From: Patescibacteria group bacterium
GTDB taxonomy: Bacteria; Patescibacteriota; Minisyncoccia; Phycocordibacterales; WO2-35-19
DNA length: 64,000 nucleotides
Assembly: GCA_038064735.1 (NCBI GenBank)
Contig: JBBTSI010000003.1
Location: 21,154 to 85,153 of the forward strand
Direction of reading: 5' to 3'
The notes beneath the pieces are model-generated. The model did no database searches and was not told where the DNA came from. It worked only from the letters and a program-made list of their open reading frames with translations. Position numbers and translations under genes: made by a program. How positions within the stretch are numbered: the first letter of the stretch is position 1; each line of letters begins with the position of its first letter. Shown piece after piece: positions 1-64,000 of the stretch.

Positions 1-81
1 TATGCATGTATTGGCGCTGCCATACTTCTGGGATCGAAGGTTATTGCGACAGCTATACAGGCCACTATTGAACAATTATAA
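1..81 (+). CDS. 3' end of an upstream ORF running into the window (hydrophobic C-terminus ...YACIGAAILLGSKVIATAIQATIEQL)
   Basis: Open frame from nt 1 to TAA at 79-81; hydrophobic tail only, no homology call possible. Confidence 0.25.
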   Translation, partial: YACIGAAILLGSKVIATAIQATIEQL

Positions 82-93
82 TAAAAAAACAAA

Positions 94-369
94 ATGGATT
101 TAACAGGCATAATAAATTTGTTTATAAGCTTAGGTCTCAGAATTATTCCACTTCTAGGTGCTGTGGCTTTCTTGTTTTTCGTTTGGGGTGTAGCCAGGTT
201 TATAAAAGCAGCCGGTAGTGAAAAAGAAGTCAAAGATAGTAAAAATATCATTATCTGGGGACTTATTGGTCTATTTGTTATGATGTCTGTATGGGGCATT
301 ATCTCTTTTATGCGCAGTGAATTTGATTTTGGAGATGGTAGTTTTGGTATTCCGCAAATACATTTTTAA
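94..369 (+). CDS. small two-TM membrane protein, T4SS pilin-like (VirB2/TrbC-like family expanded in CPR), paralog 1
   Basis: 91 aa with two hydrophobic helices; shares the motif FFWGVA(K/R)(Y/F)I..GSEK..KK.MIWGL.GLFVM.SVWGI with the next four ORFs. Confidence 0.5.
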   Translation: MDLTGIINLFISLGLRIIPLLGAVAFLFFVWGVARFIKAAGSEKEVKDSKNIIIWGLIGLFVMMSVWGIISFMRSEFDFGDGSFGIPQIHF

Positions 370-384
370 AATTATAAAAAAATT

Positions 385-702
385 ATGATAGCACTTATAG
401 ATTCAGCATTTGCCTTGATTAATAACATACTTATACCAATGGCTTTTGCTTTTTGTTTGTTTTATTTCTTTTGGGGTGTGGCCAAATATATAAGGACTGG
501 AGCGGGAAGCGAAAAGACAGCCGAAGAGGGCAAAAAAACGATGATTTGGGGCCTTGTTGGTATCTTTGTAGCTTTTTCGGTCTGGGGTATAATTATCTTT
601 ATAAGAAATGAATTAGGAATACCTGGTATAGATAGCATAGAAAGACCAACCAATGAGAATGTTACAACAAGTGTGCATTTTGGTAACCAAAGCAATCCTT
701 AG
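385..702 (+). CDS. T4SS pilin-like small membrane protein, paralog 2
   Basis: 105 aa; same conserved two-TM motif as 94..369; tandem paralog. Confidence 0.5.
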   Translation: MIALIDSAFALINNILIPMAFAFCLFYFFWGVAKYIRTGAGSEKTAEEGKKTMIWGLVGIFVAFSVWGIIIFIRNELGIPGIDSIERPTNENVTTSVHFGNQSNP

Positions 703-729
703 TTATTATTAATTTAGTAGTTTAAAAAC

Positions 730-1194
730 ATGTCAAATAAAATTTATAAAATCAGTTTTGCTTTCTTGATTGCGACGGCTCCTTTTTTTGCTTCTGCTCA
801 ATATCTTCACAGAACAGCTGGTCTTTTGAATGATTTTAGTGGTATTGTGTCAAATATACTTGTTCCTCTGGTTTTTACCTCAGCTCTTCTCTTCTTTTTT
901 TACGGAGTGGCCAAATATATTTGGTCTGCCGGTGATAAAGAAGAAAGCAAAAAAATAATGATTTGGGGTATAGTCGCTCTCTTTGTTATGTCTTCGGTTT
1001 GGGGTATTGTGTATTTCATAAGAGGGGAACTTGGCCTTACTGATGATTCTAATATACCTATACCAACTCTGGGAGATGCGTCTTCTGGTGGCAGTATTGT
1101 TAATAACAGCACTGATAATTCTGATTTTAATGTGAGTGAAGCAGAACAATACGCTCCTTCTACCAACCCTGGAGGTGGCGCATACCAACCGTAA
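730..1194 (+). CDS. T4SS pilin-like small membrane protein, paralog 3 (N-terminal signal-like segment, Gly/Ser/Asn-rich C-tail)
   Basis: 154 aa; conserved core FFFYGVAKYIWSAGDKEESKKIMIWGIVALFVMSSVWGI; tandem paralog. Confidence 0.5.
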   Translation: MSNKIYKISFAFLIATAPFFASAQYLHRTAGLLNDFSGIVSNILVPLVFTSALLFFFYGVAKYIWSAGDKEESKKIMIWGIVALFVMSSVWGIVYFIRGELGLTDDSNIPIPTLGDASSGGSIVNNSTDNSDFNVSEAEQYAPSTNPGGGAYQP

Positions 1195-1295
1195 TCCTGT
1201 GGATTACCTTATTGTGACTGTGTAGATATAGTTGTATTATTAAAGTATTAAAAATGGTCGTTTATTTAATTATTAATTATTAGTTATAAAAAATT

Positions 1296-1634
1296 ATGAA
1301 AAAATTAGCGTTAATTGTTGGAGCTTTGGCACTACCTTTGGTTTCTTTCGCTCAGCTAGATAATGTGAGCAGTTTAATTACCAGCATAGGTAACATTGTA
1401 AATCAAGTCATTCCTATATTGTTTGCTTTGGCTTTGCTCGGTTTCTTCTATGGTTTGGTAATGTATATCTTTGGCAAAGAAGACAACAAAGATCAAGCCA
1501 AAAAGACTATGATTTGGGGCGTAGTCGCTCTCTTCGTTATGGCTTCAGTTTGGGGTTTGGTAGCATGGCTTGGTACTGCTCTTGGTGTTGATCAAACTGG
1601 TGCAGTGGATGTTCAAAATCTTATTCCACAATAA
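1296..1634 (+). CDS. T4SS pilin-like small membrane protein, paralog 4
   Basis: 112 aa; signal peptide-like N-terminus; core GFFYGLVMYIFGKEDNKDQAKKTMIWGVVALFVMASVWGL. Confidence 0.5.
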   Translation: MKKLALIVGALALPLVSFAQLDNVSSLITSIGNIVNQVIPILFALALLGFFYGLVMYIFGKEDNKDQAKKTMIWGVVALFVMASVWGLVAWLGTALGVDQTGAVDVQNLIPQ

Positions 1635-1661
1635 TTTAGTTTTCTTTCGGGTAAAAATAAA

Positions 1662-1705
1662 AAGCGGGGTGTGAAATACACACCTTGCTTTTTATTTTAA
1701 TTTAC
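1662..1705 (+). terminator. rho-independent terminator after pilin paralog 4
   Basis: Imperfect GC stem aagcggggtgtg/cacaccttgctt followed by tttatttta. Confidence 0.4.
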
Positions 1706-1725
1706 TTGAATGCTATAATATATTT

Positions 1726-1992
1726 ATGTCCTCAGTAACTGAACTTTTAGGTAAAATAGCTGTACTTTTCATAAACCCACTTATTATATTGGGTTTTGTG
1801 TTGGCTACTATATATTTGTTTTATGCTGTTGTGCAAATGATATGGGGCGCAGATGATGGCAAGTGGGACGACAAAAAGAAAAGTGTAATGTACGCCGTCA
1901 TTGGTCTTTTTGTAATGTTTTCTGTATATGGTATTTTGGGCGTAGTACTTGAAACTTTCAATATCCCCTGTGAAGGTTTGTTTTTCTGTTAA
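1726..1992 (+). CDS. T4SS pilin-like small membrane protein, divergent paralog 5
   Basis: 88 aa; two TM helices; retains ..KKKSVMYAVIGLFVMFSVYGI.. core. Confidence 0.4.
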   Translation: MSSVTELLGKIAVLFINPLIILGFVLATIYLFYAVVQMIWGADDGKWDDKKKSVMYAVIGLFVMFSVYGILGVVLETFNIPCEGLFFC

Positions 1993-2009
1993 AAATTTTT
2001 AAATAAAAA

Positions 2010-2043
2010 AAGGAGAGGTTACGCTTGCGCGCGTCCTCTCCTT
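2010..2043 (-). terminator. rho-independent terminator for the minus-strand gene 2048..3127
   Basis: 9-bp stem aaggagagg/cctctcctt; on the minus strand it is followed by a T-run (tttttttattt). Confidence 0.45.
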
Positions 2044-2047
2044 GCTG

Positions 2048-3127
2048 TTACTCATTAAACTTCACTACTATGCCGAAGCTTTCCAATTCTCTTGATTTGA
2101 ATTGGAAAGCGCGGACACCGGAAGGAATCTTTGGTTCAGACCCTTCTTCTTTAGGGAAGTCTTCTTCTATCATACCGTTCCAACGAACGGTAAACAGTCT
2201 GGTGTTTTTCGCTCCATCGTCCAAAAAAATATTTCTGGCACCTTTTGGAACTAAGATCACCGGACCATAACGATCTACCGGAGCTTCTGCGATTCTGACA
2301 GCTTTTTCTCCCTCTCTTTCTTCCGTTTTTCGGAAATTATCGCCGAAAGCATTCAGCTTTCGGATTTGAGCCCTGATTAGATCCCTGTCATACATTTGGG
2401 GTCCGAAAGACATTGTCCCAGAAGAAGCTCTTCTAGTTTCTTGCTGACGATTACCGTACCCTAGCATAGCTAGTTTTGGCTCCCAGCAATCCTTACTTTT
2501 AGGATCTGCTTCCCAATGTTTGGTGCCGGATTCTGCATATAGAACTCTGGCGTACCCTTCATTACCAGCTTCAGTCCTGATATCAAATCCCATTTTTTTG
2601 GCACGATCTTCGTGCAGGGAAGCCATGATACCATGTTTGCCGATAGCTGATGAATTAGGATTTTTTATAAGATTTCCTTCATCATCAAACTGACGGCCAC
2701 TGCCGGGTGTCCCATTTCCTGATTCGCAACCTCCGATAACTGATAAAGCGAGGTCTACTGGTGCAGGCAGGGAAGCGATAGTTTTGTTGGCAACATCCTT
2801 TTTGCTTTTAGAGTAAAAATGATGATAAGCACCAAAGCCTATCCACAAAATCAATCCTGCCCCCAAAACAAATCCGAGTATAGGTTTGAAGAAATTCCAG
2901 GCTTCGTTTGGAACCTCTTTTTCTTTTTGTTCCTCCTTTTTTTTGGGTGTAGTAGGGGCGGCAGAAACTGTTTCCGTAGAAACTGTCTCTGCTGTCACTG
3001 GTTTGGTTTTTGGTTCTGGCACTTTCTTTTTGTTTTCGAAAAAAGAAGGAAAGAATTCGTTTCTTTTTTTAAAAAGAACAAATCCTATTAAAGCAATCAC
3101 GATAATTACTGTCCAAGTTATTCCCAT
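2048..3127 (-). CDS. membrane-anchored protein with a possible transglycosylase-like (Rpf/VirB1-like) cell-wall hydrolase domain
   Basis: N-terminal TM, Lys/Glu/Thr-rich linker, second TM, then IGGCESGNG...GRQFD...W..C resembling the transglycosylase-like CESGG core; sits beside the pilin array. Confidence 0.35.
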   Translation of the reverse strand: MGITWTVIIVIALIGFVLFKKRNEFFPSFFENKKKVPEPKTKPVTAETVSTETVSAAPTTPKKKEEQKEKEVPNEAWNFFKPILGFVLGAGLILWIGFGAYHHFYSKSKKDVANKTIASLPAPVDLALSVIGGCESGNGTPGSGRQFDDEGNLIKNPNSSAIGKHGIMASLHEDRAKKMGFDIRTEAGNEGYARVLYAESGTKHWEADPKSKDCWEPKLAMLGYGNRQQETRRASSGTMSFGPQMYDRDLIRAQIRKLNAFGDNFRKTEEREGEKAVRIAEAPVDRYGPVILVPKGARNIFLDDGAKNTRLFTVRWNGMIEEDFPKEEGSEPKIPSGVRAFQFKSRELESFGIVVKFNE

Positions 3128-3264
3128 TTCTCCTCCTAAGATTTTAAAAGTAGTTTTATGTCAATATATTGCAATTCCTTATATATTATAGCATATCCAT
3201 ATAAAAAAGCAACCCCTGATAGCAAAATCATTAAGATTTTCTAAAAGGGGTTGTAAATAGAGGA

Positions 3265-4494
3265 CTAATTTGAAGGAGATTGGGTTGGTTTAGGACTTGA
3301 AGGTACGGTATTAGTCGGTTTGAGAATTTCCGCTGCTCCAGCCAAAATCCCAGTGATGTCAGACAGGTTGCCTGGCACGAAAATCGTCTTGTCACCTTTG
3401 TTGGTTTTCATGACTTCTTTCCATGCTTCTGTCTTTACAATCAGCTCGCCTCCAGGTAAAGCTGCAGCTTTCGCCATAAGTTCCAAGGCTTTAGCTTCAC
3501 CTATACCTTCTTGCTCTAGTTTATGTCTTTTAGCGTCTGCTTGGACTATCATTACATTTGCTTCCGCTGTCCCTGCCTGCTCAGCCTTTTCACGGTCTGA
3601 TTTTGCTGTTCGGACGGTAGCAATTGCTTTTCCATCGGCAGCAGTAATTTCTGCAACGCGATTTGCTAATGCTGTATTTGCTGCGTGCGGAATCCCGATA
3701 TCTTTAATACGGACATCTTCAATATCCACACCCCATGAGTCATTCTCAGAAAGAGTTGGATTTCTTATTCTGGCATTTGGATCTACCACCAGGTCTTCTA
3801 CAGCCTCTTTCATTTTATTGCTGAGCACGTCCAGTTCTTGGCGCGCCTTGGCAAGAAAAGTTTTTCCGGCTTCTTCAGACAAAACGCTTATACACACATT
3901 TTTTATCCGTTCAAGCGCTTCATCCAGTCCGCCAACCCTTTCGAGCAAAAATCTGAGATTACTGATTTTGAATCTATAAAACAGATGCGGATCAGTAGTC
4001 ACTGCTTTAGCAAAAGGCTCGTCTTCGAAGGGCGCTTTATCATCCTTGTCTAGTTTTGATGATTTGATGTCACCCCAACTTATCCGTATTGGCTCTTCCA
4101 TTACAAACCAAGCTTCCGAATCTTTAGATTTTTCCACTGATTTTTTAGCCTTTTCGTCTAAGGTACCAAAATCTACCTGAATCGATTTTTTAGTAGCAGG
4201 GCGTACATAGTAGAAAGGCCATAAAGCGAAATGAGGTCCGGAACTCCATTCGTTAAGAAAAATTCCAAAAAATACTGGAATAGCTCTATCTGTTGGACCA
4301 ACAATCCTTACGCTCAAAATGGCGTGGCAAACCGCTACCGCTATGACAACGATATACCACTTGATTCCGCCAGGGAAGGGTTTCGCATGACCAATGATGA
4401 ACAGTGTTAAAGCGATTGCAAGATAGAGTATCGCGACAACCAAGGGTAACCATTTCGCAAACCACAAAGCAATTCGACTTGTGTTTTTTGCCAT
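3265..4494 (-). CDS. SPFH/band-7 (flotillin/HflK-like) membrane protein
   Basis: ATG at 4494 preceded by AAGGAG; two N-terminal TM helices, SPFH-like core and a coiled-coil Ala/Glu-rich C-terminal segment. Confidence 0.55.
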   Translation of the reverse strand: MAKNTSRIALWFAKWLPLVVAILYLAIALTLFIIGHAKPFPGGIKWYIVVIAVAVCHAILSVRIVGPTDRAIPVFFGIFLNEWSSGPHFALWPFYYVRPATKKSIQVDFGTLDEKAKKSVEKSKDSEAWFVMEEPIRISWGDIKSSKLDKDDKAPFEDEPFAKAVTTDPHLFYRFKISNLRFLLERVGGLDEALERIKNVCISVLSEEAGKTFLAKARQELDVLSNKMKEAVEDLVVDPNARIRNPTLSENDSWGVDIEDVRIKDIGIPHAANTALANRVAEITAADGKAIATVRTAKSDREKAEQAGTAEANVMIVQADAKRHKLEQEGIGEAKALELMAKAAALPGGELIVKTEAWKEVMKTNKGDKTIFVPGNLSDITGILAGAAEILKPTNTVPSSPKPTQSPSN

Positions 4495-4625
4495 AACTTT
4501 TCTCCTTTTTAAATTGTCAATGTTGTAAATAATTACAATTGCAAGTCCTGTTATAAGTATACCATACCTACATAAAAAATGCAAGGGGTGGAGTTGCAGA
4601 GTTTAAATTATGTGCTAAAATAAGG

Positions 4626-4984
4626 GTAGATTCTCATTCCGGACAGTAACTCCGTGAGATAGTTTATAATTATCTTACAGAGAGGAAAGTCCGAACACAC
4701 ATCCCGTAAAATTGCTTTGCAATCACGGGATAGCAGGGTAGCGGGTAACGCCCGTCTGGAGCGATCCAAGAGGTGCGAACAGTGACGCCAGAGCCGAAAG
4801 GTCGAGGGTTCCTTAGGGAATAATCTGATAGAAATATCAGGGTGCAACGACTAAATCCTTACTTGTGTGCAAGGCCGTGTCCCGAGAGCAATCGAGGGAA
4901 GTGCCGCTAGATTCCGATGGTAACATCGGAACAAGATAAATTACTGTAAATCAAACAGAATTCGGCTTACGAGAATGAGAGTCC
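4626..4984 (+). ncRNA. rnpB: RNase P RNA (bacterial type A)
   Basis: AGAGGAAAGUCCGAACAC (GGAAAGUCCGG consensus) near the 5' end and ACAGAAUUCGGCUUAC (ACAGAAcCCGGCUUA consensus) near the 3' end; P1 pairing gattctcattc/gaatgagagtc. Confidence 0.8.
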
Positions 4985-4990
4985 AAAAAT

Positions 4991-5020
4991 GCAAAATCCG
5001 CCCTTACCGGCGGATTTTGC
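4991..5020. terminator. bidirectional rho-independent terminator between rnpB and tRNA-Leu
   Basis: Perfect 12-bp hairpin gcaaaatccgcc/ggcggattttgc with T-runs on both strands. Confidence 0.55.
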
Positions 5021-5024
5021 TTTG

Positions 5025-5105
5025 TGCTGGGGAGAGGACTTGAACCTCCACTCCTTACGGAACTGGTTCCTAAAACCAGCGCGGCTACCATTACGCCACC
5101 CCAGC
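5025..5105 (-). tRNA. tRNA-Leu(UAG), type II with long variable arm
   Basis: Hand-folded cloverleaf: acceptor GCUGGGG/CCCCAGC, anticodon loop UUUAGGA, T-loop UUCAAGU. Confidence 0.75.
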
Positions 5106-5277
5106 AATTTTTTGTCGTCACAAATATTTTTTAATGCTTGTCGTCACAGATAATCTCATTTTCGTCAAAATGAAATTTCCGCGACCCCGACTCGCTTATT
5201 TTTCTTGCTAGAAAAACATCGCTACGCCTCGGACTAGGAATAAAAAATCCAAAGCAGTTTGGATTCTTTATTCCTAG

Positions 5278-5350
5278 TCCGCCCACCAGGGATCGAACCT
5301 GGGACTTTCTCCTTAAGAGGGAGTTACTCTACCAGCTGAGTTATGGGCGG
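5278..5350 (-). tRNA. tRNA-Lys(CUU)
   Basis: Hand-folded: acceptor CCGCCCA/UGGGCGG, anticodon loop CUCUUAA, T-loop UUCGAUC. Confidence 0.65.
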
Positions 5351-5363
5351 AACAAAATTCATT

Positions 5364-6098
5364 TTAATGTAAATTTGTAGGTTTGGCAACATTTTTTAAT
5401 TTGTGCCATCTTTTTTCAATTAAACTGACTTGCGGAGCGATGTCTTTAAGTACTGCTTGTGTCCAGCCGTAAACTTCATATCGGTGGTCAGTTCCTTTTG
5501 GGACTTCAACTCTCATTGTTCCATAATAGAGATTATTTTTTTTATAATTACTACTTAATGGTTTTATGTAGCTTTTGCCAAATTTTTTAACTGGAATTCC
5601 TGTTAAATCTGACCAAAATTTTTTGATTTGTTTTTCTGATTGTTGAGGGTAAATATTTAATCTGGCTGTAAGTTTGTATGGAGGTATTTTAAATATTTTT
5701 TCAACCCATTTTACCCAAAATAAAATTAAATAAGGATCAGAATTGGTCATTTGAAACATTTTGGTTTTGCTGCCCTCTGCCCAATATAATGCCGACCCAA
5801 ATAGACGATAGGTTTCTTCGGTTATTGGTTTTTTTATTTCCAGTTCTGCTTTTTCTATAATAATTGAAACTTCTTTTTCTCTCCTTTGTTTTTGGCAGTA
5901 TTCTCCAGAAGTGAGCATGTGTATTTGTTTGGTATACAATCTCTGCCTGTCTTTGGGCAACAAGGGGACACCTTTAAGCCACAAGCTAAGTGTACTTTTT
6001 GGTATTTTTAGTTTTTTAGATATTTGCCCATAACTCATTCCTTTTTTTCTTAAAACTTCTGCGGGTTCTTTTTTTAAATTTTTATTTACTTCCTCCAT
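5364..6098 (-). CDS. HTH domain + LAGLIDADG-like (single-motif) homing-endonuclease-like protein
   Basis: N-terminal MSYGQISKKLKIPKSTLSLWLKG helix-turn-helix; LFGSALYWAEGSK resembles a LAGLIDADG motif; 14 nt upstream of and co-oriented with tRNA-Lys. Confidence 0.45.
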   Translation of the reverse strand: MEEVNKNLKKEPAEVLRKKGMSYGQISKKLKIPKSTLSLWLKGVPLLPKDRQRLYTKQIHMLTSGEYCQKQRREKEVSIIIEKAELEIKKPITEETYRLFGSALYWAEGSKTKMFQMTNSDPYLILFWVKWVEKIFKIPPYKLTARLNIYPQQSEKQIKKFWSDLTGIPVKKFGKSYIKPLSSNYKKNNLYYGTMRVEVPKGTDHRYEVYGWTQAVLKDIAPQVSLIEKRWHKLKNVAKPTNLH

Positions 6099-6191
6099 AC
6101 CATAGACTATATCACATATAGTCTATGGTCTAAATAAAAAATGTGGATAAGTTTTTCAAAAAGATTTTATCAAAAAATATAAGATAGGGTT

Positions 6192-6947
6192 TTATCTGAA
6201 GTCGTCGGTGAAAAATTCGTAACCGCCGATGAGTACCGGAGTGGAGAGGAAGTACCAAATAATGACGTCGTCGAGTGGGAAAACTTTGCCGAAAATATAA
6301 GTTTTGAATAAATATTCTCCCGGCCACCACCAACTGCCAACGATGAGAGAAATGATTTCATAATAGAAAAATATTAAAGCGAAAAATAGAGTTGGCAAGA
6401 TTACTTTTTTCATAAGGGCAGGTTTGTTCCAGAAAATTATAATTGCCGGTATGAACAAAAGCGGAATGGAAATTGAAAAATAATTTAGAGTGACCAAATC
6501 TTTGTTTATGAAAAAAATCGTATAAATCGTGGCGGCGCCAAAAATATATATCGCGGTGAGCAGTTTGAGTCGCGGTGATATTTTTTTGCTTGAATCTTTG
6601 TCTACGAAATATTCATAAAAGGAGAGAACCCATAAAAAGTTTAAGAAAGCGAAAATCATATTTTCAATTGGGATAAGTCCGAATGGCCGTATGATGACCG
6701 ATTGTACGTCCCAGACGTCTGCTAAACGGGCACAAAGCTCAATAGCTGGGGCTATGATAATAGCTGTAGTTAAAGAAAAGATGAGTATTTTTAGTTTTGA
6801 TTTTTTGAGCCAGAGCCAATTGGTCAGGGCCGGTGGAACCAAAACTAAAATAATAGAGATTAAATATGTTGGTTTAAATATAAAAACAAACAATCCCGCG
6901 ACCAGAACATAACCAAGGAGTAATAATATTTTTTTATTTGAACTCAT
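6192..6947 (-). CDS. polytopic integral membrane protein, unknown function
   Basis: Start set at internal ATG (MSSNKK) because the longer ORF would overlap the tRNA-Leu 3' end; about 8 predicted TM helices. Confidence 0.5.
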
Positions 6948-6951
6948 ACTT

Positions 6952-7037
6952 TGGTGCTCGGGGCGAGACTTGAACTCGCAAGGCCTTGCGGCCAAAGGAT
7001 TTTAAGTCCTTCGTGTATACCATTCCACCACCCGAGC
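6952..7037 (-). tRNA. tRNA-Leu(UAA), CCA encoded
   Basis: Perfect cloverleaf: acceptor GCUCGGG/CCCGAGC, anticodon loop CUUAAAA, variable arm GGCCGCAAGGCC, 3' ACCA in the DNA. Confidence 0.8.
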
Positions 7038-7128
7038 AGTGATTTGTCAAGTCTATAAAATTTCTCAACAAATGAGGCCACGGTGAGAATCGCACTCACG
7101 CATATTCCTTTTGCAGAGGAACGCCTTG

Positions 7129-7863
7129 CTACTTGGCTACGTGGCCTTTATGAAAATCTATGATTTTCTTTACTGTTTTATCAATGTTTACTGGTCTGGC
7201 TTCAAAGTAATCATTGAACGTTTTGTATTTTCTCATAAAAAAAGTATTATGACTAGCTCTTTTGTACATTAGTTTGAATAGCTTTATAGAATCTTTATTA
7301 TTGAATATGAGCTGAAATGACCTGTTGCTTTTATAAATTCTCCCATTTTCAATCTTTTCGTTTGCCAATACAGTGTTCATTTTTTCCAAAAATATCTTAC
7401 TCCCGCTTGTAAAAAATGTTCTAATTCTTTTTATGATTATTTTACCAGTGTCGCTTATCGACTTTTCAAAATAAATACAACCATCACCATCAAAATATCC
7501 TCTTATAAAATGATTTAAATATTTGTTTGGAATATTAGGAAACTGCACAGTTAGAGATTTATTTGGATATAAACCATGTTTAATAAGATCATTATAAATT
7601 TTATGATTACCGATTTTCAATGTATAGAAAGTTTTACCCTTTAAGAATAACGATTTATTTTTGGTTATGTTGTGTTCCGAACCCATCATTTTTTTGATTC
7701 GTTCTGGAGAATCTTTGTCTGTACTTGTGATAGATAAATATAAAGCTCTAATATAGTCGCAATTTATTAATGTGCCGTCAGCATATACATAACCTAGTAC
7801 ATAGGCCATATTTGGAGACCATTTATTAAAAAAATTTTCGTTTAATTTATGTTTTATACCCAC
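7129..7863 (-). CDS. LAGLIDADG homing endonuclease, double-motif
   Basis: Two dodecapeptide motifs [11 protein letters not shown] and [12 protein letters not shown]; free-standing, 91 nt upstream of and co-oriented with tRNA-Leu(UAA). Confidence 0.7.
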
Positions 7864-7914
7864 CCTATAATTATAAGTGGTAATAAAGTATACTGCAAAA
7901 AGGTATGTTGATAA

Positions 7915-8253
7915 CTACTGGTGCTCGTTCAAAAGTTCATCAATCCTTTGGCGGTTGTGTTCGCCGGCGTCTATACAAAACTCTATCCTTGGAACGAAAC
8001 CAAAAGATTTTTTACTCATCACAAATTGACGGAAATCATTGCAACGCCGCTTGGCAAATTCTAAAGTGGCCTCTTCTTTTTCTATTGGTAAAACAGTGAA
8101 ATAAATAATAGCCCTTTTGCCTTTGTTGAGGATTTCAGCTTTGGTAATGGTTAAAAGGGAATCTTTGTTGGATTCCACTAAAAAGTATTCAGCTGCGAAT
8201 TTGGCCAGCAGGGAAGTTTGTTTTTCATCTTTAAATTTAATCGGAGTTTTCAT
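7915..8253 (-). CDS. rbfA: ribosome-binding factor A
   Basis: 112 aa; LLTITKAEILNKGKRAIIYFTVL matches the RbfA core; immediately downstream of infB (conserved infB-rbfA order). Confidence 0.7.
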   Translation of the reverse strand: MKTPIKFKDEKQTSLLAKFAAEYFLVESNKDSLLTITKAEILNKGKRAIIYFTVLPIEKEEATLEFAKRRCNDFRQFVMSKKSFGFVPRIEFCIDAGEHNRQRIDELLNEHQ

Positions 8254-8258
8254 TGGGT

Positions 8259-9752
8259 TTATTCTTGCCTTATCAAAGAAGTGGCTTTGAGCACATCTCC
8301 GGGTACCAAATCGATCTTGGATTCTATCATGGTGCCGAATTCCTGACCTTCTCTGGCAATATCAGCTTTCAGTTTTTGGATTTGGAGTTCTTTTATTTTG
8401 CCGGTACCAATGAAAGATTCTCTGCGGTAAATTTTGATTATGCCACCCGATTTAATTTCTCCCTCTTCGATTTTACCGCCTACAACTTGTTTGTCGCGAT
8501 TTTTGCTGAAGACTCTGATTATCTTAGCGGAGCCGGTTGTTATCTCTACAGTTTCTACCGGAGTAGCTTCTTTTATTTTTTCTTTCACATAATCAACCAG
8601 ATCGTATATAACTTGGTAATTTTTTATTTCTATACCGTCTCGCATAGCCAGTCCCGAAGCACTTTTGTCGGTGCTCACATTGAAGCCGAGTATCAAACTA
8701 TTTTTTATTTTTGCGGTTTTAATGTCGTTTTCGCTCACATCTCCGACATCTTTGGAAATTATTCTGACCGCAATTTTTTCATTACCTAGTTTTTTGAGTT
8801 CATGCTCGACTGCATCAAGTGAACCGAAAGTGTCCGCTTTGATGACCACTCCAAAAGAAATGCAATCATTTTGAAATATGTTACAAATATCATTATTTTG
8901 GTTTGTTTCGGTAGCAAATTTGATAGCCTCTTCTTTTTTGGAGAAAGTTTTGAATTCACTTCCGACTTTTGGTCCGGCACTCCAACCTACAATTTTGATT
9001 GGACTTGAAAAAGTGGCTTCAGAGATATTTTCTTCTTTGTAATTTTCTATGGCTCTTATCGGAGCATAAGCACCACTGGTCGCCACAAACATACCAGTTT
9101 TTAAATAACCATTTTTTATTATGAGATTGGCGGAAATGCCTTGTTTAGGATTGAGATCGCTTTCTATAACGAAACCTTCAGCGGGTATGGATGGGTCGCC
9201 TTCGAGTTCTTCCATATCAGACTGCAAAGCTATCATCTCTAAAAGATCAGGCACTCCAGCACCGGTTTTGGCGGAAATAGCTATAGCTGGGATGTTGCCA
9301 CCCCAACCTTCAACCAAAACTCCGTTTTCGGCTAAATTTTGTTTTACTTTATCTATATTGGCGCCAGGCCTGTCAATTTTGTTTAAAGCGATGATGAAAG
9401 GGATAGCATCTTTATTAATACAATCTAAAGCCTCAAGAGTTTGGGGTTTAACGCCATCTTCAGAAGAAACTACGAGTATAGCTATATCTGCTACTTTGGC
9501 ACCACGCGCTCTGATAGAACAAAAAGCTTCATGTCCTGGGGTGTCTAAAAAAGTTATTTTTCTTTTTTCACCGCCGGCCATTATTTCTACTTCGTAAGCA
9601 GAAATATGCTGAGTGATACCACCAGCCTCGAATTCGGTGGTGTTGGCTTTTCTTATATAATCAAGCAGAGTAGATTTGCCATGGTCAATGTGTCCCATGA
9701 TGACCACTATCGGCGGACGAACTAATTTTTTTGTTTTATTTTTTGGTGTCAT
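8259..9752 (-). CDS. infB: translation initiation factor IF-2 (short form lacking N-terminal domains)
   Basis: GHIDHGKST (G1), DTPGH (G3), NKID (G4) and the C-terminal beta-barrel domains. Confidence 0.9.
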   Translation of the reverse strand: MTPKNKTKKLVRPPIVVIMGHIDHGKSTLLDYIRKANTTEFEAGGITQHISAYEVEIMAGGEKRKITFLDTPGHEAFCSIRARGAKVADIAILVVSSEDGVKPQTLEALDCINKDAIPFIIALNKIDRPGANIDKVKQNLAENGVLVEGWGGNIPAIAISAKTGAGVPDLLEMIALQSDMEELEGDPSIPAEGFVIESDLNPKQGISANLIIKNGYLKTGMFVATSGAYAPIRAIENYKEENISEATFSSPIKIVGWSAGPKVGSEFKTFSKKEEAIKFATETNQNNDICNIFQNDCISFGVVIKADTFGSLDAVEHELKKLGNEKIAVRIISKDVGDVSENDIKTAKIKNSLILGFNVSTDKSASGLAMRDGIEIKNYQVIYDLVDYVKEKIKEATPVETVEITTGSAKIIRVFSKNRDKQVVGGKIEEGEIKSGGIIKIYRRESFIGTGKIKELQIQKLKADIAREGQEFGTMIESKIDLVPGDVLKATSLIRQE

Positions 9753-10236
9753 TTGGCTTAAGTTTATTTTCTTTGGCTTGTTTTATTGCTTTGCTTTCTT
9801 CTTCTGATAGTTGGTGTTCGCTTTGCCATCTTTGAAGTGGTTTAGCAAAAACATTAGTTCTTTCTCTGGTATGCATGGATGTGATGACGACGCCATCTCC
9901 TTCTTCATCTACTAATACCGATGAAAAACTCTGGTTGCCACCAACTCCTTCTCCTTGAAAAGGATTAAATCTGAGAGTTGAAGCGTTTACGGTTTTCTTT
10001 TTTATTCTGCTATCCAAAAATTTCATGTATTCGGTTGATTCTGCTTTGAACTTGACCAAATCTTCAATCGTTTTGGTATGCAAGTTCATGAGCCTTTCTA
10101 TATCGGGGGTGTTGGCGCTTCTAAATATCCTCCTGACTCTTAAGTGCATAACTATCGAGATTGTGAGAGTAATCAAAGAAACCGCTAAAGCAGCAAAAGG
10201 AATAAAAAAAAGAACTAAGTTCCAGTCAATTGTCAT
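9736..10236 (-). CDS. DUF4446-like membrane-anchored protein
   Basis: N-terminal TM; RFNPFQGEGVGGNQSFSSVLVDEEGDGVVITSMHTRERT resembles the DUF4446 signature (from memory). Confidence 0.4.
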   Translation of the reverse strand: MTIDWNLVLFFIPFAALAVSLITLTISIVMHLRVRRIFRSANTPDIERLMNLHTKTIEDLVKFKAESTEYMKFLDSRIKKKTVNASTLRFNPFQGEGVGGNQSFSSVLVDEEGDGVVITSMHTRERTNVFAKPLQRWQSEHQLSEEESKAIKQAKENKLKPNDTKK

Positions 10237-10275
10237 AATCGCTTATTATACACTATTTATGGTATTATCCAAAAT

Positions 10276-11544
10276 ATGAAAAATAAGGTGAAAATTAAAA
10301 AAACCCAGCCTTCGCATAAAGCTACGGCGGGCAAAGATAGGGTATTTTTGGACTATGCATCTGTGACGCCGGTTGATTTGGGTGTAGAAAAAGAAATGCA
10401 GAGGGTTCAAAAGCAATTTTGGGCAAATCCTTCATCCTTGCACAAGGAAGGGGAAGAGGCTAAAAATATTTTGGAAGAATCTAGGACAAAAATTGCCCGA
10501 ATTTTGCATTGCCGTAGTAGTGAAATATTTTTTACAAGCGGGGGTACCGAATCTTTAAATTTGGCTATTTTGGGTGTGGTCAAAAGAAGCCAAAGGGCGT
10601 CTTTACCGCATATAATAGTTTCAACAATAGAACATCCGGCTGTTTTGGAACCAATAAAAAATTTACTTAAAGAAAAAGTGATTGAAGTTTCTTTTATTAC
10701 ACCAAACGAGAAGGGAATAATTAGCCCAGAATCTGTCAAAAAAGAAATGAAAGAAAATACTGTTTTGGTCGTTGTTCAGCATGCTAATAATGAAATAGGA
10801 ACTATCCAACCAATAAGAGAAATTTCAAAAGCTATTAAAAATTTCAAAGAATCAGAAATGGCAAAATTGCAAAAAGCTGCGGATAAATCCCGCTTTTTGA
10901 ATTTTGCCATTTCTGATTCTCAGACTGCTCCATATCTGTTGGTAGATGCGTGTCAGAGTGTTTTGTATGAAGATGTTTCGTTAGAAAGACTCGGCGCTGA
11001 TATCTTAGTTTTGGATGGTATTAAAATGTATGGGCCAAGAGGTGTTGGCGTTTTAGCGGTAAAGCATGGCACCAAAATTTCTCCCATAACTTTTGGCGGG
11101 GGACAGGAGAATGGTTTCAGGCCGGGAACAGAAAATGTGATTGGAGTAGCTGGTTTCGCCAAAGCTTTGGAAATTTCTGTCAAAATGATGGAGAAAGAAT
11201 CAAAACGACTTTTGCAATTATGCGATTATGCTATTTCTAAAATTTTGGAAATACCAAATTCTTCTTTGAATGGCAATAAAGAAAATAGATTACCTAATAA
11301 TATTAATGTTTGTTTTTCCAATCAAGATTCGGAATTTTTGGTTATCAAATTGGATACTCTGGGTTTTGCTGTTTCGGCCGCTTCAGCTTGTCATACTTTG
11401 TCACTTGAAAACGGCTCTTATGTTATTGAGTCTATCGGCAAACCGGAATGTTCAGGTTCTTCTTTGCGTATCACTCTAGGTAGAGACACCAAAAAATCAG
11501 ATTTAGATAAATTTATAGTTGCTCTTAAAAAAATACTTTGTTAA
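10276..11544 (+). CDS. cysteine desulfurase (class V aminotransferase, IscS/NifS family) carrying an in-frame palindromic insertion
   Basis: FLDYASVTPVD, TSGGTESLNLAI, IEHPAVLEP and the active-site region SAASACHT; 25-aa insert KESEMAKLQKAADKSRFLNFAISDS encoded by the palindrome at 10849..10919. Confidence 0.85.
   Translation: MKNKVKIKKTQPSHKATAGKDRVFLDYASVTPVDLGVEKEMQRVQKQFWANPSSLHKEGEEAKNILEESRTKIARILHCRSSEIFFTSGGTESLNLAILGVVKRSQRASLPHIIVSTIEHPAVLEPIKNLLKEKVIEVSFITPNEKGIISPESVKKEMKENTVLVVVQHANNEIGTIQPIREISKAIKNFKESEMAKLQKAADKSRFLNFAISDSQTAPYLLVDACQSVLYEDVSLERLGADILVLDGIKMYGPRGVGVLAVKHGTKISPITFGGGQENGFRPGTENVIGVAGFAKALEISVKMMEKESKRLLQLCDYAISKILEIPNSSLNGNKENRLPNNINVCFSNQDSEFLVIKLDTLGFAVSAASACHTLSLENGSYVIESIGKPECSGSSLRITLGRDTKKSDLDKFIVALKKILC
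10849..10919. repeat. 71-nt perfect palindromic element (family 1) inserted in-frame in the cysteine desulfurase gene
   Basis: gaatcagaaatggcaaaattgcaaaaagc / 14-nt loop / gctttttgaattttgccatttctgattc; second copy at 47326..47396. Confidence 0.85.
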
Positions 11545-11554
11545 AATTAAACAA

Positions 11555-12373
11555 ATGGAAGATCTAACCAAGCATCAACTCATACTTATAGTTTTACTAA
11601 TCACTTTTGTGACTTCTATTGCCACAGGTATTATTACTTTCACCTTACTTTCTGAAGCACCGGTAGAAGTGACTCAAAATATAAATCGTGTAGTGGAAAA
11701 AACTATTGAACAAGTGGCGCCTACTGCTGTTCAGCCCCAAAAGGTAGTGACGACTGTGGTAGTCAATGAAGATGACAGAGTATTAGAAACTATCGCCAAG
11801 AATGAAAAATCAATAGTGAGACTCCGATCTCTTGCGGCTGATGGCTCCAAAATTGTTTCGGGTATGGGGGTAGTGGTTTCTGATAAAGGTGTGATCGTTG
11901 CTGATTCAAGAAGTTTCAACGGGGGTGTTCCTTCGGAAATCCTTTTTTCTGATGGTAAAACTTATCCCACCGGCAAAATTTTTACGGATAGTGCAAACGG
12001 GCTTACTTTCGTGAAAACCAGTGTTCCTCAGAATGATACTTCTCATTATGTATTTTATCCGGCAACTTTCGGTAATTCAGATGGGTTGAAAATAGGCCAG
12101 ACTTTGGTCACCATTAGTGGTTTAGAGTCAAACGCTGCTTCTATTGGTAGAGTGTTTCAGCTTAATTCTGGAGATGATAAAAAAACCGTAAATAATATTG
12201 TTTCTAATATAAAAATTTCAAAGAGCCATTTTGGCAGCCCGGCACTCAACCTTAGTGGAGAGGTGATAGGGTTGGAAGCTCCGTTTATCGAATCCGATAC
12301 TGAATATTCTTATATTCCAATAAATGTTATAAAATCGGCTATCACTAAAGCCTTAGAAGATTTATCCAAATAG
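11555..12373 (+). CDS. membrane-anchored trypsin-like (S1/HtrA-like) serine protease domain protein
   Basis: N-terminal TM; chymotrypsin-fold pattern GNSDG...SHFGSPALN..GEVIGL; start chosen at MEDLTK to avoid overlapping the upstream gene. Confidence 0.45.
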   Translation: MEDLTKHQLILIVLLITFVTSIATGIITFTLLSEAPVEVTQNINRVVEKTIEQVAPTAVQPQKVVTTVVVNEDDRVLETIAKNEKSIVRLRSLAADGSKIVSGMGVVVSDKGVIVADSRSFNGGVPSEILFSDGKTYPTGKIFTDSANGLTFVKTSVPQNDTSHYVFYPATFGNSDGLKIGQTLVTISGLESNAASIGRVFQLNSGDDKKTVNNIVSNIKISKSHFGSPALNLSGEVIGLEAPFIESDTEYSYIPINVIKSAITKALEDLSK

Positions 12374-12394
12374 CCTCATTGTTGATTTTGGGGC

Positions 12395-12422
12395 TTGATT
12401 TAAGCAGATTTTCTGCTATAAT
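12395..12422 (+). promoter_or_regulatory. sigma70-like promoter upstream of clpB
   Basis: TTGATT, 16-nt spacer, TATAAT, about 25 nt before the clpB ATG. Confidence 0.4.
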
Positions 12423-12446
12423 ATAGCAAATTAAGGGTTTTTATTT

Positions 12447-15152
12447 ATGACACCATTTAATAATTTTACAACTAAAGCTAAAGAGGCAATCAGGAAGGCT
12501 CACGAGCTGGTTATTGAACGTGGTCAGGACCATGTCGGTCCACTACATCTACTACTCGCTCTCATTGTGCAAGAAGAGAGTATGGTGGTTTCGATTTTGG
12601 ATAAAATGGGAGTGGATACCATTTTGCTCACAGACTCTCTCTTGGAAGCTATGGAAAGTGGCACATCCAGCAATACCGTGTCTCCTTCCTACCAAATTTA
12701 TCTTACTCCTGAACTGGCTCACATTATCGATCATTCTTCAAAAGTGGCAGCGGGGATGAGTGATGAATTTGTTTCCACCGAGCATTTATTTTTAGCTTGT
12801 CTTGAAGTACCGAGTGCCGCTAAAGATGTTTTGACAAGATTTAAAATTGAAAAAGAAAAAGTCTTATTTTTGATTCAGGAAATAAAACAAGGTCGCCTCA
12901 CGGACGCCAAAGGTACTCAAAAAAATAAAAATCTTATCAAGTATACTCGCTCTCTGACCAAGATGGCCCGTGAAAACAAACTTGATCCGGTTATTGGCAG
13001 AGATGAAGAAATTTCCCGCATCATCCAAATTCTTTCTCGCCGTACCAAAAATAATCCTATTCTGATAGGGGAAGCTGGGGTGGGTAAAACCGCTATTGCT
13101 GAAGGTTTAGCCATGAGAGTAGCTTCTGGGAATGCACCCGAATCTTTGAAAGACAAGGAGATAGTTTCTTTAGACTTGGGACTTTTAGTAGCAGGAACTA
13201 AATACCGTGGTGAATTTGAAGAAAGGTTAAAAAATATTATAAAAGAGATAGAAAAGTCCGATGGCAAAATAATACTTTTTATTGACGAGATTCATACTAT
13301 CATCGGTGCCGGTAGTGCTGAAGGTTCTCTTGATGCTTCCAACATGCTCAAACCACCGCTCGCGAGGGGTGAACTTAGGGCCATCGGCGCTACCACCATC
13401 AAAGAATATCAAAAACATATCGAAAAAGATCCGGCGCTTACTCGTCGTTTTCAGCCTGTGTACGTCTCTGAGCCTTCCATAGAAGATGCTATTACTATAC
13501 TTCGCGGTCTCAAGGAGAAATATGAGTTATATCATGGAGTACATATTACCGATGACGCTATCAAAGCGGCGGTCAATCTCAGTTCCCGTTATATTGCTGA
13601 TAGATTTTTGCCTGACAAAGCGGTAGATCTTATTGACGAAGCAGCTAGTCATCTTAAAATCGCGCTTGAAAATATGCCAACAGTTTTGCAAGAAACCAAC
13701 TCAAAAATAATGAAGCTGGAAATTGAAAAAGAAGCTCTCAAAAAAGAATCAGGTAAGAATGCGAAAGTTAAAAGCCGTCTACAAAATATTGAAAAAGAGA
13801 TTGCTGATTTGAAAGAGAAAACCGCCGAGATAGATTTGAAATGGAAAAATGAAAAAGAGAGTGTGGGCGAAATAAAAAGAATTAAGAAAGAACTTGAAGG
13901 TGCCAGATTGGAAGCTGAAGCGGCTGAAGCTCGGGTAGATTTAGGCAAAGCCGCTGAAGTGCGTTATGGCAAAATACCTGCTTTGGAAAAAGAATTGGAA
14001 TCCAACACTAAAAAATTGAAAAAATTGCAAAGCTCTCGAAGAATTTTGAAAGAAGAAATAACTGAAGATGATATCGCTTCAATTGTCGCCAAATGGACGG
14101 GTATTCCGGTTTCTAGGATGCTCGAAGGCGAGGCGGAAAAATTAGTCAGAATGGAAGATGATTTGAAGAAACGCATAGTCGGCCAAGATGAAGCTGTTAA
14201 GAAAATTTCTGATACTATCAAACGCTCAAGAGCTGGCATCTCTGACCCCAACAGGCCTATTGGCTCTTTCATATTCCTCGGGCCGACCGGAGTAGGTAAG
14301 ACCGAATTGACCAAAGCTTTGGCAGAATTTATGTTTAATGATGATAAAGCGCTCATCAGGGTAGATATGTCCGAATTTATGGAGAGACATTCCGTCTCCA
14401 AGCTTATCGGTGCGCCTCCGGGTTATGTCGGTTTTGATGAGGGTGGGGGACTGACTGATATGGTCAGGCATAGACCTTATTCTATTGTGCTCTTCGATGA
14501 AATTGAAAAGGCTCATCCCGAAGTTTTCAACGTGCTCCTCCAAGTTCTCGACAATGGTCGCCTGACAGACTCCAAGGGTCGCACAGTCAACTTCAAAAAT
14601 ACCATTATCATTATGACTTCAAATATTGGTGCTCAATATATAGATAAGATGGAAAAGATGGGCTTTGGTGAGAGAAGCAGTGGAGACGGAGATTATACCA
14701 ATGTGAAAGAAAAAATATTGGAAGCCATGAAAGATTTCTTCCGACCGGAATTTTTGAACCGAGTTGATGACACTATCATCTTTGATGTTTTGCCGATGGA
14801 AGCTATCCGTGAAATTGTTAAAATTCAAATTGATATGGTGCGTGAAAGATTAGTGGCCAAAGAAATTTCGCTGGAACTTACAGATGAAGTTTATGAATAC
14901 TTAGCTAAAGAAGGTTACAATCCTCAGTACGGTGCCAGACCTCTTAAGAGAGTTATTCAAAATAAAATATTAAATCAAATTGCAACCCTTATAATTTCCA
15001 AGAGTATTTTGAAGGGAGGAATAGTTTCTGTATCACTTAAAACGGGCGCGGGAGTAAATGGAGAAAGCGATCTTGTTTTTGATATAAAAAAGGGGAGAAA
15101 GGGGGCCATCATAGAAGCATCAATATTGGATACTCCTGTTAGTGTAGAATAA
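12447..15152 (+). CDS. clpB: ATP-dependent chaperone ClpB
   Basis: Clp N-domain, two AAA+ modules (GEAGVGKT, GPTGVGKT), long coiled-coil middle domain, GAPPGYVGFDEGG. Confidence 0.9.
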   Translation: MTPFNNFTTKAKEAIRKAHELVIERGQDHVGPLHLLLALIVQEESMVVSILDKMGVDTILLTDSLLEAMESGTSSNTVSPSYQIYLTPELAHIIDHSSKVAAGMSDEFVSTEHLFLACLEVPSAAKDVLTRFKIEKEKVLFLIQEIKQGRLTDAKGTQKNKNLIKYTRSLTKMARENKLDPVIGRDEEISRIIQILSRRTKNNPILIGEAGVGKTAIAEGLAMRVASGNAPESLKDKEIVSLDLGLLVAGTKYRGEFEERLKNIIKEIEKSDGKIILFIDEIHTIIGAGSAEGSLDASNMLKPPLARGELRAIGATTIKEYQKHIEKDPALTRRFQPVYVSEPSIEDAITILRGLKEKYELYHGVHITDDAIKAAVNLSSRYIADRFLPDKAVDLIDEAASHLKIALENMPTVLQETNSKIMKLEIEKEALKKESGKNAKVKSRLQNIEKEIADLKEKTAEIDLKWKNEKESVGEIKRIKKELEGARLEAEAAEARVDLGKAAEVRYGKIPALEKELESNTKKLKKLQSSRRILKEEITEDDIASIVAKWTGIPVSRMLEGEAEKLVRMEDDLKKRIVGQDEAVKKISDTIKRSRAGISDPNRPIGSFIFLGPTGVGKTELTKALAEFMFNDDKALIRVDMSEFMERHSVSKLIGAPPGYVGFDEGGGLTDMVRHRPYSIVLFDEIEKAHPEVFNVLLQVLDNGRLTDSKGRTVNFKNTIIIMTSNIGAQYIDKMEKMGFGERSSGDGDYTNVKEKILEAMKDFFRPEFLNRVDDTIIFDVLPMEAIREIVKIQIDMVRERLVAKEISLELTDEVYEYLAKEGYNPQYGARPLKRVIQNKILNQIATLIISKSILKGGIVSVSLKTGAGVNGESDLVFDIKKGRKGAIIEASILDTPVSVE

Positions 15153-15218
15153 ATTACAACACATCCTAAAAGACAGAAGGGAATCTTCTTCCTTTTTTTA
15201 ATTAATTTTTAGGTGTAA

Positions 15219-15256
15219 AAGGCGCACGGTTGCCAACAACCGTGCGCCTACTTTTG
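15219..15256. terminator. bidirectional terminator (clpB and the convergent membrane-protein gene)
   Basis: 12-bp perfect hairpin ggcgcacggttg/caaccgtgcgcc, T-runs on both strands. Confidence 0.6.
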
Positions 15257-15259
15257 TAA

Positions 15260-15763
15260 TTACCAGGCATTAAAATCGAAAAATCTGGCTAACCATTGAG
15301 CTTCTTTACATGCTGTTTTAGCTACCTTTACTTGGACGTGAAATTTTTTTGCTTCTAAGATTAGTTTTTCAACATTATCAGAAGTGGAGATTTTTTGGAT
15401 CTGTTCATCTTCTTGTTCGAAAAGGGTATCGCGTGTTTTTTTTAAAGATTTTATCTTTTCAGAAACAATTGGTTGATATACTTTCATTGCCAACCAATCT
15501 TTCTTTTTGGGTGGATAAAATCCAAATATTGGATGGAAATATTTTGCTGCTGTCTTTCGCGCAAAAATAAAATGGGTAATCCATGTTGGGTAGTCGAATG
15601 ATAATTCTGTATGCACAAAAATAATTGTAAGAAGTAATCCAGAAATAACTGTGCCAATTGCTATTTCTAGAGGACCAATAAGCAATAATACACTGACAAC
15701 TAAGAACAAAACAATCAACTGGTAAACCAATACCTTAAGACAAATCTTTGTTTTAATCGACAT
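15260..15763 (-). CDS. membrane protein, unknown function
   Basis: Start at second ATG (MSIKTK) preceded by GAGGAG; three TM helices. Confidence 0.5.
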   Translation of the reverse strand: MSIKTKICLKVLVYQLIVLFLVVSVLLLIGPLEIAIGTVISGLLLTIIFVHTELSFDYPTWITHFIFARKTAAKYFHPIFGFYPPKKKDWLAMKVYQPIVSEKIKSLKKTRDTLFEQEDEQIQKISTSDNVEKLILEAKKFHVQVKVAKTACKEAQWLARFFDFNAW

Positions 15764-15987
15764 ATTTTCTCCTCGCATACTTCTTAGGTATGCTATGGTT
15801 AGAGTTTACAAAGAAACTTATTCGAGATTCTTCATCCCAAATTCTGAATATATAATACATACTGTATCAATATTATCAAGTATTGTAACGGTTATTTATC
15901 AAACGCCTAAACGACAGATGTCGTTTAGGCGTTCTTTGATTACTAGCATAAAATGGGAATTTTTGTTAAACTTCTTTGGTTAATATT

Positions 15988-16070
15988 GCGTCGGTGGTAG
16001 AGTGGTCAATTACAACAGACTGTAAATCTGTCGGCTTCGGCCTACGCAGGTTCGAATCCTGCCCGGCGCA
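15988..16070 (+). tRNA. tRNA-Tyr(GUA), type II
   Basis: Acceptor GCGUCGG/CCGGCGC, anticodon loop CUGUAAA, long variable arm, T-loop UUCGAAU. Confidence 0.75.
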
Positions 16071-16084
16071 CAAAATAAAAAAGC

Positions 16085-16120
16085 CGGTTTGGAAAGATAA
16101 TAATCTCCAAACCAGCTCTT
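16085..16120. terminator. bidirectional terminator after tRNA-Tyr and the small minus-strand gene
   Basis: Stem ggtttgga/tccaaacc with T-runs on both strands. Confidence 0.45.
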
Positions 16121-16123
16121 TTG

Positions 16124-16378
16124 TTATTGGCAATTGGGTTTTTTAGGTTTTTCAAAAATAACCAGACCCAAAGTAACAACGAAGATTCCAGACAAAATAA
16201 AAAAGAAAGTACAAGCTATTTCTACGAAAAGCGACCCCTTCCCTTCAATTTTGTGCACGGCACCATAAACAATAAGAGCAATTCCGACGAGAAAAATTAT
16301 TGCTCCCCAAAATTTAGTCATGAAGGACTCGACTGCTTGCACTGAATTCATTGGTGGATATAGTTTTTCTTGGCTCAT
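16124..16378 (-). CDS. small two-TM membrane protein
   Basis: 84 aa, hydrophobic; no recognisable domain. Confidence 0.35.
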   Translation of the reverse strand: MSQEKLYPPMNSVQAVESFMTKFWGAIIFLVGIALIVYGAVHKIEGKGSLFVEIACTFFFILSGIFVVTLGLVIFEKPKKPNCQ

Positions 16379-16426
16379 TGTTTGTACACCTCTCTGAAAT
16401 TATGATACAAGAATTAAAACTAATTG

Positions 16427-17656
16427 TCAAAGAGACATAACTTCGTCTGTCCATTTGTAAATATTGCCAGCACCCATGAGAACAACACAAAGAAGTTTTT
16501 GTGGATTCATTTTTTGTAAAAAATTTTTAAGTTCTTGTGGATTTTCTACAGATTGGGAAGGTTTGGTTTTATTTATAGCTTCGGCGAGGACTTTATTGTT
16601 GGTGGTGCCGTCATCTGTTTCTCTGGTGATTAGGATTGGAGCAATAAAAATTTCATCGGCGATTTTTAAAGCATTCACAAAATCATCAAAAAGCAGTTTC
16701 GTTCGACTTTGTTGATGAGGTTCAAAAACACAAACTATTTTTCGGTCAGGATACTTTTCATGCAGAGTATTGAGGGAGGCTGAGATTTCGGTTGGGTGAT
16801 GAGCATAATCATCATAAAAAATATTTCCATCTTTTTCTCCCTTATATTCAAGTCGTCGCCAAGTGCCTCGAAAATCTTTTAAAAATTCTTTGGATTTTTC
16901 TTGGGGTATGCCCAACAGTTCGGCAGTTTTTATAGCCGCTTGAGCGTCCAAAATATTATGTTCTCCAGAAACAAGTAAGACAAAATCTATTTTTACTTTT
17001 TTATAATCATCTTCTTTTACCACAAACCCATCTTTCGGCACTTTTTGTTCCAATTCTTTGAAAGCACTTTTTATATCATCAAGGTCTTTATAATAATCTA
17101 AATGGTCGGCTTCAATGTTTGTAATTACCAAAATAGTAGGGGATAAGTTTAAAAAAGAGCGTTTGTATTCACAAGCTTCTACTACCAAATATTTGCTTTT
17201 GCCGGCAATAAAATTGGAGTTTTTACCGAGTATTTTTGAACCAACGATAACAGTTGGGTCCAGTCCGGCTTTTTGCATAATATGACCAATCATAGCTGTA
17301 GTGGTGGTTTTGCCATGAGTGCCGGAGATGGCGATGGTAAACATCTCCTTAGAAAGTTCACCAAGTGCTTGTGGGTAAGATACACAAAACAAACCTCTTT
17401 TTTGGGCTTCTAAAATTTCAGGATTGTCTTCCTTTATGGCGATGCTATATATTACTACTTCCACATCTTTTTCCAGATTTTCCGCTCTTTGTCCGATGAA
17501 AATTTTGATTCCCAATTTTTCCAAATCATCGGTTATTTCTGATTGATTGCTGTCTGATCCGGTGACTATTTTACCTTTTAAAGAAAGCATTCTAGCAATA
17601 GCGGAAACTCCTATGCCGCCGATACCAACGAAATGATATTTTTTTTGATTAAACAT
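16427..17656 (-). CDS. murC: UDP-N-acetylmuramate--L-alanine ligase
   Basis: HFVGIGGIGVSAIA N-terminus, GTHGKTTTT P-loop, Mur ligase middle and C-terminal domains. Confidence 0.85.
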   Translation of the reverse strand: MFNQKKYHFVGIGGIGVSAIARMLSLKGKIVTGSDSNQSEITDDLEKLGIKIFIGQRAENLEKDVEVVIYSIAIKEDNPEILEAQKRGLFCVSYPQALGELSKEMFTIAISGTHGKTTTTAMIGHIMQKAGLDPTVIVGSKILGKNSNFIAGKSKYLVVEACEYKRSFLNLSPTILVITNIEADHLDYYKDLDDIKSAFKELEQKVPKDGFVVKEDDYKKVKIDFVLLVSGEHNILDAQAAIKTAELLGIPQEKSKEFLKDFRGTWRRLEYKGEKDGNIFYDDYAHHPTEISASLNTLHEKYPDRKIVCVFEPHQQSRTKLLFDDFVNALKIADEIFIAPILITRETDDGTTNNKVLAEAINKTKPSQSVENPQELKNFLQKMNPQKLLCVVLMGAGNIYKWTDEVMSL

Positions 17657-17720
17657 GTTTATTTGAACGCTTTTCCACAGTTATATTTAATTAATATATC
17701 ACATATGATATGCTTTAGTC

Positions 17721-19238
17721 ATGGGAAAAGTGGATAATCAAATAATTATTGGCAGTTTTATAAAAAAATTAAGAGAAAAGCGTTCTCTGACTCAAGATGA
17801 GCTGACTCAAAGACTTAATACTTCTCAAAGTGCGGTGGCTCGTATTGAAAATGGTGGCCAAAATTTAACCGCTGGCGAACTTCTTAAAATCGGCGATGCT
17901 CTGGAACATAAAATAGTCTCTCTTTCCGATTCTATCGATTTCAAAATTTCCGGTGGTAAAAAACTTAAAGGAAGTATAAAGACAAACTTTTCTAAAAATG
18001 GAGCCATGGGGCTTTTGTGTGCTTCTCTTTTAAATCAAAATACAACTATTCTTCACGGTATACCGAGGATTGAAGAGGTGAGTAGAATGCTCGAAATATT
18101 TTCCGCTCTGGGAGTCAAATACAGATGGCTTAAAAAGCAGTCTTTGGAAATTAATCCTCCTAAAAATTTTAATAAAAACGGTCTGCTTCATTCTTCGGTT
18201 GCCAATGTCAGGTCAAGCCTTATGCTCATACCGGCCATGGTTCATCATTTCAAAAATTTCTCGTTGCTTCACTCTGGGGGTTGCAAGATGGGTGAGAGGA
18301 CTATATCAGCTCATCGTTTTGCTTTTGAAGATTTAGGTATTTCTATTAAAACTATGAATGATAGATACGGTATCTCTTCTGGATCTTTGAAAACAGCCGA
18401 TGTTGTCATGTATGAAGCTAGTGATACGGCTACCGAAAATGCCATAATGATAGCCGCTTTGATTCCTGGGAAAACGATAATACGATTTGCTCCGCCAAAT
18501 TATCAGGTACAGGAAGTTTGTTTTTTCTTGGAAAAATTGGGTGTAAAAATAGAAGGCATAGGTACTACTGATTTGATTGTTCATGGAATAAAAAAAATAA
18601 ACCAGAAGATTGAATATTATAATAGTGAAGACCCAATCGAATCGATGATGTTTTTGAGTGCTGCAATAGCAACAAATTCAAAACTGAAAATAGAAAGGTG
18701 CCCAATAGATTTTTTGCGTCTCGAATTAACCAAATTGAAAGCTATGGGTCTCATGTATAGTCTTTCAAAAGAATATCCAGCTCAAAATGGGAAAACTAAA
18801 CTGGTAGATATAACAGTGTTTCCTTCCAAATTAAAAGCTTTACGTGATAAAATCCATGCCCAGCCTTATCCGGGTATAAACTCAGACAATCTGCCATTTT
18901 TTGTACCAGTAGCTACCTTAGCTGAAGGGACGACCCTTATTCATGATTGGATGTGGGAGAATCGGGCTATATATTTTACTGAGCTCAATCGTTTAGGGGC
19001 TAATATTACTTTAGCCGATCCTCACCGAGTTTTTATAACTGGTCCGACCAAATTGAAACCTGCTCAAGTGGTTTGTCCGCCAGCTTTGCGCCCAGCTATG
19101 ATTATCCTTATCGCGATGCTTGCGGCTCCTGGTGTTTCTATATTGAGGAATGTTTATTCCATAAATCGTGGTTATGAAGATGTGGTTCAAAGATTGAATA
19201 GTATAGGTGCTTCAATAGAAAAAATCACAGGAGCTTGA
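17721..19238 (+). CDS. murA: XRE-family HTH domain fused to UDP-N-acetylglucosamine 1-carboxyvinyltransferase (MurA)
   Basis: Residues 1-70 have an XRE HTH (LTQDELTQRLNTSQSAVARIENG); the remainder aligns to MurA end to end, including the catalytic-loop Cys (SGGCKMGERTISAHR vs E. coli PGGCTIGARPVDLH) and C-terminal NRGYEDVVQRLNSIGASIE. Confidence 0.8.
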   Translation: MGKVDNQIIIGSFIKKLREKRSLTQDELTQRLNTSQSAVARIENGGQNLTAGELLKIGDALEHKIVSLSDSIDFKISGGKKLKGSIKTNFSKNGAMGLLCASLLNQNTTILHGIPRIEEVSRMLEIFSALGVKYRWLKKQSLEINPPKNFNKNGLLHSSVANVRSSLMLIPAMVHHFKNFSLLHSGGCKMGERTISAHRFAFEDLGISIKTMNDRYGISSGSLKTADVVMYEASDTATENAIMIAALIPGKTIIRFAPPNYQVQEVCFFLEKLGVKIEGIGTTDLIVHGIKKINQKIEYYNSEDPIESMMFLSAAIATNSKLKIERCPIDFLRLELTKLKAMGLMYSLSKEYPAQNGKTKLVDITVFPSKLKALRDKIHAQPYPGINSDNLPFFVPVATLAEGTTLIHDWMWENRAIYFTELNRLGANITLADPHRVFITGPTKLKPAQVVCPPALRPAMIILIAMLAAPGVSILRNVYSINRGYEDVVQRLNSIGASIEKITGA

Positions 19239-19280
19239 TTGTATAGCATATATGTGATAAATATAAATGCAGGGAGGGTT

Positions 19281-19448
19281 CTATGAAAACCACAAAAGAT
19301 TTTGATCTTAAGGTTATAGATTATTTTAACACTACAAAACAGCTTCATCCTGAAGTCTGTGATTTGGATTCTGGTACCATTAGTGAACTTATTGATGCCA
19401 TACCAAAAGGAAATCAAGAACTCGTTTGTTTGTTAACAGGACTTTTGT
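19281..19448 (+). CDS. small ORF (55 aa) with strong RBS, possibly the frame-shifted N-terminus of the VanX-like gene
   Basis: GGAGGG then ATG at 19281; MKTTKDFDLKVIDYFNTTKQLHPEV...; ends in a different frame 20 nt inside the VanX-like ORF. Confidence 0.3.
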
Positions 19449-20196
19449 AGAAAGGAGGTATGCAGTGATTCATGAGTTTATGAGTCGTCCTATACCGGAT
19501 CTGTCTCGTTTGCGGTCAGAAAAATCTGCATACCGAAACTATCCGATTTGTCCTATTTCTGAAAAATGTCTGAAAGTAAATAGCGGAATGTTGTGCCGAA
19601 GTTACTATTGGGATTATAAACCAAGGCCAGCTGGAGCAATAGAAGAGATTTTTTTGAGAAAGTCTTTTATTGCTAAATTAAAAGCTATTGATGAAGAACT
19701 TAATTCATTGGGGTTGAGACTTCTAATACAAGAGGGCTATAGACCACTTTTAGTTCAGCGTTTTGTTCAGGAAGTTTCTGTTTTGAAGGGTTTGAGAAAA
19801 GAAAATCCTAATCTCGGGGAAGCAGAACTTTTTGAGAAATTAAAAATGTTTGCTGCTTCAGCAGATATGGATTTACAACTTTCTCCACCACCTCATTTAA
19901 CAGGGGGTGTTGCTGATGTTAATCTAGTTTATTTGGAGACCGGGAAAGTTGTAGATATGGGTAAAAGAGGAGGTTTGTATAATACGGCTTTTCCTGATGC
20001 TTTGGAAAATTATAATTTCAAAACGATGGAACAACCAAAAAGATTCAGAAGGCTTCTTTTTTGGTTAGCTTTTGAACAAGGTATAACTACCAATCCTACG
20101 GAATGGTGGCATATTTCTTGGGGAGATCAAATGTGGGCGTGGATAACTAAATCATCATGCGCTATGTATGGTGCCGCCGATGATTTATTATCTTAA
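19426..20196 (+). CDS. D-alanyl-D-alanine dipeptidase (VanX/DdpX-like, peptidase M15D)
   Basis: GYRP, HLTGGVADVN (HxxGxAxD zinc motif) and EWWHISWGD (EWWH); start uncertain (19426 or later ATG). Confidence 0.7.
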   Translation: MFVNRTFVERRYAVIHEFMSRPIPDLSRLRSEKSAYRNYPICPISEKCLKVNSGMLCRSYYWDYKPRPAGAIEEIFLRKSFIAKLKAIDEELNSLGLRLLIQEGYRPLLVQRFVQEVSVLKGLRKENPNLGEAELFEKLKMFAASADMDLQLSPPPHLTGGVADVNLVYLETGKVVDMGKRGGLYNTAFPDALENYNFKTMEQPKRFRRLLFWLAFEQGITTNPTEWWHISWGDQMWAWITKSSCAMYGAADDLLS

Positions 20197-20199
20197 TAC

Positions 20200-20232
20200 G
20201 ACGGGTCTCAAATTTGAGACCCGTCGCTTTGT
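20200..20232 (+). terminator. rho-independent terminator after the VanX-like gene
   Basis: cgacgggtctcaaatttgagacccgtcg followed by ctttgttt. Confidence 0.55.
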
Positions 20233-20265
20233 TTGGGATATTTTTTAATGTATTATAAGAATAAA

Positions 20266-21606
20266 ATGGAACTGAAAAATAAAAAAGTATTACTTATGGG
20301 ACTGGGGATATTGGGTGGTGGGGTGGCCACTGCTCGCTGGCTTGTAGAGCAGGGGGCAATTTTGACAGTTACTGATATGAAAAATGAAGAAATTCTCAAA
20401 CCTTCTCTGGAAAAGCTGAAAGATTTGGAAGGTAAAGCAAGGTTTGTATTAGGCCGCCACGAAGAAAAAGATTTTTTAGATAACGATATTATTGTTGTTA
20501 ATCCTGATGTCCCGGCTGATAATAAATTTGTAGAATTGGCGAGAAAAGCCGGAAAACAAATTGAGAACGAGCTTACACTCTTTTTCTCTCATTTGAAGAG
20601 TAAGAATGTCGTGGCTATTACCGGCACACGGGGCAAAACTACTACTACTAATTGGACTGCTCATTTTTTAAAAATGCATAATGTCGACACTTTTTTAGTC
20701 GGCAATTCCCCGGAAAAGCCTTTTTTGCAGGAAATTAAAAATATAAATGAAAATAGTTTGGTTGTATTGGAAGTTCCTTCTTATCATTTGGAAATCGTGA
20801 ACGGAAAAAATTTTAAACCTCATGTGGCAGTTATTACCAACCTTTATCGAGATCACATCAATCGTCATAAAACTATGGAAGAATACGCTTCTGCCAAAGC
20901 CAATATATTCAAAGGCCAAAATGAAGATGATTTTTTGATTTTGAATAAAGAAAATGAATGGACAGATTTTTTCTTTGGTCTCAAACCAAAATCACAAGTG
21001 ATTTTTTATGATGTGCAGGATAATTTTTCTCCTGAAGAAACAGAGGAGTTTTTAAAAAAATGGGGCGAACATAATTTACTCAATTTATTTGCTTCTGCCT
21101 CAGCCGCTCTGGCTATGGGGGTATCTGTTGAAGAAATTAAAACTCACATCAGTACTTTGCCTCAAATAAAATTCAGACAAGAAAAGGTTTTTGAAAATGA
21201 AAATTTAGCTATTTTTAACGATACCACCGCTACTTCACCTGAAGCCTCCATGGCAGCAATGGAGAGATTTGCGACAATGAATGAAAATTTGATTTTTATC
21301 GCTGGTGGTACAGATCGTGACCTTGAATTTAAGAAATGGGCGGAAGTTGTAGAAAAAAATATAAAACCCGAACAACTTATATTATTGTCTGGTAGTGCCA
21401 CCGAAAAAATGAAAAAAGAATTAGGTTGGGATAGTTTTAATGAGTTTGAAACCCTAAAAGAGTGCTTAAATAAAGCTTTGGAAATCGCTAAAGGGCAGGA
21501 TAAATCCAATATTGTTTTTTCACCTGGAGCCAAAAGTTTTGAAAAATTCAAAAACGAATTTGATAGGGGAGAGAAATTCAATCTTTTGGTTAAAGAAACG
21601 CTTTAA
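20266..21606 (+). CDS. murD: UDP-N-acetylmuramoylalanine--D-glutamate ligase
   Basis: N-terminal Rossmann fold (KKVLLMGLGILGGGVA), GTRGKTTTT P-loop, Mur ligase domains; start at MELKNKK chosen by alignment (TTG at 20233 and ATG at 20248 are alternatives). Confidence 0.8.
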   Translation: MELKNKKVLLMGLGILGGGVATARWLVEQGAILTVTDMKNEEILKPSLEKLKDLEGKARFVLGRHEEKDFLDNDIIVVNPDVPADNKFVELARKAGKQIENELTLFFSHLKSKNVVAITGTRGKTTTTNWTAHFLKMHNVDTFLVGNSPEKPFLQEIKNINENSLVVLEVPSYHLEIVNGKNFKPHVAVITNLYRDHINRHKTMEEYASAKANIFKGQNEDDFLILNKENEWTDFFFGLKPKSQVIFYDVQDNFSPEETEEFLKKWGEHNLLNLFASASAALAMGVSVEEIKTHISTLPQIKFRQEKVFENENLAIFNDTTATSPEASMAAMERFATMNENLIFIAGGTDRDLEFKKWAEVVEKNIKPEQLILLSGSATEKMKKELGWDSFNEFETLKECLNKALEIAKGQDKSNIVFSPGAKSFEKFKNEFDRGEKFNLLVKETL

Positions 21607-21660
21607 ATAAAGCTTGGATTTAGATTGCGTCAAATTTCATTTCGTGTTACCATATACCCC

Positions 21661-21816
21661 ATGTCACAAGATCAGCTTATAAGATTGGTAAATAAGGACA
21701 CCAAGGAGGTGTATTTTACGCGCAAAAATAAGCGTAAAGTAGAGCGTAAGATAGAACTCAAAAAATACTCTAAAAAACTCCGCAAAAGGATAGTTTTCAA
21801 AGAAGCTAAAAAATAA
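21661..21816 (+). CDS. rpmG: 50S ribosomal protein L33 (non-zinc type)
   Basis: YFTRKNKRKVERKIELKKYSKKLRKRIVFKEAK matches the L33 consensus [34 protein letters not shown]; precedes tRNA-Trp. Confidence 0.7.
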   Translation: MSQDQLIRLVNKDTKEVYFTRKNKRKVERKIELKKYSKKLRKRIVFKEAKK

Positions 21817-21904
21817 GATGCTGTGCATCTTGTTTCAACTACATTCGGATAAAATAAAAATGAATTTTTACTTTACTCCTCATTTGTTGAAATAAAATCA
21901 AAAC

Positions 21905-21930
21905 TAGCCCAATTGGGCTATTTTTGTTAT
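21905..21930 (+). terminator. terminator after rpmG
   Basis: Palindrome agcccaattgggct followed by atttttgtt. Confidence 0.45.
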
Positions 21931-21942
21931 TATTCTTGAGCT

Positions 21943-22014
21943 GGGCTTATAGTTTCAATGGTAAAACATTCCTCTCCAAAAGGAAGGTTCCCCGTTCGAG
22001 TCGGGGTGAGCCCG
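21943..22014 (+). tRNA. tRNA-Trp(CCA)
   Basis: Acceptor GGGCUUA/UGAGCCC, D-stem GUUU/AAAC, anticodon loop CUCCAAA, T-arm CCCCG-UUCGAGU-CGGGG. Confidence 0.75.
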
Positions 22015-22076
22015 CAAATATATAAATAGAAAGGGCTCTGTTTTTTAAACAAAGCCCTTTACAAAACAAACCATCT

Positions 22077-22199
22077 TACTTACGATGTTTACCGAGTTTA
22101 CAGAAGCGTCGTTGGTCACGATATCTTTCGACCAATCCCTGCCACATAAGCGCAAATCTTAATGCCCCCAACATGTCGAGTTCAAGAATTGTCAGCATA
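22077..22199 (-). CDS. small basic protein (41 aa), unknown function
   Basis: AAGAGG RBS then ATG at 22199; MLTILELDMLGALRFALMWQGLVERYRDQRRFCKLGKHRK; followed by a hairpin terminator (22030..22060). Confidence 0.3.
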
Positions 22200-22279
22200 G
22201 GTACCTCTTTCTGGTTCCTGTTTTGAACAATAATTCTTCCAGATATAAATCATACATCGTTTTGGATTTTAGTCAAAGC

Positions 22280-23179
22280 TCAAAATTTTTCAGTAATTTT
22301 TTTGATTTTTGTAATTTCTTTCGGATTAAACCAATTTATTTTTTTATCCCGTTTGAACCAAGTGTTTTGACGCTTAGCATACTGCAAAGTTTCAGTCTGC
22401 ATTCTCTGAAGCATCTCAATTTTTGAAATTTTGTTTTGTAAAAATAAAGAAACTATTTTATATTCCAAACCTATTTCTGCCATTCTTTTCCAAGATAAGC
22501 CTTTTTTGTGTAAATTTTGCACTTCTTTCAGAAGTCCTTGTTTGAACCATTTTTTGATTCTTTTATTTATTTTTTCTTTCAATTCTTCATTTTCAGTTTT
22601 AATTCCTATTTTCAAGACGTTATACGTCTTGTCCCGCGAAGCTTTAGCGAAGTGGGACGGTACCTTTCCTATTGCTTCACAAATCTCAATCGCCCTTACC
22701 AACCGTCTCGGATTTTTTGCATCAATATTTTTAGCTCTGTCAGGGTCTAGATCTCGCAAAATTTTAAAAAGTTCTTCGGTTGTTTTCTTTTCTAATTTTT
22801 CTCGCAGTTTAAGATTTGGTGGCACTTCTGGTATCTGTTTATCTCCAAGTACTGCATCGATATAAAATCCTGTCCCACCACAAATAACAGGCACTTTTTT
22901 ATCGTTTAAAATTTTTTGAATTTCTGTTTCAGCAAGTTTTTTAAAGTCAGAAGCTGAAAATCTTTTTTTGGGAGAAACCACATCAAGCAAATAATGCTTT
23001 ACTCCCAACATTTCTTTTTTAGTAATCTTACCTGTACCAATATTCAGCCCTTTATAAACTTGCCTTGAGTCAGCCGAAATCACCTCACCATTAATTTTTT
23101 TGGCGAGCTTAACCGCGATATCACTCTTGCCACTAGCCGTCGGCCCTAGTACTACTATGATTTTAGGTTTCTCTGACAT
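22280..23179 (-). CDS. miaA: tRNA dimethylallyltransferase
   Basis: IIVVLGPTASGKSD P-loop, ISADSRQVYKGLNIGTGK. Confidence 0.85.
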   Translation of the reverse strand: MSEKPKIIVVLGPTASGKSDIAVKLAKKINGEVISADSRQVYKGLNIGTGKITKKEMLGVKHYLLDVVSPKKRFSASDFKKLAETEIQKILNDKKVPVICGGTGFYIDAVLGDKQIPEVPPNLKLREKLEKKTTEELFKILRDLDPDRAKNIDAKNPRRLVRAIEICEAIGKVPSHFAKASRDKTYNVLKIGIKTENEELKEKINKRIKKWFKQGLLKEVQNLHKKGLSWKRMAEIGLEYKIVSLFLQNKISKIEMLQRMQTETLQYAKRQNTWFKRDKKINWFNPKEITKIKKITEKF

Positions 23180-23417
23180 AGCTAAATCTTGGACCTTTGT
23201 AAGGGATTTCGGGTTTGTCTACTTCTTCTAGAAACATTTTGGCTGGTCTCACCCAAAGCTTATGTTCTCCGTACAAAGCCCTGTAAATTACAATAGGTTC
23301 TTGAGTTTCGGAATCAGTCGCAACCTCTTCTACTATGTATTCATTACCTTTGAAGTGTTTGTAGATACCCTTTTGTATACCTTCAATTGAAGTTTTTGTT
23401 TCTGGTGAATTTTCCAT
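23163..23417 (-). CDS. DUF1653-like small protein
   Basis: Start at MENSPETK; the longer ORF would run through the tRNA-Leu(CAA) gene. YKHFKGNEY...EPIVIYRALYGEHKLWVRP pattern. Confidence 0.45.
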   Translation of the reverse strand: MENSPETKTSIEGIQKGIYKHFKGNEYIVEEVATDSETQEPIVIYRALYGEHKLWVRPAKMFLEEVDKPEIPYKGPRFSYVRET

Positions 23418-23429
23418 ATTTTTAAAACT

Positions 23430-23510
23430 GTGCCGGGGAGAGGACTTGAACCTCCAAGCCTTGCGGCGCACGATTTTGAGTCGTGTGCGGTTACCATTTC
23501 GCCACCCCGG
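23430..23510 (-). tRNA. tRNA-Leu(CAA), type II
   Basis: Acceptor GCCGGGG/CCCCGGC, anticodon loop CUCAAAA, long variable arm, T-loop UUCAAGU. Confidence 0.75.
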
Positions 23511-23600
23511 CATTTCGAAAATATACCTATCAAATATAGCGCAAATATCCCCTAAAATCAAAACTTTGAACTTTTGTTTTTGTCTTTTGTGATGTAAAAT

Positions 23601-24581
23601 ATGATTATGCAAAATATTTCAAATTTTTATCAAAACTCAATATTTTGGGTGGAGGTGGATAAAATAAAACCAAATCCATTTCAGCCAAGACGTGAATTTG
23701 ACGAAGAGGCTTTGAAAGCTTTATCTGATTCTATTAAACAATATGGTGTGCTTCAAGCGTTAGTGGTGACTCGTAAAGAATATGAAAAAGAAGATGGAGG
23801 TTTGGCTGTGGAATACGAGCTTATTGCTGGAGAACGCAGATTGCGCGCTTCCAAATTGGCTGGGCTTTTGCAGGTGCCGGTGATTATCCGTAACGGAGAA
23901 GGAGATGACAATCGGGACGATTTGATGAAGCTTGAACTGGCTATTATTGAAAATGTGCAAAGGGAGGATTTGAATCCAGTGGAACGGGCCAAAGCTTTCA
24001 AAAAATTGGCAGATCAGTTTGGGTTTAAACATCATCAAATCGCTTTGAAAATAGGCAAGAGCCGAGTTTATGTCACCAACTCTATGCGCATTTTGGATTT
24101 GCCAGAAGAGATGCTCACCGCTCTTTCCGAAGGCAAAATTAACGAAGGCCACACCAGACCACTCCTTATGCTTATCGAAAGGCCGGAAGAACAGAAGGTG
24201 CTTTTCCAAGATATTATGATGCACAAAATGAACGTTCGCGATGCCGAACTGGCCGCGCGCAAAATTGCTATTGAAAGAGTTAGGAAATTTAACGCTTCAG
24301 TTGATCCGGAAATCTGCGCTTTGGAAGAGAAGTTTGCCGAATCTTTAGGTACTAGAGTGAGAATTGAAAAGAAAGAAAATGGCGGCAAACTCATGATTGA
24401 ATTTTTCTCTAATGATGATTTGCAAGATATTTTAAATATGCTAAATCAAAATGTTACCCCGATTGATGATAGAGCGCCGGAAGAAATAAAAAAAGATGAA
24501 AACACGCCGATTCCCGACAAAGTAGAAGCGGAGGCTAAAGAGGAGGAAGATTTGTATTCCATCAAAAATTTTAGTATCTAA
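23601..24581 (+). CDS. parB: ParB/Spo0J-family partition (ParB-like nuclease domain) protein
   Basis: ELIAGERRLRASKLAG ParB box, HTH region, acidic C-terminus; no adjacent parA. Confidence 0.7.
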   Translation: MIMQNISNFYQNSIFWVEVDKIKPNPFQPRREFDEEALKALSDSIKQYGVLQALVVTRKEYEKEDGGLAVEYELIAGERRLRASKLAGLLQVPVIIRNGEGDDNRDDLMKLELAIIENVQREDLNPVERAKAFKKLADQFGFKHHQIALKIGKSRVYVTNSMRILDLPEEMLTALSEGKINEGHTRPLLMLIERPEEQKVLFQDIMMHKMNVRDAELAARKIAIERVRKFNASVDPEICALEEKFAESLGTRVRIEKKENGGKLMIEFFSNDDLQDILNMLNQNVTPIDDRAPEEIKKDENTPIPDKVEAEAKEEEDLYSIKNFSI

Positions 24582-26041
24582 TTTTTTTCTAAAGCAGTGC
24601 GGATGTGGCGTTTGGCCATGGTGGTTTTGCAATGTTCAATCCATTTTCTATTTGGTTTTGAGCTTTTTTTGGTTTCAATTTCCACTCTGTCTCCGTTTTG
24701 TAATATGGTGAAAATAGCCACAAATTTTCCATTTACTTTTGCTCCGGATATGTGATTGCCAACATCGGAATGAATCATATAAGCGAAATCTATAACCGAT
24801 GAATCTATCGGCAAATCAATGACGTCGCCATGCGGGGTGAAAACGAAAATCCTCTCTTCCAAAATATCTTTTTTAATATCATCCAAAAATTTGTTGCCAC
24901 TGGCTTCTTGATATTTGACCAGTTCTTTAATCCAGTAAGGAATATCAATAGAATTTTGGCCTGGTAACATATTTTTTATCCAAGATAAGCTGTTTTTTCC
25001 AGCCCCAGCAGTTTTTTCTTTGTAAGAGATATGGGAAGCGATGCCAAATTCAGCTTCTTTATCGATCTCCTCAGTTCTTATTTGGACTTCAATGATGCCA
25101 CCATCTCCGGAAAAAACAGTAGTGTGAATGGAACGGTAACCGTTTGGTTTTGGGGAAGCTATATAGTCTTTGATACGGCCTGGAAGTGGTCTCCATGAAC
25201 CATGAATGATGCCTAATATTCTGTAACAATCGGAAATTTCCGGTACGGTGATCCGGAGAGCCGAAACATCATAAATATTTTCTATGTTGCCTTCGTATTT
25301 TTGTAATTTTTTGTAAAGTGAATAAAGGCTTTTGACTCGGTAATCTATCTTAAAATTTGTGACATTATTTTTTACCAATTCTTTCTTTATTTCTTTTTGA
25401 AATTTATCCAATAAGGTTTCCTGCTCTTCTTTTTTAGCTTTGAAAAGTTGTTTGATATTTTCGTATTCTTTTGGATAGACATAAATGAAAGCCGTATCCT
25501 CAAGGTCTCTTTGTAGTTTTTTGATACCGAGTCTATAAGCCAGAGGCGCAAATATTTCTAGAGTTTCTTTGGCTATGCGCGATTGTTTTTCTTTTGGGAT
25601 ATGTTCTAAAGTTTGAATATTGTGAAGACGGTCACAGAGTTTGATGATGAGGACTCTTATATCTTTTGACATTGCTCCAAAAAGTTTCCTGAGCGATTCA
25701 TTGTATCTATTTGTCCCTATATATCTGATTGTTCCGAGTTTGGTGACTCCCTCAACCAAGAAAAGAATTTCTTTACCAAATTCTTTTTCTATTTCTTCGC
25801 GAGATATGCCGACATCTTCCATACTGTCATGCAAAAATCCAGCTACTATAGTCGTCGTACTCATTCCAAGTTCGGCTATGTTTTTGGCTGTCGCAAAGAG
25901 GTGGTTGAAGTAAGGCTCACCACTGAGACGAACATGGCCTTGGTGGGCTTTTAAAGCAAAATCATAGGCTTTTTGGATGAGTTCCAAATCTTCTTTGGTC
26001 GGATCTTGCATAAGAGAGATAATTTCTTTTATATCAGGCAT
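24578..26041 (-). CDS. (p)ppGpp synthetase/hydrolase, RelA/SpoT family (short form with HD, synthetase and TGS domains)
   Basis: HD motif HDSMED; synthetase motif RIKDYIASPKPNGYRSIHTTV; TGS segment IFVFTPHGDVIDLP. Confidence 0.8.
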   Translation of the reverse strand: MPDIKEIISLMQDPTKEDLELIQKAYDFALKAHQGHVRLSGEPYFNHLFATAKNIAELGMSTTTIVAGFLHDSMEDVGISREEIEKEFGKEILFLVEGVTKLGTIRYIGTNRYNESLRKLFGAMSKDIRVLIIKLCDRLHNIQTLEHIPKEKQSRIAKETLEIFAPLAYRLGIKKLQRDLEDTAFIYVYPKEYENIKQLFKAKKEEQETLLDKFQKEIKKELVKNNVTNFKIDYRVKSLYSLYKKLQKYEGNIENIYDVSALRITVPEISDCYRILGIIHGSWRPLPGRIKDYIASPKPNGYRSIHTTVFSGDGGIIEVQIRTEEIDKEAEFGIASHISYKEKTAGAGKNSLSWIKNMLPGQNSIDIPYWIKELVKYQEASGNKFLDDIKKDILEERIFVFTPHGDVIDLPIDSSVIDFAYMIHSDVGNHISGAKVNGKFVAIFTILQNGDRVEIETKKSSKPNRKWIEHCKTTMAKRHIRTALEKN

Positions 26042-26197
26042 GTTATCATTTTAATGAAATTTAGACAAAAAGAAAGCCGAGTTAATCTCGGCTTTTGTTT
26101 TTGCGATTTTGGTAAATCGCGATTGGTACAAAGAGAATCAAAATAAAAATCCATCCGGCGACAGTTTCCATATGGCTTCTCCTTTTGAATTAATATA

Positions 26198-28393
26198 CTA
26201 TACTTTTCTTTTTCTGCCAAAGGTGCGTTTTTTCTTTTCTTCTGCCAAAATTTCTAGAGCGCGGGGCAGCTCAATAGTATAAACATCATCTGTTTTGAGC
26301 GAGCGGAAATCTTTTTGGTGGACTATGTAAGGGCCAAATCTGCCGATATTGGCACTTATCATTTCTCCAGTTATCGGGTGTTTACCTAATTCTCTAGGTA
26401 GACTCAAATATTTGATGGCTTCAGTCAGAGTGACTTCGCTTGGATTTTTTTCTTTTGGAATACTGGAACGGCGTGGTTTTTTATTTTTTTCATCTTTTAC
26501 ACCGAGTTGGACATAAGGGCCAAACCGGCCATCCATTACGAAGACTGGAAGTCCACTAGTCGGGTCTTCACCTATCGCTTCCGCCTCTTTGATTTCGGAA
26601 CCGTCAATATTTCTCATGCCTTTGCAATTTGGGAATTTTTCGCAACTCAAAAATTTACCTCCTCGTCCGAGTTTTATGATCATGCTTGCACCGCAAACTG
26701 GGCATTTGAGTTTGGGATCGGCGTCCCCAAGAGTTGTTAGTTTGGCGGTCTTTTCTTTTTCTTTGACGTCTTTGGAAAAGGGTTTGTAAAATTCCCTCAG
26801 TGTTGGCTCATACTCTCTTTCTCCATTTGCGATTTGGTCCAACTCATCTTCCATTTCGGCGGTGAAAGTGTCGCTGATATAATCTTTAAAATTATCTTCC
26901 AAAAAAGTGGAAACCACATCGCCGGTGTCAGTTGGTTTGAGAGTCCGGCCATCTTTTTCTACATAACCTCTTTCTATAATAGTGCCAATAATGGAAGCAT
27001 AAGTAGAAGGCCTACCGATACCACGTTTTTCCAACTCTTTGATGAGGCCAGCTTCGCTGTAGCGGTTTGGTGGTTCAGTTTGTTTTTCTTCATTATTTAA
27101 ATTAAGAAGAGAGAGTGGCTCTGAGGCTTTGACCCTGGGTAAAATAACATCTTCACCTTTAGCTGCTGGGTCTGCCAAAAGCCAACCTTCAGATATAACT
27201 CTTGAACCAGTAGCAGAAAAATTTGGAATGTTGCCAACGTCGGACATCGGCAAAATTTTGGTGATTATTTTGGTACGCATCATGAGAGCATCTTGCATCT
27301 GGCTAGCGATAGCTTTTTGCCAAATCAATCTATACAATTCTTTTTGATCGTCAGTGGTACCGCAATTTTCTTTATCAAAATGAGTTGGGCGGATAGCTTC
27401 ATGAGCTTCTTGAGCGTTTTTGGATTTGGTTTTATAAGTTCGAAATTGATGCAATGTGTTGCCATATTTTTTCTCCACCACACCTTTTATCTGCTCCAAA
27501 GCTACCTGAGCCATATTCAAACTATCAGTACGCATATAAGTGATGTGACCAGCTTCATAAAGTTTTTGGGCGGTCATCATGGTACGCTTCGGTGAAAAGC
27601 CTAAGCGAGTCGAAGCTGATTGCTGGAGAGTTGAAGTGGTGAAAGGTGGTTTGGGTGCTCTCTTGACTTCAGTCTCCGTCACATCTTTCACTGTCCAATG
27701 GGCATCTTTGGCGATGTTGTAAATCTCATCAGCTTCTTTTTTGGTTTTCGGTTCTTCTTCGCAAAAAGCTGTAAATTTTTCTTTTTTGCCTGTTTCCAAT
27801 TCTGCGGAAATTACGAAATAAGTCTCTGGCTTAAAAGCTCTGATCTCTCTTTCTTTTTCCATAATGATACGCAAAGCGGGGGACTGGACTCTACCAGCAG
27901 AAAGTCCGTATCGCACTTTTTTCCAAATCAAACCAGAGAGATCATAACCTACCAGTCTATCCAAAACCCTTCTGGCCTCTTGAGCCTTTCTCAAATTTTG
28001 GTCTATCTTGCGCGGATGCTTTAGCGCTTCTTCAATAGCCTCTTTGGTAATCTCATGATAAGTCACTCTTTTAATATCTTTATTTTTTTTCTTTCCGTCA
28101 GAAATTAATTCAGCCAAGTGCCAAGCGATAGCCTCACCTTCACGGTCGGGGTCGGTAGCGAGCAGTATTTCATCAGCTTTCTCTGCTAACTTTTTTATAT
28201 CAGCTACGACATGTTCTTTGCCTTTGGAAATTTCATAATGCGGAATAAAACCACCTTCTATATCAATGGCTTTTTTGTTGGATTTTGGCAAGTCGCGCAC
28301 ATGCCCGACGCTTGCCACCACTTCATATGCATCGCCAATATATTTTCCGATGGTCTTGGCTTTGGCTGGTGATTCTACAATTAATAATTTCAT
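26198..28393 (-). CDS. topA: DNA topoisomerase I
   Basis: Toprim N-terminus LLIVESPAKAKTI, DPDREGEAIAWH, topo IA core, C-terminal zinc ribbon CPVCGASM...CEKFPNC. Confidence 0.9.
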   Translation of the reverse strand: MKLLIVESPAKAKTIGKYIGDAYEVVASVGHVRDLPKSNKKAIDIEGGFIPHYEISKGKEHVVADIKKLAEKADEILLATDPDREGEAIAWHLAELISDGKKKNKDIKRVTYHEITKEAIEEALKHPRKIDQNLRKAQEARRVLDRLVGYDLSGLIWKKVRYGLSAGRVQSPALRIIMEKEREIRAFKPETYFVISAELETGKKEKFTAFCEEEPKTKKEADEIYNIAKDAHWTVKDVTETEVKRAPKPPFTTSTLQQSASTRLGFSPKRTMMTAQKLYEAGHITYMRTDSLNMAQVALEQIKGVVEKKYGNTLHQFRTYKTKSKNAQEAHEAIRPTHFDKENCGTTDDQKELYRLIWQKAIASQMQDALMMRTKIITKILPMSDVGNIPNFSATGSRVISEGWLLADPAAKGEDVILPRVKASEPLSLLNLNNEEKQTEPPNRYSEAGLIKELEKRGIGRPSTYASIIGTIIERGYVEKDGRTLKPTDTGDVVSTFLEDNFKDYISDTFTAEMEDELDQIANGEREYEPTLREFYKPFSKDVKEKEKTAKLTTLGDADPKLKCPVCGASMIIKLGRGGKFLSCEKFPNCKGMRNIDGSEIKEAEAIGEDPTSGLPVFVMDGRFGPYVQLGVKDEKNKKPRRSSIPKEKNPSEVTLTEAIKYLSLPRELGKHPITGEMISANIGRFGPYIVHQKDFRSLKTDDVYTIELPRALEILAEEKKKRTFGRKRKV

Positions 28394-28456
28394 CCCGTTA
28401 GAAGTTTATATAATTAATAATTTGTTATTTTTGATTCCCGTGACTTCTAACGGGAT
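28392..28456. repeat. inverted-repeat element ATCCCGTTAGAAGT...ACTTCTAACGGGAT abutting the topA start codon
   Basis: 14-bp perfect arms separated by 37 nt; the arm ends at the topA ATG; related copies at 29625..29694 and 42006..42085. Confidence 0.7.
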
Positions 28457-28731
28457 TCATATATAAGTACAGAATAAGTTATAAAAATAAAAAAAGCAAA
28501 AACGAGTCTGCAAATAGTCGCCAAAGCAACTGAGATGCAGACTCGCTGTTTCAGAGAGTCTTCGGTCATCACCAATCTTTCTTGCCTCCTGGAAAAACTA
28601 AAATCCAACAATCCACAAGAAAAACAAATGCTATTGTAACTATAAGCCAAAGCAAGTCTACTACTGTAGCCATAGCTTATCCTCCTCTGTCTTTAATAAT
28701 AACACAAATATAGTTATTTGTTTAATTGTGT

Positions 28732-29613
28732 TTAAGAAAGCCTTATTTCACCAAGGGTTTCGCGGATGAGACCTTTGAGTTCGAGGAGCGAGAGGAGAGT
28801 TTGGGTTTCGCCTATGGAGATTTGGTGTCTGTTTTGAGCTTGGCGAAGTATTTCATCACGAGGTAGAGGTTCTATTAAAAGTCTTATAATTAACATTTCT
28901 TTTTCCGAACAATCAAAATATTTTTCCTCATCATCCTCATCTTCACCTCCAATTTTTTCTAAATGTAACGCTTCCAAAATATCATCACTGTCGCGGATCG
29001 GTGTGGCACCAAGTCTGATAAGCATATGTGGACCAGAACTTGTGGTATTGAAAATACTGCCAGGCAGTGCGAGGACATCCCTATTGTATTCTGTAGCTAG
29101 ACGAGAGGTGATAAGGGTACCGGATTTTTTCTCGGCTTCTATCACCAATGTGGCGTGGCTCATACCGGCCATGATACGGTTTCTTTGTGGAAAGCTGTAA
29201 TGAGTGGCTTTGAATTCAGGTTCAAATTCATTCATAAGCATGCCGCCTTTTTCTACGATTTCTTGCGCAAGACGAGTATGAGATTGAGGATGTAAAACTT
29301 CGAGTGATAGGCCAGAACCGGGCACAGAAATAGTAGTCAGATTATTTTTAAGAGCGGCTCGGTGTGCAATAGAATCAATACCCAAAGCTAATCCAGAGAC
29401 AATGGTTATAGGGTAGCCGCGTAAACCTTCGATAAAAGTTTCTACTGCGTCTTTACCGTAATTTGTATATTTGCGGGCGCCGACTACGCAAAGCAATTTG
29501 TTTTTCCAATCAGGAATGGTACCTGCATAGAATAACGTTTTTGGCAGTTGTTTGATTTCTTCTAAAAGCGGCGGCCAGTTTTTGCGTTCAAGTTTTTGAA
29601 TTTTGTAACTCAT
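28732..29613 (-). CDS. dprA: DNA processing protein DprA (Smf)
   Basis: Rossmann-like DprA core LLCVVGARKYTNYG...VSGLALGIDSIAHRAAL...PQRNRIMAGMS. Confidence 0.8.
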   Translation of the reverse strand: MSYKIQKLERKNWPPLLEEIKQLPKTLFYAGTIPDWKNKLLCVVGARKYTNYGKDAVETFIEGLRGYPITIVSGLALGIDSIAHRAALKNNLTTISVPGSGLSLEVLHPQSHTRLAQEIVEKGGMLMNEFEPEFKATHYSFPQRNRIMAGMSHATLVIEAEKKSGTLITSRLATEYNRDVLALPGSIFNTTSSGPHMLIRLGATPIRDSDDILEALHLEKIGGEDEDDEEKYFDCSEKEMLIIRLLIEPLPRDEILRQAQNRHQISIGETQTLLSLLELKGLIRETLGEIRLS

Positions 29614-29624
29614 TTTTGTTGTTG

Positions 29625-29694
29625 TTAACCCCGTTAGAAGTCAGATGCAAAGCATCTGCTGAAGTTAATAACTTCAGACTTCTAACGGGGTTAA
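29625..29694. repeat. inverted-repeat element TTAACCCCGTTAGAAGTC...GACTTCTAACGGGGTTAA between divergent dprA and serS
   Basis: 18-bp perfect arms enclosing two internal hairpins (agatgc/gcatct and ctgaagtt/aacttcag). Confidence 0.7.
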
Positions 29695-29726
29695 CATTTA
29701 TTTTAACAAATGGTAGAATAAAAGAC

Positions 29727-31001
29727 ATGTTGGATATCAAATTTATAAGAGAAAATGCCGAATTGGTCGCCGATGGTGCTAAAAAAAAGCATATTGATTT
29801 TGATGTACAAAAACTCATTGAAGTTGATGATAAAAGAAAGATATTGAGTCAGAAACTTGAAGAAAAGAGAGCCAAACAAAATGAGGTTAGTATCGAAGTG
29901 GCCAAGTTGGGACAAGCCGGTAATATTGCCGAAAAAAGAAAACTCATAGAAGAAATGCAACCTCTCAAAGAGCAGATGCAAAAATTGGAAGAAGAGTTGA
30001 AAGAGGTGATGGCTGAGTGGCAAAAACTAATGGTGGCGGTGCCGAATATTCCTGATATGTCAGTACCGGATGGTGATACCGATAAAGATAATAAAGAAAT
30101 TAAAGTTTGGGGAGAAATTCCAAAATTTAGTTTTGCGCCCAAAGATCATATTGAACTTATGACAAATCTCGGGATGCTCGATCTTAATCGTGGTGCTAAA
30201 GTAGCCGGTTTTCGTGGATACTTTTTGACCGGTGATGGAGCAAGATTACAGTTTGCTCTTTGGCAATTCGTTAATGATTTTTTTAATAAAAAAGGAGGAT
30301 TTATTTCAATGATCGTACCATCGCTTGTCCGTCGAGAGCCGTTTATTGGCACAGGATATTTACCACAAGGCGAAGAGGATTTATATAAAACCCAAGATGG
30401 TGAATATCTATCGGGTACAGCTGAAGTGGCGATGATGAGTTATTTTATGGATGAGGTTTTAGACAAAAAAGATTTGCCAAAAAAAATGTTTGGATTTTCC
30501 AATGCATATCGCCGTGAAGCTGGGGCACACGGTAAAGATACAAAGGGCATCTTGCGTGTACATGAGTTTTATAAATTTGAGCAGGTGGTTTTATGCGAGG
30601 CTAGTCATGAAATCTCGGTTAAATATCATGAAGAAATTCAGGCAAATACGGAAGAAATTATGCAAGCTCTTAAGATACCATATCATGTGGTAATAAATTG
30701 TGCCGGTGATTTGGGTCTGGGCCAGGTTAAAAAATATGATATTGAAGCTTGGTTGCCTTCTGAGAATACATATCGAGAGACTGGATCAGCATCTTATTTT
30801 CATGATTTTCAGACTCGTCGTTTAAATATTCGCTATCGTGATGAAGACGGAAAAATGAAATTTGTCCATTCTTTAAACAACACCGCTCTTTCTGGCAGAC
30901 CTCTTATAATGATTGTAGAAAACAATCAGCAAGCCGATGGCTCTATCGTTATTCCTGAAGTACTCCGACCTTATATGGGAGGGAAAGAAAAAATAGGGTA
31001 A
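29727..31001 (+). CDS. serS: serine--tRNA ligase
   Basis: Start at MLDIKFIREN; N-terminal coiled coil and class II core (motif 2 FRREAG, motif 3 GSALS.R). Confidence 0.9.
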   Translation: MLDIKFIRENAELVADGAKKKHIDFDVQKLIEVDDKRKILSQKLEEKRAKQNEVSIEVAKLGQAGNIAEKRKLIEEMQPLKEQMQKLEEELKEVMAEWQKLMVAVPNIPDMSVPDGDTDKDNKEIKVWGEIPKFSFAPKDHIELMTNLGMLDLNRGAKVAGFRGYFLTGDGARLQFALWQFVNDFFNKKGGFISMIVPSLVRREPFIGTGYLPQGEEDLYKTQDGEYLSGTAEVAMMSYFMDEVLDKKDLPKKMFGFSNAYRREAGAHGKDTKGILRVHEFYKFEQVVLCEASHEISVKYHEEIQANTEEIMQALKIPYHVVINCAGDLGLGQVKKYDIEAWLPSENTYRETGSASYFHDFQTRRLNIRYRDEDGKMKFVHSLNNTALSGRPLIMIVENNQQADGSIVIPEVLRPYMGGKEKIG

Positions 31002-31843
31002 TGCAAAGCAAAAGATATAAAAAATCATCTTCTATAATAGCCAAGAGAAACAAGGTAAGGAGAGTTTTTACTTTGTCTTTGAAAATTGGTTTACCAGTTA
31101 TATTTTTAGTTGGGTTTGTTTTTGTTTTGCGGGCCGATTTTTTACAAGTGAAAAATTTTAAAGTAGTGGGTGAGGTGGGTGTGTCGGTAAAAGATGTTCA
31201 AAAATCGGCTTCAGATTTTATTTCCGGTAATAAACTTTTTGTTATACCAAAATCAAATATTTTTTTGTTAAATAAAGGAAAGATGGCGGCGGCCCTGATT
31301 GCAAACTTCAGCAGAGTTGAGGAGGTTTTTATTAACAAACAATTTTTGAGTTCAAGTATTGATATTAAAATTAAAGAAAGGCAAGCCGACTATCTGTGGT
31401 GTTCTTTAAATGAATGTTTTTTTATGACCAAAGACGGGCTAGTGTTTGAAAAGGCAGGATTTACAAAATCAGATTTTTTAACGTCTTCAGTTAGTTGGGC
31501 AGAACCTTTAAATAAATTAATTTTTGAGGGCAAATTGGAAGGGGAGCCAATCATGAAAAGTTTTGCCACTTCAGAGAGAATGCAAAATTATCTGAGAATG
31601 GTCAAAACTTTTAAAGATGCGGGTTTTGAAATTATTTCTATCAATATTGAGTCAACTGGTAAGGCGACGGCTAAATCAAACTTGGGTGATATTATATTTA
31701 ATCCAGAAGAGATAGATCTTTCTTTGATAGCCCAAAATGCTATCCTTTTGATAAATGATGCTAAAACTAAAAATCCTTCCACTAAATTCAATTATATTGA
31801 TACCCGCTTTGGCAACAAAATATTTTATAAATTAGTACAATAG
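31001..31843 (+). CDS. ftsQ: cell division protein FtsQ/DivIB-like (POTRA domain)
   Basis: N-terminal TM followed by a POTRA-like FLQVKNFKVVG...IDIKIKERQADYLWC; TAATG overlap with serS. Confidence 0.5.
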   Translation: MQSKRYKKSSSIIAKRNKVRRVFTLSLKIGLPVIFLVGFVFVLRADFLQVKNFKVVGEVGVSVKDVQKSASDFISGNKLFVIPKSNIFLLNKGKMAAALIANFSRVEEVFINKQFLSSSIDIKIKERQADYLWCSLNECFFMTKDGLVFEKAGFTKSDFLTSSVSWAEPLNKLIFEGKLEGEPIMKSFATSERMQNYLRMVKTFKDAGFEIISINIESTGKATAKSNLGDIIFNPEEIDLSLIAQNAILLINDAKTKNPSTKFNYIDTRFGNKIFYKLVQ

Positions 31844-31847
31844 ATGT

Positions 31848-32249
31848 ATGTTTGAAGTGTATGAGAGAGATTCATTTTTTTGGGCTTATGTGAAATGGCA
31901 TTATAGTCAAGGACTCAGGGAACTTTTTGGTGTAGCGCACAATTTTTTGTGGTTTGTTGGACACTTTTTTTCTTTTAGACTTTTATTCAAAACATGGTTT
32001 GCACCATGGAAAAGGTTAGGTGAAAATTATAGTGGTGGTTTTGATTTAAAGACCATTTTTTCCAGTTTAGTGGTCAATAGTTTGATGAGAATAGCAGGTT
32101 TTATTTCTAAAACTGTAATTTTGATTGTGGGTTTTATTGCTTATATTTTGGTTTCTATTTTCACTCTTTTTATTTTCATTATCTGGATTTTCCTACCTGC
32201 GATACTTTTAGGTAGTTTCGTTTTAGCGGTTACTTTTTTTCTTATATAA
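31848..32249 (+). CDS. membrane protein, unknown function
   Basis: 133 aa, hydrophobic C-terminal half. Confidence 0.4.
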   Translation: MFEVYERDSFFWAYVKWHYSQGLRELFGVAHNFLWFVGHFFSFRLLFKTWFAPWKRLGENYSGGFDLKTIFSSLVVNSLMRIAGFISKTVILIVGFIAYILVSIFTLFIFIIWIFLPAILLGSFVLAVTFFLI

Positions 32250-32259
32250 ATATAAAATC

Positions 32260-32916
32260 ATGACTTTTAAAGAACTTAAAGAAAAATCTAGACCACATTA
32301 TTATTGTCTTTTTTTGGACAACTTTTTCCCAAAGACTTTGCGGAGCATTTTGAGGGGTTTAATGGCACTTTTAGCTCTGGTTTCTTTTGCCATGTCTTTT
32401 GTAGAGTCGTTGCCTCTTTATTTTAGTCTTGCTGATGGTTTGTTTTTCTTTTTTGTTTTCTTTTATTTGGTACTGTGTTTTTTGGAATTTTTCTACAAAT
32501 CAATGAGAGGTGAAAATATTGATTATGCTCTTTCTAGTATTTTGTTTGTTACGGATGAAATTGATGTTACAAAGGCATTTTTTGAAACAAAAATAGGAAC
32601 AGAAATTTTGACAAGATCTGGTGTTTCTCCGGAATCTTTGAAAGATTTTATTTCTTCCGAAAGGATTCCTATAATGGCTTCTGTTTTAAATTTTGAAAAC
32701 AATTTTGTTGATCTGGTTATTTACACCGTTGCTTTGTACGAAGCTGATAAAAAATTTCAATTATTTCTTTCTCAGAATTCTATAGACAAAGAAAAGTTTA
32801 TAGATTCGGTAAAATGGGTGGCAGATAAAGAAGAAAAAAATCGTCACAAAGAAAGATTTTGGAGTAGAGAAAATTTGGAAGCCATACCATCTATAGTATG
32901 GCTATGTGGGTTTTAG
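32260..32916 (+). CDS. membrane protein, unknown function
   Basis: 218 aa; two TM helices in the N-terminal half. Confidence 0.4.
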   Translation: MTFKELKEKSRPHYYCLFLDNFFPKTLRSILRGLMALLALVSFAMSFVESLPLYFSLADGLFFFFVFFYLVLCFLEFFYKSMRGENIDYALSSILFVTDEIDVTKAFFETKIGTEILTRSGVSPESLKDFISSERIPIMASVLNFENNFVDLVIYTVALYEADKKFQLFLSQNSIDKEKFIDSVKWVADKEEKNRHKERFWSRENLEAIPSIVWLCGF

Positions 32917-32939
32917 CTAGAAATAAGGTAGTATGAATT

Positions 32940-33929
32940 ATGCCAAATTTTTGGGAGAAAATGAAAAAACCAATACTCTGTTTAGCTCCGATGGCTGATG
33001 TCACGGATAGCGCTTTTCGTTATGTTATTGCTAAAAATTCGAAGATTCCTTTTGTTACTTACACTGAATTTGTTTCAGCTGATGGACTTGTGCTTGCGCC
33101 GGAAAAGGGGAAAAAGAAACTTTTGAAAGATTTGGAATTCAATGATATTGAAAGGCCCATTGTAGCTCAACTTTTTTCTAGCGGGCCGGAAATGATGGAA
33201 AAGGCGGCACAGCTTGTGCTAGAGCTTGGTTTTGATGGATTAGATATCAATATGGGTTGTCCGGATAAAAGTATTGAAAAGCAGGGTGCTGGGGCGGCGC
33301 TGATGAAAAACCCAAAATTGGCTCGTGAGATAATCGTGGCTGCAAAACGAGGAGTGAAGGGAAAAATTACAGTCTCTGTTAAAACTAGAATTGGTTATAA
33401 TAAAGATGAATTGGAAACTTGGTTGCCAGAACTTTTGGCAGAAAATCCGGCAGCGATTATCATACATGCTCGCACTCGCAAAGAAATGTCTAAAGTGCCG
33501 GCAAGATGGGATAGAATCAAGAGAGCGGTTGAGATCAGAGATTTTCTAAATTCAAAAACTTTAATTATCGGTAATGGTGATGTGAAAGATATTGCTGATG
33601 CAGAAGAAAAATGTTTTGAGACGGGAGCAGACGGGGCGATGCTCGGTAGAGCGATTTTTGGTAACCCGTGGTTATTTGCAAATTATGAACCAACAAATGA
33701 AGAGCGATTAAAAGTTTTGCTGGAGCATATCAAAATTTTTGATGAAAAATTTAAGGGTATAAAAAGTTTTGCCATCATGAAAAAACATTTCAAAGAATAT
33801 TTGAAAACTCCTGAGCTCACCACTTCGCAAGAGCTTCGCGGTGCAAGTCGGGATTTAAGATTTAAACTTATGAGAACCGAGACTGCCAAAGAAGCGGAGG
33901 ATATGCTTATGGATTTTAATAGCAATTAA
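32940..33929 (+). CDS. dus: tRNA-dihydrouridine synthase
   Basis: LAPMADVTDSAFR, TIM-barrel Dus core, catalytic-Cys region NMGCPD. Confidence 0.85.
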   Translation: MPNFWEKMKKPILCLAPMADVTDSAFRYVIAKNSKIPFVTYTEFVSADGLVLAPEKGKKKLLKDLEFNDIERPIVAQLFSSGPEMMEKAAQLVLELGFDGLDINMGCPDKSIEKQGAGAALMKNPKLAREIIVAAKRGVKGKITVSVKTRIGYNKDELETWLPELLAENPAAIIIHARTRKEMSKVPARWDRIKRAVEIRDFLNSKTLIIGNGDVKDIADAEEKCFETGADGAMLGRAIFGNPWLFANYEPTNEERLKVLLEHIKIFDEKFKGIKSFAIMKKHFKEYLKTPELTTSQELRGASRDLRFKLMRTETAKEAEDMLMDFNSN

Positions 33930-34418
33930 AATCCAAACAAATCCAACAGCGTAGCCAACTAAGACATCAGAGAAATAATGTACTCCCAGATACAGTCTGC
34001 TTATTCCTACTAGAAGAATTAAAGCGACCAGCAAAATCATAAAAGGTTTTTTCAAATAATGTTTGTCGTGCTTCCAAATTATATAAAACAAAAACCCGTA
34101 TAAAGCCATAGCGCCAGTGGCGTGACCACTAGGCAAAGAAAAACCGGTTTCTGGATAAAGCATAAATTCTACAGCTGGTCGTGCCCGCTCTAAAATATGT
34201 TTTAATAAATATGTCGTTATTGTGCTTCCAGCTATGGCTATTAGAAAAGGGAAAATTCTTGATGTGTGTTTGTGAATATAAAAAGAAACAGCTGAAAGAA
34301 AAGCCACACTACTGACTATCATATAACTGCCGGAGTAAGTTATAACCAACATAACAAAAGACAGCCATTCTACCCTATGATTCACAAAAAAATTTAAAAC
34401 AATCTGGTCTATATTCAT
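33855..34418 (-). CDS. PAP2-family phosphatase (undecaprenyl-diphosphatase-like)
   Basis: PSGHA and SRLYLGVHYFSDVLVG PAP2 motifs; 6 TM helices. Confidence 0.7.
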   Translation of the reverse strand: MNIDQIVLNFFVNHRVEWLSFVMLVITYSGSYMIVSSVAFLSAVSFYIHKHTSRIFPFLIAIAGSTITTYLLKHILERARPAVEFMLYPETGFSLPSGHATGAMALYGFLFYIIWKHDKHYLKKPFMILLVALILLVGISRLYLGVHYFSDVLVGYAVGFVWILIAIKIHKHILRFFGSLGSHKFKS

Positions 34419-34446
34419 ACTCGTATTATATGATATCTTAATAGGT

Positions 34447-35190
34447 ATGGAAAAGACAATGGACGGGGTATTACGTTGTAGTCGGTATTCGTTTGGGCCG
34501 AACAGGCTACATTATTGCGGGCCGGATGCCAATAAAGAATTTAAAGAGCTTATTGAAAAAGACGGGGATGATTTTGGCCTGTCACACCTTTTAAAGCAAT
34601 TCAAAACTCTTTTTCCTTACCTTCGGAAAATTGCCGAAGTGAATAATATAAAAGATCCGTTTGATGCAAAAGTAGTTGAAGCATATTGGCTCGGCAATGA
34701 ATTTTTGGAAAATATAGAAAAAAATACTTTGTATAATTTTTTGGTTTATGATTTGAAAGTGAAAGATAAGTTGAAAAGCAGAGAATTCCATTGGTTGGAA
34801 GAAAAAATAAAACAGGGCGCCGTACCCCATCACTCTTTTCATGTTTTCAATATTTGGGGGCAGGAAGGTCACAATGACTTGTTGACTGAGCTAGATAGGA
34901 TGGATGAATGCCGGATTTCTTCAGGTGTCGTCACCTCTATAAACGGCCCAGAAATCGTAGTTTCCACCGAACCTTTGATTTACACAGCTGGCAAATTTAC
35001 TCTCGGCCAAGCGGCCCCCAAGAGCCTAACGAGGCAACTAGAGGCCGAATATGATATTGAACAGATAAAACCTGGGCAGATAGTTTCTATACATTGGAGT
35101 GTACCTTGCGAGGTTATTACTCAAAAACAGGCTGAAACACTCAGAAAGTACACTTTAAAAAATATTGCTTTTGCTAATTTAAATTTGTAA
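34447..35190 (+). CDS. hypothetical protein, translationally coupled to the hydrogenase maturation protease (possible hydrogenase accessory factor)
   Basis: 247 aa; CSRYSFGPNRLHYCGP cysteine pair; stop overlaps the start of the next gene (TAATG). Confidence 0.4.
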   Translation: MEKTMDGVLRCSRYSFGPNRLHYCGPDANKEFKELIEKDGDDFGLSHLLKQFKTLFPYLRKIAEVNNIKDPFDAKVVEAYWLGNEFLENIEKNTLYNFLVYDLKVKDKLKSREFHWLEEKIKQGAVPHHSFHVFNIWGQEGHNDLLTELDRMDECRISSGVVTSINGPEIVVSTEPLIYTAGKFTLGQAAPKSLTRQLEAEYDIEQIKPGQIVSIHWSVPCEVITQKQAETLRKYTLKNIAFANLNL

Positions 35191-35564
35191 TGAAAAAAAT
35201 CTTTGTATTTGGAAATATGGATTTGGAAATGGATAATCTGCCATTACGGATTTTGTCACAGCTTGTCAAAAAGTTTCCAGGTATTGAATTTGTAGTGAAA
35301 GACCCAAACGAAGAATGGGAAGTGCTGGAAGAATTGGTTGTCTTGGATACAGCAGTCGGTATAAAAGAAGTGACAATTTTTGATAGTTTAGAAAAGTTTT
35401 CCAAACCGCCGAGAGTAGGGATGCATGATTTTGACGCTCTAACTAATCTGCGTTTTTTGTGGAAGCTTGGTAAAATAAAAAAAATAAAAATTATTGCGGT
35501 ACCTCAAAATCTAAAAGAGGATGAAGCAGTTTTGGAAGTAAGTAAAATTTTGGAGAAAATATAA
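35190..35564 (+). CDS. [NiFe] hydrogenase maturation endopeptidase (HycI/HyaD family)
   Basis: FVFGNMDLEMDNLPLRI (GNxxxxDDGxG-like) and MHDFDALTNL (His region). Confidence 0.65.
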   Translation: MKKIFVFGNMDLEMDNLPLRILSQLVKKFPGIEFVVKDPNEEWEVLEELVVLDTAVGIKEVTIFDSLEKFSKPPRVGMHDFDALTNLRFLWKLGKIKKIKIIAVPQNLKEDEAVLEVSKILEKI

Positions 35565-35577
35565 AAAGTTTGGGCGC

Positions 35578-35603
35578 CATCTTGCGACAGCGCCCTGTTT
35601 CAG
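35578..35603. terminator. bidirectional terminator
   Basis: gggcgc/gcgccc stem with T-rich flanks on both strands. Confidence 0.4.
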
Positions 35604-36040
35604 TCCTCATCTTTTTCCACAATAATTGAGTTGTGGATAAAGACTAAATCTTCTTTTCTTAAAATCAGTTTGTAAGGATTGATGGCGTTTTCGGCTTCAC
35701 CATCGCTGATCACTTTCACTATTCCATTATCGTCTATCATACAAACGATGGCATGTTTTACAGGAGTTGGGCCATCATGATTGTAACGCCAATAATTGAT
35801 GACTGACTCTCTAGAGAAATTATCCTTACGTTTAAATTCTAGACAGAAACGTTTGTAGTCTGTTACCGCATTCGGAAAACATTTTTCGAGTAGCAAAATC
35901 GGGGGTACATCATTTTCTTCGATGATCACTTCCATTCTTTCATAGGAACATTTATCAATTTTCCCTGCTTTCATTTTTTCTTCGGCACATGGCCTGAAAG
36001 CATAACGCAAAAAGATTTGCGGACCTGACAATAATTTCAT
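35600..36040 (-). CDS. hypothetical protein downstream of the hydrogenase large subunit
   Basis: 146 aa, Cys-containing, no recognisable domain. Confidence 0.35.
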   Translation of the reverse strand: MKLLSGPQIFLRYAFRPCAEEKMKAGKIDKCSYERMEVIIEENDVPPILLLEKCFPNAVTDYKRFCLEFKRKDNFSRESVINYWRYNHDGPTPVKHAIVCMIDDNGIVKVISDGEAENAINPYKLILRKEDLVFIHNSIIVEKDED

Positions 36041-36081
36041 AAAAAGAGCTCCTTTCTCCTTTTTCTATTATAACATTATTT

Positions 36082-37395
36082 TTATAACCATTCAACTTTG
36101 AGGAAGTGCGCGGCGCAAGACATACAAGGGTCATAAGCGCGGATAAGTTTTTCTATTTCAAAGACAATCTTGTCTTTGTCCAGCTGAGCTTCAGCGGAGT
36201 TGGACTGGTCCAAAAGATTTTGAACTAAGACAGCTACGTCACGCTCGATATTTATTTGATTTTGACCTGTCGGCACTATCACTTCGCCACCAGAGACTTT
36301 GCCATCTTCTCCTATGATTATTTTATGATAAAGAGTACCTCTAGGCGCTTCGATGACTCCAATGCCTACTGCTCCGGATTTTGCTTCAGCTTTGATTAAA
36401 GGCTCAGGAGTAAATTTGTTGTTTGAAAGTATATCTATGGATTCGTCTACACAATGCAACGTTTCAATCGCTTGAGCCAAGTTGTTATAAAAAATATCTG
36501 TGGAAGGGAAAAGATTCAAAACTTCAGATGCAGATTCTTTAGTCTTTGGATGGAGTTTATCTTTGGCTAAGTTGATGCGAGCCAAAGCACCAACCATATA
36601 ACCTTCACCTTCATAAGTGTAACCAACTGCCTGTGAATAAGGGATTACGGTCTTTTCAAGATGGTCGCGGAAATCTTTTTCTTCTATTTTTTGACCATCA
36701 CTTGCTCCAATAACACCTTGTATGTATCCGAAAGAATTTTCTGGTACTAATGCTATATATTTGGTTTTGCGATCAAAATGAAATGGTGCGTTTTTGAAAA
36801 CTTCTATAAGTCGCAATACTCCGGACCTGACGTTTTGAAGTTTTTGGATAGCTTCAGCAATACCAGCTTCATCGGGGAATTTGAGGAAACCGCCTATGAC
36901 TGGGTAAGTAGCGTGGACACTTCGGCCCGCGATGAGTGTAGCCAAAAAATTGCCGGCAGACTTTACCTCAAAACCGTCGTGCAAAAGTTGGTGCTGGTAC
37001 GGATCACTTTCATCAAAATCTAAAAACGCATCTTTGTTGAAAATATCCGGCATAGAAAATAGATACAAATGCAAAGCGTGGTCGCGAATCATAAGACCAT
37101 TCATCACAAGAGTTCGCAAAAGTTTGGTTTGTTCTGTTGGCTTTATGTCCAGAGCATTTTCAGAAGCTTCAATACTGCACATTATGTGAGAATTGGAACA
37201 GGTACCGCAGATACGGGCGAGATGTTGGGGGATAGCAACCAAGTCTTTGCCTTTCATGGCTTCGGTGAAAAAGCGTTTGTATTCGTCGGTAGCAAATTTT
37301 ATATCGGTGACTTTGCCGTCTTCTACTTTGAGCTTGAGCGAAGCATTACCTTCTATCTTGGTGATGTGCTCCATTGATAAATCAAAACTATGCAT
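36082..37395 (-). CDS. [NiFe] hydrogenase large (alpha) subunit, cytoplasmic group 3-like
   Basis: N-terminal RICGTCSNSH (RxCGxCxxxH) and C-terminal DPCMSCAAH (DPCxxCxxH) nickel-binding motifs. Confidence 0.85.
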   Translation of the reverse strand: MHSFDLSMEHITKIEGNASLKLKVEDGKVTDIKFATDEYKRFFTEAMKGKDLVAIPQHLARICGTCSNSHIMCSIEASENALDIKPTEQTKLLRTLVMNGLMIRDHALHLYLFSMPDIFNKDAFLDFDESDPYQHQLLHDGFEVKSAGNFLATLIAGRSVHATYPVIGGFLKFPDEAGIAEAIQKLQNVRSGVLRLIEVFKNAPFHFDRKTKYIALVPENSFGYIQGVIGASDGQKIEEKDFRDHLEKTVIPYSQAVGYTYEGEGYMVGALARINLAKDKLHPKTKESASEVLNLFPSTDIFYNNLAQAIETLHCVDESIDILSNNKFTPEPLIKAEAKSGAVGIGVIEAPRGTLYHKIIIGEDGKVSGGEVIVPTGQNQINIERDVAVLVQNLLDQSNSAEAQLDKDKIVFEIEKLIRAYDPCMSCAAHFLKVEWL

Positions 37396-37876
37396 GTTGT
37401 TTGAATTCAGCTACTAATAAATTTACTTTTTCTAAGAAATTTTCTGGACTCATCGGACAACCAGGGATTTCTACGTCAACTTTGACTACTTCAGAAACTC
37501 TTTTGACTTTAGGGAAAGCACCAAATTTCATAACTAGGAAATCTATATTGGCGTGCTGTTCTTCGGTGAAATTGTTGCGGTTGCCGGCGGGGATGCCTAT
37601 CACAGCGCAAGAGCCGACGGTGACCAGTTTTTTGGAACGACTGCGGATATCTTTTATTTCTGCTTCTTGTTTTTCGGAAGCGACCGCGCCCTCAATGAAA
37701 GCTATATCAAATTCGTCAAAAATGTTGTTTTTCTTCAAAACTCTGACATGACGGAAATCAAATATCTTTTTCCATTCCTGCCAATGGTTATTTAAAACTT
37801 CGGTCATCACTACTGTATTATCTTCACAACAACTGTATGAAAACCACCCTATTTTTATTTTTTTAAATTCTTCCAT
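37388..37876 (-). CDS. [NiFe] hydrogenase small (delta) subunit
   Basis: SYSCCED, GSCAVIG and PGCPMSP cysteine motifs of the short Fe-S small subunit. Confidence 0.8.
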   Translation of the reverse strand: MEEFKKIKIGWFSYSCCEDNTVVMTEVLNNHWQEWKKIFDFRHVRVLKKNNIFDEFDIAFIEGAVASEKQEAEIKDIRSRSKKLVTVGSCAVIGIPAGNRNNFTEEQHANIDFLVMKFGAFPKVKRVSEVVKVDVEIPGCPMSPENFLEKVNLLVAEFKQHA

Positions 37877-37900
37877 ATTTTTATTGTATCACGATTAAAT

Positions 37901-38554
37901 TTAATCAAAAGTGTCAAAGATGCCCTTTGACACTATCCTTTTGTAAAGTTTTGTGTTTTCATTTATAAAATTTTTTGTGTTGCCAAATATTTCAGTTAAG
38001 AATTGTTTATGAATTATTTTATTTTTTCTATTGCTTATAAAATCAACATAGCTACTCCATTTGTATTTTTCAGGTTTATCGATAAAACCATCTTTAATTG
38101 GATTCATATGTATATAAGAAGAAATCAGCATAAGTTGCGGATTTGTTTCGATTTGGACAGATTTAAATTGATCTTGGAAAACATGGCCAACTCTTTTGTA
38201 TTTAAGATTTATGTATTTTGCAAAACTGGTAAATACTCTGGACATAAGTTTTGAAATTGATTCATCACCGCACTGCTCTATCAATAGGTGAATATGGTTT
38301 GGCATTAAACAAAAAGCATGAAGTTTAAAATTTTCTGGTTTTAAACTAGTGATCCTTATCCTTGATTTAGGGGATTTGGTTATTTCGCATTCATTCAAAT
38401 CTTTAATATCAAATCCAAGACCTAATCCTAATCTAAAAAGAAAAGTTCTGTAATCTTGTTCATCTCTGAATATTATTTCTTTATTATCACCACGATTATA
38501 GATGTGGTGAATAGAATCTTTGGTGAAATTTTTATAATCTCTATTTCTTCCCAT
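37901..38554 (-). CDS. Y1 HUH transposase, IS200/RAYT-like
   Basis: HUH motif CLMPNHIHLLIE and catalytic-Tyr region SSYIHMNPIKDG; start at ATG 38554 (MGRNRD) with TGTGGTATAAT 7 nt upstream. Confidence 0.7.
   Translation of the reverse strand: MGRNRDYKNFTKDSIHHIYNRGDNKEIIFRDEQDYRTFLFRLGLGLGFDIKDLNECEITKSPKSRIRITSLKPENFKLHAFCLMPNHIHLLIEQCGDESISKLMSRVFTSFAKYINLKYKRVGHVFQDQFKSVQIETNPQLMLISSYIHMNPIKDGFIDKPEKYKWSSYVDFISNRKNKIIHKQFLTEIFGNTKNFINENTKLYKRIVSKGIFDTFD
37911..37933. repeat. 23-nt perfect palindrome GTGTCAAAGATGCCCTTTGACAC (REP-like), copy a
   Basis: Within the 3' codons of the transposase gene and 35 nt upstream of the hydrogenase small-subunit ATG. Confidence 0.8.
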
Positions 38555-38577
38555 ATTAAAATTATACCACAAGTAAA

Positions 38578-38600
38578 ATGTCAAAGGGCATCTTTGACAT
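38578..38600. repeat. 23-nt perfect palindrome ATGTCAAAGGGCATCTTTGACAT (REP-like), copy b, centre inverted
   Basis: Between the hypothetical gene stop and the transposase start. Confidence 0.8.
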
Positions 38601-38611
38601 GTCGAAGAGTT

Positions 38612-39634
38612 CTAAGACTCAGAAGATTTGTTTTCGGTGTTTGTGTTTGGTTCAGTTTCAGTTTTTTCTTTTTCAAGGTTTTCGTGAAGCTCTTTGCCCG
38701 CTTCTTCTCCGATTTCTTTTAAATCATTTACATACCCAAGAGCTCTTTTTCTTTGTTCTGGGTGTTTGACTATGCTTCCGATCATTTTATCTTTCAAATA
38801 TCTTTTTTGGTCTTCTGTTTGTGTACTTGTTTCTACAGTTATATCTGAATAATGTTTACTGGTAGGTAGTCTGCTTTTTATTGTGGAAATTTTCTTATTA
38901 TCTGGATGTTCCTTTGTTCCAATCAAAATTTCTTTTATAGCTTGTTGAAAACCGTAAATTTTAGGATTTTTATCTTTTAATATTCTTGAAAGAAATCTCA
39001 TTGTGTTTTGAAGACTGTTGCTACATGAAAGATAAACATCATCAATTTTACTCACATGTTTTCCATTAAATTCAAAAAATCGTTTTTTAAAAGTAGCTTC
39101 TTCTTTTTCGTTTGGCCAACGTACATTGTCTGCAATGCTACCCTCATCAAATACCATTATTACTGGATTATCCTTATCAATTCTTTGTCCAATATAATCA
39201 AGAGCTTCTGGGATATCTCGTGCTTCTTGTTTAAGAATTTCTTTTAGATTTTGGTCTTTTGTCTTTTTGATTTCTGTTTTATTAACGGGTTCATAATTTG
39301 TCCACCATAGACGATGATTTTTAGGAACTATTCTGTAAAATCTAGGGTTTTCTTCTTCGGTGTAAGCATTTTTCCAAGTTTCCTTTAAAACATAACCATA
39401 AGGAATGGCACCAGTTTCGGTTAAAAAAATATAATCTGGTTGTATTTCATCGTGCCATTGTTTTACAACTCTTTCCGCCCAATTTTTTATTTTTTCAATT
39501 TGTTCTGGAGCAAGTTGTTCTTTCCACCCTTTTTCTATATCCATTTCTGGCACTTTCTTTTCTTCAGAAATTTTGTTTTCTGAATTTTCAGGGGAGATAT
39601 CTGGTATTTTTGGTTCATTTTGAAAACCTTCCAT
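38612..39634 (-). CDS. hypothetical protein (acidic, Lys/Glu-rich termini)
   Basis: 340 aa, no recognisable domain; bracketed by REP-like palindromes. Confidence 0.5.
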   Translation of the reverse strand: MEGFQNEPKIPDISPENSENKISEEKKVPEMDIEKGWKEQLAPEQIEKIKNWAERVVKQWHDEIQPDYIFLTETGAIPYGYVLKETWKNAYTEEENPRFYRIVPKNHRLWWTNYEPVNKTEIKKTKDQNLKEILKQEARDIPEALDYIGQRIDKDNPVIMVFDEGSIADNVRWPNEKEEATFKKRFFEFNGKHVSKIDDVYLSCSNSLQNTMRFLSRILKDKNPKIYGFQQAIKEILIGTKEHPDNKKISTIKSRLPTSKHYSDITVETSTQTEDQKRYLKDKMIGSIVKHPEQRKRALGYVNDLKEIGEEAGKELHENLEKEKTETEPNTNTENKSSES

Positions 39635-39672
39635 AAATATATATTAACACAAGTATTCCATTATCTTAACAA

Positions 39673-39695
39673 ATGTCAAAGATGCCCTTTGACAT
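39673..39695. repeat. 23-nt perfect palindrome ATGTCAAAGATGCCCTTTGACAT (REP-like), copy c
   Basis: 38 nt upstream of the 38612..39634 gene start. Confidence 0.8.
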
Positions 39696-39746
39696 GGTAT
39701 TGGGGATTAGGAGAGATTATTTAATAGAAGATGATATAATAAATCT

Positions 39747-41219
39747 ATGTCGGAGAATTTAAATAATGAAATATTTACCATAGGCATCGGTGGGGCGGCT
39801 GGAGAGGGTGTCAAATATGTAGGCAATAACATCGGATTACTTTTACGTGATTTGGGTTTTCAAATTTATCTATCATTGGATTATCCATCACTCATTCGGG
39901 GTGGGCACAATTTCGTCAGATTGAGTGCTAGTGTGGATAAGATTTGGAATGATCACGCCAAGTTGGATATTTTGATATGTTTAAATGAAAAAACTGCGGA
40001 AATTCATAAAAGTGAGCTCAAAGAAGGTGCATGGGTACTCGAGGGTTTAAATAATGAAGAAATTTTGGGTAAAGTCAGAGAATTTTTGAGTACCAAAGGA
40101 TTAGCCGACTTCGCTTCAGGCTCCGTCGCGCCGAAGGGTGAACTAATTGATGGTAATACCGCTTTTGCCAAAGGTTTGCAGATGGCAGGTTTGGATTTTT
40201 ATTTTGCTTATCCTATGACACCATCGACTTCTATTTTGCATTATCTCGCCAGCAAGCAAACTAAAGAAGGACTTAAGGTTATTCAGCCAGAAAATGAAAT
40301 CGCTGTCATCAATATGGCGCTCGGTAGTGTTTATACTGGCAAAAGAGTGGCAGTAGGGACGGCGACTGGCGGTTTTGCTTTGATGCAGGAAGCTTTTAGT
40401 TTCAGTGGTATGGCTGAACTTCCACTTGTGTTAGCTGTGGTGCAAAGGCAAGGGCCAGCGACTGGTGTACCGACGAGAAGTTCCCAATCAGATTTGCGTT
40501 TTGTGATCCATGCTGGTCATGGAGAATTTCCAAGAATTGTTTTAGCACCAGGAGATCCAGAGGAATGTTTTAAAGCAGGAATAGAAGCAATGGATTTAGC
40601 TTGGAAATTTAAATCACCAGTTATTGTTTTGCTTGATAAAGCTTTGTCGGAACACATAATGACTGTGGACATTGAAAGATTGACCCAGCTTTCGCTAAAA
40701 GCTACGGCGGGCGAAGAAAATGCAAATATAATTTTTCCTGGTACTCCAGAAAAGGTAGTAAAAGTTACTAGTTATGAACACGATGAAGAAGGTATCACTG
40801 TTGATAAACCCGAAGATGTTAAGACAGCGATGGATAGGAGGTTTGCTAAGGGAGAGAAGATCAAGGAAGAAATGAATAACAGAGAAACTATCAAAATATA
40901 TGGAGATACGTCAAGCAAAAATACAATTGTGTTTTTTGGTTCTAGCAAGAGTCCGATACTTGAAGCGGCGAAACTTTTAGAAAAAAATATTAAATTGGTT
41001 CAAATTTTGTGGCTTGAACCGTTTGATTCAGAGAAACTTAAGAAAGAATTTGAGGGAATGAATAAAATAATTTGTGTGGAGGCCAATCACAGTGGGCAAT
41101 TAGCAAGTTTAATCAGAGAGAGGACAGGTATTGAAGTTACTGATAAAATTTTGAGATATGATTCATTACCATTTGAACCGGAAGAACTCGCTCTGCAAAT
41201 TAATTCAATTTTAAAATAA
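39747..41219 (+). CDS. korA: 2-oxoacid:ferredoxin oxidoreductase, fused gamma+alpha subunit
   Basis: N-terminal gamma-like GGAAGEGVKYVGNNIG and a POR/KOR alpha core. Confidence 0.8.
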   Translation: MSENLNNEIFTIGIGGAAGEGVKYVGNNIGLLLRDLGFQIYLSLDYPSLIRGGHNFVRLSASVDKIWNDHAKLDILICLNEKTAEIHKSELKEGAWVLEGLNNEEILGKVREFLSTKGLADFASGSVAPKGELIDGNTAFAKGLQMAGLDFYFAYPMTPSTSILHYLASKQTKEGLKVIQPENEIAVINMALGSVYTGKRVAVGTATGGFALMQEAFSFSGMAELPLVLAVVQRQGPATGVPTRSSQSDLRFVIHAGHGEFPRIVLAPGDPEECFKAGIEAMDLAWKFKSPVIVLLDKALSEHIMTVDIERLTQLSLKATAGEENANIIFPGTPEKVVKVTSYEHDEEGITVDKPEDVKTAMDRRFAKGEKIKEEMNNRETIKIYGDTSSKNTIVFFGSSKSPILEAAKLLEKNIKLVQILWLEPFDSEKLKKEFEGMNKIICVEANHSGQLASLIRERTGIEVTDKILRYDSLPFEPEELALQINSILK

Positions 41220-41220
41220 A

Positions 41221-42015
41221 ATGGCAGAATTAAATTTATCTACAAAAGCAAAAATAACATGGTGTCCAGGGTGTCCAAACTCGCAGATTTTGGTGGCTTT
41301 CAGAAAAGCCGTGACTGAGATGGTAGAGAATGGTTCACTCAAGATTGAAAATTTGGTGGCTTTTGCTGGTATTGGATGTCACGGTAAAATTTCTGATTAT
41401 ATAAATGTCAACACTTTCACTTCACTTCACGGCAGACTTATCCCAGCTATGACAGGTAGCAAATGCGCTAATCCAAATCTTAATGTTATAGGTTTTTCTG
41501 GTGATGGTGATTCTTTGGATGAAGGTATAGAGCACCTCATTCATGCTGCTAAAAGGAATTCGGATATAACTTTGTTTATGCATGACAACAGAGTTTTTGC
41601 TTTGACGACCGGCCAGTTTGATGCTCTCAGTCCCAAAGGTTTTAAAGGTAAATCTTCTCCGTTTGGTAGTATTGAAGAACCATTAAATCCACTTTTACTT
41701 TTGCTTTCTGCTGGGGCTACTTTTATTGCTAGGACTTATGCTGGTGATATTGCCGGTACTAAAAAAATAATGCAGGCCGCTATGAACCACAAAGGTTTTG
41801 CTTTTGTCGACATTATCCAACCTTGTATCACTTTTTTTGATACTCGTGATTATTTTAAAGATAAGATTTATTGGATGGATGAAGGTTTACCCAAAAATGA
41901 TTTGAAATTTTCTATAGAAAAAGTTTCTGAAAATCAAAATGAAAAAGTACCTTTAGGAATATTTTATCAAGTCGAAAGATCAACTTTTGAAGAAGAATTA
42001 TATAAATCCCGTTAG
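41221..42015 (+). CDS. korB: 2-oxoacid:ferredoxin oxidoreductase beta subunit (TPP-binding)
   Basis: CPGCPN, GIGCHGK and GDGDSLDEG (TPP/Mg motif). Confidence 0.8.
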   Translation: MAELNLSTKAKITWCPGCPNSQILVAFRKAVTEMVENGSLKIENLVAFAGIGCHGKISDYINVNTFTSLHGRLIPAMTGSKCANPNLNVIGFSGDGDSLDEGIEHLIHAAKRNSDITLFMHDNRVFALTTGQFDALSPKGFKGKSSPFGSIEEPLNPLLLLLSAGATFIARTYAGDIAGTKKIMQAAMNHKGFAFVDIIQPCITFFDTRDYFKDKIYWMDEGLPKNDLKFSIEKVSENQNEKVPLGIFYQVERSTFEEELYKSR

Positions 42016-42085
42016 AAATACCAAATTATGTTCATTATGCAAAAAAATTATTGTCGATTATTAAAAGTTAGATTTCTAACGGGAT
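42006..42085. repeat. inverted-repeat element ATCCCGTTAGAAAT...ATTTCTAACGGGAT between korB and the acd gene
   Basis: 14-bp perfect arms, 52-nt spacer; left arm contains the korB stop codon; right arm ends 7 nt before the next ATG. Confidence 0.7.
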
Positions 42086-42092
42086 AAATAAT

Positions 42093-44147
42093 ATGAATTT
42101 AGAAAATTTTTTTAATCCAAAATCAGTAGCGGTTATTGGTGCTTCATCTGACACTAAAAAAGTGGGTTTTGCTCTAATTTCAAATCTTTTGAAAAATAAT
42201 CCGCCAACTGATGGAAGAAAAATTTTCCCTGTTACTCTCTCAGAAAAAGAAATTTTAGGTATGGAGACTTTCTCTTCTATTTTAAATATTCCAGATCAGG
42301 TTGATTTGGCGATAATAGCTGTAAGAGCTGATATAGTACCCAATATTTTAGTCGAATGTAGTGAAAAACATGTTTCTAATGCAATAATAATTTCTTCTGG
42401 CTTTAAAGAAATGGGGATTAAAGGTAAAGAACTCGAAAACGAAATTTCAAAAATAGCTAAAGAAAAAAATATCACTCTTTTGGGACCAAACTGTCTCGGT
42501 GTTATCGATACGAAAAAAAATTTGAATGCTTCTTTCGGTGGTCGGCAACCGCTTCCAGGTAGTATTGCTTTCTTATCCCAATCCGGTGCGCTCGGTACTG
42601 CTCTTATAGATTGGTCTATAGATGAAGGTATCGGTTTTTCCAAAATCATAAGTTTGGGTAACGAAGCACAGCTTACCGAAATCGATTTTTTGGAATTTTT
42701 AGAAAATGATCCTGAAACTTCTGCAATTTTGATGTATTTGGAAAATATAAATGATGGACCGAAATTTTTGGAAACTGTAAAAAGAATTACCTTGAAGAAG
42801 CCTGTGGTTATAATAAAAGCAGGTATGGGTAATCATGGAAATTTGGCTGTCATGTCTCACACTGGAGCTTTGGCACCGCAACCTGCAGTGTTCATTTCTG
42901 CTTGTCGACAAGCGGGTGCTACTACTGTGTCATCAGTGCGGGGATTTTTTAATATTATTAAAATATTGTCTCAAATAGGATTTAAAAAAGATCCTATTCA
43001 ACATTTGATTATTTTGACAAATGGTGGTGGACCGTCTGTCGTTGCTGCTGATCTTATCGACCGTTCTCGTTCTCTATCTCTCGCAGTTTTTTCTGAAAAT
43101 ATTAAAGAGGAATTGCGCGCTACTTTACCTAAAATGGCTGCTATCGGGAATCCAGTTGATATTATAGGTGACGCTCTTGCAGACCGATATGACAAAGCCC
43201 TCGAAATTTTATGCAAAGCGGAAGATTGTGATGCAATCATGGTGATACTTACTCCTCAAATGATGACAGAAGCAGCAGAGACTGCGAAAGTACTTGCTAA
43301 GTATAAAGATAAAAAAATAATATTTCCGGTTTTTATAGGCGGAGAGGGGATACAAGCTGGACGCAATGAACTCATAAAATCTGGTTTGGTTCACTTTGTT
43401 TTCCCTAGAGATGTTATCGATAGTTTAGATTATTTGGCTCAAAGTTCTCCTAAACGCAAACCCAATTCCGGTCACCATAGCTTTGGACATCATGGTGAAC
43501 TTATGACTTCGGTAAGAAATGGAGAGATGATGGAATTTAAATCAACACTAGAATTACTTTCTCAATACAATATTTCTATTGAAGGCCGATTTTTAACTAG
43601 AAAAGAAGATTTAGGAAATGCTTTAAATTCACTCGGTAGCGGTCCTTATACAATGAAAGCGATTTCCAAAGAAGCGGTTCATAAAACCGAAACAGGAGCA
43701 GTTAAATTAAATATTTTAAGTGTAGATGAAGCCAACTGGATATGGGAAGATATGTGGACGAAAATTCCAAAAGTGGAGGGTATTATTGTTCAGAAAATGG
43801 AAAAAGGTAGGGAAATAATAATCGGTATGAAAAGAGACAACACTTTTGGTCCGACGATACTTTTTGGTTTGGGTGGGATTTTTGCCGAAGCAATAAAGGA
43901 TACAGTGCTACGTGTTGCCCCAATTGGAAAAATTGAGGCTCTAGAAATGATGCAAGAAATAAAGGGTATCAAAATTTTGCAAGGTCTGCGTGGCCAACCA
44001 CCAGTAAACTTTGAAATGCTGGCCGATATTCTCGTAAATCTCTCTAAACTTTCTCTTGATCATCCGGAAATAAAAGAAATTGACTTTAACCCTGTTATGG
44101 CTACTGAAAATTCCGCCATCATTGTGGATGTGAGGATAATGATTTGA
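42093..44147 (+). CDS. acetyl-CoA synthetase (ADP-forming), fused alpha-beta (NDP-forming acyl-CoA synthetase)
   Basis: CoA-binding N-terminus KSVAVIGAS, succinyl-CoA-synthetase-like flavodoxin domain, ATP-grasp C-terminal half. Confidence 0.8.
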   Translation: MNLENFFNPKSVAVIGASSDTKKVGFALISNLLKNNPPTDGRKIFPVTLSEKEILGMETFSSILNIPDQVDLAIIAVRADIVPNILVECSEKHVSNAIIISSGFKEMGIKGKELENEISKIAKEKNITLLGPNCLGVIDTKKNLNASFGGRQPLPGSIAFLSQSGALGTALIDWSIDEGIGFSKIISLGNEAQLTEIDFLEFLENDPETSAILMYLENINDGPKFLETVKRITLKKPVVIIKAGMGNHGNLAVMSHTGALAPQPAVFISACRQAGATTVSSVRGFFNIIKILSQIGFKKDPIQHLIILTNGGGPSVVAADLIDRSRSLSLAVFSENIKEELRATLPKMAAIGNPVDIIGDALADRYDKALEILCKAEDCDAIMVILTPQMMTEAAETAKVLAKYKDKKIIFPVFIGGEGIQAGRNELIKSGLVHFVFPRDVIDSLDYLAQSSPKRKPNSGHHSFGHHGELMTSVRNGEMMEFKSTLELLSQYNISIEGRFLTRKEDLGNALNSLGSGPYTMKAISKEAVHKTETGAVKLNILSVDEANWIWEDMWTKIPKVEGIIVQKMEKGREIIIGMKRDNTFGPTILFGLGGIFAEAIKDTVLRVAPIGKIEALEMMQEIKGIKILQGLRGQPPVNFEMLADILVNLSKLSLDHPEIKEIDFNPVMATENSAIIVDVRIMI

Positions 44148-45417
44148 GGTCGAAGTTGGGGTCACTAAGCTCTGATTCATGGCCGGAGACTTTAAAATTT
44201 GATTCTATAAGTTTATTTATGGTAGCCATATCTTTGGAACGGTTAATGAAAGTGGCGCCAATGATTTCATCTTTTTCATCAACGATAATGCGAGCGAAAG
44301 AATTTATTTCCGGAGAACCACGTTTAATTATTTTATATTCCGGTTTGACACGCACATCTCCAGACATGGCAATATTTAAACCAAAACCAATCGCAGTATA
44401 AAAAGAAACCATTTTGAATGGTTTGCGATTGCCGAGCATATTATTTGCTACAGTGCGGCCTTGCATTTGAGCGTTGACCCAGTTGCCGAGCTGGACTTTT
44501 TCACCAAGTATGAGGTCAGTGAATTCGGCGACGTCGCCAGCAGTATAAATATCTGGGATATTAGTCTCTAAATATTCATTGGCCAAAATACCTTTGTTGG
44601 TTTCTATACCAGCTTCTTTGATCCAATCTAGGTTGCAAATGAGTCCTATGCCGATGATTGCCAGCTGACAGTCTATTTTTGCTTGCCCCGCCGTAGCTTC
44701 ATGCGAAGGCTGGGTGCCTTTTACAATTACTCCTTCTATTCTTTCATTGCCCAAAATTTCAGAAACTTCTGCTTCGCGTAAAATTTTTACTCCCTCTTTC
44801 TCTAAAGCATTTTCAATCATTTTGGCGGACTCAATATCTAAAAGCGGATACCAAAAATATGGTTCGCGCATCACCATAGTCACTTCTAAACCTGCCAATT
44901 TCATCATCTCGCACATTTCAAAACCGACGAAACCAGAACCTACTGCGATAGCTTGTTTGGAAGTTTTGATATTTTCTATAAGTTCGTTGACTTGGCTTAG
45001 ATCGCGGACATAACAGATGCCTTTTTTATCTGCTCCAGTGATAGGCCACTGTCTAGCTTCTCCACCAGTGGCCAGAAGCAGTTTTTCATATTGCAAAATT
45101 TTGCCTGTCCCAACCGAAGCGTCGGGGCCGCCTGAAAGTGTGACGGACTTTGATTTTGTATCAAGTTTGGTTGCGAGTACTCCTTCAATAAAATCAATCT
45201 TATTTTCTGTGTACCACTCTTTTTGTCTAAGCCAAACACTATCAAAAGGAATTTTACCTAAAAAGAAATTGGGTTTGGAGAGCATAATACGCGAATAATA
45301 ACGCGGTTCGTCAGAGACGATAGCGATACTACCTTCTTTGTCAGTTTGACGCAAAGTTTCAGCTGTCGTAGTACCAGCTGCCCCTCCACCAATGATTAAA
45401 TATTTGTATGGTTGCAT
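44119..45417 (-). CDS. FAD-dependent pyridine nucleotide-disulfide oxidoreductase (ferredoxin/rubredoxin-NAD(P)+ reductase or NADH oxidase-like)
   Basis: IIGGGAAG FAD and AVGSGFVGFE NAD(P) dinucleotide-binding motifs. Confidence 0.7.
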   Translation of the reverse strand: MQPYKYLIIGGGAAGTTTAETLRQTDKEGSIAIVSDEPRYYSRIMLSKPNFFLGKIPFDSVWLRQKEWYTENKIDFIEGVLATKLDTKSKSVTLSGGPDASVGTGKILQYEKLLLATGGEARQWPITGADKKGICYVRDLSQVNELIENIKTSKQAIAVGSGFVGFEMCEMMKLAGLEVTMVMREPYFWYPLLDIESAKMIENALEKEGVKILREAEVSEILGNERIEGVIVKGTQPSHEATAGQAKIDCQLAIIGIGLICNLDWIKEAGIETNKGILANEYLETNIPDIYTAGDVAEFTDLILGEKVQLGNWVNAQMQGRTVANNMLGNRKPFKMVSFYTAIGFGLNIAMSGDVRVKPEYKIIKRGSPEINSFARIIVDEKDEIIGATFINRSKDMATINKLIESNFKVSGHESELSDPNFDLKSLSSHPQ

Positions 45418-45425
45418 TTTAACCT

Positions 45426-45461
45426 CACCCCCAGCCCCTCTCCTAGAAGCAGGAGAGGGGA
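45426..45461 (-). promoter_or_regulatory. intercistronic hairpin between the ferredoxin and oxidoreductase genes
   Basis: 10-bp perfect stem cccctctcct/aggagagggg, loop agaagc; no T-run; an RBS-like GGGGTGAGG follows before the ATG. Confidence 0.35.
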
Positions 45462-45479
45462 GAAGGAAAAAACTAACTA

Positions 45480-45749
45480 CTACTTAGGGAATACTTGCTT
45501 GCCTTCTTTATCAAACAAAAGTATAGCTTTGGTAGGGCAGGATTCTGCTGACATAAGTAGAGTAGCGTCATCGGCTGCGTTGGCTCCGGCTCCTGCACTT
45601 ACAACCACTGCTTTATTTTCATTATCAAGTTCCCAAGTCTCTCCTGAGACGGCGATGCAGGAAGCGGCGCCGATGCAGAGGTCGCGGTCAACCACTATCT
45701 TGCTAATATTGGAACCTTCTTTGTTACGAGCGTATTCTTGTGTTGCCAT
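45480..45749 (-). CDS. ferredoxin (single [4Fe-4S]/[3Fe-4S] cluster type)
   Basis: CIGAASCIAV...ESCP cysteine pattern. Confidence 0.7.
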   Translation of the reverse strand: MATQEYARNKEGSNISKIVVDRDLCIGAASCIAVSGETWELDNENKAVVVSAGAGANAADDATLLMSAESCPTKAILLFDKEGKQVFPK

Positions 45750-45758
45750 TTTTTTAAT

Positions 45759-45980
45759 TTAATTTTCAATAATAATATTTTTAATTTCGGGAACTTCTTC
45801 TTTGATCATACTGCCGAGCATACCGTCATAAGTCTCATTGGCGAGTTCGCAACCGACGCATGCTCCGGTCACTTTAATTTTAACAATTCCGTCAGTAATA
45901 TCCAAGAGCGTCACATCCCCACCATGCATTTGTATATAAGGTCGTATTTTCTCAATTATTTTTTCAATCTTTTCTTGCAT
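45759..45980 (-). CDS. NifU-like C-terminal domain (Nfu) Fe-S carrier protein
   Basis: HGGDVTLLDITDGIVKIKVTGACVGC matches the Nfu CxxC motif region. Confidence 0.7.
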   Translation of the reverse strand: MQEKIEKIIEKIRPYIQMHGGDVTLLDITDGIVKIKVTGACVGCELANETYDGMLGSMIKEEVPEIKNIIIEN

Positions 45981-45988
45981 TTTATTTA

Positions 45989-46687
45989 TTATATACCAGG
46001 ACCAAAATATTTTTCACGATAGAAGCGGATGAGTTGTTCGACTTTGGGGACGAGGTCGGGGTGGCCGACGGCGACTTTGGTGCGTTTTTGGACATCGACT
46101 AAAGTGACAGCGCCTTCGAGGACGGCTTCTTCAATATCAGCTTCAGTGGTTTTGGTATCTGGGTCTAAAATTTGTTGACCATCGGTGACGATTCTTTTAA
46201 GCTGGCCGGTTTTTTTGAACCAATCATTGAGTGCGGCGCGGAGCGCTTTGTCGCCGAGGACCGAGCAATGGATTTTCCTATCTGGCAGACTGCCCAATCT
46301 TTTTATAATATCTTGCGGTCTGATTTGCAAAGCTTTGTCGATCTTCATACCACCCCCGCCCGAACGACTGTTCAGTCGGGCAGGTTTCTCGCCAATCATC
46401 ACAGAAAGCATCGAAGTGGTGGCGATAGCCGAAGCACAACCGAAAGTGCGCCATTTCATTTCTTTTATTCTATCCGTTTTCTTATCAATTTTAAGCCAAA
46501 TGCGCATCACATCTCCGCAAGCCGGTGAGCCGACGATACCCGAAGCATCATATTTGGCCTCTTTCGGATCTTCTAGAAGCAAGTTTCTGGGTTTGAAGAA
46601 GTGCTCTTTCACTTCTTTGGTGTAAACCCAAGAATTGCCAGTAAACTTATTAACCACGTCAGGTTTATTTTTTTTCATATAATTCAA
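45989..46687 (-). CDS. IscU/NifU-N-like Fe-S cluster scaffold with N- and C-terminal extensions
   Basis: Three scaffold cysteines: SPACGDV, RTFGCASAIA, HCSVLGD. Confidence 0.65.
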   Translation of the reverse strand: MNYMKKNKPDVVNKFTGNSWVYTKEVKEHFFKPRNLLLEDPKEAKYDASGIVGSPACGDVMRIWLKIDKKTDRIKEMKWRTFGCASAIATTSMLSVMIGEKPARLNSRSGGGGMKIDKALQIRPQDIIKRLGSLPDRKIHCSVLGDKALRAALNDWFKKTGQLKRIVTDGQQILDPDTKTTEADIEEAVLEGAVTLVDVQKRTKVAVGHPDLVPKVEQLIRFYREKYFGPGI

Positions 46688-47915
46688 AAGGGGAAATTTG
46701 TCTTAACCTCTTCACAACTTCCGGCAAATGCTTTAGCACATATTTAACATCTTCAGATGTGCTGTATTTACCCAAAGTGAAGCGCAGACTACCATGAATA
46801 TATTCGTATGGGTTGCCAAGTGCAGAAAGAATATAAGATGGCTCCAAACTTTGGGAATTGCAGGCACTACCGGTGGAGACCATTATACCAAGCTCGTCCA
46901 GATATAAAAGCAGAGCCTCGCCTTCCACATCCAAAATAGAAATATTGAGGAAATTTGGTAAGCGTTTGGCTGGGTGGCCATTCAAAATAACTTTGGGAAT
47001 AATTTTAAAAATACCTTTTTCTAAAGTGTCGCGAAGTTTTTTGATACGAGCGGTTTCTGTTTTTCTTTTTTTAGTGACTAACTCTAGTGCCTTGACGAAG
47101 CCAACAATGCCAGCGACATTTTCGGTACCACTACGCAATCTTTGCTGACCACCACCATAAATAATAGGGGAAATTTGGGTGCCCTTTTTCACATACAAAC
47201 CGCCGACACCTTTGGGTCCGTAAATTTTGTGAGAAGAAATAGTCATTAAATCTGCGCCAAGTTTCTCTACATCCAAATCCAAAAATTTTGCTGATTGGCT
47301 TGCGTCGGTATGAAGGTGGGGGAAAGAATCTGAAAAAGCAAAATTGCAAAAAGCTGCGGATAAATCCCGCTTTTTGAATTTTGCTTTTTCAGATTCTTTG
47401 AATTCCTTAATTATTTTCGAAATCTCTGCAATCGGTTGAATGGTGCCAGTCTCACTATCAGCCATAGTGATGGAAATTAAAATAGTTTTTGCATCCAATT
47501 CTTTTTTTAATACTTCCAAATCTACTAAGCCGTTTTTCAAAACCGGCAACCTTACAATTTTAAAATTATCCTTTTCTAAAGCATCGCAAGTTTTCAAAAC
47601 CGCTTTGTGTTCAATTTGGGTAGTTATGATTTTGCCCCCTTTTTCTTTATTAGCTTTGGCAACGCCAAGTATAGCCAGATTATCCGCTTCAGTAGCCGAA
47701 CCAGTAAATACAAATTCATCGGGTCGGCAATTTAAAATTTTGGCGATGGTTTTAGTTGATTTAGTGATAGCAAATTTAGATTTTTGGCCCAATCTATACA
47801 GACTCCCAGGATTACCAAAATCTTCCTTAAAATAAGGGAGCATCGCAGAGACGACCTGTTTGTCTACAGGAGTAGTCGCGGCATAATCAAAATACCTCTG
47901 CTTTTTCATGAGCAT
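46665..47915 (-). CDS. cysteine desulfurase (IscS/NifS family) carrying an in-frame palindromic insertion
   Basis: FDYAATTPVD, TGSATEADNLAI, SSHKIYGPKGVG (PLP Lys), STGSACNS (catalytic Cys); insert KESEKAKFKKRDLSAAFCNFAFSDS encoded by the palindrome at 47326..47396. Confidence 0.85.
   Translation of the reverse strand: MLMKKQRYFDYAATTPVDKQVVSAMLPYFKEDFGNPGSLYRLGQKSKFAITKSTKTIAKILNCRPDEFVFTGSATEADNLAILGVAKANKEKGGKIITTQIEHKAVLKTCDALEKDNFKIVRLPVLKNGLVDLEVLKKELDAKTILISITMADSETGTIQPIAEISKIIKEFKESEKAKFKKRDLSAAFCNFAFSDSFPHLHTDASQSAKFLDLDVEKLGADLMTISSHKIYGPKGVGGLYVKKGTQISPIIYGGGQQRLRSGTENVAGIVGFVKALELVTKKRKTETARIKKLRDTLEKGIFKIIPKVILNGHPAKRLPNFLNISILDVEGEALLLYLDELGIMVSTGSACNSQSLEPSYILSALGNPYEYIHGSLRFTLGKYSTSEDVKYVLKHLPEVVKRLRQISPFELYEKK
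47326..47396. repeat. 71-nt perfect palindromic element (family 1), second copy, in-frame in the second cysteine desulfurase
   Basis: Central 44 nt identical to the copy at 10849..10919; outer stem differs at 3 positions per arm, all compensatory. Confidence 0.85.
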
Positions 47916-48148
47916 ACTTTATCATAAAAAATGAGAAGCGGGTTGTTTTAAGCCAAAAGTTTATAAACCAAAAATGCTGGCCAAACTATAGCTTTAAGTA
48001 AACCTACCGCTCCAGCCCAAAAACCATCAGCGTGTTGGATGAAATACACCGCAGCGCCGATAAATCCTAGGCCATATACTGCTCCATTTGAACCTTTACA
48101 CATACTTTAATTATAACAAAGATACTTAAATTTTTAAATATTATCAGA

Positions 48149-48598
48149 TTATCTCTCGAGCCTTTTTCTTAGTTCATCTATGACCGCTTTCTCCCAATAT
48201 TTCATGGAAAACCAACCAATAAGTGGCCGTGCAACTATACGGAGCCAGAGTTTATGGATGGCGACTTGATAAGTATAATTGATGATGGTTCCTTCAGGAT
48301 CTTCAGATAGCAAAAATTCTTCGTGGCCGGAAGTTCCAAATTTAGGGCTTTCATTATCTGAAATAAACCCTTTTCCGGGGAGGATTTGATATTTCATTTT
48401 CACTGGAAACTTTTGGCCAAATGATTTCACGCTTGCATCCATTTCTAAATTATTTCCTTCGCGTTTAACGACTCGTATAGATTCCGCGACTTTCGGAAAA
48501 TATTCAGGCCATTTTTCAAAGTCAGTCATTATGTTAAATACATCCATTAGAGGAGCTTTGATAAGCCACTTGGCCTGGAGAGTGATGTTGTCTTTCAT
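48149..48598 (-). CDS. SRPBCC (START/polyketide cyclase-like) family protein
   Basis: Start at ATG MKDNITLQ with TGTGGTATAAT 6 nt upstream (possible leaderless transcript); Bet v1-like fold pattern. Confidence 0.5.
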   Translation of the reverse strand: MKDNITLQAKWLIKAPLMDVFNIMTDFEKWPEYFPKVAESIRVVKREGNNLEMDASVKSFGQKFPVKMKYQILPGKGFISDNESPKFGTSGHEEFLLSEDPEGTIINYTYQVAIHKLWLRIVARPLIGWFSMKYWEKAVIDELRKRLER

Positions 48599-48851
48599 AT
48601 AAAAATTATACCACACAACTTTGCTCCACTTGGTAGAGGATGTTATTGTATCCCGCCGTAGCTCTATAAGAGCGAAGGAGGAGAAATTGTTTTGAAAATT
48701 TTAAATAAAAAGCCACCGCTTGGTCGGTGGCATCGCAAATTGGTTATTGGGAGAAATGAATAAAAAAGAAAGGATATTTTTACATAATCAAGAACGGCTC
48801 AACGATATTTATCGTTGAGCCGTTCCACATGTTTACCAAATAATCACTAAG

Positions 48852-49158
48852 CTCCGCGGGTTGGATTCGAACCAACGACCAATCGCTTACATAGAATCTC
48901 CTATTACTAGAAGTATGGACTATATCATCCCCATGTCTTTTGATTTAGGGGCGAGGGGCTTCGAACGTGAAATAAACACGTCCTACTCCATAAAGGATAG
49001 TCTCTACACCTTCCCTGACTTTTGTCTGGGCTTGGCTCGGGATTGCCCGCTTTTTAAAGCTTGGGTTTCCCCGAATTCACCTCGTTTTTCATCCAAAATT
49101 TCTTTTGGAAGCTGCATTATAAATACAGGCGACTGCGCTACCGCTGCGCCACCGCGGA
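48852..49158 (-). tRNA. tRNA-Asn(GUU) interrupted by a 235-nt group I intron in the anticodon loop
   Basis: Exons: 5' UCCGCGGUGGCGCAGCGGUAGCGCAGUCGCCUGU (49158..49125), 3' UAAGCGAUUGGUCGUUGGUUCGAAUCCAACCCGCGGAG (48889..48852). Spliced anticodon loop CUGUUAA, U1-A72 and G73 as in E. coli tRNA-Asn. Confidence 0.7.
48890..49124 (-). mobile_element. group I intron, subgroup IC3-like (Azoarcus/Anabaena tRNA-intron type)
   Basis: P7 strands AGACUA / UAGUC; near-identical matches to the Azoarcus core: CGAGCCAAGC, GAAGGUGUAGAGACUA, GUGAAUUCGGGGAAACC. 5' splice site after U (U.G with IGS GCAG); last intron nt G. Confidence 0.75.
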
Positions 49159-49167
49159 GCTTAATGA

Positions 49168-49461
49168 TTATTTATTTTTCAAGTTACAAATCTCTTTCGG
49201 GATTTTTGTGATCTCATCATGGACTTCCATATGACAATTCGCACAAAGCAACACACATTTGTCTATTTCTTTGCGAAGCCTTTCCCACGAACGTGTTAAA
49301 CCCTTAGAAGACATATCGAAGTCTTTGTTTTTAGGATTTACATGGTGGAAACTCAATGCTCGTGAGCATTTATTGTAACCACATATCGCGCATTTGTTGC
49401 CTTTATAAGATCTAGCCATTTCACGCAGTTTTATTCTTCTGCGTTTAACAGCCATAACCAT
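49168..49461 (-). CDS. HNH endonuclease
   Basis: CAICGY...HHVNP...CANCHMEVH (HNH zinc-finger nuclease motif); stop codon 9 nt upstream of the intron-bearing tRNA-Asn; start uncertain (49461 or upstream 49548). Confidence 0.65.
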   Translation of the reverse strand: MVMAVKRRRIKLREMARSYKGNKCAICGYNKCSRALSFHHVNPKNKDFDMSSKGLTRSWERLRKEIDKCVLLCANCHMEVHDEITKIPKEICNLKNK

Positions 49462-49611
49462 ATACTTTGCTCGATCGGCATAAGTCCTTGTCTCTTTTCT
49501 TATTTTGGTATACACAACATAAGTATACCACATAAATTTAAAGAACATTGCTATTGTAGCAAAAATCTATACGGTTGCAATAACGAAAATATATTTGGTA
49601 TACTTATATGT

Positions 49612-50049
49612 ATGTTATACAAAGATTATTTAAAAACATTTACTGGCTGTCCATTTTGTGGACATGTAGATGATAGATTTATAAAAGAAGAAGATGAAGC
49701 TTTTTTGACGTATTCTATTGCTCCTTATCACAAACATCATATGCTGGTGATACCAAAGCGTCACGTGGCAAAATATGAAGATTTGAATGAACAAGAAGTA
49801 AGAGCGATGGAAAAACTTTTGCTAAGCGGAATCAAAACTATAAAAGCTTTGGGATATGAAAATTACACTATTTTGCTACGAAATGGAGAAGATGCGGGCA
49901 AAAGCGTAGAACACTTGCATTATCATATTGTTCCGACAGTTATTGTTGGAGATCTTGATCATAAAGGGGAAGAAAGAAGAGTAATGACTAAAGAAGAAAT
50001 TGAAGAATTTTTTGAAGATTTCAAAAAAGTGGAAGTTTCTAATGGGTAA
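49612..50049 (+). CDS. HIT-family (histidine triad) hydrolase
   Basis: VEHLHYHIVP histidine triad; N-terminal CPFCGH zinc-binding-like pair. Confidence 0.7.
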   Translation: MLYKDYLKTFTGCPFCGHVDDRFIKEEDEAFLTYSIAPYHKHHMLVIPKRHVAKYEDLNEQEVRAMEKLLLSGIKTIKALGYENYTILLRNGEDAGKSVEHLHYHIVPTVIVGDLDHKGEERRVMTKEEIEEFFEDFKKVEVSNG

Positions 50050-50092
50050 ATGTTTTTCAAATGGCAGTGTAACTTTATGGTAGAATTATATT

Positions 50093-50950
50093 ATGATTCC
50101 CAAACAGTATAAACACGAAAAAATAGTCACTATTATTGTGGCAATATTGGCGGTTTTGGGCTTATTTGTGGCCGGATATTTTTACCAACTTACATATAAA
50201 GGGATTTTGCAAAATATCGCCGATTCGGAAACAGTTATCGTTGGTTTTGAAAATATAAATGCGAACCTTCGAAATTCACTCGGTACAGAACGCTACATAA
50301 ACAGCACTTTTTCCGGGCAAATAAATCAAATAGCTAATACCGTCGGCAAACTTGATCAACTTTCCAAGACCGATAAAGAGCTTCTGCAAAAATATTCTAA
50401 GGTTTACTTTTTAAATGAAAATTATATACCGGAAGATTTGACCAACATTCCATCTAATTATGTTTACGAGAAAGATAAAGAAATAAAATTTCACACTAAA
50501 GCTTTTCCTTTTTTACAAGATATGATAAATGCGGCCACTCGAAGCGGTATTAATTTGGAGATAATTTCCGGTTTTAGATCATTTAGCGACCAAAGCAGTT
50601 TAAAGAATGCTTACACCTTCACCTATGGGACTGGCGCCAACAAATTTTCAGCCGACCAAGGATATTCCGAACACCAATTGGGTACAACTATTGATTTTAC
50701 TACTCCTGATTTAGGTTCAGGTTATACTGATTTTGAAAAAGCAGCCGCTTATGATTGGCTTTTAAGTAACGCTTTTAAATATGGCTTTGTCATATCTTAT
50801 CTCAAAGGCAATGCTTATTATCAGTTTGAACCTTGGCATTGGCGTTTTGTAGGCAGAAGTTTGGCAAATATGCTTCGTCAAGAAAATAAGAATTTTTATG
50901 ATATTCCACAACGCACCATAGATGCATATCTTATAAATATTTTTGATTAA
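50093..50950 (+). CDS. membrane-anchored D-alanyl-D-alanine carboxypeptidase (VanY-like, peptidase M15B)
   Basis: SGFRSFSDQ, SEHQLGTTIDF and EPWHWRFVG (VanY zinc-ligand motifs); N-terminal TM. Confidence 0.7.
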   Translation: MIPKQYKHEKIVTIIVAILAVLGLFVAGYFYQLTYKGILQNIADSETVIVGFENINANLRNSLGTERYINSTFSGQINQIANTVGKLDQLSKTDKELLQKYSKVYFLNENYIPEDLTNIPSNYVYEKDKEIKFHTKAFPFLQDMINAATRSGINLEIISGFRSFSDQSSLKNAYTFTYGTGANKFSADQGYSEHQLGTTIDFTTPDLGSGYTDFEKAAAYDWLLSNAFKYGFVISYLKGNAYYQFEPWHWRFVGRSLANMLRQENKNFYDIPQRTIDAYLINIFD

Positions 50951-50978
50951 TAATTATTAAAAAATTAAAATAAAAAGT

Positions 50979-51344
50979 ATGAAGATAAACACAAAGGCCA
51001 CAGGTATTACTCTTACTCCTTCCATTTCAGATTATATAGAAAAGAAAGTTCAAATGCTGGAAAAGTTTTTACAAGGAGCTCAAGAAGTTTTGGTCAATGT
51101 GGAAGTAGGTAAGACTACTAAGCATCATAAATCAGGTGACGTTTTTATGGCGGAAATCCAAATTATTGCCGGGGGGCAGACTTATTATGCTAAAGAAGAG
51201 ACCAATGATTTATATGCGGCGATTGATGAAGTCAAAGATGAAATCGCTTACAAACTTTCTGGTGAAAAGAAAAAAACTCTGCATCTCTTAAGACGTGGTG
51301 GAGCTAAGATAAAAAATCTAATGAAGGGTTTTGGTAAAAAATAA
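50979..51344 (+). CDS. hpf: ribosome hibernation promoting factor (RaiA/HPF, S30AE family)
   Basis: 121 aa; beta-alpha-beta-beta-beta-alpha pattern with DLYAAIDEVKDEIAYKL. Confidence 0.65.
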   Translation: MKINTKATGITLTPSISDYIEKKVQMLEKFLQGAQEVLVNVEVGKTTKHHKSGDVFMAEIQIIAGGQTYYAKEETNDLYAAIDEVKDEIAYKLSGEKKKTLHLLRRGGAKIKNLMKGFGKK

Positions 51345-51355
51345 AAATAGTTAAC

Positions 51356-52330
51356 CTATCTTTGTCCTCGTAGAAAATCTTCAAAAGACATTTCATTTTT
51401 ACCTTCAGGTTTAACTTTCAAAATTTTTAGCTTGTTATCTTCAATCATGGCGTCAGTTATGATGATACGTTTATTGTTTAGGAAAAAGTAAGCAGTGGGC
51501 CATTCTTCAAACGCTTTTATTTTGAGCAAATTTTCATGAGCGTTTTTTTCTAAGTTTTCCAAATCTATTTTGAGTTCACCGTCTTCTTTTTTTATTTTTT
51601 GGCAATATGTCGCTTCTGTTTCTCTTTGCATAATTGGATCAATGGCACCGATGAGCCATTCAGGTAAAATGTGAGCAAAAAGTCTTGCTCCTTCTATGGC
51701 CAAATGTTTTTCTAATTCTTTGCGACCAAGTGGCCAGAGAGTTCTTGAAGTTGCAAGTTCAGAAATGCCTTGCGAGGCTGACTGAGCTGAGCACGAGGAA
51801 TTTTCTAGCAAGAAAATATCCGTGCATTTATGGGCTTGCGACGGAAAGAACTCGATTTTTCTTTGCACTACTATTGCTCCCGTATCCATACCTTCATCAA
51901 TTTTCATAATACTCACACCCACTTCTTGAGCATCTTCTAAAATCTGGCTTTGAATAGGAGAAGCTCCGCGGTATTTTGGAAGTAGAGAAGGATGAATGTT
52001 CAAAGTTTTGTGTTTTGGAATCTCAAAAACTTCAGGCGGAATTATTTTGCCGTAGGAGGCGACTAAGAAAAGCTCTGAGCTGAGAGCTTTGAGTTGAGAG
52101 ATTAAGTTCGGATTATTTTTGAGAGAGGCGGGTTCAATAACTTCAATATTATTTTCTTTAGCCCAAATTTTTACTGGAGTAGGAGTGAGCACTAGTTTTC
52201 GCCCTTTAGGTTTGTCTGGAGTAGTGATAATCAGAGAAGGTAAAATATTATGGATTTTTAATTCATCCAAAACATAAACACTAAATTCAGATGAGCCAAA
52301 AAACACCCAATTTATTTTTTTTGTAATCAT
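51356..52330 (-). CDS. fmt: methionyl-tRNA formyltransferase, carrying an in-frame palindromic insertion (family 2)
   Basis: Formyltransferase N-domain HPSLLPKYRGASPIQ; def-fmt order; insert ...KCTDIFLLENSSCSAQSASQGISEL... Confidence 0.85.
   Translation of the reverse strand: MITKKINWVFFGSSEFSVYVLDELKIHNILPSLIITTPDKPKGRKLVLTPTPVKIWAKENNIEVIEPASLKNNPNLISQLKALSSELFLVASYGKIIPPEVFEIPKHKTLNIHPSLLPKYRGASPIQSQILEDAQEVGVSIMKIDEGMDTGAIVVQRKIEFFPSQAHKCTDIFLLENSSCSAQSASQGISELATSRTLWPLGRKELEKHLAIEGARLFAHILPEWLIGAIDPIMQRETEATYCQKIKKEDGELKIDLENLEKNAHENLLKIKAFEEWPTAYFFLNNKRIIITDAMIEDNKLKILKVKPEGKNEMSFEDFLRGQR
51759..51832. repeat. ~70-nt palindromic element (family 2) inserted in-frame in fmt
   Basis: Core CACGGATATTTTCTTGCTAGAAAATTCCTCGTGCTCAGCTCAGTCAGCCTCGCAAGGCATTTCTGAA (coding sense); second copy at 61506..61578. 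Confidence 0.8.
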
Positions 52331-52890
52331 TTTTTTTCTGGCACCATTTCTTTTAAACCAGTAGCTTTATCGGTAAAAAGAACTCCGTCCAAATGATCGG
52401 TCTCGTGTTGGAAAGCTTGAGAGAGAAGGCCGGTGCCACCCATAGTGAAGGGTTTACCATTTTCATCGTAGGCTTTGACTAGGGTTTTTTCTGCTCTTTC
52501 TACTTTGCCATAGAGCCAGCGTACCGAAAGACAACCTTCTTCCATCGGCATTTTTTTCTTAGAAGTTTTTAATATTTGAGGGTTAATAAAAACCATATCT
52601 TTGTAACCCACTTGTTCTTCTGCAAAAGTTTCCAATTTTTCTCTTTTGGAAGCGGTGCTTTTCATTTTTTCTTCTGCCATTATTTCAAATATTTTTTTAG
52701 AAACTACAAAAATGCGCAAATTTTCTCCGATTTGCGGGGCAGCGATAGCGACGCCATCATCTTGACTGTCCAAAGCTTTTATCATTCTTCTTATAATGGT
52801 TTCTATCTTCCGGCTCCCAATTTCTTCAATAGGGACTTCTTTAGCTATTTTTCTTAATATTTTATTGTCTTTTTGTACGATTTCGTTCAT
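52327..52890 (-). CDS. def: peptide deformylase
   Basis: GVAIAAPQIG, EGCLS and HETDHLDG metal-binding motifs. Confidence 0.9.
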   Translation of the reverse strand: MNEIVQKDNKILRKIAKEVPIEEIGSRKIETIIRRMIKALDSQDDGVAIAAPQIGENLRIFVVSKKIFEIMAEEKMKSTASKREKLETFAEEQVGYKDMVFINPQILKTSKKKMPMEEGCLSVRWLYGKVERAEKTLVKAYDENGKPFTMGGTGLLSQAFQHETDHLDGVLFTDKATGLKEMVPEKK

Positions 52891-52931
52891 ATCCTCATTC
52901 TACCACGAAAATTTCATCCCGTCCTATGGGT

Positions 52932-54836
52932 TTAGAGTAGATTATCCGGATCAACTTTAACATCAAAATGAGGGGGCAAGGATTTCAAAATTGAGAGCAG
53001 GGAAGAGTCAGGCCAATCTTTCCTTGGAAGTTTAATGACAGCGTTTACAGCTGCTTGTTCACCTCTTTTTTCGTGAGTGGAGGGGAAAACAGTGGCTCCT
53101 TTATCTGTGAGAATATTTTTTAAATTTTCTGCTTCCCTGTTGACGAAATTTTTGGTACCTCGTACCGTGATTTTTATGAAAATACCAAATGGCGGATAAC
53201 CTAAAACTTGTCGGTCTTCAATTTCTTTTTTATAAAATTCCACTAAGTTTCCAGTGATGCCAAATTCTACAGTGGAATCTTCCGGATTTCTGGTTTGAAT
53301 TATAAAATTTTCTTTGGCAATACTTTTAGTTTGTAAAATCAAACGGAATATTTTTTCTCGAATGCGGAAATCGGGGATGGAAAACAGAGAATCAAAAGAA
53401 CATATAGCGGAACTACCAACTTTTTTATATAAGTAAGGAAAAGCCATTTCGGTGCCCAAAAGTATACTACCTTTGTTTTCGTAAAAACTTTTAGAAACAC
53501 TTGTTGCTTGGACACTGGTTTCCGTAGCATCTTTATGAATTTCAAAAAGATTTATATTAGGGATTTCTTTTCTTATCTCTTCCGCTACTCGGTCAATGCC
53601 GGCGCCAAAAGCTGCCAATTTCCAACTGCCACAATTTTGGCAGATTTCAGCTGCATCACGAGTCTCACCACATTGATGACATTTGAAAGCTCCACCTGTT
53701 TTGGTTTTGTACAAAATCACTGGTGCAAAACAATTAGAACACTTGACTTGTTCACCGCAATCTCGGCACACAGTAACAGAAGAAATGCCTTTTCTAGCGG
53801 CAAAAATAAACATGTTGGAACTTTTTTCAATTACTTCTTTTATGAGTTTCAAAAGTTCCGGAGAAATGGTTTTAAATTCTCCTCCTTTTTCTTTCTTGGT
53901 GTTTTCTTTTAAGTTCACTACTGAAGTTTTAATTTCGCTAGGTAACCGCCATTTTACGTTTTCAAATTCCGAAATTTCTCCTTGTTTGTATCTGTACAAA
54001 GTTTCTGTCCGGAGGAAAGAATCACCGATAACCAAACGGATGTTGTTTGCTTTTGTTAAAGCTTCCATGAAAAATCTTAAATCTATGAAAGGTTTAGCTA
54101 GAGTTTTCCAACCACCTTCATTTTCTTTGTCCATAATGATGGTACCAAAATCATTCCTTGGTAAAAATAACCACTGAGAAGTGCTAATAATAAATACAGG
54201 ATGCTCTGTTTGGCAGGCTTTTTTCCATTCTTTAACCAAATCTTTTTTATTCATTTCATTATGAAAGACGCAAACGAATGATTCTATACCACGCTCCAAT
54301 TTATCTTTAGCTCGCCTCACATCTTCATTTTGGGGTAAGCACAAAAAAACGGATTTCTTTTTAGCAAATTCTTCTCTGACGAGCAGTCGATAAAGATCCA
54401 TCCTTTCTTCATTTGGAGCTTGTAGGATAGAGACTTCATTTTTTGTACCGGAAGTATTTTTTGGAAGTTGCTTTTTAGATGATATTTTCGATATGGTTTC
54501 CGGATTTTCCAAAACGAAAGAGGGAATTAAGTGAGGAAGTATATTACCCAAATTAGCCGAAAAGTATTTAGCCGTCACTTTAACTGCTTCCAAAAATTCT
54601 TTTTGCAAAAAAGGTTTTGATGTAAAAGCGGAAATTTTTTTTAATTGAAAATTTGCTGATTTTATTTCCGTTTTCATTTCGGTCACATCTCGACTTTTTG
54701 TGACCAAGGCCGGTACGCTTTTGTTTCTTATATTTATTTTGATGAGAGAGCCGGGCTCTAAATATTTTGGCCCAAAATAAGATAGGGACTCTTTATTCAG
54801 ACCTTTTGAAAATGGTAAACAATCTATTATGAACAT
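52932..54836 (-). CDS. priA: primosomal protein N' (PriA)-like replication restart protein
   Basis: Cys-rich zinc ribbon CRDCGEQVKCSNC...CHQCGE...CQNCGS typical of the PriA helicase C-lobe; Walker motifs degenerate. Confidence 0.55.
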   Translation of the reverse strand: MFIIDCLPFSKGLNKESLSYFGPKYLEPGSLIKINIRNKSVPALVTKSRDVTEMKTEIKSANFQLKKISAFTSKPFLQKEFLEAVKVTAKYFSANLGNILPHLIPSFVLENPETISKISSKKQLPKNTSGTKNEVSILQAPNEERMDLYRLLVREEFAKKKSVFLCLPQNEDVRRAKDKLERGIESFVCVFHNEMNKKDLVKEWKKACQTEHPVFIISTSQWLFLPRNDFGTIIMDKENEGGWKTLAKPFIDLRFFMEALTKANNIRLVIGDSFLRTETLYRYKQGEISEFENVKWRLPSEIKTSVVNLKENTKKEKGGEFKTISPELLKLIKEVIEKSSNMFIFAARKGISSVTVCRDCGEQVKCSNCFAPVILYKTKTGGAFKCHQCGETRDAAEICQNCGSWKLAAFGAGIDRVAEEIRKEIPNINLFEIHKDATETSVQATSVSKSFYENKGSILLGTEMAFPYLYKKVGSSAICSFDSLFSIPDFRIREKIFRLILQTKSIAKENFIIQTRNPEDSTVEFGITGNLVEFYKKEIEDRQVLGYPPFGIFIKITVRGTKNFVNREAENLKNILTDKGATVFPSTHEKRGEQAAVNAVIKLPRKDWPDSSLLSILKSLPPHFDVKVDPDNLL

Positions 54837-54902
54837 AGAAGAATTGTGGCAGAGATTTGGGTAAAGCTCAATATTGCTCTAGAGAGGAGTTACTTGTAGT
54901 AT

Positions 54903-55922
54903 TTGAGTATGACTTTTTTATCTAAAAAACTCGGCATTGATTTGGGTACAGTCAATACTCTGGTTTTTGTGCCTGGCAAAGGTGTGGTACTCAACGAACC
55001 GTCAGTAGTCGCGATACTTTTGGAAAATAAAAGAATTTTGGCAGTGGGCAATGAGGCCAAAGAAATGATCGGTAGGACTCCGGAAGCGATAATGGCTTAC
55101 AGACCAATGAAAGACGGAGTTATCGCTGATTATAAAGTGACCGAAGCCATGCTCTCTTATTATATGAAAAAAGCTTTGGGGGGATGGAGTTTCGTTAAAC
55201 CTGAGGTTTTGATTTCGGTGCCGGCCGGCATCACCTCTACTGAAAGGCGGGCAGTGATAGAAGCAGCTATTAAATCTGGGGCTAGAAGTGCTTATGTGAT
55301 TAAGGAACCGATCTTGGCCGCTATCGGAGCCGGTGTTCCTATTTATGAAGCTCGAGGTCACATTATTATGGATATCGGTGGGGGTACGACCGATGTAGCT
55401 GTGATTTCTCTTGGGGGCATCGTCGCTTCTACATCTGTCAAATGTGCTGGTAACAAAATCGATGAGAGTATAGCTGATTACATCAAAAAAACTTTCAACT
55501 TGGCTATTGGAGACAAAACTGCCGAAGATATAAAAATAAAAGTAGGTTCAGCATTACCGATAGACGAAGAGCTTTCTGTGATGATAAAAGGCCGTGACCT
55601 GATTTCGGGACTGCCGAGATCGGTAGAAATAAAAACTAACGAAATTGTAAAAGCGATTTCTCGCGAGCTCAGAGAAATAATAAAAGCGGTTAAAGATGTC
55701 TTACAGGAAACCCCACCAGAACTTGCGGCCGATATTATAGATTATGGCATTATTATGACTGGTGGTACTTCATCTTTGCGAAATCTCCAAGAACTTATTT
55801 TCAGAAGGGTCGGAGTGAAAACTACTCTTGCCGAAGATCCGCTTTATTGTGTGGCCAAAGGTACCGGTATCGCACTAGAACATTTGGACGCTTACAAGAG
55901 GATGGTGGTTGGTAAAAAATAG
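54903..55922 (+). CDS. mreB: rod shape-determining protein MreB
   Basis: GIDLGTVNTLVFV, EPSVVA, actin-fold ATPase motifs. Confidence 0.85.
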   Translation: MSMTFLSKKLGIDLGTVNTLVFVPGKGVVLNEPSVVAILLENKRILAVGNEAKEMIGRTPEAIMAYRPMKDGVIADYKVTEAMLSYYMKKALGGWSFVKPEVLISVPAGITSTERRAVIEAAIKSGARSAYVIKEPILAAIGAGVPIYEARGHIIMDIGGGTTDVAVISLGGIVASTSVKCAGNKIDESIADYIKKTFNLAIGDKTAEDIKIKVGSALPIDEELSVMIKGRDLISGLPRSVEIKTNEIVKAISRELREIIKAVKDVLQETPPELAADIIDYGIIMTGGTSSLRNLQELIFRRVGVKTTLAEDPLYCVAKGTGIALEHLDAYKRMVVGKK

Positions 55923-55963
55923 TTCGACAAGCTCACTATAAATAATTAGAGACAAAAATAAAA

Positions 55964-56647
55964 ATGGACCAAAATAAAGAATTGCATCATGCGAGCGTTG
56001 TTATAGGAGATGATTGCCGTAGTTTTGTTTTGGAAATTTTGATCAATAGATTGAATTTTAATACAAAAGCCAATCCAGATTTTTTGCTTATAGAAAATCA
56101 AAGTTTTGGCATTGATGAAGTACGTAATCTCGAAAGATGGGCCATAGGTAAACCACTTGTCGGTGATGTCAAAGCTTCTTTAATAATAGTTAATTCCATC
56201 ACTTTTGAAGCTCAAAACGCTTTACTCAAAATTTTAGAAGAACCACCTTTGGGAACATATTTTTTTATAAATCTTCAAAGTCTGGGTGGATTACTTCCAA
56301 CTTTTCTTTCGAGAGTTAGAATTTTGTTTTTGAGGTCAGACCTTGAAAAAAAGTCCCAAAGGTCTGACCTCGGGGACGGCAATGCAAAAAAATTTTTACT
56401 TTCCCAAATTAAAGAAAAATTTTCTATGATACGTTCTCTTTCAAAAAAAGAAGACCCTACTTCGCTAAAGCTTCGAGGGGCAAGTAAAAATGAAATGAAA
56501 GAATTAATTAAAAATTTAGAGGAGATTGCTTACAAAAATAATTTTAAAGCTCAAGACTTAAAAAACATATTAATTGCTAAAACCTTCGCTTCTGTTAGGG
56601 GTTCTTCTCCCAAAATGCTTCTGGAGTGGCTTTCATGTGTGTTATAA
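55964..56647 (+). CDS. holB: DNA polymerase III delta-prime-like subunit (degenerate AAA+)
   Basis: AQNALLKILEEPP signature box; no intact Walker A. Confidence 0.6.
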   Translation: MDQNKELHHASVVIGDDCRSFVLEILINRLNFNTKANPDFLLIENQSFGIDEVRNLERWAIGKPLVGDVKASLIIVNSITFEAQNALLKILEEPPLGTYFFINLQSLGGLLPTFLSRVRILFLRSDLEKKSQRSDLGDGNAKKFLLSQIKEKFSMIRSLSKKEDPTSLKLRGASKNEMKELIKNLEEIAYKNNFKAQDLKNILIAKTFASVRGSSPKMLLEWLSCVL

Positions 56648-56665
56648 TTTTATCCACATAAATCT

Positions 56666-58489
56666 ATGGAAAAACACCCCCTTCACCTCAAAATCCCAGA
56701 ACTGCAAAAGTCAGAAGAAGTAGAATTAGCTGTAGAAAAACAGGAACGTCTAACTGAGGAAAAAATACCCAACAATCCCAACGAAAGAATAGAAGCATAC
56801 ATGGATCGTTTGGAAAACATCTTCCTCAACCCCAACGAACGGGTAAGAGAAAGGAACCTGGAGATGGTCAAAAACAAGATATACGATAACCTCCTCATCA
56901 AGAAAGAAAACTTCCCTGAGTCATACTTCGAACTCCAAAAAAGAGTAGCTAGAGAACAAGGTCACGGTGATATAGAAATCACTCCGGAAATGCGTGACCA
57001 AATGATGAATGTAGCTATCGAAGACCAAAAACATTCTCTAGACCAATGGACAGACTACCTCACATCAGAAGATGCTGTCTATCCGGCTTGGTTTAAATAC
57101 TACGCTTGGAGCCAAGTCATTAAGTTATCTCAATTTGATAAAGAAAGAGGTGAATTCAAAAAACGCACTGACTCTACCGTCGCTCCATACCCCGATATAT
57201 ACCGCGAACCCCTAGCTGAACTCTGCGACCTTTACGAAAAAGTTAAGGAAGATAACAAGGCTCTCAAAGATGATGAAGTCAAAAGACTCTTTTCTGAAAG
57301 ATTTCCTTCTGCTTACGCCGAACTCATTCAAAAATCCCTCGCTTCTCAAATTGAAAATCAAGAAGAAATCAAAGGAGAATGGATAAAGTATGAACAAGGT
57401 GATATGAGACAAGCCGAGAAACTCTACGAATCTCTGGAAGGCAAAGGCACTGGTTGGTGTACTGCAGGCAAGTCAACCGCTAAAACTCAAGTTGAACAAG
57501 GAGATTTTTATGTATATTACACTAACGATTCAGAAGATAAACCCACTCAACCCAGATTAGCTATCCGTATGAACGGTCAAAACAAAATTGGTGAAATTCG
57601 AGGTATTTTACCTCATCAAAACGTTGAATCTATGATGCAAGATGTATTAGACAGAAAACTCAACACCTTTGGTGACGCTGGTGATATCTACAGAGAAAAA
57701 AGCTATGATATGCAACGTCTCACTAAGATTGAGGAAAAGACCAAATCAAACCAAGAACTTTCAAAAGAAGACCTCATCTTTCTCTACGAAATCAACAGAA
57801 AGATTGAAGGGTTTGGGTATGACAAAGATCCGAGAATTGAGGAGATTAGAGGAGAGAGGAATATAAAAGAAGACGCGCCAATCATACTTGAATGCAAACC
57901 TGAAGAAATCGCTACCAATGAAAGTGAAATAACAGAAAACACCAAAGCCTACATTGGCAAACTTTTTCCCAACATATTTAAAACCAACATTAACCCAGAT
58001 AATATTTATACTTCTTTTCCTGAAGGCAAAATTCAAAAATATGAGACTCAGATTGGAGGAAAAACTAAAGATGAATTAATGCTAGAAATGCAAGAAAAAA
58101 ATATCAATATTTCAGATTATGCTAAGGATATGTTAAACAGCCAAGATTTTACTACTCAAACAAATCAAGAAAACCTCAATCTCGTCAGACTAACTGTCAA
58201 AGACTTGGGATTCCCAAATGGCACTACTACAGATGAAATTTACAAGAAAGCCGAAGAATTCGGTTTAGAACTCTGTCCCGCTGAAGTCGGCCCATCCCTC
58301 AGACTCTCATATTTAGGGAAAGATTATATGGTTATCGCTATGAAGCAAATCACAGACCGCGACGGCCGCCTGAGAGTGTTTGACCTCTACTGGTATGGCG
58401 GCAAGCTCGTACTGAGCACGTTTTACGCTAAGCCTTCGAATAGGTGGGATGACTACCACAAGTTCATTTTTCGTTCCCGCAAGTCTTAG
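56666..58489 (+). CDS. DGR target (variable) protein, 607 aa, C-terminal C-type-lectin/FGE-like variable region
   Basis: C-terminal 44 codons form the variable repeat (VR), homologous to the downstream template repeat with adenine-specific differences; the rest has no recognisable domain. Confidence 0.75.
   Translation: MEKHPLHLKIPELQKSEEVELAVEKQERLTEEKIPNNPNERIEAYMDRLENIFLNPNERVRERNLEMVKNKIYDNLLIKKENFPESYFELQKRVAREQGHGDIEITPEMRDQMMNVAIEDQKHSLDQWTDYLTSEDAVYPAWFKYYAWSQVIKLSQFDKERGEFKKRTDSTVAPYPDIYREPLAELCDLYEKVKEDNKALKDDEVKRLFSERFPSAYAELIQKSLASQIENQEEIKGEWIKYEQGDMRQAEKLYESLEGKGTGWCTAGKSTAKTQVEQGDFYVYYTNDSEDKPTQPRLAIRMNGQNKIGEIRGILPHQNVESMMQDVLDRKLNTFGDAGDIYREKSYDMQRLTKIEEKTKSNQELSKEDLIFLYEINRKIEGFGYDKDPRIEEIRGERNIKEDAPIILECKPEEIATNESEITENTKAYIGKLFPNIFKTNINPDNIYTSFPEGKIQKYETQIGGKTKDELMLEMQEKNINISDYAKDMLNSQDFTTQTNQENLNLVRLTVKDLGFPNGTTTDEIYKKAEEFGLELCPAEVGPSLRLSYLGKDYMVIAMKQITDRDGRLRVFDLYWYGGKLVLSTFYAKPSNRWDDYHKFIFRSRKS
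58353..58485 (+). repeat. DGR variable repeat (VR)
   Basis: 133-nt alignment to the TR; 18 mismatches, 17 at positions where the TR has A. Confidence 0.8.
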
Positions 58490-58827
58490 AGATTTGGATA
58501 CTTAGTTTCTTAATTCCAATTTTCCTTATTTAGATTTTTTGAAATTTTGATACTTTGGTTTTTATTTTTTTAAAATTCTGTATACTAAATTCAGATTGGT
58601 TATTTTGGACGGTCACGGCTTTCCAAAACCTTTCCGATACAAATAAATTGAGATTATAAACGGCCACGGCTTTTTATAGAGTAATTTATTTTGTATTCTA
58701 AAAAGAAATATACTTGGTATATGGTGCTGTGTGATTTGAGATCATGCATAAAATTAAACTCAAGTTTTTGTTTTTCATTAAATAATCACAAGAGAAGAAC
58801 GGTGTAATAGATGGCGCTGTATACAAA

Positions 58828-58960
58828 CAGACCGCGACGGCAACCTGAAAGTGTTTAACCTCAACTGGAATGGCGACAAGCTCAAACTGAACACGAACAA
58901 CGCTAAGCCTTCGAATAGGTGGAATGACAACAACAAGTTCATTTTTCGTTCCCGAAAGTC
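58828..58960 (+). repeat. DGR template repeat (TR)
   Basis: Rich in AAC/AAT codons in the VR reading frame (N L K V F N L N W N G D K L K L N T N N ...); non-coding copy 340 nt downstream of the VR. Confidence 0.8.
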
Positions 58961-58981
58961 ACTTCTTTTCCTTGCTGGATT

Positions 58982-59383
58982 TTATCTCGCAAGGTTTTTC
59001 TTTTCCGGATTTTCTAAATTTTTCCTCCAACCACCAAACATTTTACCGATTTCTTTCAATTTTTCTCCAATTTCTGCGTATTGTTTATGAGAAATTAGTT
59101 TACCTTCCCAAGTTATATGAATCAAAAATTTGATGGCGTCCAAATCTAAAATACACTGGTTTATCCTTTCTATTTTCTTATCTTTTTCGATAAAATAGGC
59201 TATATATGAAAGTTCCAGCAAATCCAAAAATTTATTCTCAATGCGAGCACCAATGCTGTGGCGTTGGCCTTTAGGCACATGATCAAGAATACTTACCCAA
59301 AGCAAATATGCCTCTTTGATGCGTTGAAGTATCGAGGCGTTAACGAGAGAGAGAGAGAGAGAGAGAGTAGAAAATTGCGCCAT
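58982..59383 (-). CDS. avd: Avd-like accessory protein (four-helix-bundle, 23S rRNA IVS-protein family)
   Basis: 133 aa; pattern ...HVPKGQRHSIGARIENKFLDLLELSYIAYF...YAEIGEKLKEIGKMFGGWRK typical of the TIGR02436/Avd family; N-terminus LSLSLSLS encoded by a (GA)n repeat. Confidence 0.6.
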   Translation of the reverse strand: MAQFSTLSLSLSLVNASILQRIKEAYLLWVSILDHVPKGQRHSIGARIENKFLDLLELSYIAYFIEKDKKIERINQCILDLDAIKFLIHITWEGKLISHKQYAEIGEKLKEIGKMFGGWRKNLENPEKKNLAR

Positions 59384-60367
59384 AAATATAACGATACCAT
59401 ATCAGTAGAAAATTTGCTCCACTCTTGGCAGGAATTTTTGTGTGGCAAGAAAAAACGCAAAGATGTAGCCGAATTTTTATTAAATTTTTCTGATAATATT
59501 TTTGATTTGCGTCAAGAACTCAAAAACAAAACTTACAAACACGGTGGATATCATGCTTTCAAAATAAATGACCCAAAACCAAGGAGTATTCATAAAGCTA
59601 GTGTCAGAGACAGACTTTTACACCATGTAATTTATAATGCTCTGTATCCGTATTTTGACCGGAAATTTATTTTTGATTCGTATTCTTGTAGGTTTGGGAA
59701 GGGGACACATAAGGCTATAAATCGTTTCAGAGAATTTGGCCGCAAAGTCTCAACAAATCATACTAAAACCTGTTGGGTATTGAAGTGTGATATCAGGAAG
59801 TTTTTTGCTAGTATTAATCATAATCTTTTGAAAGATATTCTTGATAAAAATATCAAAGACCCAGACATTTTTTGGCTACTTAATCAGGTTATAGATAGCT
59901 TTAATACAGAAAACAAAGTTGATGTCGGTTTGCCTCTCGGTAACCTTACAAGTCAGATTTTTGTAAACATTTATATGGACAAATTTGATCAGTTTATGAA
60001 AAGAGAAATCAAAGCCAAATATTATATAAGATACGCAGATGATTTTGTGATTTTAAGCGAAAACAAAAATTATCTTTTAAAACTTATACCTAAAATCGCT
60101 AGTTTTTTAGAAGAAAAATTAAAATTAGAATTGCACCCAAACAAACTTTTTGTTAAAACCTTATCTTCAGGGATTGATTTTCTGGGCTGGGTGCATTTTC
60201 CTAAGTATAGAGTTTTGAGAACTAGCACCAAAAATAGAATGTTTAGAAGACTAGCAGGGGAATTTAAAAAAGAAACAGGGGCTTCGTATTCAGGACTATT
60301 GAGTCATGGGAACGGGTTTAAGTTGGGGGAGAGAATTAAGTTGTTGCAAAAGCAAAATTTGGTATAA
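59258..60367 (+). CDS. DGR reverse transcriptase
   Basis: RT motifs: SYSCRFGKGTHKA, LKCDIRKFFASINH, GLPLGNLTSQIFVNIYM (DGR-specific SQ motif 4), YIRYADDFVIL (motif 5). True start uncertain; the listed ORF start overlaps avd in antisense. Confidence 0.8.
   Translation: MALAFRHMIKNTYPKQICLFDALKYRGVNERERERESRKLRHKYNDTISVENLLHSWQEFLCGKKKRKDVAEFLLNFSDNIFDLRQELKNKTYKHGGYHAFKINDPKPRSIHKASVRDRLLHHVIYNALYPYFDRKFIFDSYSCRFGKGTHKAINRFREFGRKVSTNHTKTCWVLKCDIRKFFASINHNLLKDILDKNIKDPDIFWLLNQVIDSFNTENKVDVGLPLGNLTSQIFVNIYMDKFDQFMKREIKAKYYIRYADDFVILSENKNYLLKLIPKIASFLEEKLKLELHPNKLFVKTLSSGIDFLGWVHFPKYRVLRTSTKNRMFRRLAGEFKKETGASYSGLLSHGNGFKLGERIKLLQKQNLV
59345..59365. repeat. (GA)10 dinucleotide microsatellite
   Basis: gagagagagagagagagagag inside the avd 5' coding region and the RT upstream frame. 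Confidence 0.9.
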
Positions 60368-60376
60368 TGGGGACTT

Positions 60377-60679
60377 ATGGCAAATCTAGATGTAGAAAAA
60401 ATAATAAAAAGGGTCCAAAACGAGTCTGATAAAAAGATGAAAGAGTATATGGAACGATACGTTGGATCCCTACAGGAACATACTAATGACAGATTTAAAA
60501 TTATTAAAGAGGGGATGGATGGTATAAATCAAAGATTAGATTCTCATACAGAAATGATAAGTTCTCTTGCGGAAGATATAACAGAAATAAAAAATGGTAT
60601 GAGGCAAAAAGTTGAACGCTATGAATTTGAAGCGCTTACAAAAAGAGTTTCTGTTGTTGAAAGAAAAATCACACACTAA
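60377..60679 (+). CDS. hypothetical coiled-coil protein downstream of the DGR RT
   Basis: 100 aa, charged, helical heptad pattern; no domain. Confidence 0.4.
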   Translation: MANLDVEKIIKRVQNESDKKMKEYMERYVGSLQEHTNDRFKIIKEGMDGINQRLDSHTEMISSLAEDITEIKNGMRQKVERYEFEALTKRVSVVERKITH

Positions 60680-60696
60680 ATTTAAAAAATATATTT

Positions 60697-61245
60697 ATGT
60701 TTGATTTTTCAGAATTAAAAACAAAAAGCAAAGAAGTGGAAAATTGGCTGTCCAAAGAGCTTTCAGTTATCCGTACTGGCAGAGCCAATTCTTCTATTCT
60801 TGATTTCGTCCAAGTTGAAGCTTACGGTTCAAAAATGTCCATCAAAGAATTGGCCAATATTACTGTAGAAGATGCCAAGACAGTGAGGATAGAGCCTTGG
60901 GATATGACAGTCGGCAAAAGTATTGAAAAGGCGATCAGCACTTCAAATCTTGGACTTTCAGTTGCAGCTTTTGATAAAGGTTTGCGTATTATTTTTCCAG
61001 AACTTACAGCTGAAAGAAGAGAGCAGTTCGTCAAAGTAGCCAAAGGACAACTTGAAGAAGCTAAAATGTCTTTGCGAAGTTTGCGTGATAAAACCGGTAA
61101 AGCTATTGAAGAAAAAGAAAAAGCTGGTGGTATGGGTGAAGATGACAAATTCAGATTAAAAGAAGAGATGCAAAAGATTATAGATGCAAGTGTTAGTATG
61201 TTAGAACAAATGGCTGAGAAAAAAGAGAAAGAAATAAAGAGTTAA
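60697..61245 (+). CDS. frr: ribosome recycling factor
   Basis: LSVIRTGRANSSILD...FPELTAERREQFVKVAK... RRF signature. Confidence 0.85.
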   Translation: MFDFSELKTKSKEVENWLSKELSVIRTGRANSSILDFVQVEAYGSKMSIKELANITVEDAKTVRIEPWDMTVGKSIEKAISTSNLGLSVAAFDKGLRIIFPELTAERREQFVKVAKGQLEEAKMSLRSLRDKTGKAIEEKEKAGGMGEDDKFRLKEEMQKIIDASVSMLEQMAEKKEKEIKS

Positions 61246-61250
61246 AATAA

Positions 61251-62444
61251 ATGACAATTATAATCTTTCTAATTATCTTGGGAGTACTCGTGTTTGTTCA
61301 TGAGCTTGGGCATTTTTTGTTTGCTAAAGGTGCTGGAGTCAGAGTGGATGAATTTGGTTTTGGTTATCCACCGAGAGCTTTGAAATTGGGCAAAAAGTGG
61401 GGAACTTTATTTTCTTTAAATTGGATTCCTTTTGGTGGTTTCGTTAAAATTTTCGGTGAAAATTATGATGAGGAGGAAGATGAAAGTTTTCCTTCACCCC
61501 AAGATCAGAAATCCACGGATATTTTTCTGCTGAAAAATTCCTCGTGCTCGGCTCAGTCAGCCTCGCAAGGGATTTCTGATTCTCGGGGTTCGAAAAACCT
61601 ACCATTTACAAAAGTTTCTAAAAAATGGCAGGCATCTATACTTTTTGCCGGCATCTTTTTTAATATTCTTTTTGCTTGGTTTTTGTTTAGTGTTGGGTTT
61701 TTGATTGGTGTACCTTCTCCGGTAGATAATGATTTTGGTGCGGAAGTTAAAAATCCAATCTTAACGGTAGTTGGACTGGTCCCAGAATTTCCCGCTCAAA
61801 AAGCAGGATTAAAAACAGGTGATAAAGTTTTGAATATATCTTTAAATAATGGAAAAGTTTTGCAAAACCCAACTTCAGAAAATGTTTCCGATTTTATAAA
61901 TCAATCTTCCGGTCAAATTAATGTGCAAATCGATAGGGGGGCAAAAATTTTGGATTTCAAAATCACACCGGAAACTAATACAACTTCAAACAAAAAAATA
62001 ATAGGCATAGAAATGGACACGATAGGCACATTAAAACTTCCTATACACAAAGCTATTTATGAAGGAGGCAGGACCACGATAAGACTTTCTTATCTGACAG
62101 TTGAGAGTATTGCCGGTTTGATAAAAGGTGTACTCACAGGTAAAGCCAATATTTCTGAAGTGACCGGTCCGGTTGGCATCGTGGGTTTGGTGGGGGATGC
62201 ATCAAGGCTCGGCTTCTCGTATCTCCTTACTTTTACCGCTCTAATTTCCATAAATCTTGCTGTAGTGAACTTGGTGCCATTCCCAGCTCTTGATGGTGGG
62301 CGCATTCTTTTTGTAGCTATTGAAGGCATCACCCGCCGAAAAATAAATCCAAAAGTAGCCAATACTTTGAACACTGTCGGTTTCACTCTTCTCATCATTG
62401 TCATGCTCATCGTCACTTATCGTGATATTCTTAAACTTTTCTAA
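61251..62444 (+). CDS. rseP: RIP metalloprotease RseP (site-2 protease, M50 family), carrying an in-frame palindromic insertion (family 2)
   Basis: HELGHF zinc motif, PDZ domain, C-terminal LDGG; insert ...KSTDIFLLKNSSCSAQSASQGISDS... Confidence 0.8.
   Translation: MTIIIFLIILGVLVFVHELGHFLFAKGAGVRVDEFGFGYPPRALKLGKKWGTLFSLNWIPFGGFVKIFGENYDEEEDESFPSPQDQKSTDIFLLKNSSCSAQSASQGISDSRGSKNLPFTKVSKKWQASILFAGIFFNILFAWFLFSVGFLIGVPSPVDNDFGAEVKNPILTVVGLVPEFPAQKAGLKTGDKVLNISLNNGKVLQNPTSENVSDFINQSSGQINVQIDRGAKILDFKITPETNTTSNKKIIGIEMDTIGTLKLPIHKAIYEGGRTTIRLSYLTVESIAGLIKGVLTGKANISEVTGPVGIVGLVGDASRLGFSYLLTFTALISINLAVVNLVPFPALDGGRILFVAIEGITRRKINPKVANTLNTVGFTLLIIVMLIVTYRDILKLF
61506..61578. repeat. ~70-nt palindromic element (family 2) inserted in-frame in rseP
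   Basis: cagaaatccacgg...caagggatttctg; differs from the fmt copy at 6 positions including a compensatory g/c swap in the terminal stem. Confidence 0.8.
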
Positions 62445-62490
62445 GATATTTTATTTTGCTCAAAAACAGGGTTTGAGGTATTATTAAAAT

Positions 62491-63720
62491 ATGAGACAAT
62501 CACAACTTTTTACAAAGACTAGGCGTGAAGCGCCGTCTGATGAGACCTCTAAAAACGCAGAGCTTCTGATACGCGGTGGTTATATTCATAAAGAAATGGC
62601 GGGAGTTTATTCATACTTGCCACTTGGTTTGAATGTGATAAAAAAAATTGAAAATATAATTAGAGAAGAAATGAACGTTATTGGAGGTATAGAAATGAAA
62701 ACATCAATACTCCAAAATAAAGAAGTGTGGGAAAAGTCAAATAGATGGGATGATAGTGTAGTAGACAATTGGTTTAAAACTAAATTAAAAAATGGTGCAG
62801 ATGTTGGATTATCTTGGACTAATGAAGAAAGCTATACCAATGTGTTGAAACAATATATAAATTCCTATAAAGATTTACCCGTGTATCCATATGATTTTAA
62901 AGAGATTTTCAGAAATGAAGCCAGAAGTAAATCTGGCATTATGAGAGGCAGAGAGTTTTATTGGAAAGCTTTGTATTCGTTTTCTAGAGATGAAGCTGAA
63001 CACAATGTTTTTTATGAAAAGGCAAAAATAGCATATCAAAATATTTTTGAAAGAGTGGGTGTTGGTAGCTCAACCTACATAACTTTTTCGTCCGGGGGCA
63101 CTTTTTCTAAATTTTCTCACGAATTTCAGACTATTACCGAGGCGGGCGAAGATACTATTTATGTTGATGAAAAAAATAAAATAGCTGTGAATAGAGAAGT
63201 TTATACTGATGAAGTTATTGAAAGTTTGAATTTGAAAAAAGATGAGCTTGTGGAGAAAAAAGCTATTGAAGTTGGAAACATATTTACCCTTGGAACTAAA
63301 TTTTCAGAACCTTTTGATCTGAAATACAAAAATGAAAAAGGAGAATTTGAAATGGTCTTCATGGGTTGTTACGGTATTGGTTTGGGAAGACTTATGGGAA
63401 CTGTGGTGGAATTTCTTTCCGATGACAAAGGCATCATTTGGCCAGAGAGTGTTGCGCCGTTTAAATACAGTTTGATTGAAATTCCTTCAGAAAAACCAGA
63501 AGTGAAAGAAATGGCGGAAAAAATTTATAAAAAATTTGGTGAAAATAATGTTTTATATGATGACAGGAATGCTAGGGCTGGAGAGAAGTTTGCAGATGCA
63601 GATTTGCTTGGTATGCCTTATCAAATTATTGTTAGTGAAAAAAATGTAGCAATCGGAAAATTGGAATTAAAAAATAGAAAAACCGGAGAGGTAAAAATGG
63701 TCACAGAAGACGAACTCTAA
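62491..63720 (+). CDS. proS: proline--tRNA ligase (bacterial type lacking the INS editing domain)
   Basis: N-terminus MRQSQLFTKTRREAPSDE almost identical to E. coli ProRS; class II motif 2 MRGREFYWKALYSF, motif 3 GCYGIGLGRL. Confidence 0.85.
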   Translation: MRQSQLFTKTRREAPSDETSKNAELLIRGGYIHKEMAGVYSYLPLGLNVIKKIENIIREEMNVIGGIEMKTSILQNKEVWEKSNRWDDSVVDNWFKTKLKNGADVGLSWTNEESYTNVLKQYINSYKDLPVYPYDFKEIFRNEARSKSGIMRGREFYWKALYSFSRDEAEHNVFYEKAKIAYQNIFERVGVGSSTYITFSSGGTFSKFSHEFQTITEAGEDTIYVDEKNKIAVNREVYTDEVIESLNLKKDELVEKKAIEVGNIFTLGTKFSEPFDLKYKNEKGEFEMVFMGCYGIGLGRLMGTVVEFLSDDKGIIWPESVAPFKYSLIEIPSEKPEVKEMAEKIYKKFGENNVLYDDRNARAGEKFADADLLGMPYQIIVSEKNVAIGKLELKNRKTGEVKMVTEDEL

Positions 63721-63732
63721 AATTTGTGCTAA

Positions 63733-64000
<268 letters not shown>

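What the first reader, a model, noticed from the sequence alone, without database searches (positions are those of the whole stretch)
56666..60367. Complete diversity-generating retroelement with adenine-specific VR/TR mismatches and non-canonical gene order
The 3' 133 nt of the 607-aa ORF (58353..58485) recur 340 nt downstream in a non-coding copy (58828..58960). The alignment has 18 mismatches, and 17 of them are at positions where the downstream copy carries A (template A to variable C, G or T). That copy is saturated with AAC/AAT codons in the target reading frame. This is the signature of DGR mutagenic homing. An Avd-like four-helix-bundle ORF and an RT with the DGR-specific GLPLGNLTSQ motif 4 and YADD complete the system. 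The target N-terminal 560 aa are unannotatable. Avd is encoded on the opposite strand, between the TR and the RT, which is unusual.
Basis: partly seen in the sequence, partly recalled or inferred. Interest (0 to 1): 0.85.

Follow-up and report, generated by a model that had tools for sequence, protein, structure and literature searches.

The report
Patescibacteria DGR with structured RNA and switch
This is a genuine diversity-generating retroelement of the type normal for ultra-small Patescibacteria, and comparison with relatives shows that its template lies in a large conserved structured RNA and that its accessory gene carries a slippery repeat that probably switches the mutator on and off.

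Summary
VR 58352-58485 and TR 58827-58960 align without gaps, with 18 mismatches, 17 of them at template adenines (P=1.7e-8). The RT is closest to the Bordetella DGR RT, Avd matches bAvd, and the target C-terminus models as a compact C-type-lectin fold. The "unusual" gene order is not unusual: TR-(avd)-RT is architecture B3, which makes up 90% of CPR DGRs (Wu et al. 2018), and it was present in every related locus examined. As found, this is a new member of a known kind.

Two lineage-wide features go beyond the finding, and I found neither described in the literature I could search.

1. The 340-nt VR-TR "spacer" is the 5' domain of a structured TR RNA. It has six covarying helices (43 pairs, 94% paired against 35-48% in slid controls, 42 loci), an upstream extended -10 box, and a terminator-like hairpin just 3' of the TR. 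It is absent from Rfam, and a covariance model finds it once per DGR locus and nowhere else.

2. A simple-sequence repeat, (GA)n or poly-G, sits in the avd 5' end in 33 of 36 loci and nowhere else in 772 kb. Near-identical strains differ from the window in the DGR only by its length, which changes the avd frame.

No evidence shows the VR is currently turning over in this strain.

The parts
56666..58489 (+). DGR target gene, 607 aa. The N-terminal and central regions (about 1-440) are unannotated, and the C-terminal domain (about 500-607) has a compact C-type-lectin fold that carries the VR.
58352..58485 (+). Variable repeat (VR), the last 44 codons of the target.
   Evidence: There are 18 mismatches to the TR, 17 at TR adenines.
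58581..58586 (+). Putative -10 box (TATACT) of the TR-RNA promoter, giving an inferred transcription start near 58593.
   Evidence: A conserved TGnTATAMT box lies at the same alignment position in most group-1 loci. This is sequence inference only, with no transcript data.
58593..58826 (+). Structured 5' domain of the TR RNA. Its elements are hairpin HA (58605-58613/58618-58626), helix Hx (58642-58645/58687-58690) enclosing hairpin HB (58655-58665/58668-58678), a purine tract (58700-58713), the invariant ACUUGG (58712-58717), P1 (58717-58728/58813-58824), P2 (58732-58735/58741-58744) and P3 (58758-58762/58796-58800). HA and HB share the conserved sequence CGGYYACGGYUU at their apical ends.
   Evidence: RNAalifold on 42 loci gives 43 pairs, 38 with compensatory changes. 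The counts are 94.1% paired against 35-48% when slid, 454 compensatory cells against 64-97, and 0/500 shuffles. CM R1 hits window 58700-58827 at 89.7 bits. No Rfam match at E<=1.
58827..58960 (+). Template repeat (TR), A-rich with 46 A in 134 nt.
58962..59005 (+). 3' tail of the TR RNA: pyrimidine tract 58962-58969, GC hairpin P4 (58970-58976/58988-58994), and U-run 58995-59005. It resembles an intrinsic terminator on the TR strand, and it overlaps the avd stop codon and last codons.
   Evidence: A stable hairpin followed by TTTTTCTTTT or TTTTGTTTT is present in every locus, with differing stem sequences. P4 is 79% paired against 34-51% when slid. The purine:pyrimidine bracket pairing is only suggestive.
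58982..59383 (-). avd, the accessory variability determinant: 133 aa and in frame ('ON') in this window.
   Evidence: Pfam PF22296 bAvd scores 56.4 bits against a cutoff of 40. NCBIfam DivGenRetAVD scores 74.8 bits, just under its cutoff of 80. Avd is divergent from the RT in all related loci.
59345..59366 (.). (GA)11 simple-sequence repeat inside avd codons 6-13 and just upstream of the RT start. It is a candidate slipped-strand switch.
   Evidence: It is the only such SSR in the 64-kb window, and all 33 comparable SSRs in 772 kb of related loci lie at the avd 5' end. L082 and L083 have 9 units and a frameshifted avd. The Avd cluster holds 133, 138, 145 and 107-aa forms.
59375..60367 (+). DGR reverse transcriptase, 330 aa from TTG 59375. 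The ORF is open upstream to 59258, and its start overlaps the avd start head-to-head.
   Evidence: Pfam RVT_1. The best solved relative is the Bordetella bRT 8ub7 (E=3.9e-41, aligned from ORF residue 44). The motifs LGNLTSQ and YADD are present. The gene is called as 330 aa in L082 and L083.

Best explanation
This is a chromosomal diversity-generating retroelement of the Patescibacteria-specific lineage (architecture B3: TR, then avd on the opposite strand, then RT).

Shown: the last 44 codons of a 607-aa protein (VR) are a copy of a non-coding template (TR) 475 nt downstream, differing almost only where the template has adenine. The RT is of the DGR type. Avd is present and in frame. The VR sits on a compact C-type-lectin fold. 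Close homologues in other populations are hypervariable precisely in this segment.

Inferred mechanism: the TR is transcribed as part of a discrete RNA of about 410 nt (roughly 58593-59005). Its 234-nt 5' domain is a conserved multi-helix structure, and its 3' end is a terminator-like hairpin. The RT-Avd complex binds this RNA and reverse-transcribes the TR with random misincorporation opposite A. The cDNA then replaces the VR, recoding up to about 15 surface residues of the lectin-fold domain.

In Bordetella the protein-binding and priming RNA (the spacer) lies 3' of the TR. Here that position is occupied by antisense avd. I propose that the 5' domain supplies those functions. P1 abuts the TR 5' end like the Bordetella 'stop' duplex. 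The purine tract plus ACUUGG may pair just 3' of the TR, positioning a primer there.

A hypermutable (GA)n or poly-G tract in the first codons of avd changes length between strains and sets the avd reading frame. It probably acts as a stochastic on/off or isoform switch for the whole mutator. The window is in an 'on' frame.
For: A-specific VR/TR: (17 of 18 mismatches at TR-A, P=1.7e-8).

RT type: (bRT 8ub7 at E=3.9e-41, against group II and retron RTs at about 1e-19 to 1e-20).

Avd.

CLec fold.

Lineage context: about 34 related loci have 70-150 nt VR/TR pairs with mismatches overwhelmingly at TR-A, for example 20/20, 24/24 and 23/23. All share TR-(avd)-RT. B3 is the CPR norm, and the CPR-restricted DGR clade 2 is described by Roux et al..

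Natural diversification in the family: within two 90% clusters, 19-26 of the last 50-60 alignment columns vary, with up to 8 states, against 0-12 in the other 50-column bins.

Structured RNA: for covariation with controls; for the covariance model (46 hits at E<1e-3, one per DGR locus, on the TR strand directly 5' of the TR, including about 19 loci not used for training, and none elsewhere in 836 kb); for the 3' hairpin plus U-run.

Strand: U-G pairs at fixed positions (35/42 and 39/42) fit only the TR-sense strand.

Priming site: A-to-N sites reach TR 58955, so cDNA synthesis must start at or beyond the TR 3' end. This is where the purine:pyrimidine pairing would sit.

Bordetella comparison.

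SSR.
Against: There is no sign of current VR turnover in this strain. Three assemblies of near-identical strains share an identical VR and TR.

One mismatch is not at an A.

Avd scores 74.8 bits against NCBIfam's equivalog cutoff of 80.

There is no GC-rich IMH and no conserved hairpin after the VR.

No transcript data exist, so the promoter, the terminator and the RNA ends are all inferred.

The proposed bracket pairing is weak, A/U-rich and only suggestive.

Nothing here shows which nucleotide primes cDNA synthesis or that the 5' domain binds RT or Avd.

SSR lengths come from short-read metagenome assemblies, which are error-prone at repeats. Two of the three frames give a full-length Avd, so the effect may be an isoform change rather than a simple on/off switch.
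Confidence: 0.8

Rival explanations
1. This is a structurally intact but currently silent or decaying DGR. The VR was written once by the TR and is now fixed, and the repeat-length differences in avd are simply inactivating slippage mutations on the way to gene loss.
For: The VR and TR are identical in three assemblies whose target genes differ at 45 other nucleotides. Twenty of 34 related loci have no in-frame ATG upstream of the repeat. There is one non-A mismatch.
Against: The RT ORF is intact and carries the catalytic motifs, and avd is in frame in the window. The repeat is retained at the same place in 33 of 36 loci, as two different repeat types, and occurs nowhere else in 772 kb. That argues for selection on the tract rather than decay. 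The RNA domain shows purifying selection with compensatory changes. Sister populations show strong VR hypervariability.
Confidence: 0.15
2. The conserved 5' RNA domain is not part of the reverse-transcription machinery. It is a cis-regulatory leader (a riboswitch, or an attenuator controlling TR-RNA levels) or an independent small RNA that merely neighbours the TR. The real spacer functions are encoded downstream in the antisense-avd transcript, as in Bordetella.
For: No experiment links the domain to RT or Avd. Handa et al. find putative Avd-binding stem-loops just 3' of the TR in 207 of 278 Avd-containing DGRs, and a hairpin exists there in this lineage too. The twin hairpins sharing a conserved CGGYYACGGYUU sequence could bind any ligand or protein.
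Against: The P1 3' strand ends 2-5 nt before the TR in every locus, and the domain is never found apart from a TR. The hairpin 3' of the TR is followed by a U-run typical of intrinsic terminators, which leaves only about 45 nt of 3' RNA. That is far short of the 140-nt Bordetella spacer. No Rfam riboswitch or RT-associated motif matches.
Confidence: 0.25
3. The purine repeat, (GA)n or poly-G on the RT strand, is not a phase-variation device. It is a functional sequence for the RT gene, such as a Shine-Dalgarno-like element, a 5'-UTR element or a polypurine tract, and the length differences between assemblies are sequencing or assembly artefacts.
For: Both repeat types are purine-only on the RT strand and lie 10-40 nt upstream of the RT start. 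Short-read assemblies are unreliable at homopolymers of 10-14 bases.
Against: Two independent assemblies agree on 9 units and the window has 11, with every other base of the 2-kb DGR identical. The protein database holds three different N-terminal forms of the same Avd from separate samples. Tract lengths of 9-14 (mono) and 5-21 units (di) are in the range of known contingency loci (general knowledge of Campylobacter, Helicobacter and Neisseria SSRs).
Confidence: 0.2
4. The element is not a DGR but a retron, a group II intron remnant or a defence-associated RT next to a chance repeat.
For: Generic RT models such as group_II_RT_mat, Drt3a and UG families match the RT below their cutoffs.
Against: All those matches fall far below the family cutoffs (for example 142 bits against 300 for group II). 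The best solved relative is the DGR RT, by 20 orders of magnitude. The A-specific repeat has P=1.7e-8 and recurs in about 34 loci. Avd is present.
Confidence: 0.01

Closest known systems
CPR/Patescibacteria DGRs: architecture B3, TR-(avd)-RT, of Wu et al. 2018 (PMC5758913), and DGR clade 2 of Roux et al. 2021 (PMC8144416)
   Same: The gene order and strands match. The host phylum matches. The element is chromosomal and cellular rather than phage-borne. The target has no recognisable N-terminal domain or membrane anchor. The VR is at the C-terminus, and A-to-N mismatches fall at codon positions 1 and 2.
   Different: The architecture is no different, and this element is a typical member. What I add, and did not find in those papers, is the large covarying RNA domain 5' of the TR, the terminator-like 3' hairpin, and the SSR at the avd 5' end. 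I could not read Paul et al. 2017 (Nat Microbiol 2:17045), so priority there is unchecked.
Bordetella phage BPP-1 DGR (mtd-avd-TR-brt) and its DGR RNA (Handa et al., bioRxiv 10.1101/2023.10.23.563531; PDB 8ub7)
   Same: The RT is homologous (E=3.9e-41), Avd is homologous, and the target has a CLec fold. The TR is 134 nt in both. Both have a stem-loop immediately 3' of the TR, and both have a helix abutting the TR 5' end (Bordetella avd:Sp 'cPRT Stop'; P1 here).
   Different: In Bordetella avd is upstream on the same strand, and all structured RNA (the Avd-binding stem-loop, the priming A56, the Thumb Ring and the bRT-binding stem-loop, 140 nt in all) lies 3' of the TR. Here avd is antisense in that position, only about 45 nt follow the TR before a U-run, and a 234-nt structured domain lies 5' of it. 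The helix at the TR 5' end is formed with upstream rather than downstream sequence. There is no GC-rich IMH or cruciform after the VR. The Rfam RT-10 motif (the Bordetella spacer) does not match.
SSR-mediated phase-variable contingency loci (Campylobacter and Neisseria poly-G tracts, Helicobacter CT/AG dinucleotide repeats)
   Same: A mono- or dinucleotide repeat of 9-14 bases or 5-21 units sits in the first codons of an ORF. Its length is polymorphic between near-identical strains, and that changes the reading frame. The position is conserved while the repeat type differs among orthologues.
   Different: Known contingency loci mostly control surface structures or restriction-modification systems. 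Here the controlled gene is the accessory factor of a targeted hypermutator, so one stochastic mutator would gate another. Two of the three frames have start codons, so switching may include isoform change. No experimental switching rates exist.

Membership tests
Diversity-generating retroelement (DGR) | A TR/VR repeat pair whose differences are concentrated at template adenines | tested here: met
   17 of 18 mismatches are at TR-A, with hypergeometric P=1.7e-8.
Diversity-generating retroelement (DGR) | A reverse transcriptase of the DGR clade (motif 4 [LIV]GxxxSQ, YxDD), distinct from group II and retron RTs | tested here: met
   LGNLTSQ and YADD are present. The best PDB relative is bRT 8ub7 at E=3.9e-41, against about 1e-19 to 1e-20 for retron-type and group II RTs. 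All non-DGR NCBIfam RT models fall far below cutoff. No formal phylogeny was built.
Diversity-generating retroelement (DGR) | The VR lies at the 3' end of a protein-coding target and is displayed on a C-type-lectin fold | tested here: met
   [not shown]
Diversity-generating retroelement (DGR) | The accessory protein Avd | tested here: met
   Pfam bAvd scores 56.4 bits (cutoff 40). NCBIfam DivGenRetAVD scores 74.8 bits, slightly under the equivalog cutoff of 80.
Diversity-generating retroelement (DGR) | A GC-rich IMH at the VR 3' end with a downstream inverted repeat (Bordetella-type target recognition) | tested here: not met
   Homology ends at ...CGTTCCCG(C/A)AAGTC with no 14-bp GC block, and no conserved hairpin follows the VR across loci. 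Wu et al. report the inverted repeat in only 34% of DGRs, so this is not disqualifying.
Diversity-generating retroelement (DGR) | Ongoing diversification: A-site polymorphism of the VR in populations | tested here: inconclusive
   The VR is identical in three assemblies of this strain complex. The VR is hypervariable within the 90% clusters of two homologues. Read-level data are not available.
DGR architecture B3, TR-(avd)-RT (Wu et al. 2018) | TR, then avd on the reverse strand, then RT | tested here: met
   The window coordinates are TR 58827-58960 (+), avd 58982-59383 (-) and RT 59375-60367 (+). The same order holds in all loci with both genes.
Bordetella-type DGR RNA / Rfam RT-10 motif | [quoted passage not shown] | tested here: not met
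   There is no Rfam hit at E<=1 in 56000-61000. The TR-RT interval is antisense avd, and a U-run follows the TR after about 45 nt. A different structured domain lies 5' of the TR.
SSR contingency (phase-variable) locus | A hypermutable repeat in the 5' coding region whose length varies between close strains and changes the frame | tested here: met
   11 against 9 GA units with all other DGR bases identical. The frame consequence is shown and the three N-terminal forms. Specificity is 33 of 33 SSRs at the avd 5' end.
SSR contingency (phase-variable) locus | Reversible high-frequency switching within a clonal population, with a phenotypic effect | not testable with these tools
   This needs read-level, long-read or culture data. 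Patescibacteria of this clade are uncultured.

The most novel reading that the evidence does not exclude
Patescibacteria DGRs use a rearranged DGR RNA. In it, the RT/Avd-binding and priming functions that Bordetella keeps in the 3' spacer are carried by a 234-nt structured domain 5' of the template. The whole mutator is gated by a slipped-strand repeat in avd. A stochastic contingency switch would therefore turn a targeted hypermutator on and off in organisms with minimal genomes.
Probability: 0.4. Interest if true: 0.8.

Novelty: new variant of a known kind. Interest (0 to 1): 0.62.

Why it matters
As a DGR in a Patescibacteria genome this is expected, because such genomes are the most DGR-rich known. 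Its value lies in what the comparison exposed.

First, mechanistic knowledge of DGR reverse transcription rests on a single phage system whose RNA layout cannot apply to architecture B3, the dominant form in CPR. A defined, covarying RNA of about 410 nt, with clear helices, an invariant ACUUGG and a twin-hairpin motif, gives a concrete construct for reconstituting a CPR DGR. It also allows a test of whether priming and stop elements can be permuted around the template.

Second, a repeat-length switch on avd would explain how cells avoid continuous self-mutagenesis. It would also explain why many DGRs look 'inactive' in single assemblies, and it offers a simple read-level marker of DGR state in metagenomes.

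Third, the target belongs to a family of more than 2,800 unannotated, apparently cytoplasmic proteins of about 610 aa with a new compact CLec variant. This bears on the open question of what CPR DGR targets bind.

Tried and rejected
- **PcfJ-like domain.** I guessed this from the GKGTGWCTAG motif and from Wu et al.'s category g. There is no Pfam hit in any of the 49 family members even at E<=1.
- **Foldseek with the full-length model.** Against PDB it returned only non-significant CLec hits. The afdb50 library was unavailable.
- **Additional VRs.** None were found in the window.
- **Synteny.** The target is not a syntenic core gene, since its neighbours differ between genomes.
- **P0009 as a test of generality.** It has the same N-terminus and a different C-terminus, but its locus has no TR, RT, Avd or RNA element within 7 kb, so the test was uninformative.
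- **An RNAalifold helix pairing ACUUGG with TR 58916-58921.** I rejected it as the priming duplex because A-to-N sites extend to TR 58955, 3' of it.
- **Loop-TR kissing.** I considered pairing between the conserved HA/HB sequence and the TR 'AAGCC' segment and dropped it by inspection, because the two did not covary.
- **The purine tract as a promoter.** I rejected this because conservation and covarying helices extend 110 nt further upstream, to a conserved -10 box.
- **Paul et al. 2017.** The paper could not be retrieved, and Wu et al.'s supplements are not held. I therefore could not check whether this VR class equals one of their UVR1-6 classes.

Full report
**1. The observation**

The repeat finder reports a 134-nt ungapped direct repeat, 58352-58485 and 58827-58960, at 87% identity. 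A base-by-base comparison gives 18 mismatches, and in 17 of them the downstream copy has A. The exception is C at TR 58898 opposite T at VR 58423, inside a codon where all three bases differ. Sixteen of the 18 fall at codon positions 1 or 2 of the 607-aa ORF 56666..58489. The TR codons involved are mostly AAC or AAT. The TR has 46 A in 134 bases, so at least 17 of 18 mismatches at A has a hypergeometric probability of 1.7e-8. A search with the TR in which A is replaced by N finds no other copy in the window.

**2. The proteins**

The ORF 58982..59383 on the minus strand matches Pfam bAvd above its gathering score (56.4 against 40 bits). It matches NCBIfam DivGenRetAVD at 74.8 bits, just under the equivalog cutoff of 80.

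The RT ORF matches RVT_1 and carries LGNLTSQ and YADD. Against all solved structures its best relative is the Bordetella phage DGR RT (8ub7, E=3.9e-41). Retron-type and group II intron RTs follow at about 1e-19 to 1e-20. Group II, retron and DRT family models all score far below their cutoffs. The alignment to bRT begins at ORF residue 44, and gene calls in sister assemblies start the RT at the TTG at 59375, giving 330 aa. The RT and avd starts therefore overlap head-to-head.

The target has no Pfam, NCBIfam, PADLOC or PDB sequence match, even with a family profile.

**3. The target family and its fold**

The target has more than 2,800 database relatives. These are full-length proteins of about 610 aa at 61-65% identity, and the named ones are labelled Patescibacteria (Paceibacteria, Zambryskibacteria and others) with no functional annotation. 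Their C-termini share a scaffold, MKQITDxDGxPxVFxLxRxxxGLWLxxxWAxPxxxWxPxxxFxFRLRK, with variable positions between the fixed ones.

**4. Related loci and the gene order**

Eighty loci encoding relatives of the target were fetched from species-representative genomes. Almost all are Patescibacteria MAGs. In every locus with both genes, avd and the RT are divergent. The TR lies just beyond the avd 3' end on the RT strand. The cassette TR, reverse avd, RT occurs downstream of the target in the same orientation, or inverted upstream or downstream of it.

About 34 loci have a VR/TR pair of 70-150 nt whose mismatches are overwhelmingly at TR adenines, for example 20/20, 24/24 and 23/23. About 25 loci have no DGR in the flank that was fetched.

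Wu et al. 2018 name this order architecture B3, TR-(avd)-RT. [quoted passage not shown] Roux et al. 2021 place Patescibacteria DGRs in their own clade 2.

**5. Evidence of activity**

Within the 90% identity clusters of two homologues (P0102, P0046), 19-26 of the last 50-60 alignment columns vary, with up to 8 residues per column. Other 50-column bins have 0-12 variable columns. That is population-level diversification of the VR in the family.

In the window's own strain complex the picture differs. Three assemblies have identical VR and TR, although their target genes differ at 45 nucleotides clustered in codons 176-352. Current turnover in this strain is therefore not shown.

**6. A structured RNA 5' of the TR (beyond the finding)**

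Aligning the sequence upstream of the TR across loci showed strong conservation with complementary, covarying flanks.

For the proximal 120 nt (27 loci), RNAalifold predicts three helices, P1 to P3. Of the 22 pairs, 18 show compensatory changes. The controls are:
- 91.7% of cells paired, against 24-45% with partners slid by 1-3 columns
- 119 compensatory cells, against 16-40 when slid
- 0 of 500 column shuffles as high

A covariance model built from these sequences was run over 836 kb, covering the window plus 80 loci on both strands. It finds 46 hits at E<1e-3, exactly one per DGR-bearing locus, always on the TR strand and directly 5' of the TR. About 19 of those loci were not used for training. 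There are no other hits in the 64-kb window or in DGR-less loci. Rfam 15 has no match at E<=1.

Conservation continues about 110 nt further upstream. It includes two hairpins, HA and HB, that share the conserved sequence CGGYYACGGYUU at their apical ends. These are the window's 'direct repeat' 58602-58622 / 58653-58673. A further helix, Hx, encloses HB. Upstream of these lies a conserved TGnTATAMT box, TATACT at 58581-58586 in the window.

On 42 loci the full domain has 43 pairs in six helices, 38 of them with compensatory changes. The controls are:
- 94.1% paired, against 35-48% when slid
- 454 compensatory cells, against 64-97 when slid
- 0 of 500 shuffles as high

Fixed U-G pairs (35/42 and 39/42) place the structure on the TR-sense strand.

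**7. The 3' flank of the TR**

In every locus the TR is followed by a pyrimidine tract, a 7-11 bp GC-rich hairpin whose stem sequence differs between loci, and then TTTTTCTTTT or TTTTGTTTT on the TR strand. The hairpin is 79% paired against 34-51% when slid, even in an alignment that is not structure-aware. This looks like an intrinsic terminator. In the window it spans 58970-59005 and overlaps the avd stop codon and last codons. The simplest reading is a discrete TR RNA of about 410 nt, roughly 58593-59005. This is inference, since no transcript data are available.

**8. Comparison with the Bordetella DGR RNA**

Handa et al. (bioRxiv 10.1101/2023.10.23.563531) show that in Bordetella all functional RNA lies in the 140-nt spacer 3' of the TR. 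It comprises an Avd-binding stem-loop, a TR:Sp template:primer duplex with the priming A56, a 'cPRT Stop' duplex formed between the spacer and the 20 nt upstream of the TR, a Thumb Ring, and a bRT-binding stem-loop. Their conservation survey took only 40 nt upstream and 100 nt downstream of the TR. Weinberg et al. 2017 had flagged the Bordetella spacer as motif RT-10 and guessed that other DGRs have their own RNAs.

In the B3 lineage the spacer position is antisense avd, and only about 45 nt follow the TR before the U-run.

I propose that the 5' domain takes over the spacer's roles, and I mark this as inference. P1, whose 3' strand ends 2-5 nt before the TR, would be the barrier at the TR 5' end. 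The 3' hairpin may be the Avd-binding stem-loop equivalent as well as a terminator. The continuous strand, purine tract then invariant ACUUGG then P1 5' strand, may pair through the purine tract with the pyrimidine tract just 3' of the TR. The TR would then be bracketed much as in Bordetella.

That bracket pairing is possible in all 36 loci tested. Cognate duplexes average -6.0 kcal/mol, against -3.6 to -4.1 for cross-group pairs and -2.9±1.5 for shuffled partners. Several A-U to U-A flips are consistent with it. The duplex is weak and low in complexity, however, so I rate it only as suggestive.

One constraint is firm. A-to-N sites reach TR 58955, five bases from the end of homology. cDNA synthesis must therefore begin at or beyond the TR 3' end.

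**9. A hypermutable repeat in avd (beyond the finding)**

At the avd/RT junction nearly every locus has a simple-sequence repeat inside the first codons of avd. In some it is (GA)n, and in others poly-G of 9-14, read on the RT strand. The position is conserved while the repeat type, and so the encoded peptide (LSLSLS against PPPP), differs. This points to selection on the tract itself.

I defined an SSR as G or C of at least 9, any dinucleotide of at least 7 units, or A or T of at least 12. By that definition the avd tract is the only one in the 64-kb window. In 772 kb of related loci, all 33 SSRs lie within 120 nt of the avd 5' end and none lie elsewhere.

Two assemblies of near-identical strains, L082 and L083, are identical to the window across the VR, the RNA domain, the TR, avd and the RT except for this tract. 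They have 9 GA units where the window has 11. In them the avd ATG frame reads 28 codons and stops, and the gene caller reports a 107-aa Avd from an internal TTG.

The Avd 90% cluster also holds 138 and 145-aa forms, in which a different upstream start is in frame through the repeat. Three natural tract lengths thus give two full-length isoforms and one truncated or off state. Across 34 SSR-bearing loci, 14 have an in-frame ATG upstream of the tract and 20 do not.

I found no paper in the searchable library that links DGRs or avd with SSR phase variation. Two caveats apply. Repeat lengths from short-read assemblies are noisy. Switching within a population has not been shown.

**10. Verdict**

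The finding is a real and complete DGR, and it is a typical member of the Patescibacteria B3 / clade-2 kind. Its target is a huge, unannotated protein family with a compact CLec variant. The 'non-canonical order' is not a novelty.

The surrounding analysis adds two lineage-wide features that appear undescribed. One is a structured, self-contained TR RNA whose functional domain sits 5' of the template. The other is a contingency repeat in avd. Both make specific, testable predictions. I could not access Paul et al. 2017, so priority for these two features is not fully checked.

Noticed in passing
window 57193-57721 (target codons 176-352): Between the window and two near-identical assemblies (L082, L083), 45 nucleotide differences cluster in this roughly 530-nt stretch of the target's N-terminal and central region. 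The 3.5 kb upstream (priA, mreB, holB) and the whole DGR have none apart from the SSR. The changes are not A-specific and form two or three blocks that differ between L082 and L083. They look like recombination or gene-conversion tracts in a second, DGR-independent variable region.
   Followed up: partly
P0009 / L081:7001-8821: This homologue has an N-terminal 430 aa that is 90% identical to the window protein, far closer than any full-length homologue (about 65%). Its C-terminus is unrelated but VR-like (…GSVFRGSSGRWYVPYSHWRGDGFVRHILWLGYDWSSDCRLVLLEA). It lies directly after a ribosomal-protein operon and has no TR, RT or Avd within 7 kb. This suggests C-terminal module swapping between close relatives, or a remote DGR.
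   Followed up: partly
window 58490-58580, and the equivalent region of L025, L039 and L068: Between the VR stop codon and the TR-RNA promoter there are several copies of a short motif, (G/T)AYYCTTTGR or CTTGG, for example GATACTTTGG and TTTGGATAC in the window. They could be -35-like elements or binding sites. I did not analyse them.
   Followed up: no
[not shown]
   Followed up: partly
L019:4187-11211: This locus has a tandem duplication of about 3.4 kb carrying the target gene, avd and the 5' RNA element (two covariance-model hits at 5709-5831 and 9078-9200) but only one RT. It is either a two-target DGR or an assembly repeat.
   Followed up: no
L017:2305-3317: An RT (60% identical to the window's) lies directly downstream of a weak match to the 5' RNA model (36 bits). 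No Avd and no detectable TR are present, so this may be a degenerate or rearranged cassette.
   Followed up: no
window 60377-60679: A 100-aa coiled-coil ORF immediately follows the RT. It has weak relatives (32-38% identity) within a few kb of the target gene in two other DGR loci (L012, L048). It is otherwise unannotated, and a link to the DGR is unclear.
   Followed up: no
window 59258-59383: The RT reading frame is open for 39 codons upstream of the TTG start and runs through the (GA)n tract (…ERERERES…), overlapping avd on the other strand. In the 9-unit strains this upstream frame is closed 9 codons before the TTG. Tract length therefore also alters the potential upstream coding or leader region of the RT.
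   Followed up: partly

Follow-up and report, generated by a model that had tools for sequence, protein, structure and literature searches.

Organisation of the DGR locus

The DGR cassette described here was found in a 64-kb stretch of DNA that was analysed as a whole (the window), and has the gene order target-VR, TR, avd (inverted), RT. The positions of its features are given in Table 1. The TR and the VR differ by 18 mismatches, of which 17/18 fall on adenines of the TR. The 133-aa ORF on the minus strand was matched by the Pfam family bAvd (PF22296; E=4.8e-15, 56.4 bits against a cut-off of 40, residues 19-122), and the longest ORF of the RT (59258-60367) was matched by RVT_1 (E=1.6e-24). 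The translation of the RT contains LGNLTSQ and YADD, which we take to be the hallmark motifs of a DGR. The locus is a bona fide DGR: adenine bias between TR and VR, an adjacent RT, an Avd and a target gene with the VR at its 3' end were all found. The neighbouring genes (mreB, a holB-like gene, frr, rseP and proS), together with the closest relatives, point to a Patescibacteria chromosome near Zambryskibacteria.

Table 1. Features of the DGR locus, with positions given in the window
Feature	Position	Strand	Remarks
DGR target gene	56666..58489	+	607 aa, without a Pfam match
VR	58352..58485	+	At the target gene's 3' end, 4 nt short of the stop codon
TR	58827..58960	+	Followed after 22 nt by the avd stop codon (opposite strand)
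avd (11-unit allele)	58982..59383	-	133 aa; ATG-A at 59383-59381; tract forms codons 7-13
DGR RT	59279..60367	+	362 aa, from the conserved ATG antisense to avd His35; tract read as (ER)n
RT/avd overlap	59279..59383		105 nt, head-to-head, codon-aligned antisense, from RT ATG to avd ATG
Hypermutable tract (GA)11G	59345..59367		LSLSLSL in avd, ERERERE in the RT frame
Internal TTG of avd, Leu27	59303..59305	-	First in-frame start at 9 units; 107-aa call without the start of helix 1
avd ATG-B (MVSLYLWRNF...)	59398..59400	-	In frame at 10 units (generally 7, 10, 13); 138-aa Avd
TAG directly after the tract	59368..59370	+	Ends the RT upstream ORF at 10 units; TAG/TAA here is common in relatives
TTG, 7 nt past the tract	59375..59377	+	Possible tract-independent RT start; the gene caller's pick in the 19-nt allele

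The predicted N-terminus of the RT is MIKNTYPK...ERERERE... and that of Avd is MAQFSTLSLSLSL... The start codons of the two genes are reciprocal, with the avd ATG (59381-59383) antisense to a His codon (CAT) of the RT, and the RT ATG antisense to His35 of avd. An initial annotation of this DNA had described the antisense overlap of the two genes as about 125 nt long (59258-59383). This value is the overlap of the two longest ORFs, but the comparative evidence presented below supports the shorter overlap listed in Table 1.

A single GA tract in the overlap of avd and RT

The overlap contains a perfect 23-nt repeat, (GA)11G on the plus strand, which reads as (CT)n on the avd strand. It amounts to 11.5 GA units, the unit being not divisible by three, and is placed within the N-terminal codons of avd and inside the 5' extension of the RT. 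The initial annotation had reported the GA tract as a 21-nt (GA)10; its presence was confirmed, but not its length. The same annotation had the tract coding for Leu-Ser in the N-terminal codons of the minus-strand avd and lying in frame within the upstream extension of the RT ORF, and both statements hold, with LSLSLSL at codons 7-13 of avd and ERERERE in the longest RT ORF. The tract is the sole dinucleotide repeat of at least five units in the 64-kb window, in which no G/C runs of at least 8 and no A/T runs of at least 9 were present. A GA run of 15 nt was absent from 100/100 dinucleotide-preserving shuffles. A retroviral-type polypurine primer was considered as a function of the tract and rejected by reasoning, as the tract is not part of the cDNA template, being ~385 nt away from the TR on its 3' side.

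Tract-length alleles in near-identical DNA

Contigs of the same population were found by exact-protein look-up, and their source was the Hainich groundwater wells. A check for invariance of the repeat length showed that the length was not invariant, as tracts of 19, 21 and 23 nt were present in the Hainich assemblies. The 23-nt allele is that of the window and of ERZ1292635 (locus L001), and the 21-nt allele was found in ERZ1292638 (L008). The 19-nt allele was present in a 154-kb contig of ERZ1292629 with 13x coverage (L002/L003/L006) and in the Logan assemblies ERR3858118 and ERR3858116 (L004, L005). The contig with the 21-nt allele and L001 (23 nt) have a coverage of only ~2x; the 19- and 23-nt alleles are also found on well-covered contigs. 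In the comparison of L004, L005 and L008 with the window, the tract was the sole difference, no SNP being present over lengths of up to 2.8 kb. Over 10.6 kb, L006 differed from the window only by the tract and by one 360-bp patch in the central part of the target gene, where 30 SNPs are clustered. As the alleles differ in otherwise identical DNA, the tract is far more mutable than its surroundings.

Tracts of 17, 19 and 23 nt occur in a second lineage, whose flanks are 90-96% identical, and clusters at 90% protein identity contain both of the ON forms of Avd beside many truncated calls of 107 or 115 aa. Among the 160 related loci fetched in this study, near-identical pairs with different tracts were found in the Hainich set only. 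The remaining 100%-identical pairs among the 160 loci have equal tract lengths, and may be the same assemblies represented twice. The three Hainich alleles could be fixed in coexisting strains, as an alternative to switching within one population. The VR was identical in every Hainich contig covering it, these being consensus assemblies, so that no link between the state of the tract and diversification could be drawn from them.

Conservation of the repeat across Patescibacteria

Our homology search with Avd yielded 691 proteins. Among the best 120 of these (58-86% identity), almost every one has (LS)n, with variable n, just before a conserved ASILxRIKEGYL. The DNA of the 160 related loci was fetched from species-representative genomes and metagenomes, and 152 of them were scorable, having enough upstream DNA. 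Loci were scored for a poly-C run of at least 8 or a dinucleotide tract of at least five units in the 105 nt upstream of the invariant Trp29 codon. A simple repeat was present at the same position of avd in 133/152 loci (66 poly-C and 67 dinucleotide), these loci spanning 35-94% Avd identity, and the tract ends 44-48 nt before the Trp29 codon in most of them. Loci with ~53% Avd identity or higher mostly have (CT)n, of 10-43 nt, and the more distant relatives mostly have poly-C, of 7-13 nt; (CA)n occurs in three loci and a C10+(TC)n hybrid in one. Such repeats are over-represented at this position, the flanks of the related loci (821 kb in total) containing no G/C run of at least 8 and only six dinucleotide repeats. 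The tract is thus clade-wide rather than peculiar to this genome. As the type of the repeat changes and its position and instability are kept, it is mutability itself, and not one particular sequence, that seems to be selected.

This pattern bears on the possibility that we are dealing with a microsatellite that is neutral or in decay and is tolerated because the N-terminal linker is dispensable, with Avd and the RT translated from the downstream codons TTG 59305 and TTG 59375 and with its length inconsequential. Downstream TTG codons do exist in this lineage and are used by gene callers, but a neutral repeat would not be expected to be kept at one position over such a range of Avd identity while being nearly absent from the flanks. 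This explanation is considered highly improbable, also in view of the codon evidence from both strands.

Translation through the tract on the avd strand

Variability in the 15 codons that separate the tract from Trp29 follows the order position 2 < 1 < 3, the same as in the body of the gene. For the (CT)n clade the values at codon positions 1/2/3 were 0.70/0.40/1.03 bits, against 0.77/0.41/1.24 in the body, and for the poly-C clade they were 0.60/0.41/0.95 bits, against 0.46/0.35/1.13 in the body. Codons 14-15 of avd, which alone precede the beginning of this signal at Ala16-Ser17-Ile18, were never ATG, GTG or TTG in the sequences read. As the codon signal extends up to the tract and no start is available at codons 14-15, translation of avd must enter from upstream and pass through the tract. 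On this comparative basis, the tract is translated as part of avd.

A start of avd after the tract was ruled out. Leu19 is TTG in some relatives and CTT, CTC or CTG in others, and Ala16-Ser17-Ile18 evolve as coding sequence, with variation almost confined to third positions. The synonymous variation of Leu19 likewise argues against the neutral-linker explanation, and a start at Leu27 would remove the conserved ASILxRIKEGY, which is under codon-level constraint.

Translation through the tract on the RT strand

The RT side was examined in 59 non-redundant loci of the (CT)n clade. Among the Leu and Ser codons of avd 14-34, the codons TTA, CTA and TCA (antisense TAA, TAG and TGA) were used in 0/260 cases, against 256/1056 in the rest of avd (Fisher p=3.9e-28), and other A-ending codons are used freely in this region of the (CT)n clade. 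The avoidance of antisense stops ends right after avd codon 35, the first antisense stops occurring at codons 37, 39 and 40. His35 of avd is CAT (antisense ATG) in 58/59 loci. The codon-aligned antisense frame is open for at least 66 nt past the tract in 59/59 loci, compared to 2/59 and 18/59 for the other two antisense frames. The avoidance of stops, together with the CAT codon at position 35, indicates that, in the (CT)n clade, the RT is read from the ATG opposite His35 (59279-59281) and onwards through the (GA)n. Judging from codon usage in the relatives, the tract is therefore translated in the RT of this clade as well.

Start codons on the downstream side of the tract were also recorded. 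In 29/57 RTs of this clade there is no start near the tract ahead of Glu12 in the conserved HIYNDIISVENLL segment; in roughly twelve others of the 57, the sole candidate is a GTG or TTG at Val11. In relatives, the position of TTG 59375 is occupied by ATG, TTG, CTG, CTT, ATT, TTT or TTC. An RT start downstream of the tract, which according to the initial annotation would argue against its proposal, was not borne out by the stop avoidance, the CAT at codon 35 and the lack of a canonical downstream start in most RTs. The upstream frame of the RT is accordingly real, but the start is ATG 59279 and not GTG 59258 as in the longest ORF, and TTG 59375 could start the RT independently of the tract. Neither the change of the TTG 59375 homologue to non-start codons in relatives nor the avoidance of antisense stops is explained by a neutral linker.

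The poly-C clade is different on this strand. No avoidance of antisense stop codons was detected in it (81/315 vs 375/1416, p=0.83), and in 53/66 of its loci the RT has an ATG of its own downstream of the tract on the RT strand. Most often the first RT start follows the tract by 9-10 nt in this clade, but the spacing ranges from 1 to 53 nt, with one locus at 107 nt. A Shine-Dalgarno or leader role of the tract for the RT was rejected on account of this range and because most (CT)n loci are without a start after the tract.

The tract might also be a cis-acting nucleic-acid element (H-DNA, a promoter spacer or a purine-rich ribosome-binding region of the RT), whose length tunes transcription or initiation. 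This is improbable, even though ~98% of tracts are pyrimidine-only on the avd strand, some (CT)n loci have an RT ATG 1-5 nt beyond the tract, and divergent genes are expected to have promoters near or inside each other's 5' ends. Against it, the tract lies inside sequence that, on the comparative codon data, is translated on both strands, (CA)n substitutes for the usual repeats in three loci, and the distance to the RT start of the poly-C clade varies widely whereas that from the tract to the body of avd is fixed. No sigma-70-like hexamers flank the tract, although these may not be the consensus in CPR, and it matches no Rfam family, the Rfam search having returned only a sub-threshold chance match. 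A scan for promoters and terminators around the tract found no more sites than in shuffles and none flanking it, and no promoter or Shine-Dalgarno sequence for avd or RT was recognisable near the tract.

Reading-frame states of avd and RT

Reading frames were computed in silico for 5-15 units, and the ORF list of the 19-nt allele was examined. As the avd and RT frames are codon-aligned, any length with the avd ATG-A in frame also has the RT ATG in frame, and no exception to this joint behaviour was found among the relatives compared. With 5, 8, 11 or 14 units, the avd ATG at 59383 is in frame (133 aa at 11 units) and so is the RT upstream ORF. With 7, 10 or 13 units, the second avd ATG is in frame, giving a 138-aa product that was found as protein P0001, and the RT upstream ORF stops at the TAG after the tract. 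With 6, 9 or 12 units there is no in-frame upstream ATG, GTG or TTG for avd, the first start being the internal TTG of Leu27 (107 aa), and the RT upstream ORF is cut to 48 aa. The 9-unit allele is presumed to be the OFF state for avd. The initial annotation had claimed that a change of one unit shifts the avd frame and alters the RT leader; this shift is reproduced in silico, but the two-state ON/OFF scheme is not, as ATG-B at 10 units makes for three states here. The fallback starts ATG-B and TTG 59375 could blunt the switch in this lineage.

In the wider set, the avd ATG was in frame in 43/128 non-redundant loci (34%), compared with 51.7 expected if length were random (p=0.13). In-frame avd ATGs are thus not enriched among these loci, and the consensus frame state gives no sign of selection for ON. 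This count does not separate phase variation from models in which the frame is irrelevant, such as transcriptional slippage. The body of avd was intact in ON and OFF loci alike, and in 74/75 OFF loci an ATG in another frame is located just upstream of the tract, where a change of one unit would restore the frame.

Slippage during transcription is the main rival to phase variation. Slippage of RNA polymerase, or of the ribosome, on the long repeat would yield a fixed, small fraction of in-frame transcripts at any genomic length and act as a constitutive attenuator of Avd and RT, with DNA length being neutral noise. A consensus frame state that is statistically random would be expected under such a model, as would an avd that stays intact and conserved while ~60% of genomes are 'OFF', and the translation through the tract that it needs is supported. 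We nevertheless regard it as unlikely. To our knowledge, documented sites of transcriptional slippage are A/T homopolymers, whereas the tracts here are (CT)n, poly-C or (CA)n. In addition, genomic length does vary among otherwise identical sequences, and the conserved TAG/TAA after the tract and the out-of-frame ATGs fit a frame switch at the DNA level.

Proposed slipped-strand phase variation of the DGR

The tract is best explained, and with somewhat more than even confidence, as a contingency-type simple sequence repeat in the overlapping 5' coding regions of avd and RT, by which the DGR would be phase-varied. Slipped-strand ON/OFF control of diversification, as put forward in the initial annotation, is supported by the length polymorphism, the conservation and the codon evidence; with regard to expression, we infer that protein levels follow the frame state, that the switch operates rapidly and in both directions, and that the activity of the DGR depends on it.

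In the proposed mechanism, avd would start at ATG 59383 and read the tract as (LS)n, and the RT would start at ATG 59279 and read it as (ER)n. Slipped-strand mispairing in replication would add or remove GA units. At 11 units, Avd and the full-length RT would both be ON. At 10 units, Avd would be made from ATG-B and the RT upstream ORF would end at the TAG after the tract. At 9 units, avd would be without a start codon and the RT could be made only from the weak TTG 59375. This TTG may permit some tract-independent RT here; most relatives are without such a codon. The population would in this way keep heritable and reversible subpopulations with mutagenic retrohoming enabled or disabled.

Avd and RT are both needed for mutagenic retrohoming in the Bordetella DGR. 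As both proteins are needed, diversification would be gated by the tract. Roux et al. 2021 (PMC8144416) reported a lower-than-average activity of DGR clade 2, which is restricted to Patescibacteria, and this fits a switch that is often OFF.

Comparison with known systems

Phase variation by CT dinucleotides is well established for the outer-membrane protein genes oipA/hopH, hopZ and sabA of Helicobacter pylori. As in these genes, the (CT)n of avd is located a few codons past the ATG, in a dispensable N-terminal segment, with a frameshift produced by one unit and with ON and OFF alleles among close genomes. The present case differs in that the gene codes for the accessory protein of a retroelement, the RT reads the same tract in antisense, the hosts are Patescibacteria and switching is a prediction from the DNA. 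Homopolymer phase variation is known from the poly-G/C contingency loci of Campylobacter, Neisseria (pilC) and Haemophilus. The distant relatives with C7-C13 in the 5' coding region of avd, of which about one third are in frame, resemble these loci. The poly-C form affects avd only, whereas the dinucleotide form of the window is shared by two antisense ORFs.

The (TA)n repeat of hifA/hifB in Haemophilus influenzae acts on transcription through the -10/-35 spacing. The tract is similar to it in being one dinucleotide repeat between two divergent genes that would both be governed at once. Unlike that repeat, it lies inside both coding sequences and would act by reading frame; no -35/-10 spacer arrangement of the hifA/hifB type was present, as no pair of hexamers flanks the tract, on a hexamer model that may not be that of CPR. 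Tandem repeats in the general mutator genes mutL and mutS toggle mutability. Here, too, an unstable repeat would toggle a mutation-generating function and make mutability phase-variable, but the mutL and mutS repeats alter genome-wide rates, whereas the tract would gate a site-specific, adenine-directed diversifier of a single target protein.

The cassette is similar to the DGR of Bordetella phage BPP-1 (mtd-VR, avd, TR, brt) in its target with a 3' VR, the adenine-specific TR mismatches, the four-helix-bundle Avd and the RT with LGxxxSQ and YADD. It differs from BPP-1 by an avd that is inverted between TR and RT, by the 105-nt head-to-head overlap with a microsatellite in it, and by an RT with an N-terminal extension of ~32 aa encoded antisense to avd. 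The DGR survey of Wu et al. (PMC5758913) describes architectural variety, but the inverted avd, the RT overlap, the RT extension and the microsatellite in the overlap are not described in that survey or in that of Roux et al. (PMC8144416), which does not mention Avd. In the searchable full-text literature, whose coverage of CPR DGRs is incomplete, we found no paper in which frameshifting of the machinery genes, phase variation or repeats are connected with DGRs or Avd. Phase variation by repeats is itself well known; the use of a repeat to gate a DGR, and the position of such a repeat within an antisense, codon-aligned overlap, seem not to have been described before.

Implications for the DGRs of Patescibacteria

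No other group is known to be as rich in DGRs as the CPR bacteria. No dedicated regulator of DGR activity is described in the searchable DGR literature. A repeat switch would be a simple means of holding back the DGR and of sparing useful variants from being overwritten at once. In this unusual gene arrangement, one microsatellite is shared by the two codon-aligned antisense ORFs, and the synthesis of two proteins working as a complex would thereby be coupled. On the practical side, gene callers routinely truncate avd to 107 or 115 aa and misplace the start of the RT, which leads annotation pipelines and DGR finders to under-call or mis-call these loci.

Whether the DGRs of Patescibacteria (CPR) have a built-in, clade-wide, heritable and reversible switch of hypermutation, with one slippage event toggling both proteins in the (CT)n clade, is a proposition that we hold to be evenly balanced. 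If it is true, the ON/OFF state of a DGR would be readable from metagenome sequence through the length of the tract, and populations would bet-hedge between diversifying the target protein and locking in a successful variant.

Repeat types at the avd position and annotation of the overlap

The repeat at the avd position differed in type among the related Patescibacteria loci. In three of them (L037, L065 and L154), (CA)n was present in place of (CT)n or poly-C, and the L037 tract, of about 51 nt, gives (TH)n in the avd frame. A hybrid tract, consisting of C10 followed immediately by (TC)8, was observed 5' of the avd Trp29 codon in locus L029. This hybrid may represent a transitional stage in the evolution between poly-C and (CT)n tracts. 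The flanking DNA of the loci fetched for comparison (L009-L168; 821 kb) contained, besides the avd tracts, six dinucleotide repeats of at least 5 units, and nine A/T runs of at least 9.

Public gene calls were examined in the clusters of three Avd homologues (P0012, P0104 and P0115; 90% protein identity). Most of the avd calls, on dozens of contigs, were truncated to 107 or 115 aa and began at internal TTG codons, and the RT start calls were inconsistent, giving proteins of 317, 323 and 330 aa. The truncated avd and inconsistent RT calls are artefacts that the tract systematically introduces into annotation.

Sequence variation among the Hainich contigs

The VR (58352-58485) had the same sequence in the window and in L004, L005 and L006, which are all of the Hainich contigs spanning it, regardless of the tract allele. 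Because of this identity, no sign of ongoing VR diversification was observed among these consensus assemblies. Outside the tract, the window and the ERZ1292629 contig (L006) differed by 30 SNPs, all of which were located within a single 360-bp patch of the DGR target gene. Transitions accounted for 28 of the 30, and seven amino-acid changes in the target protein resulted. Its appearance is that of a segment exchanged by recombination or of one specific to a strain. Both Logan contigs (L004 and L005) break off at 57766, close to the patch.

Features of the target gene, the VR-TR spacer and the TR
Feature	Position	Strand	Remarks
SNP patch	57358-57721		Middle of the DGR target gene, far from the VR; window compared with ERZ1292629
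Imperfect direct repeat	58602-58622 and 58653-58673		Copies ATTTTGGACGGTCACGGCTTT / ATTATAAACGGCCACGGCTTT
GC-rich hairpin followed by a T-rich run	58828-58847	minus	CAGGTTGCCGTCGCGGTCTG; flagged by terminator scan

The VR-TR spacer and the TR-to-RT interval

The direct repeat has a GC-rich core and is set in an otherwise AT-rich VR-TR spacer. The hairpin is located inside the TR, at its 5' end, and has a counterpart inside the VR. On the other side of the TR, the interval to the RT (58960-59383) is almost entirely occupied by avd on the opposite strand. The Bordetella DGR RNA includes a priming 'spacer' region, and the corresponding region in the window overlaps the 3' end of avd. A TR-containing transcript, if extended toward the RT, would be wholly antisense to the avd mRNA.
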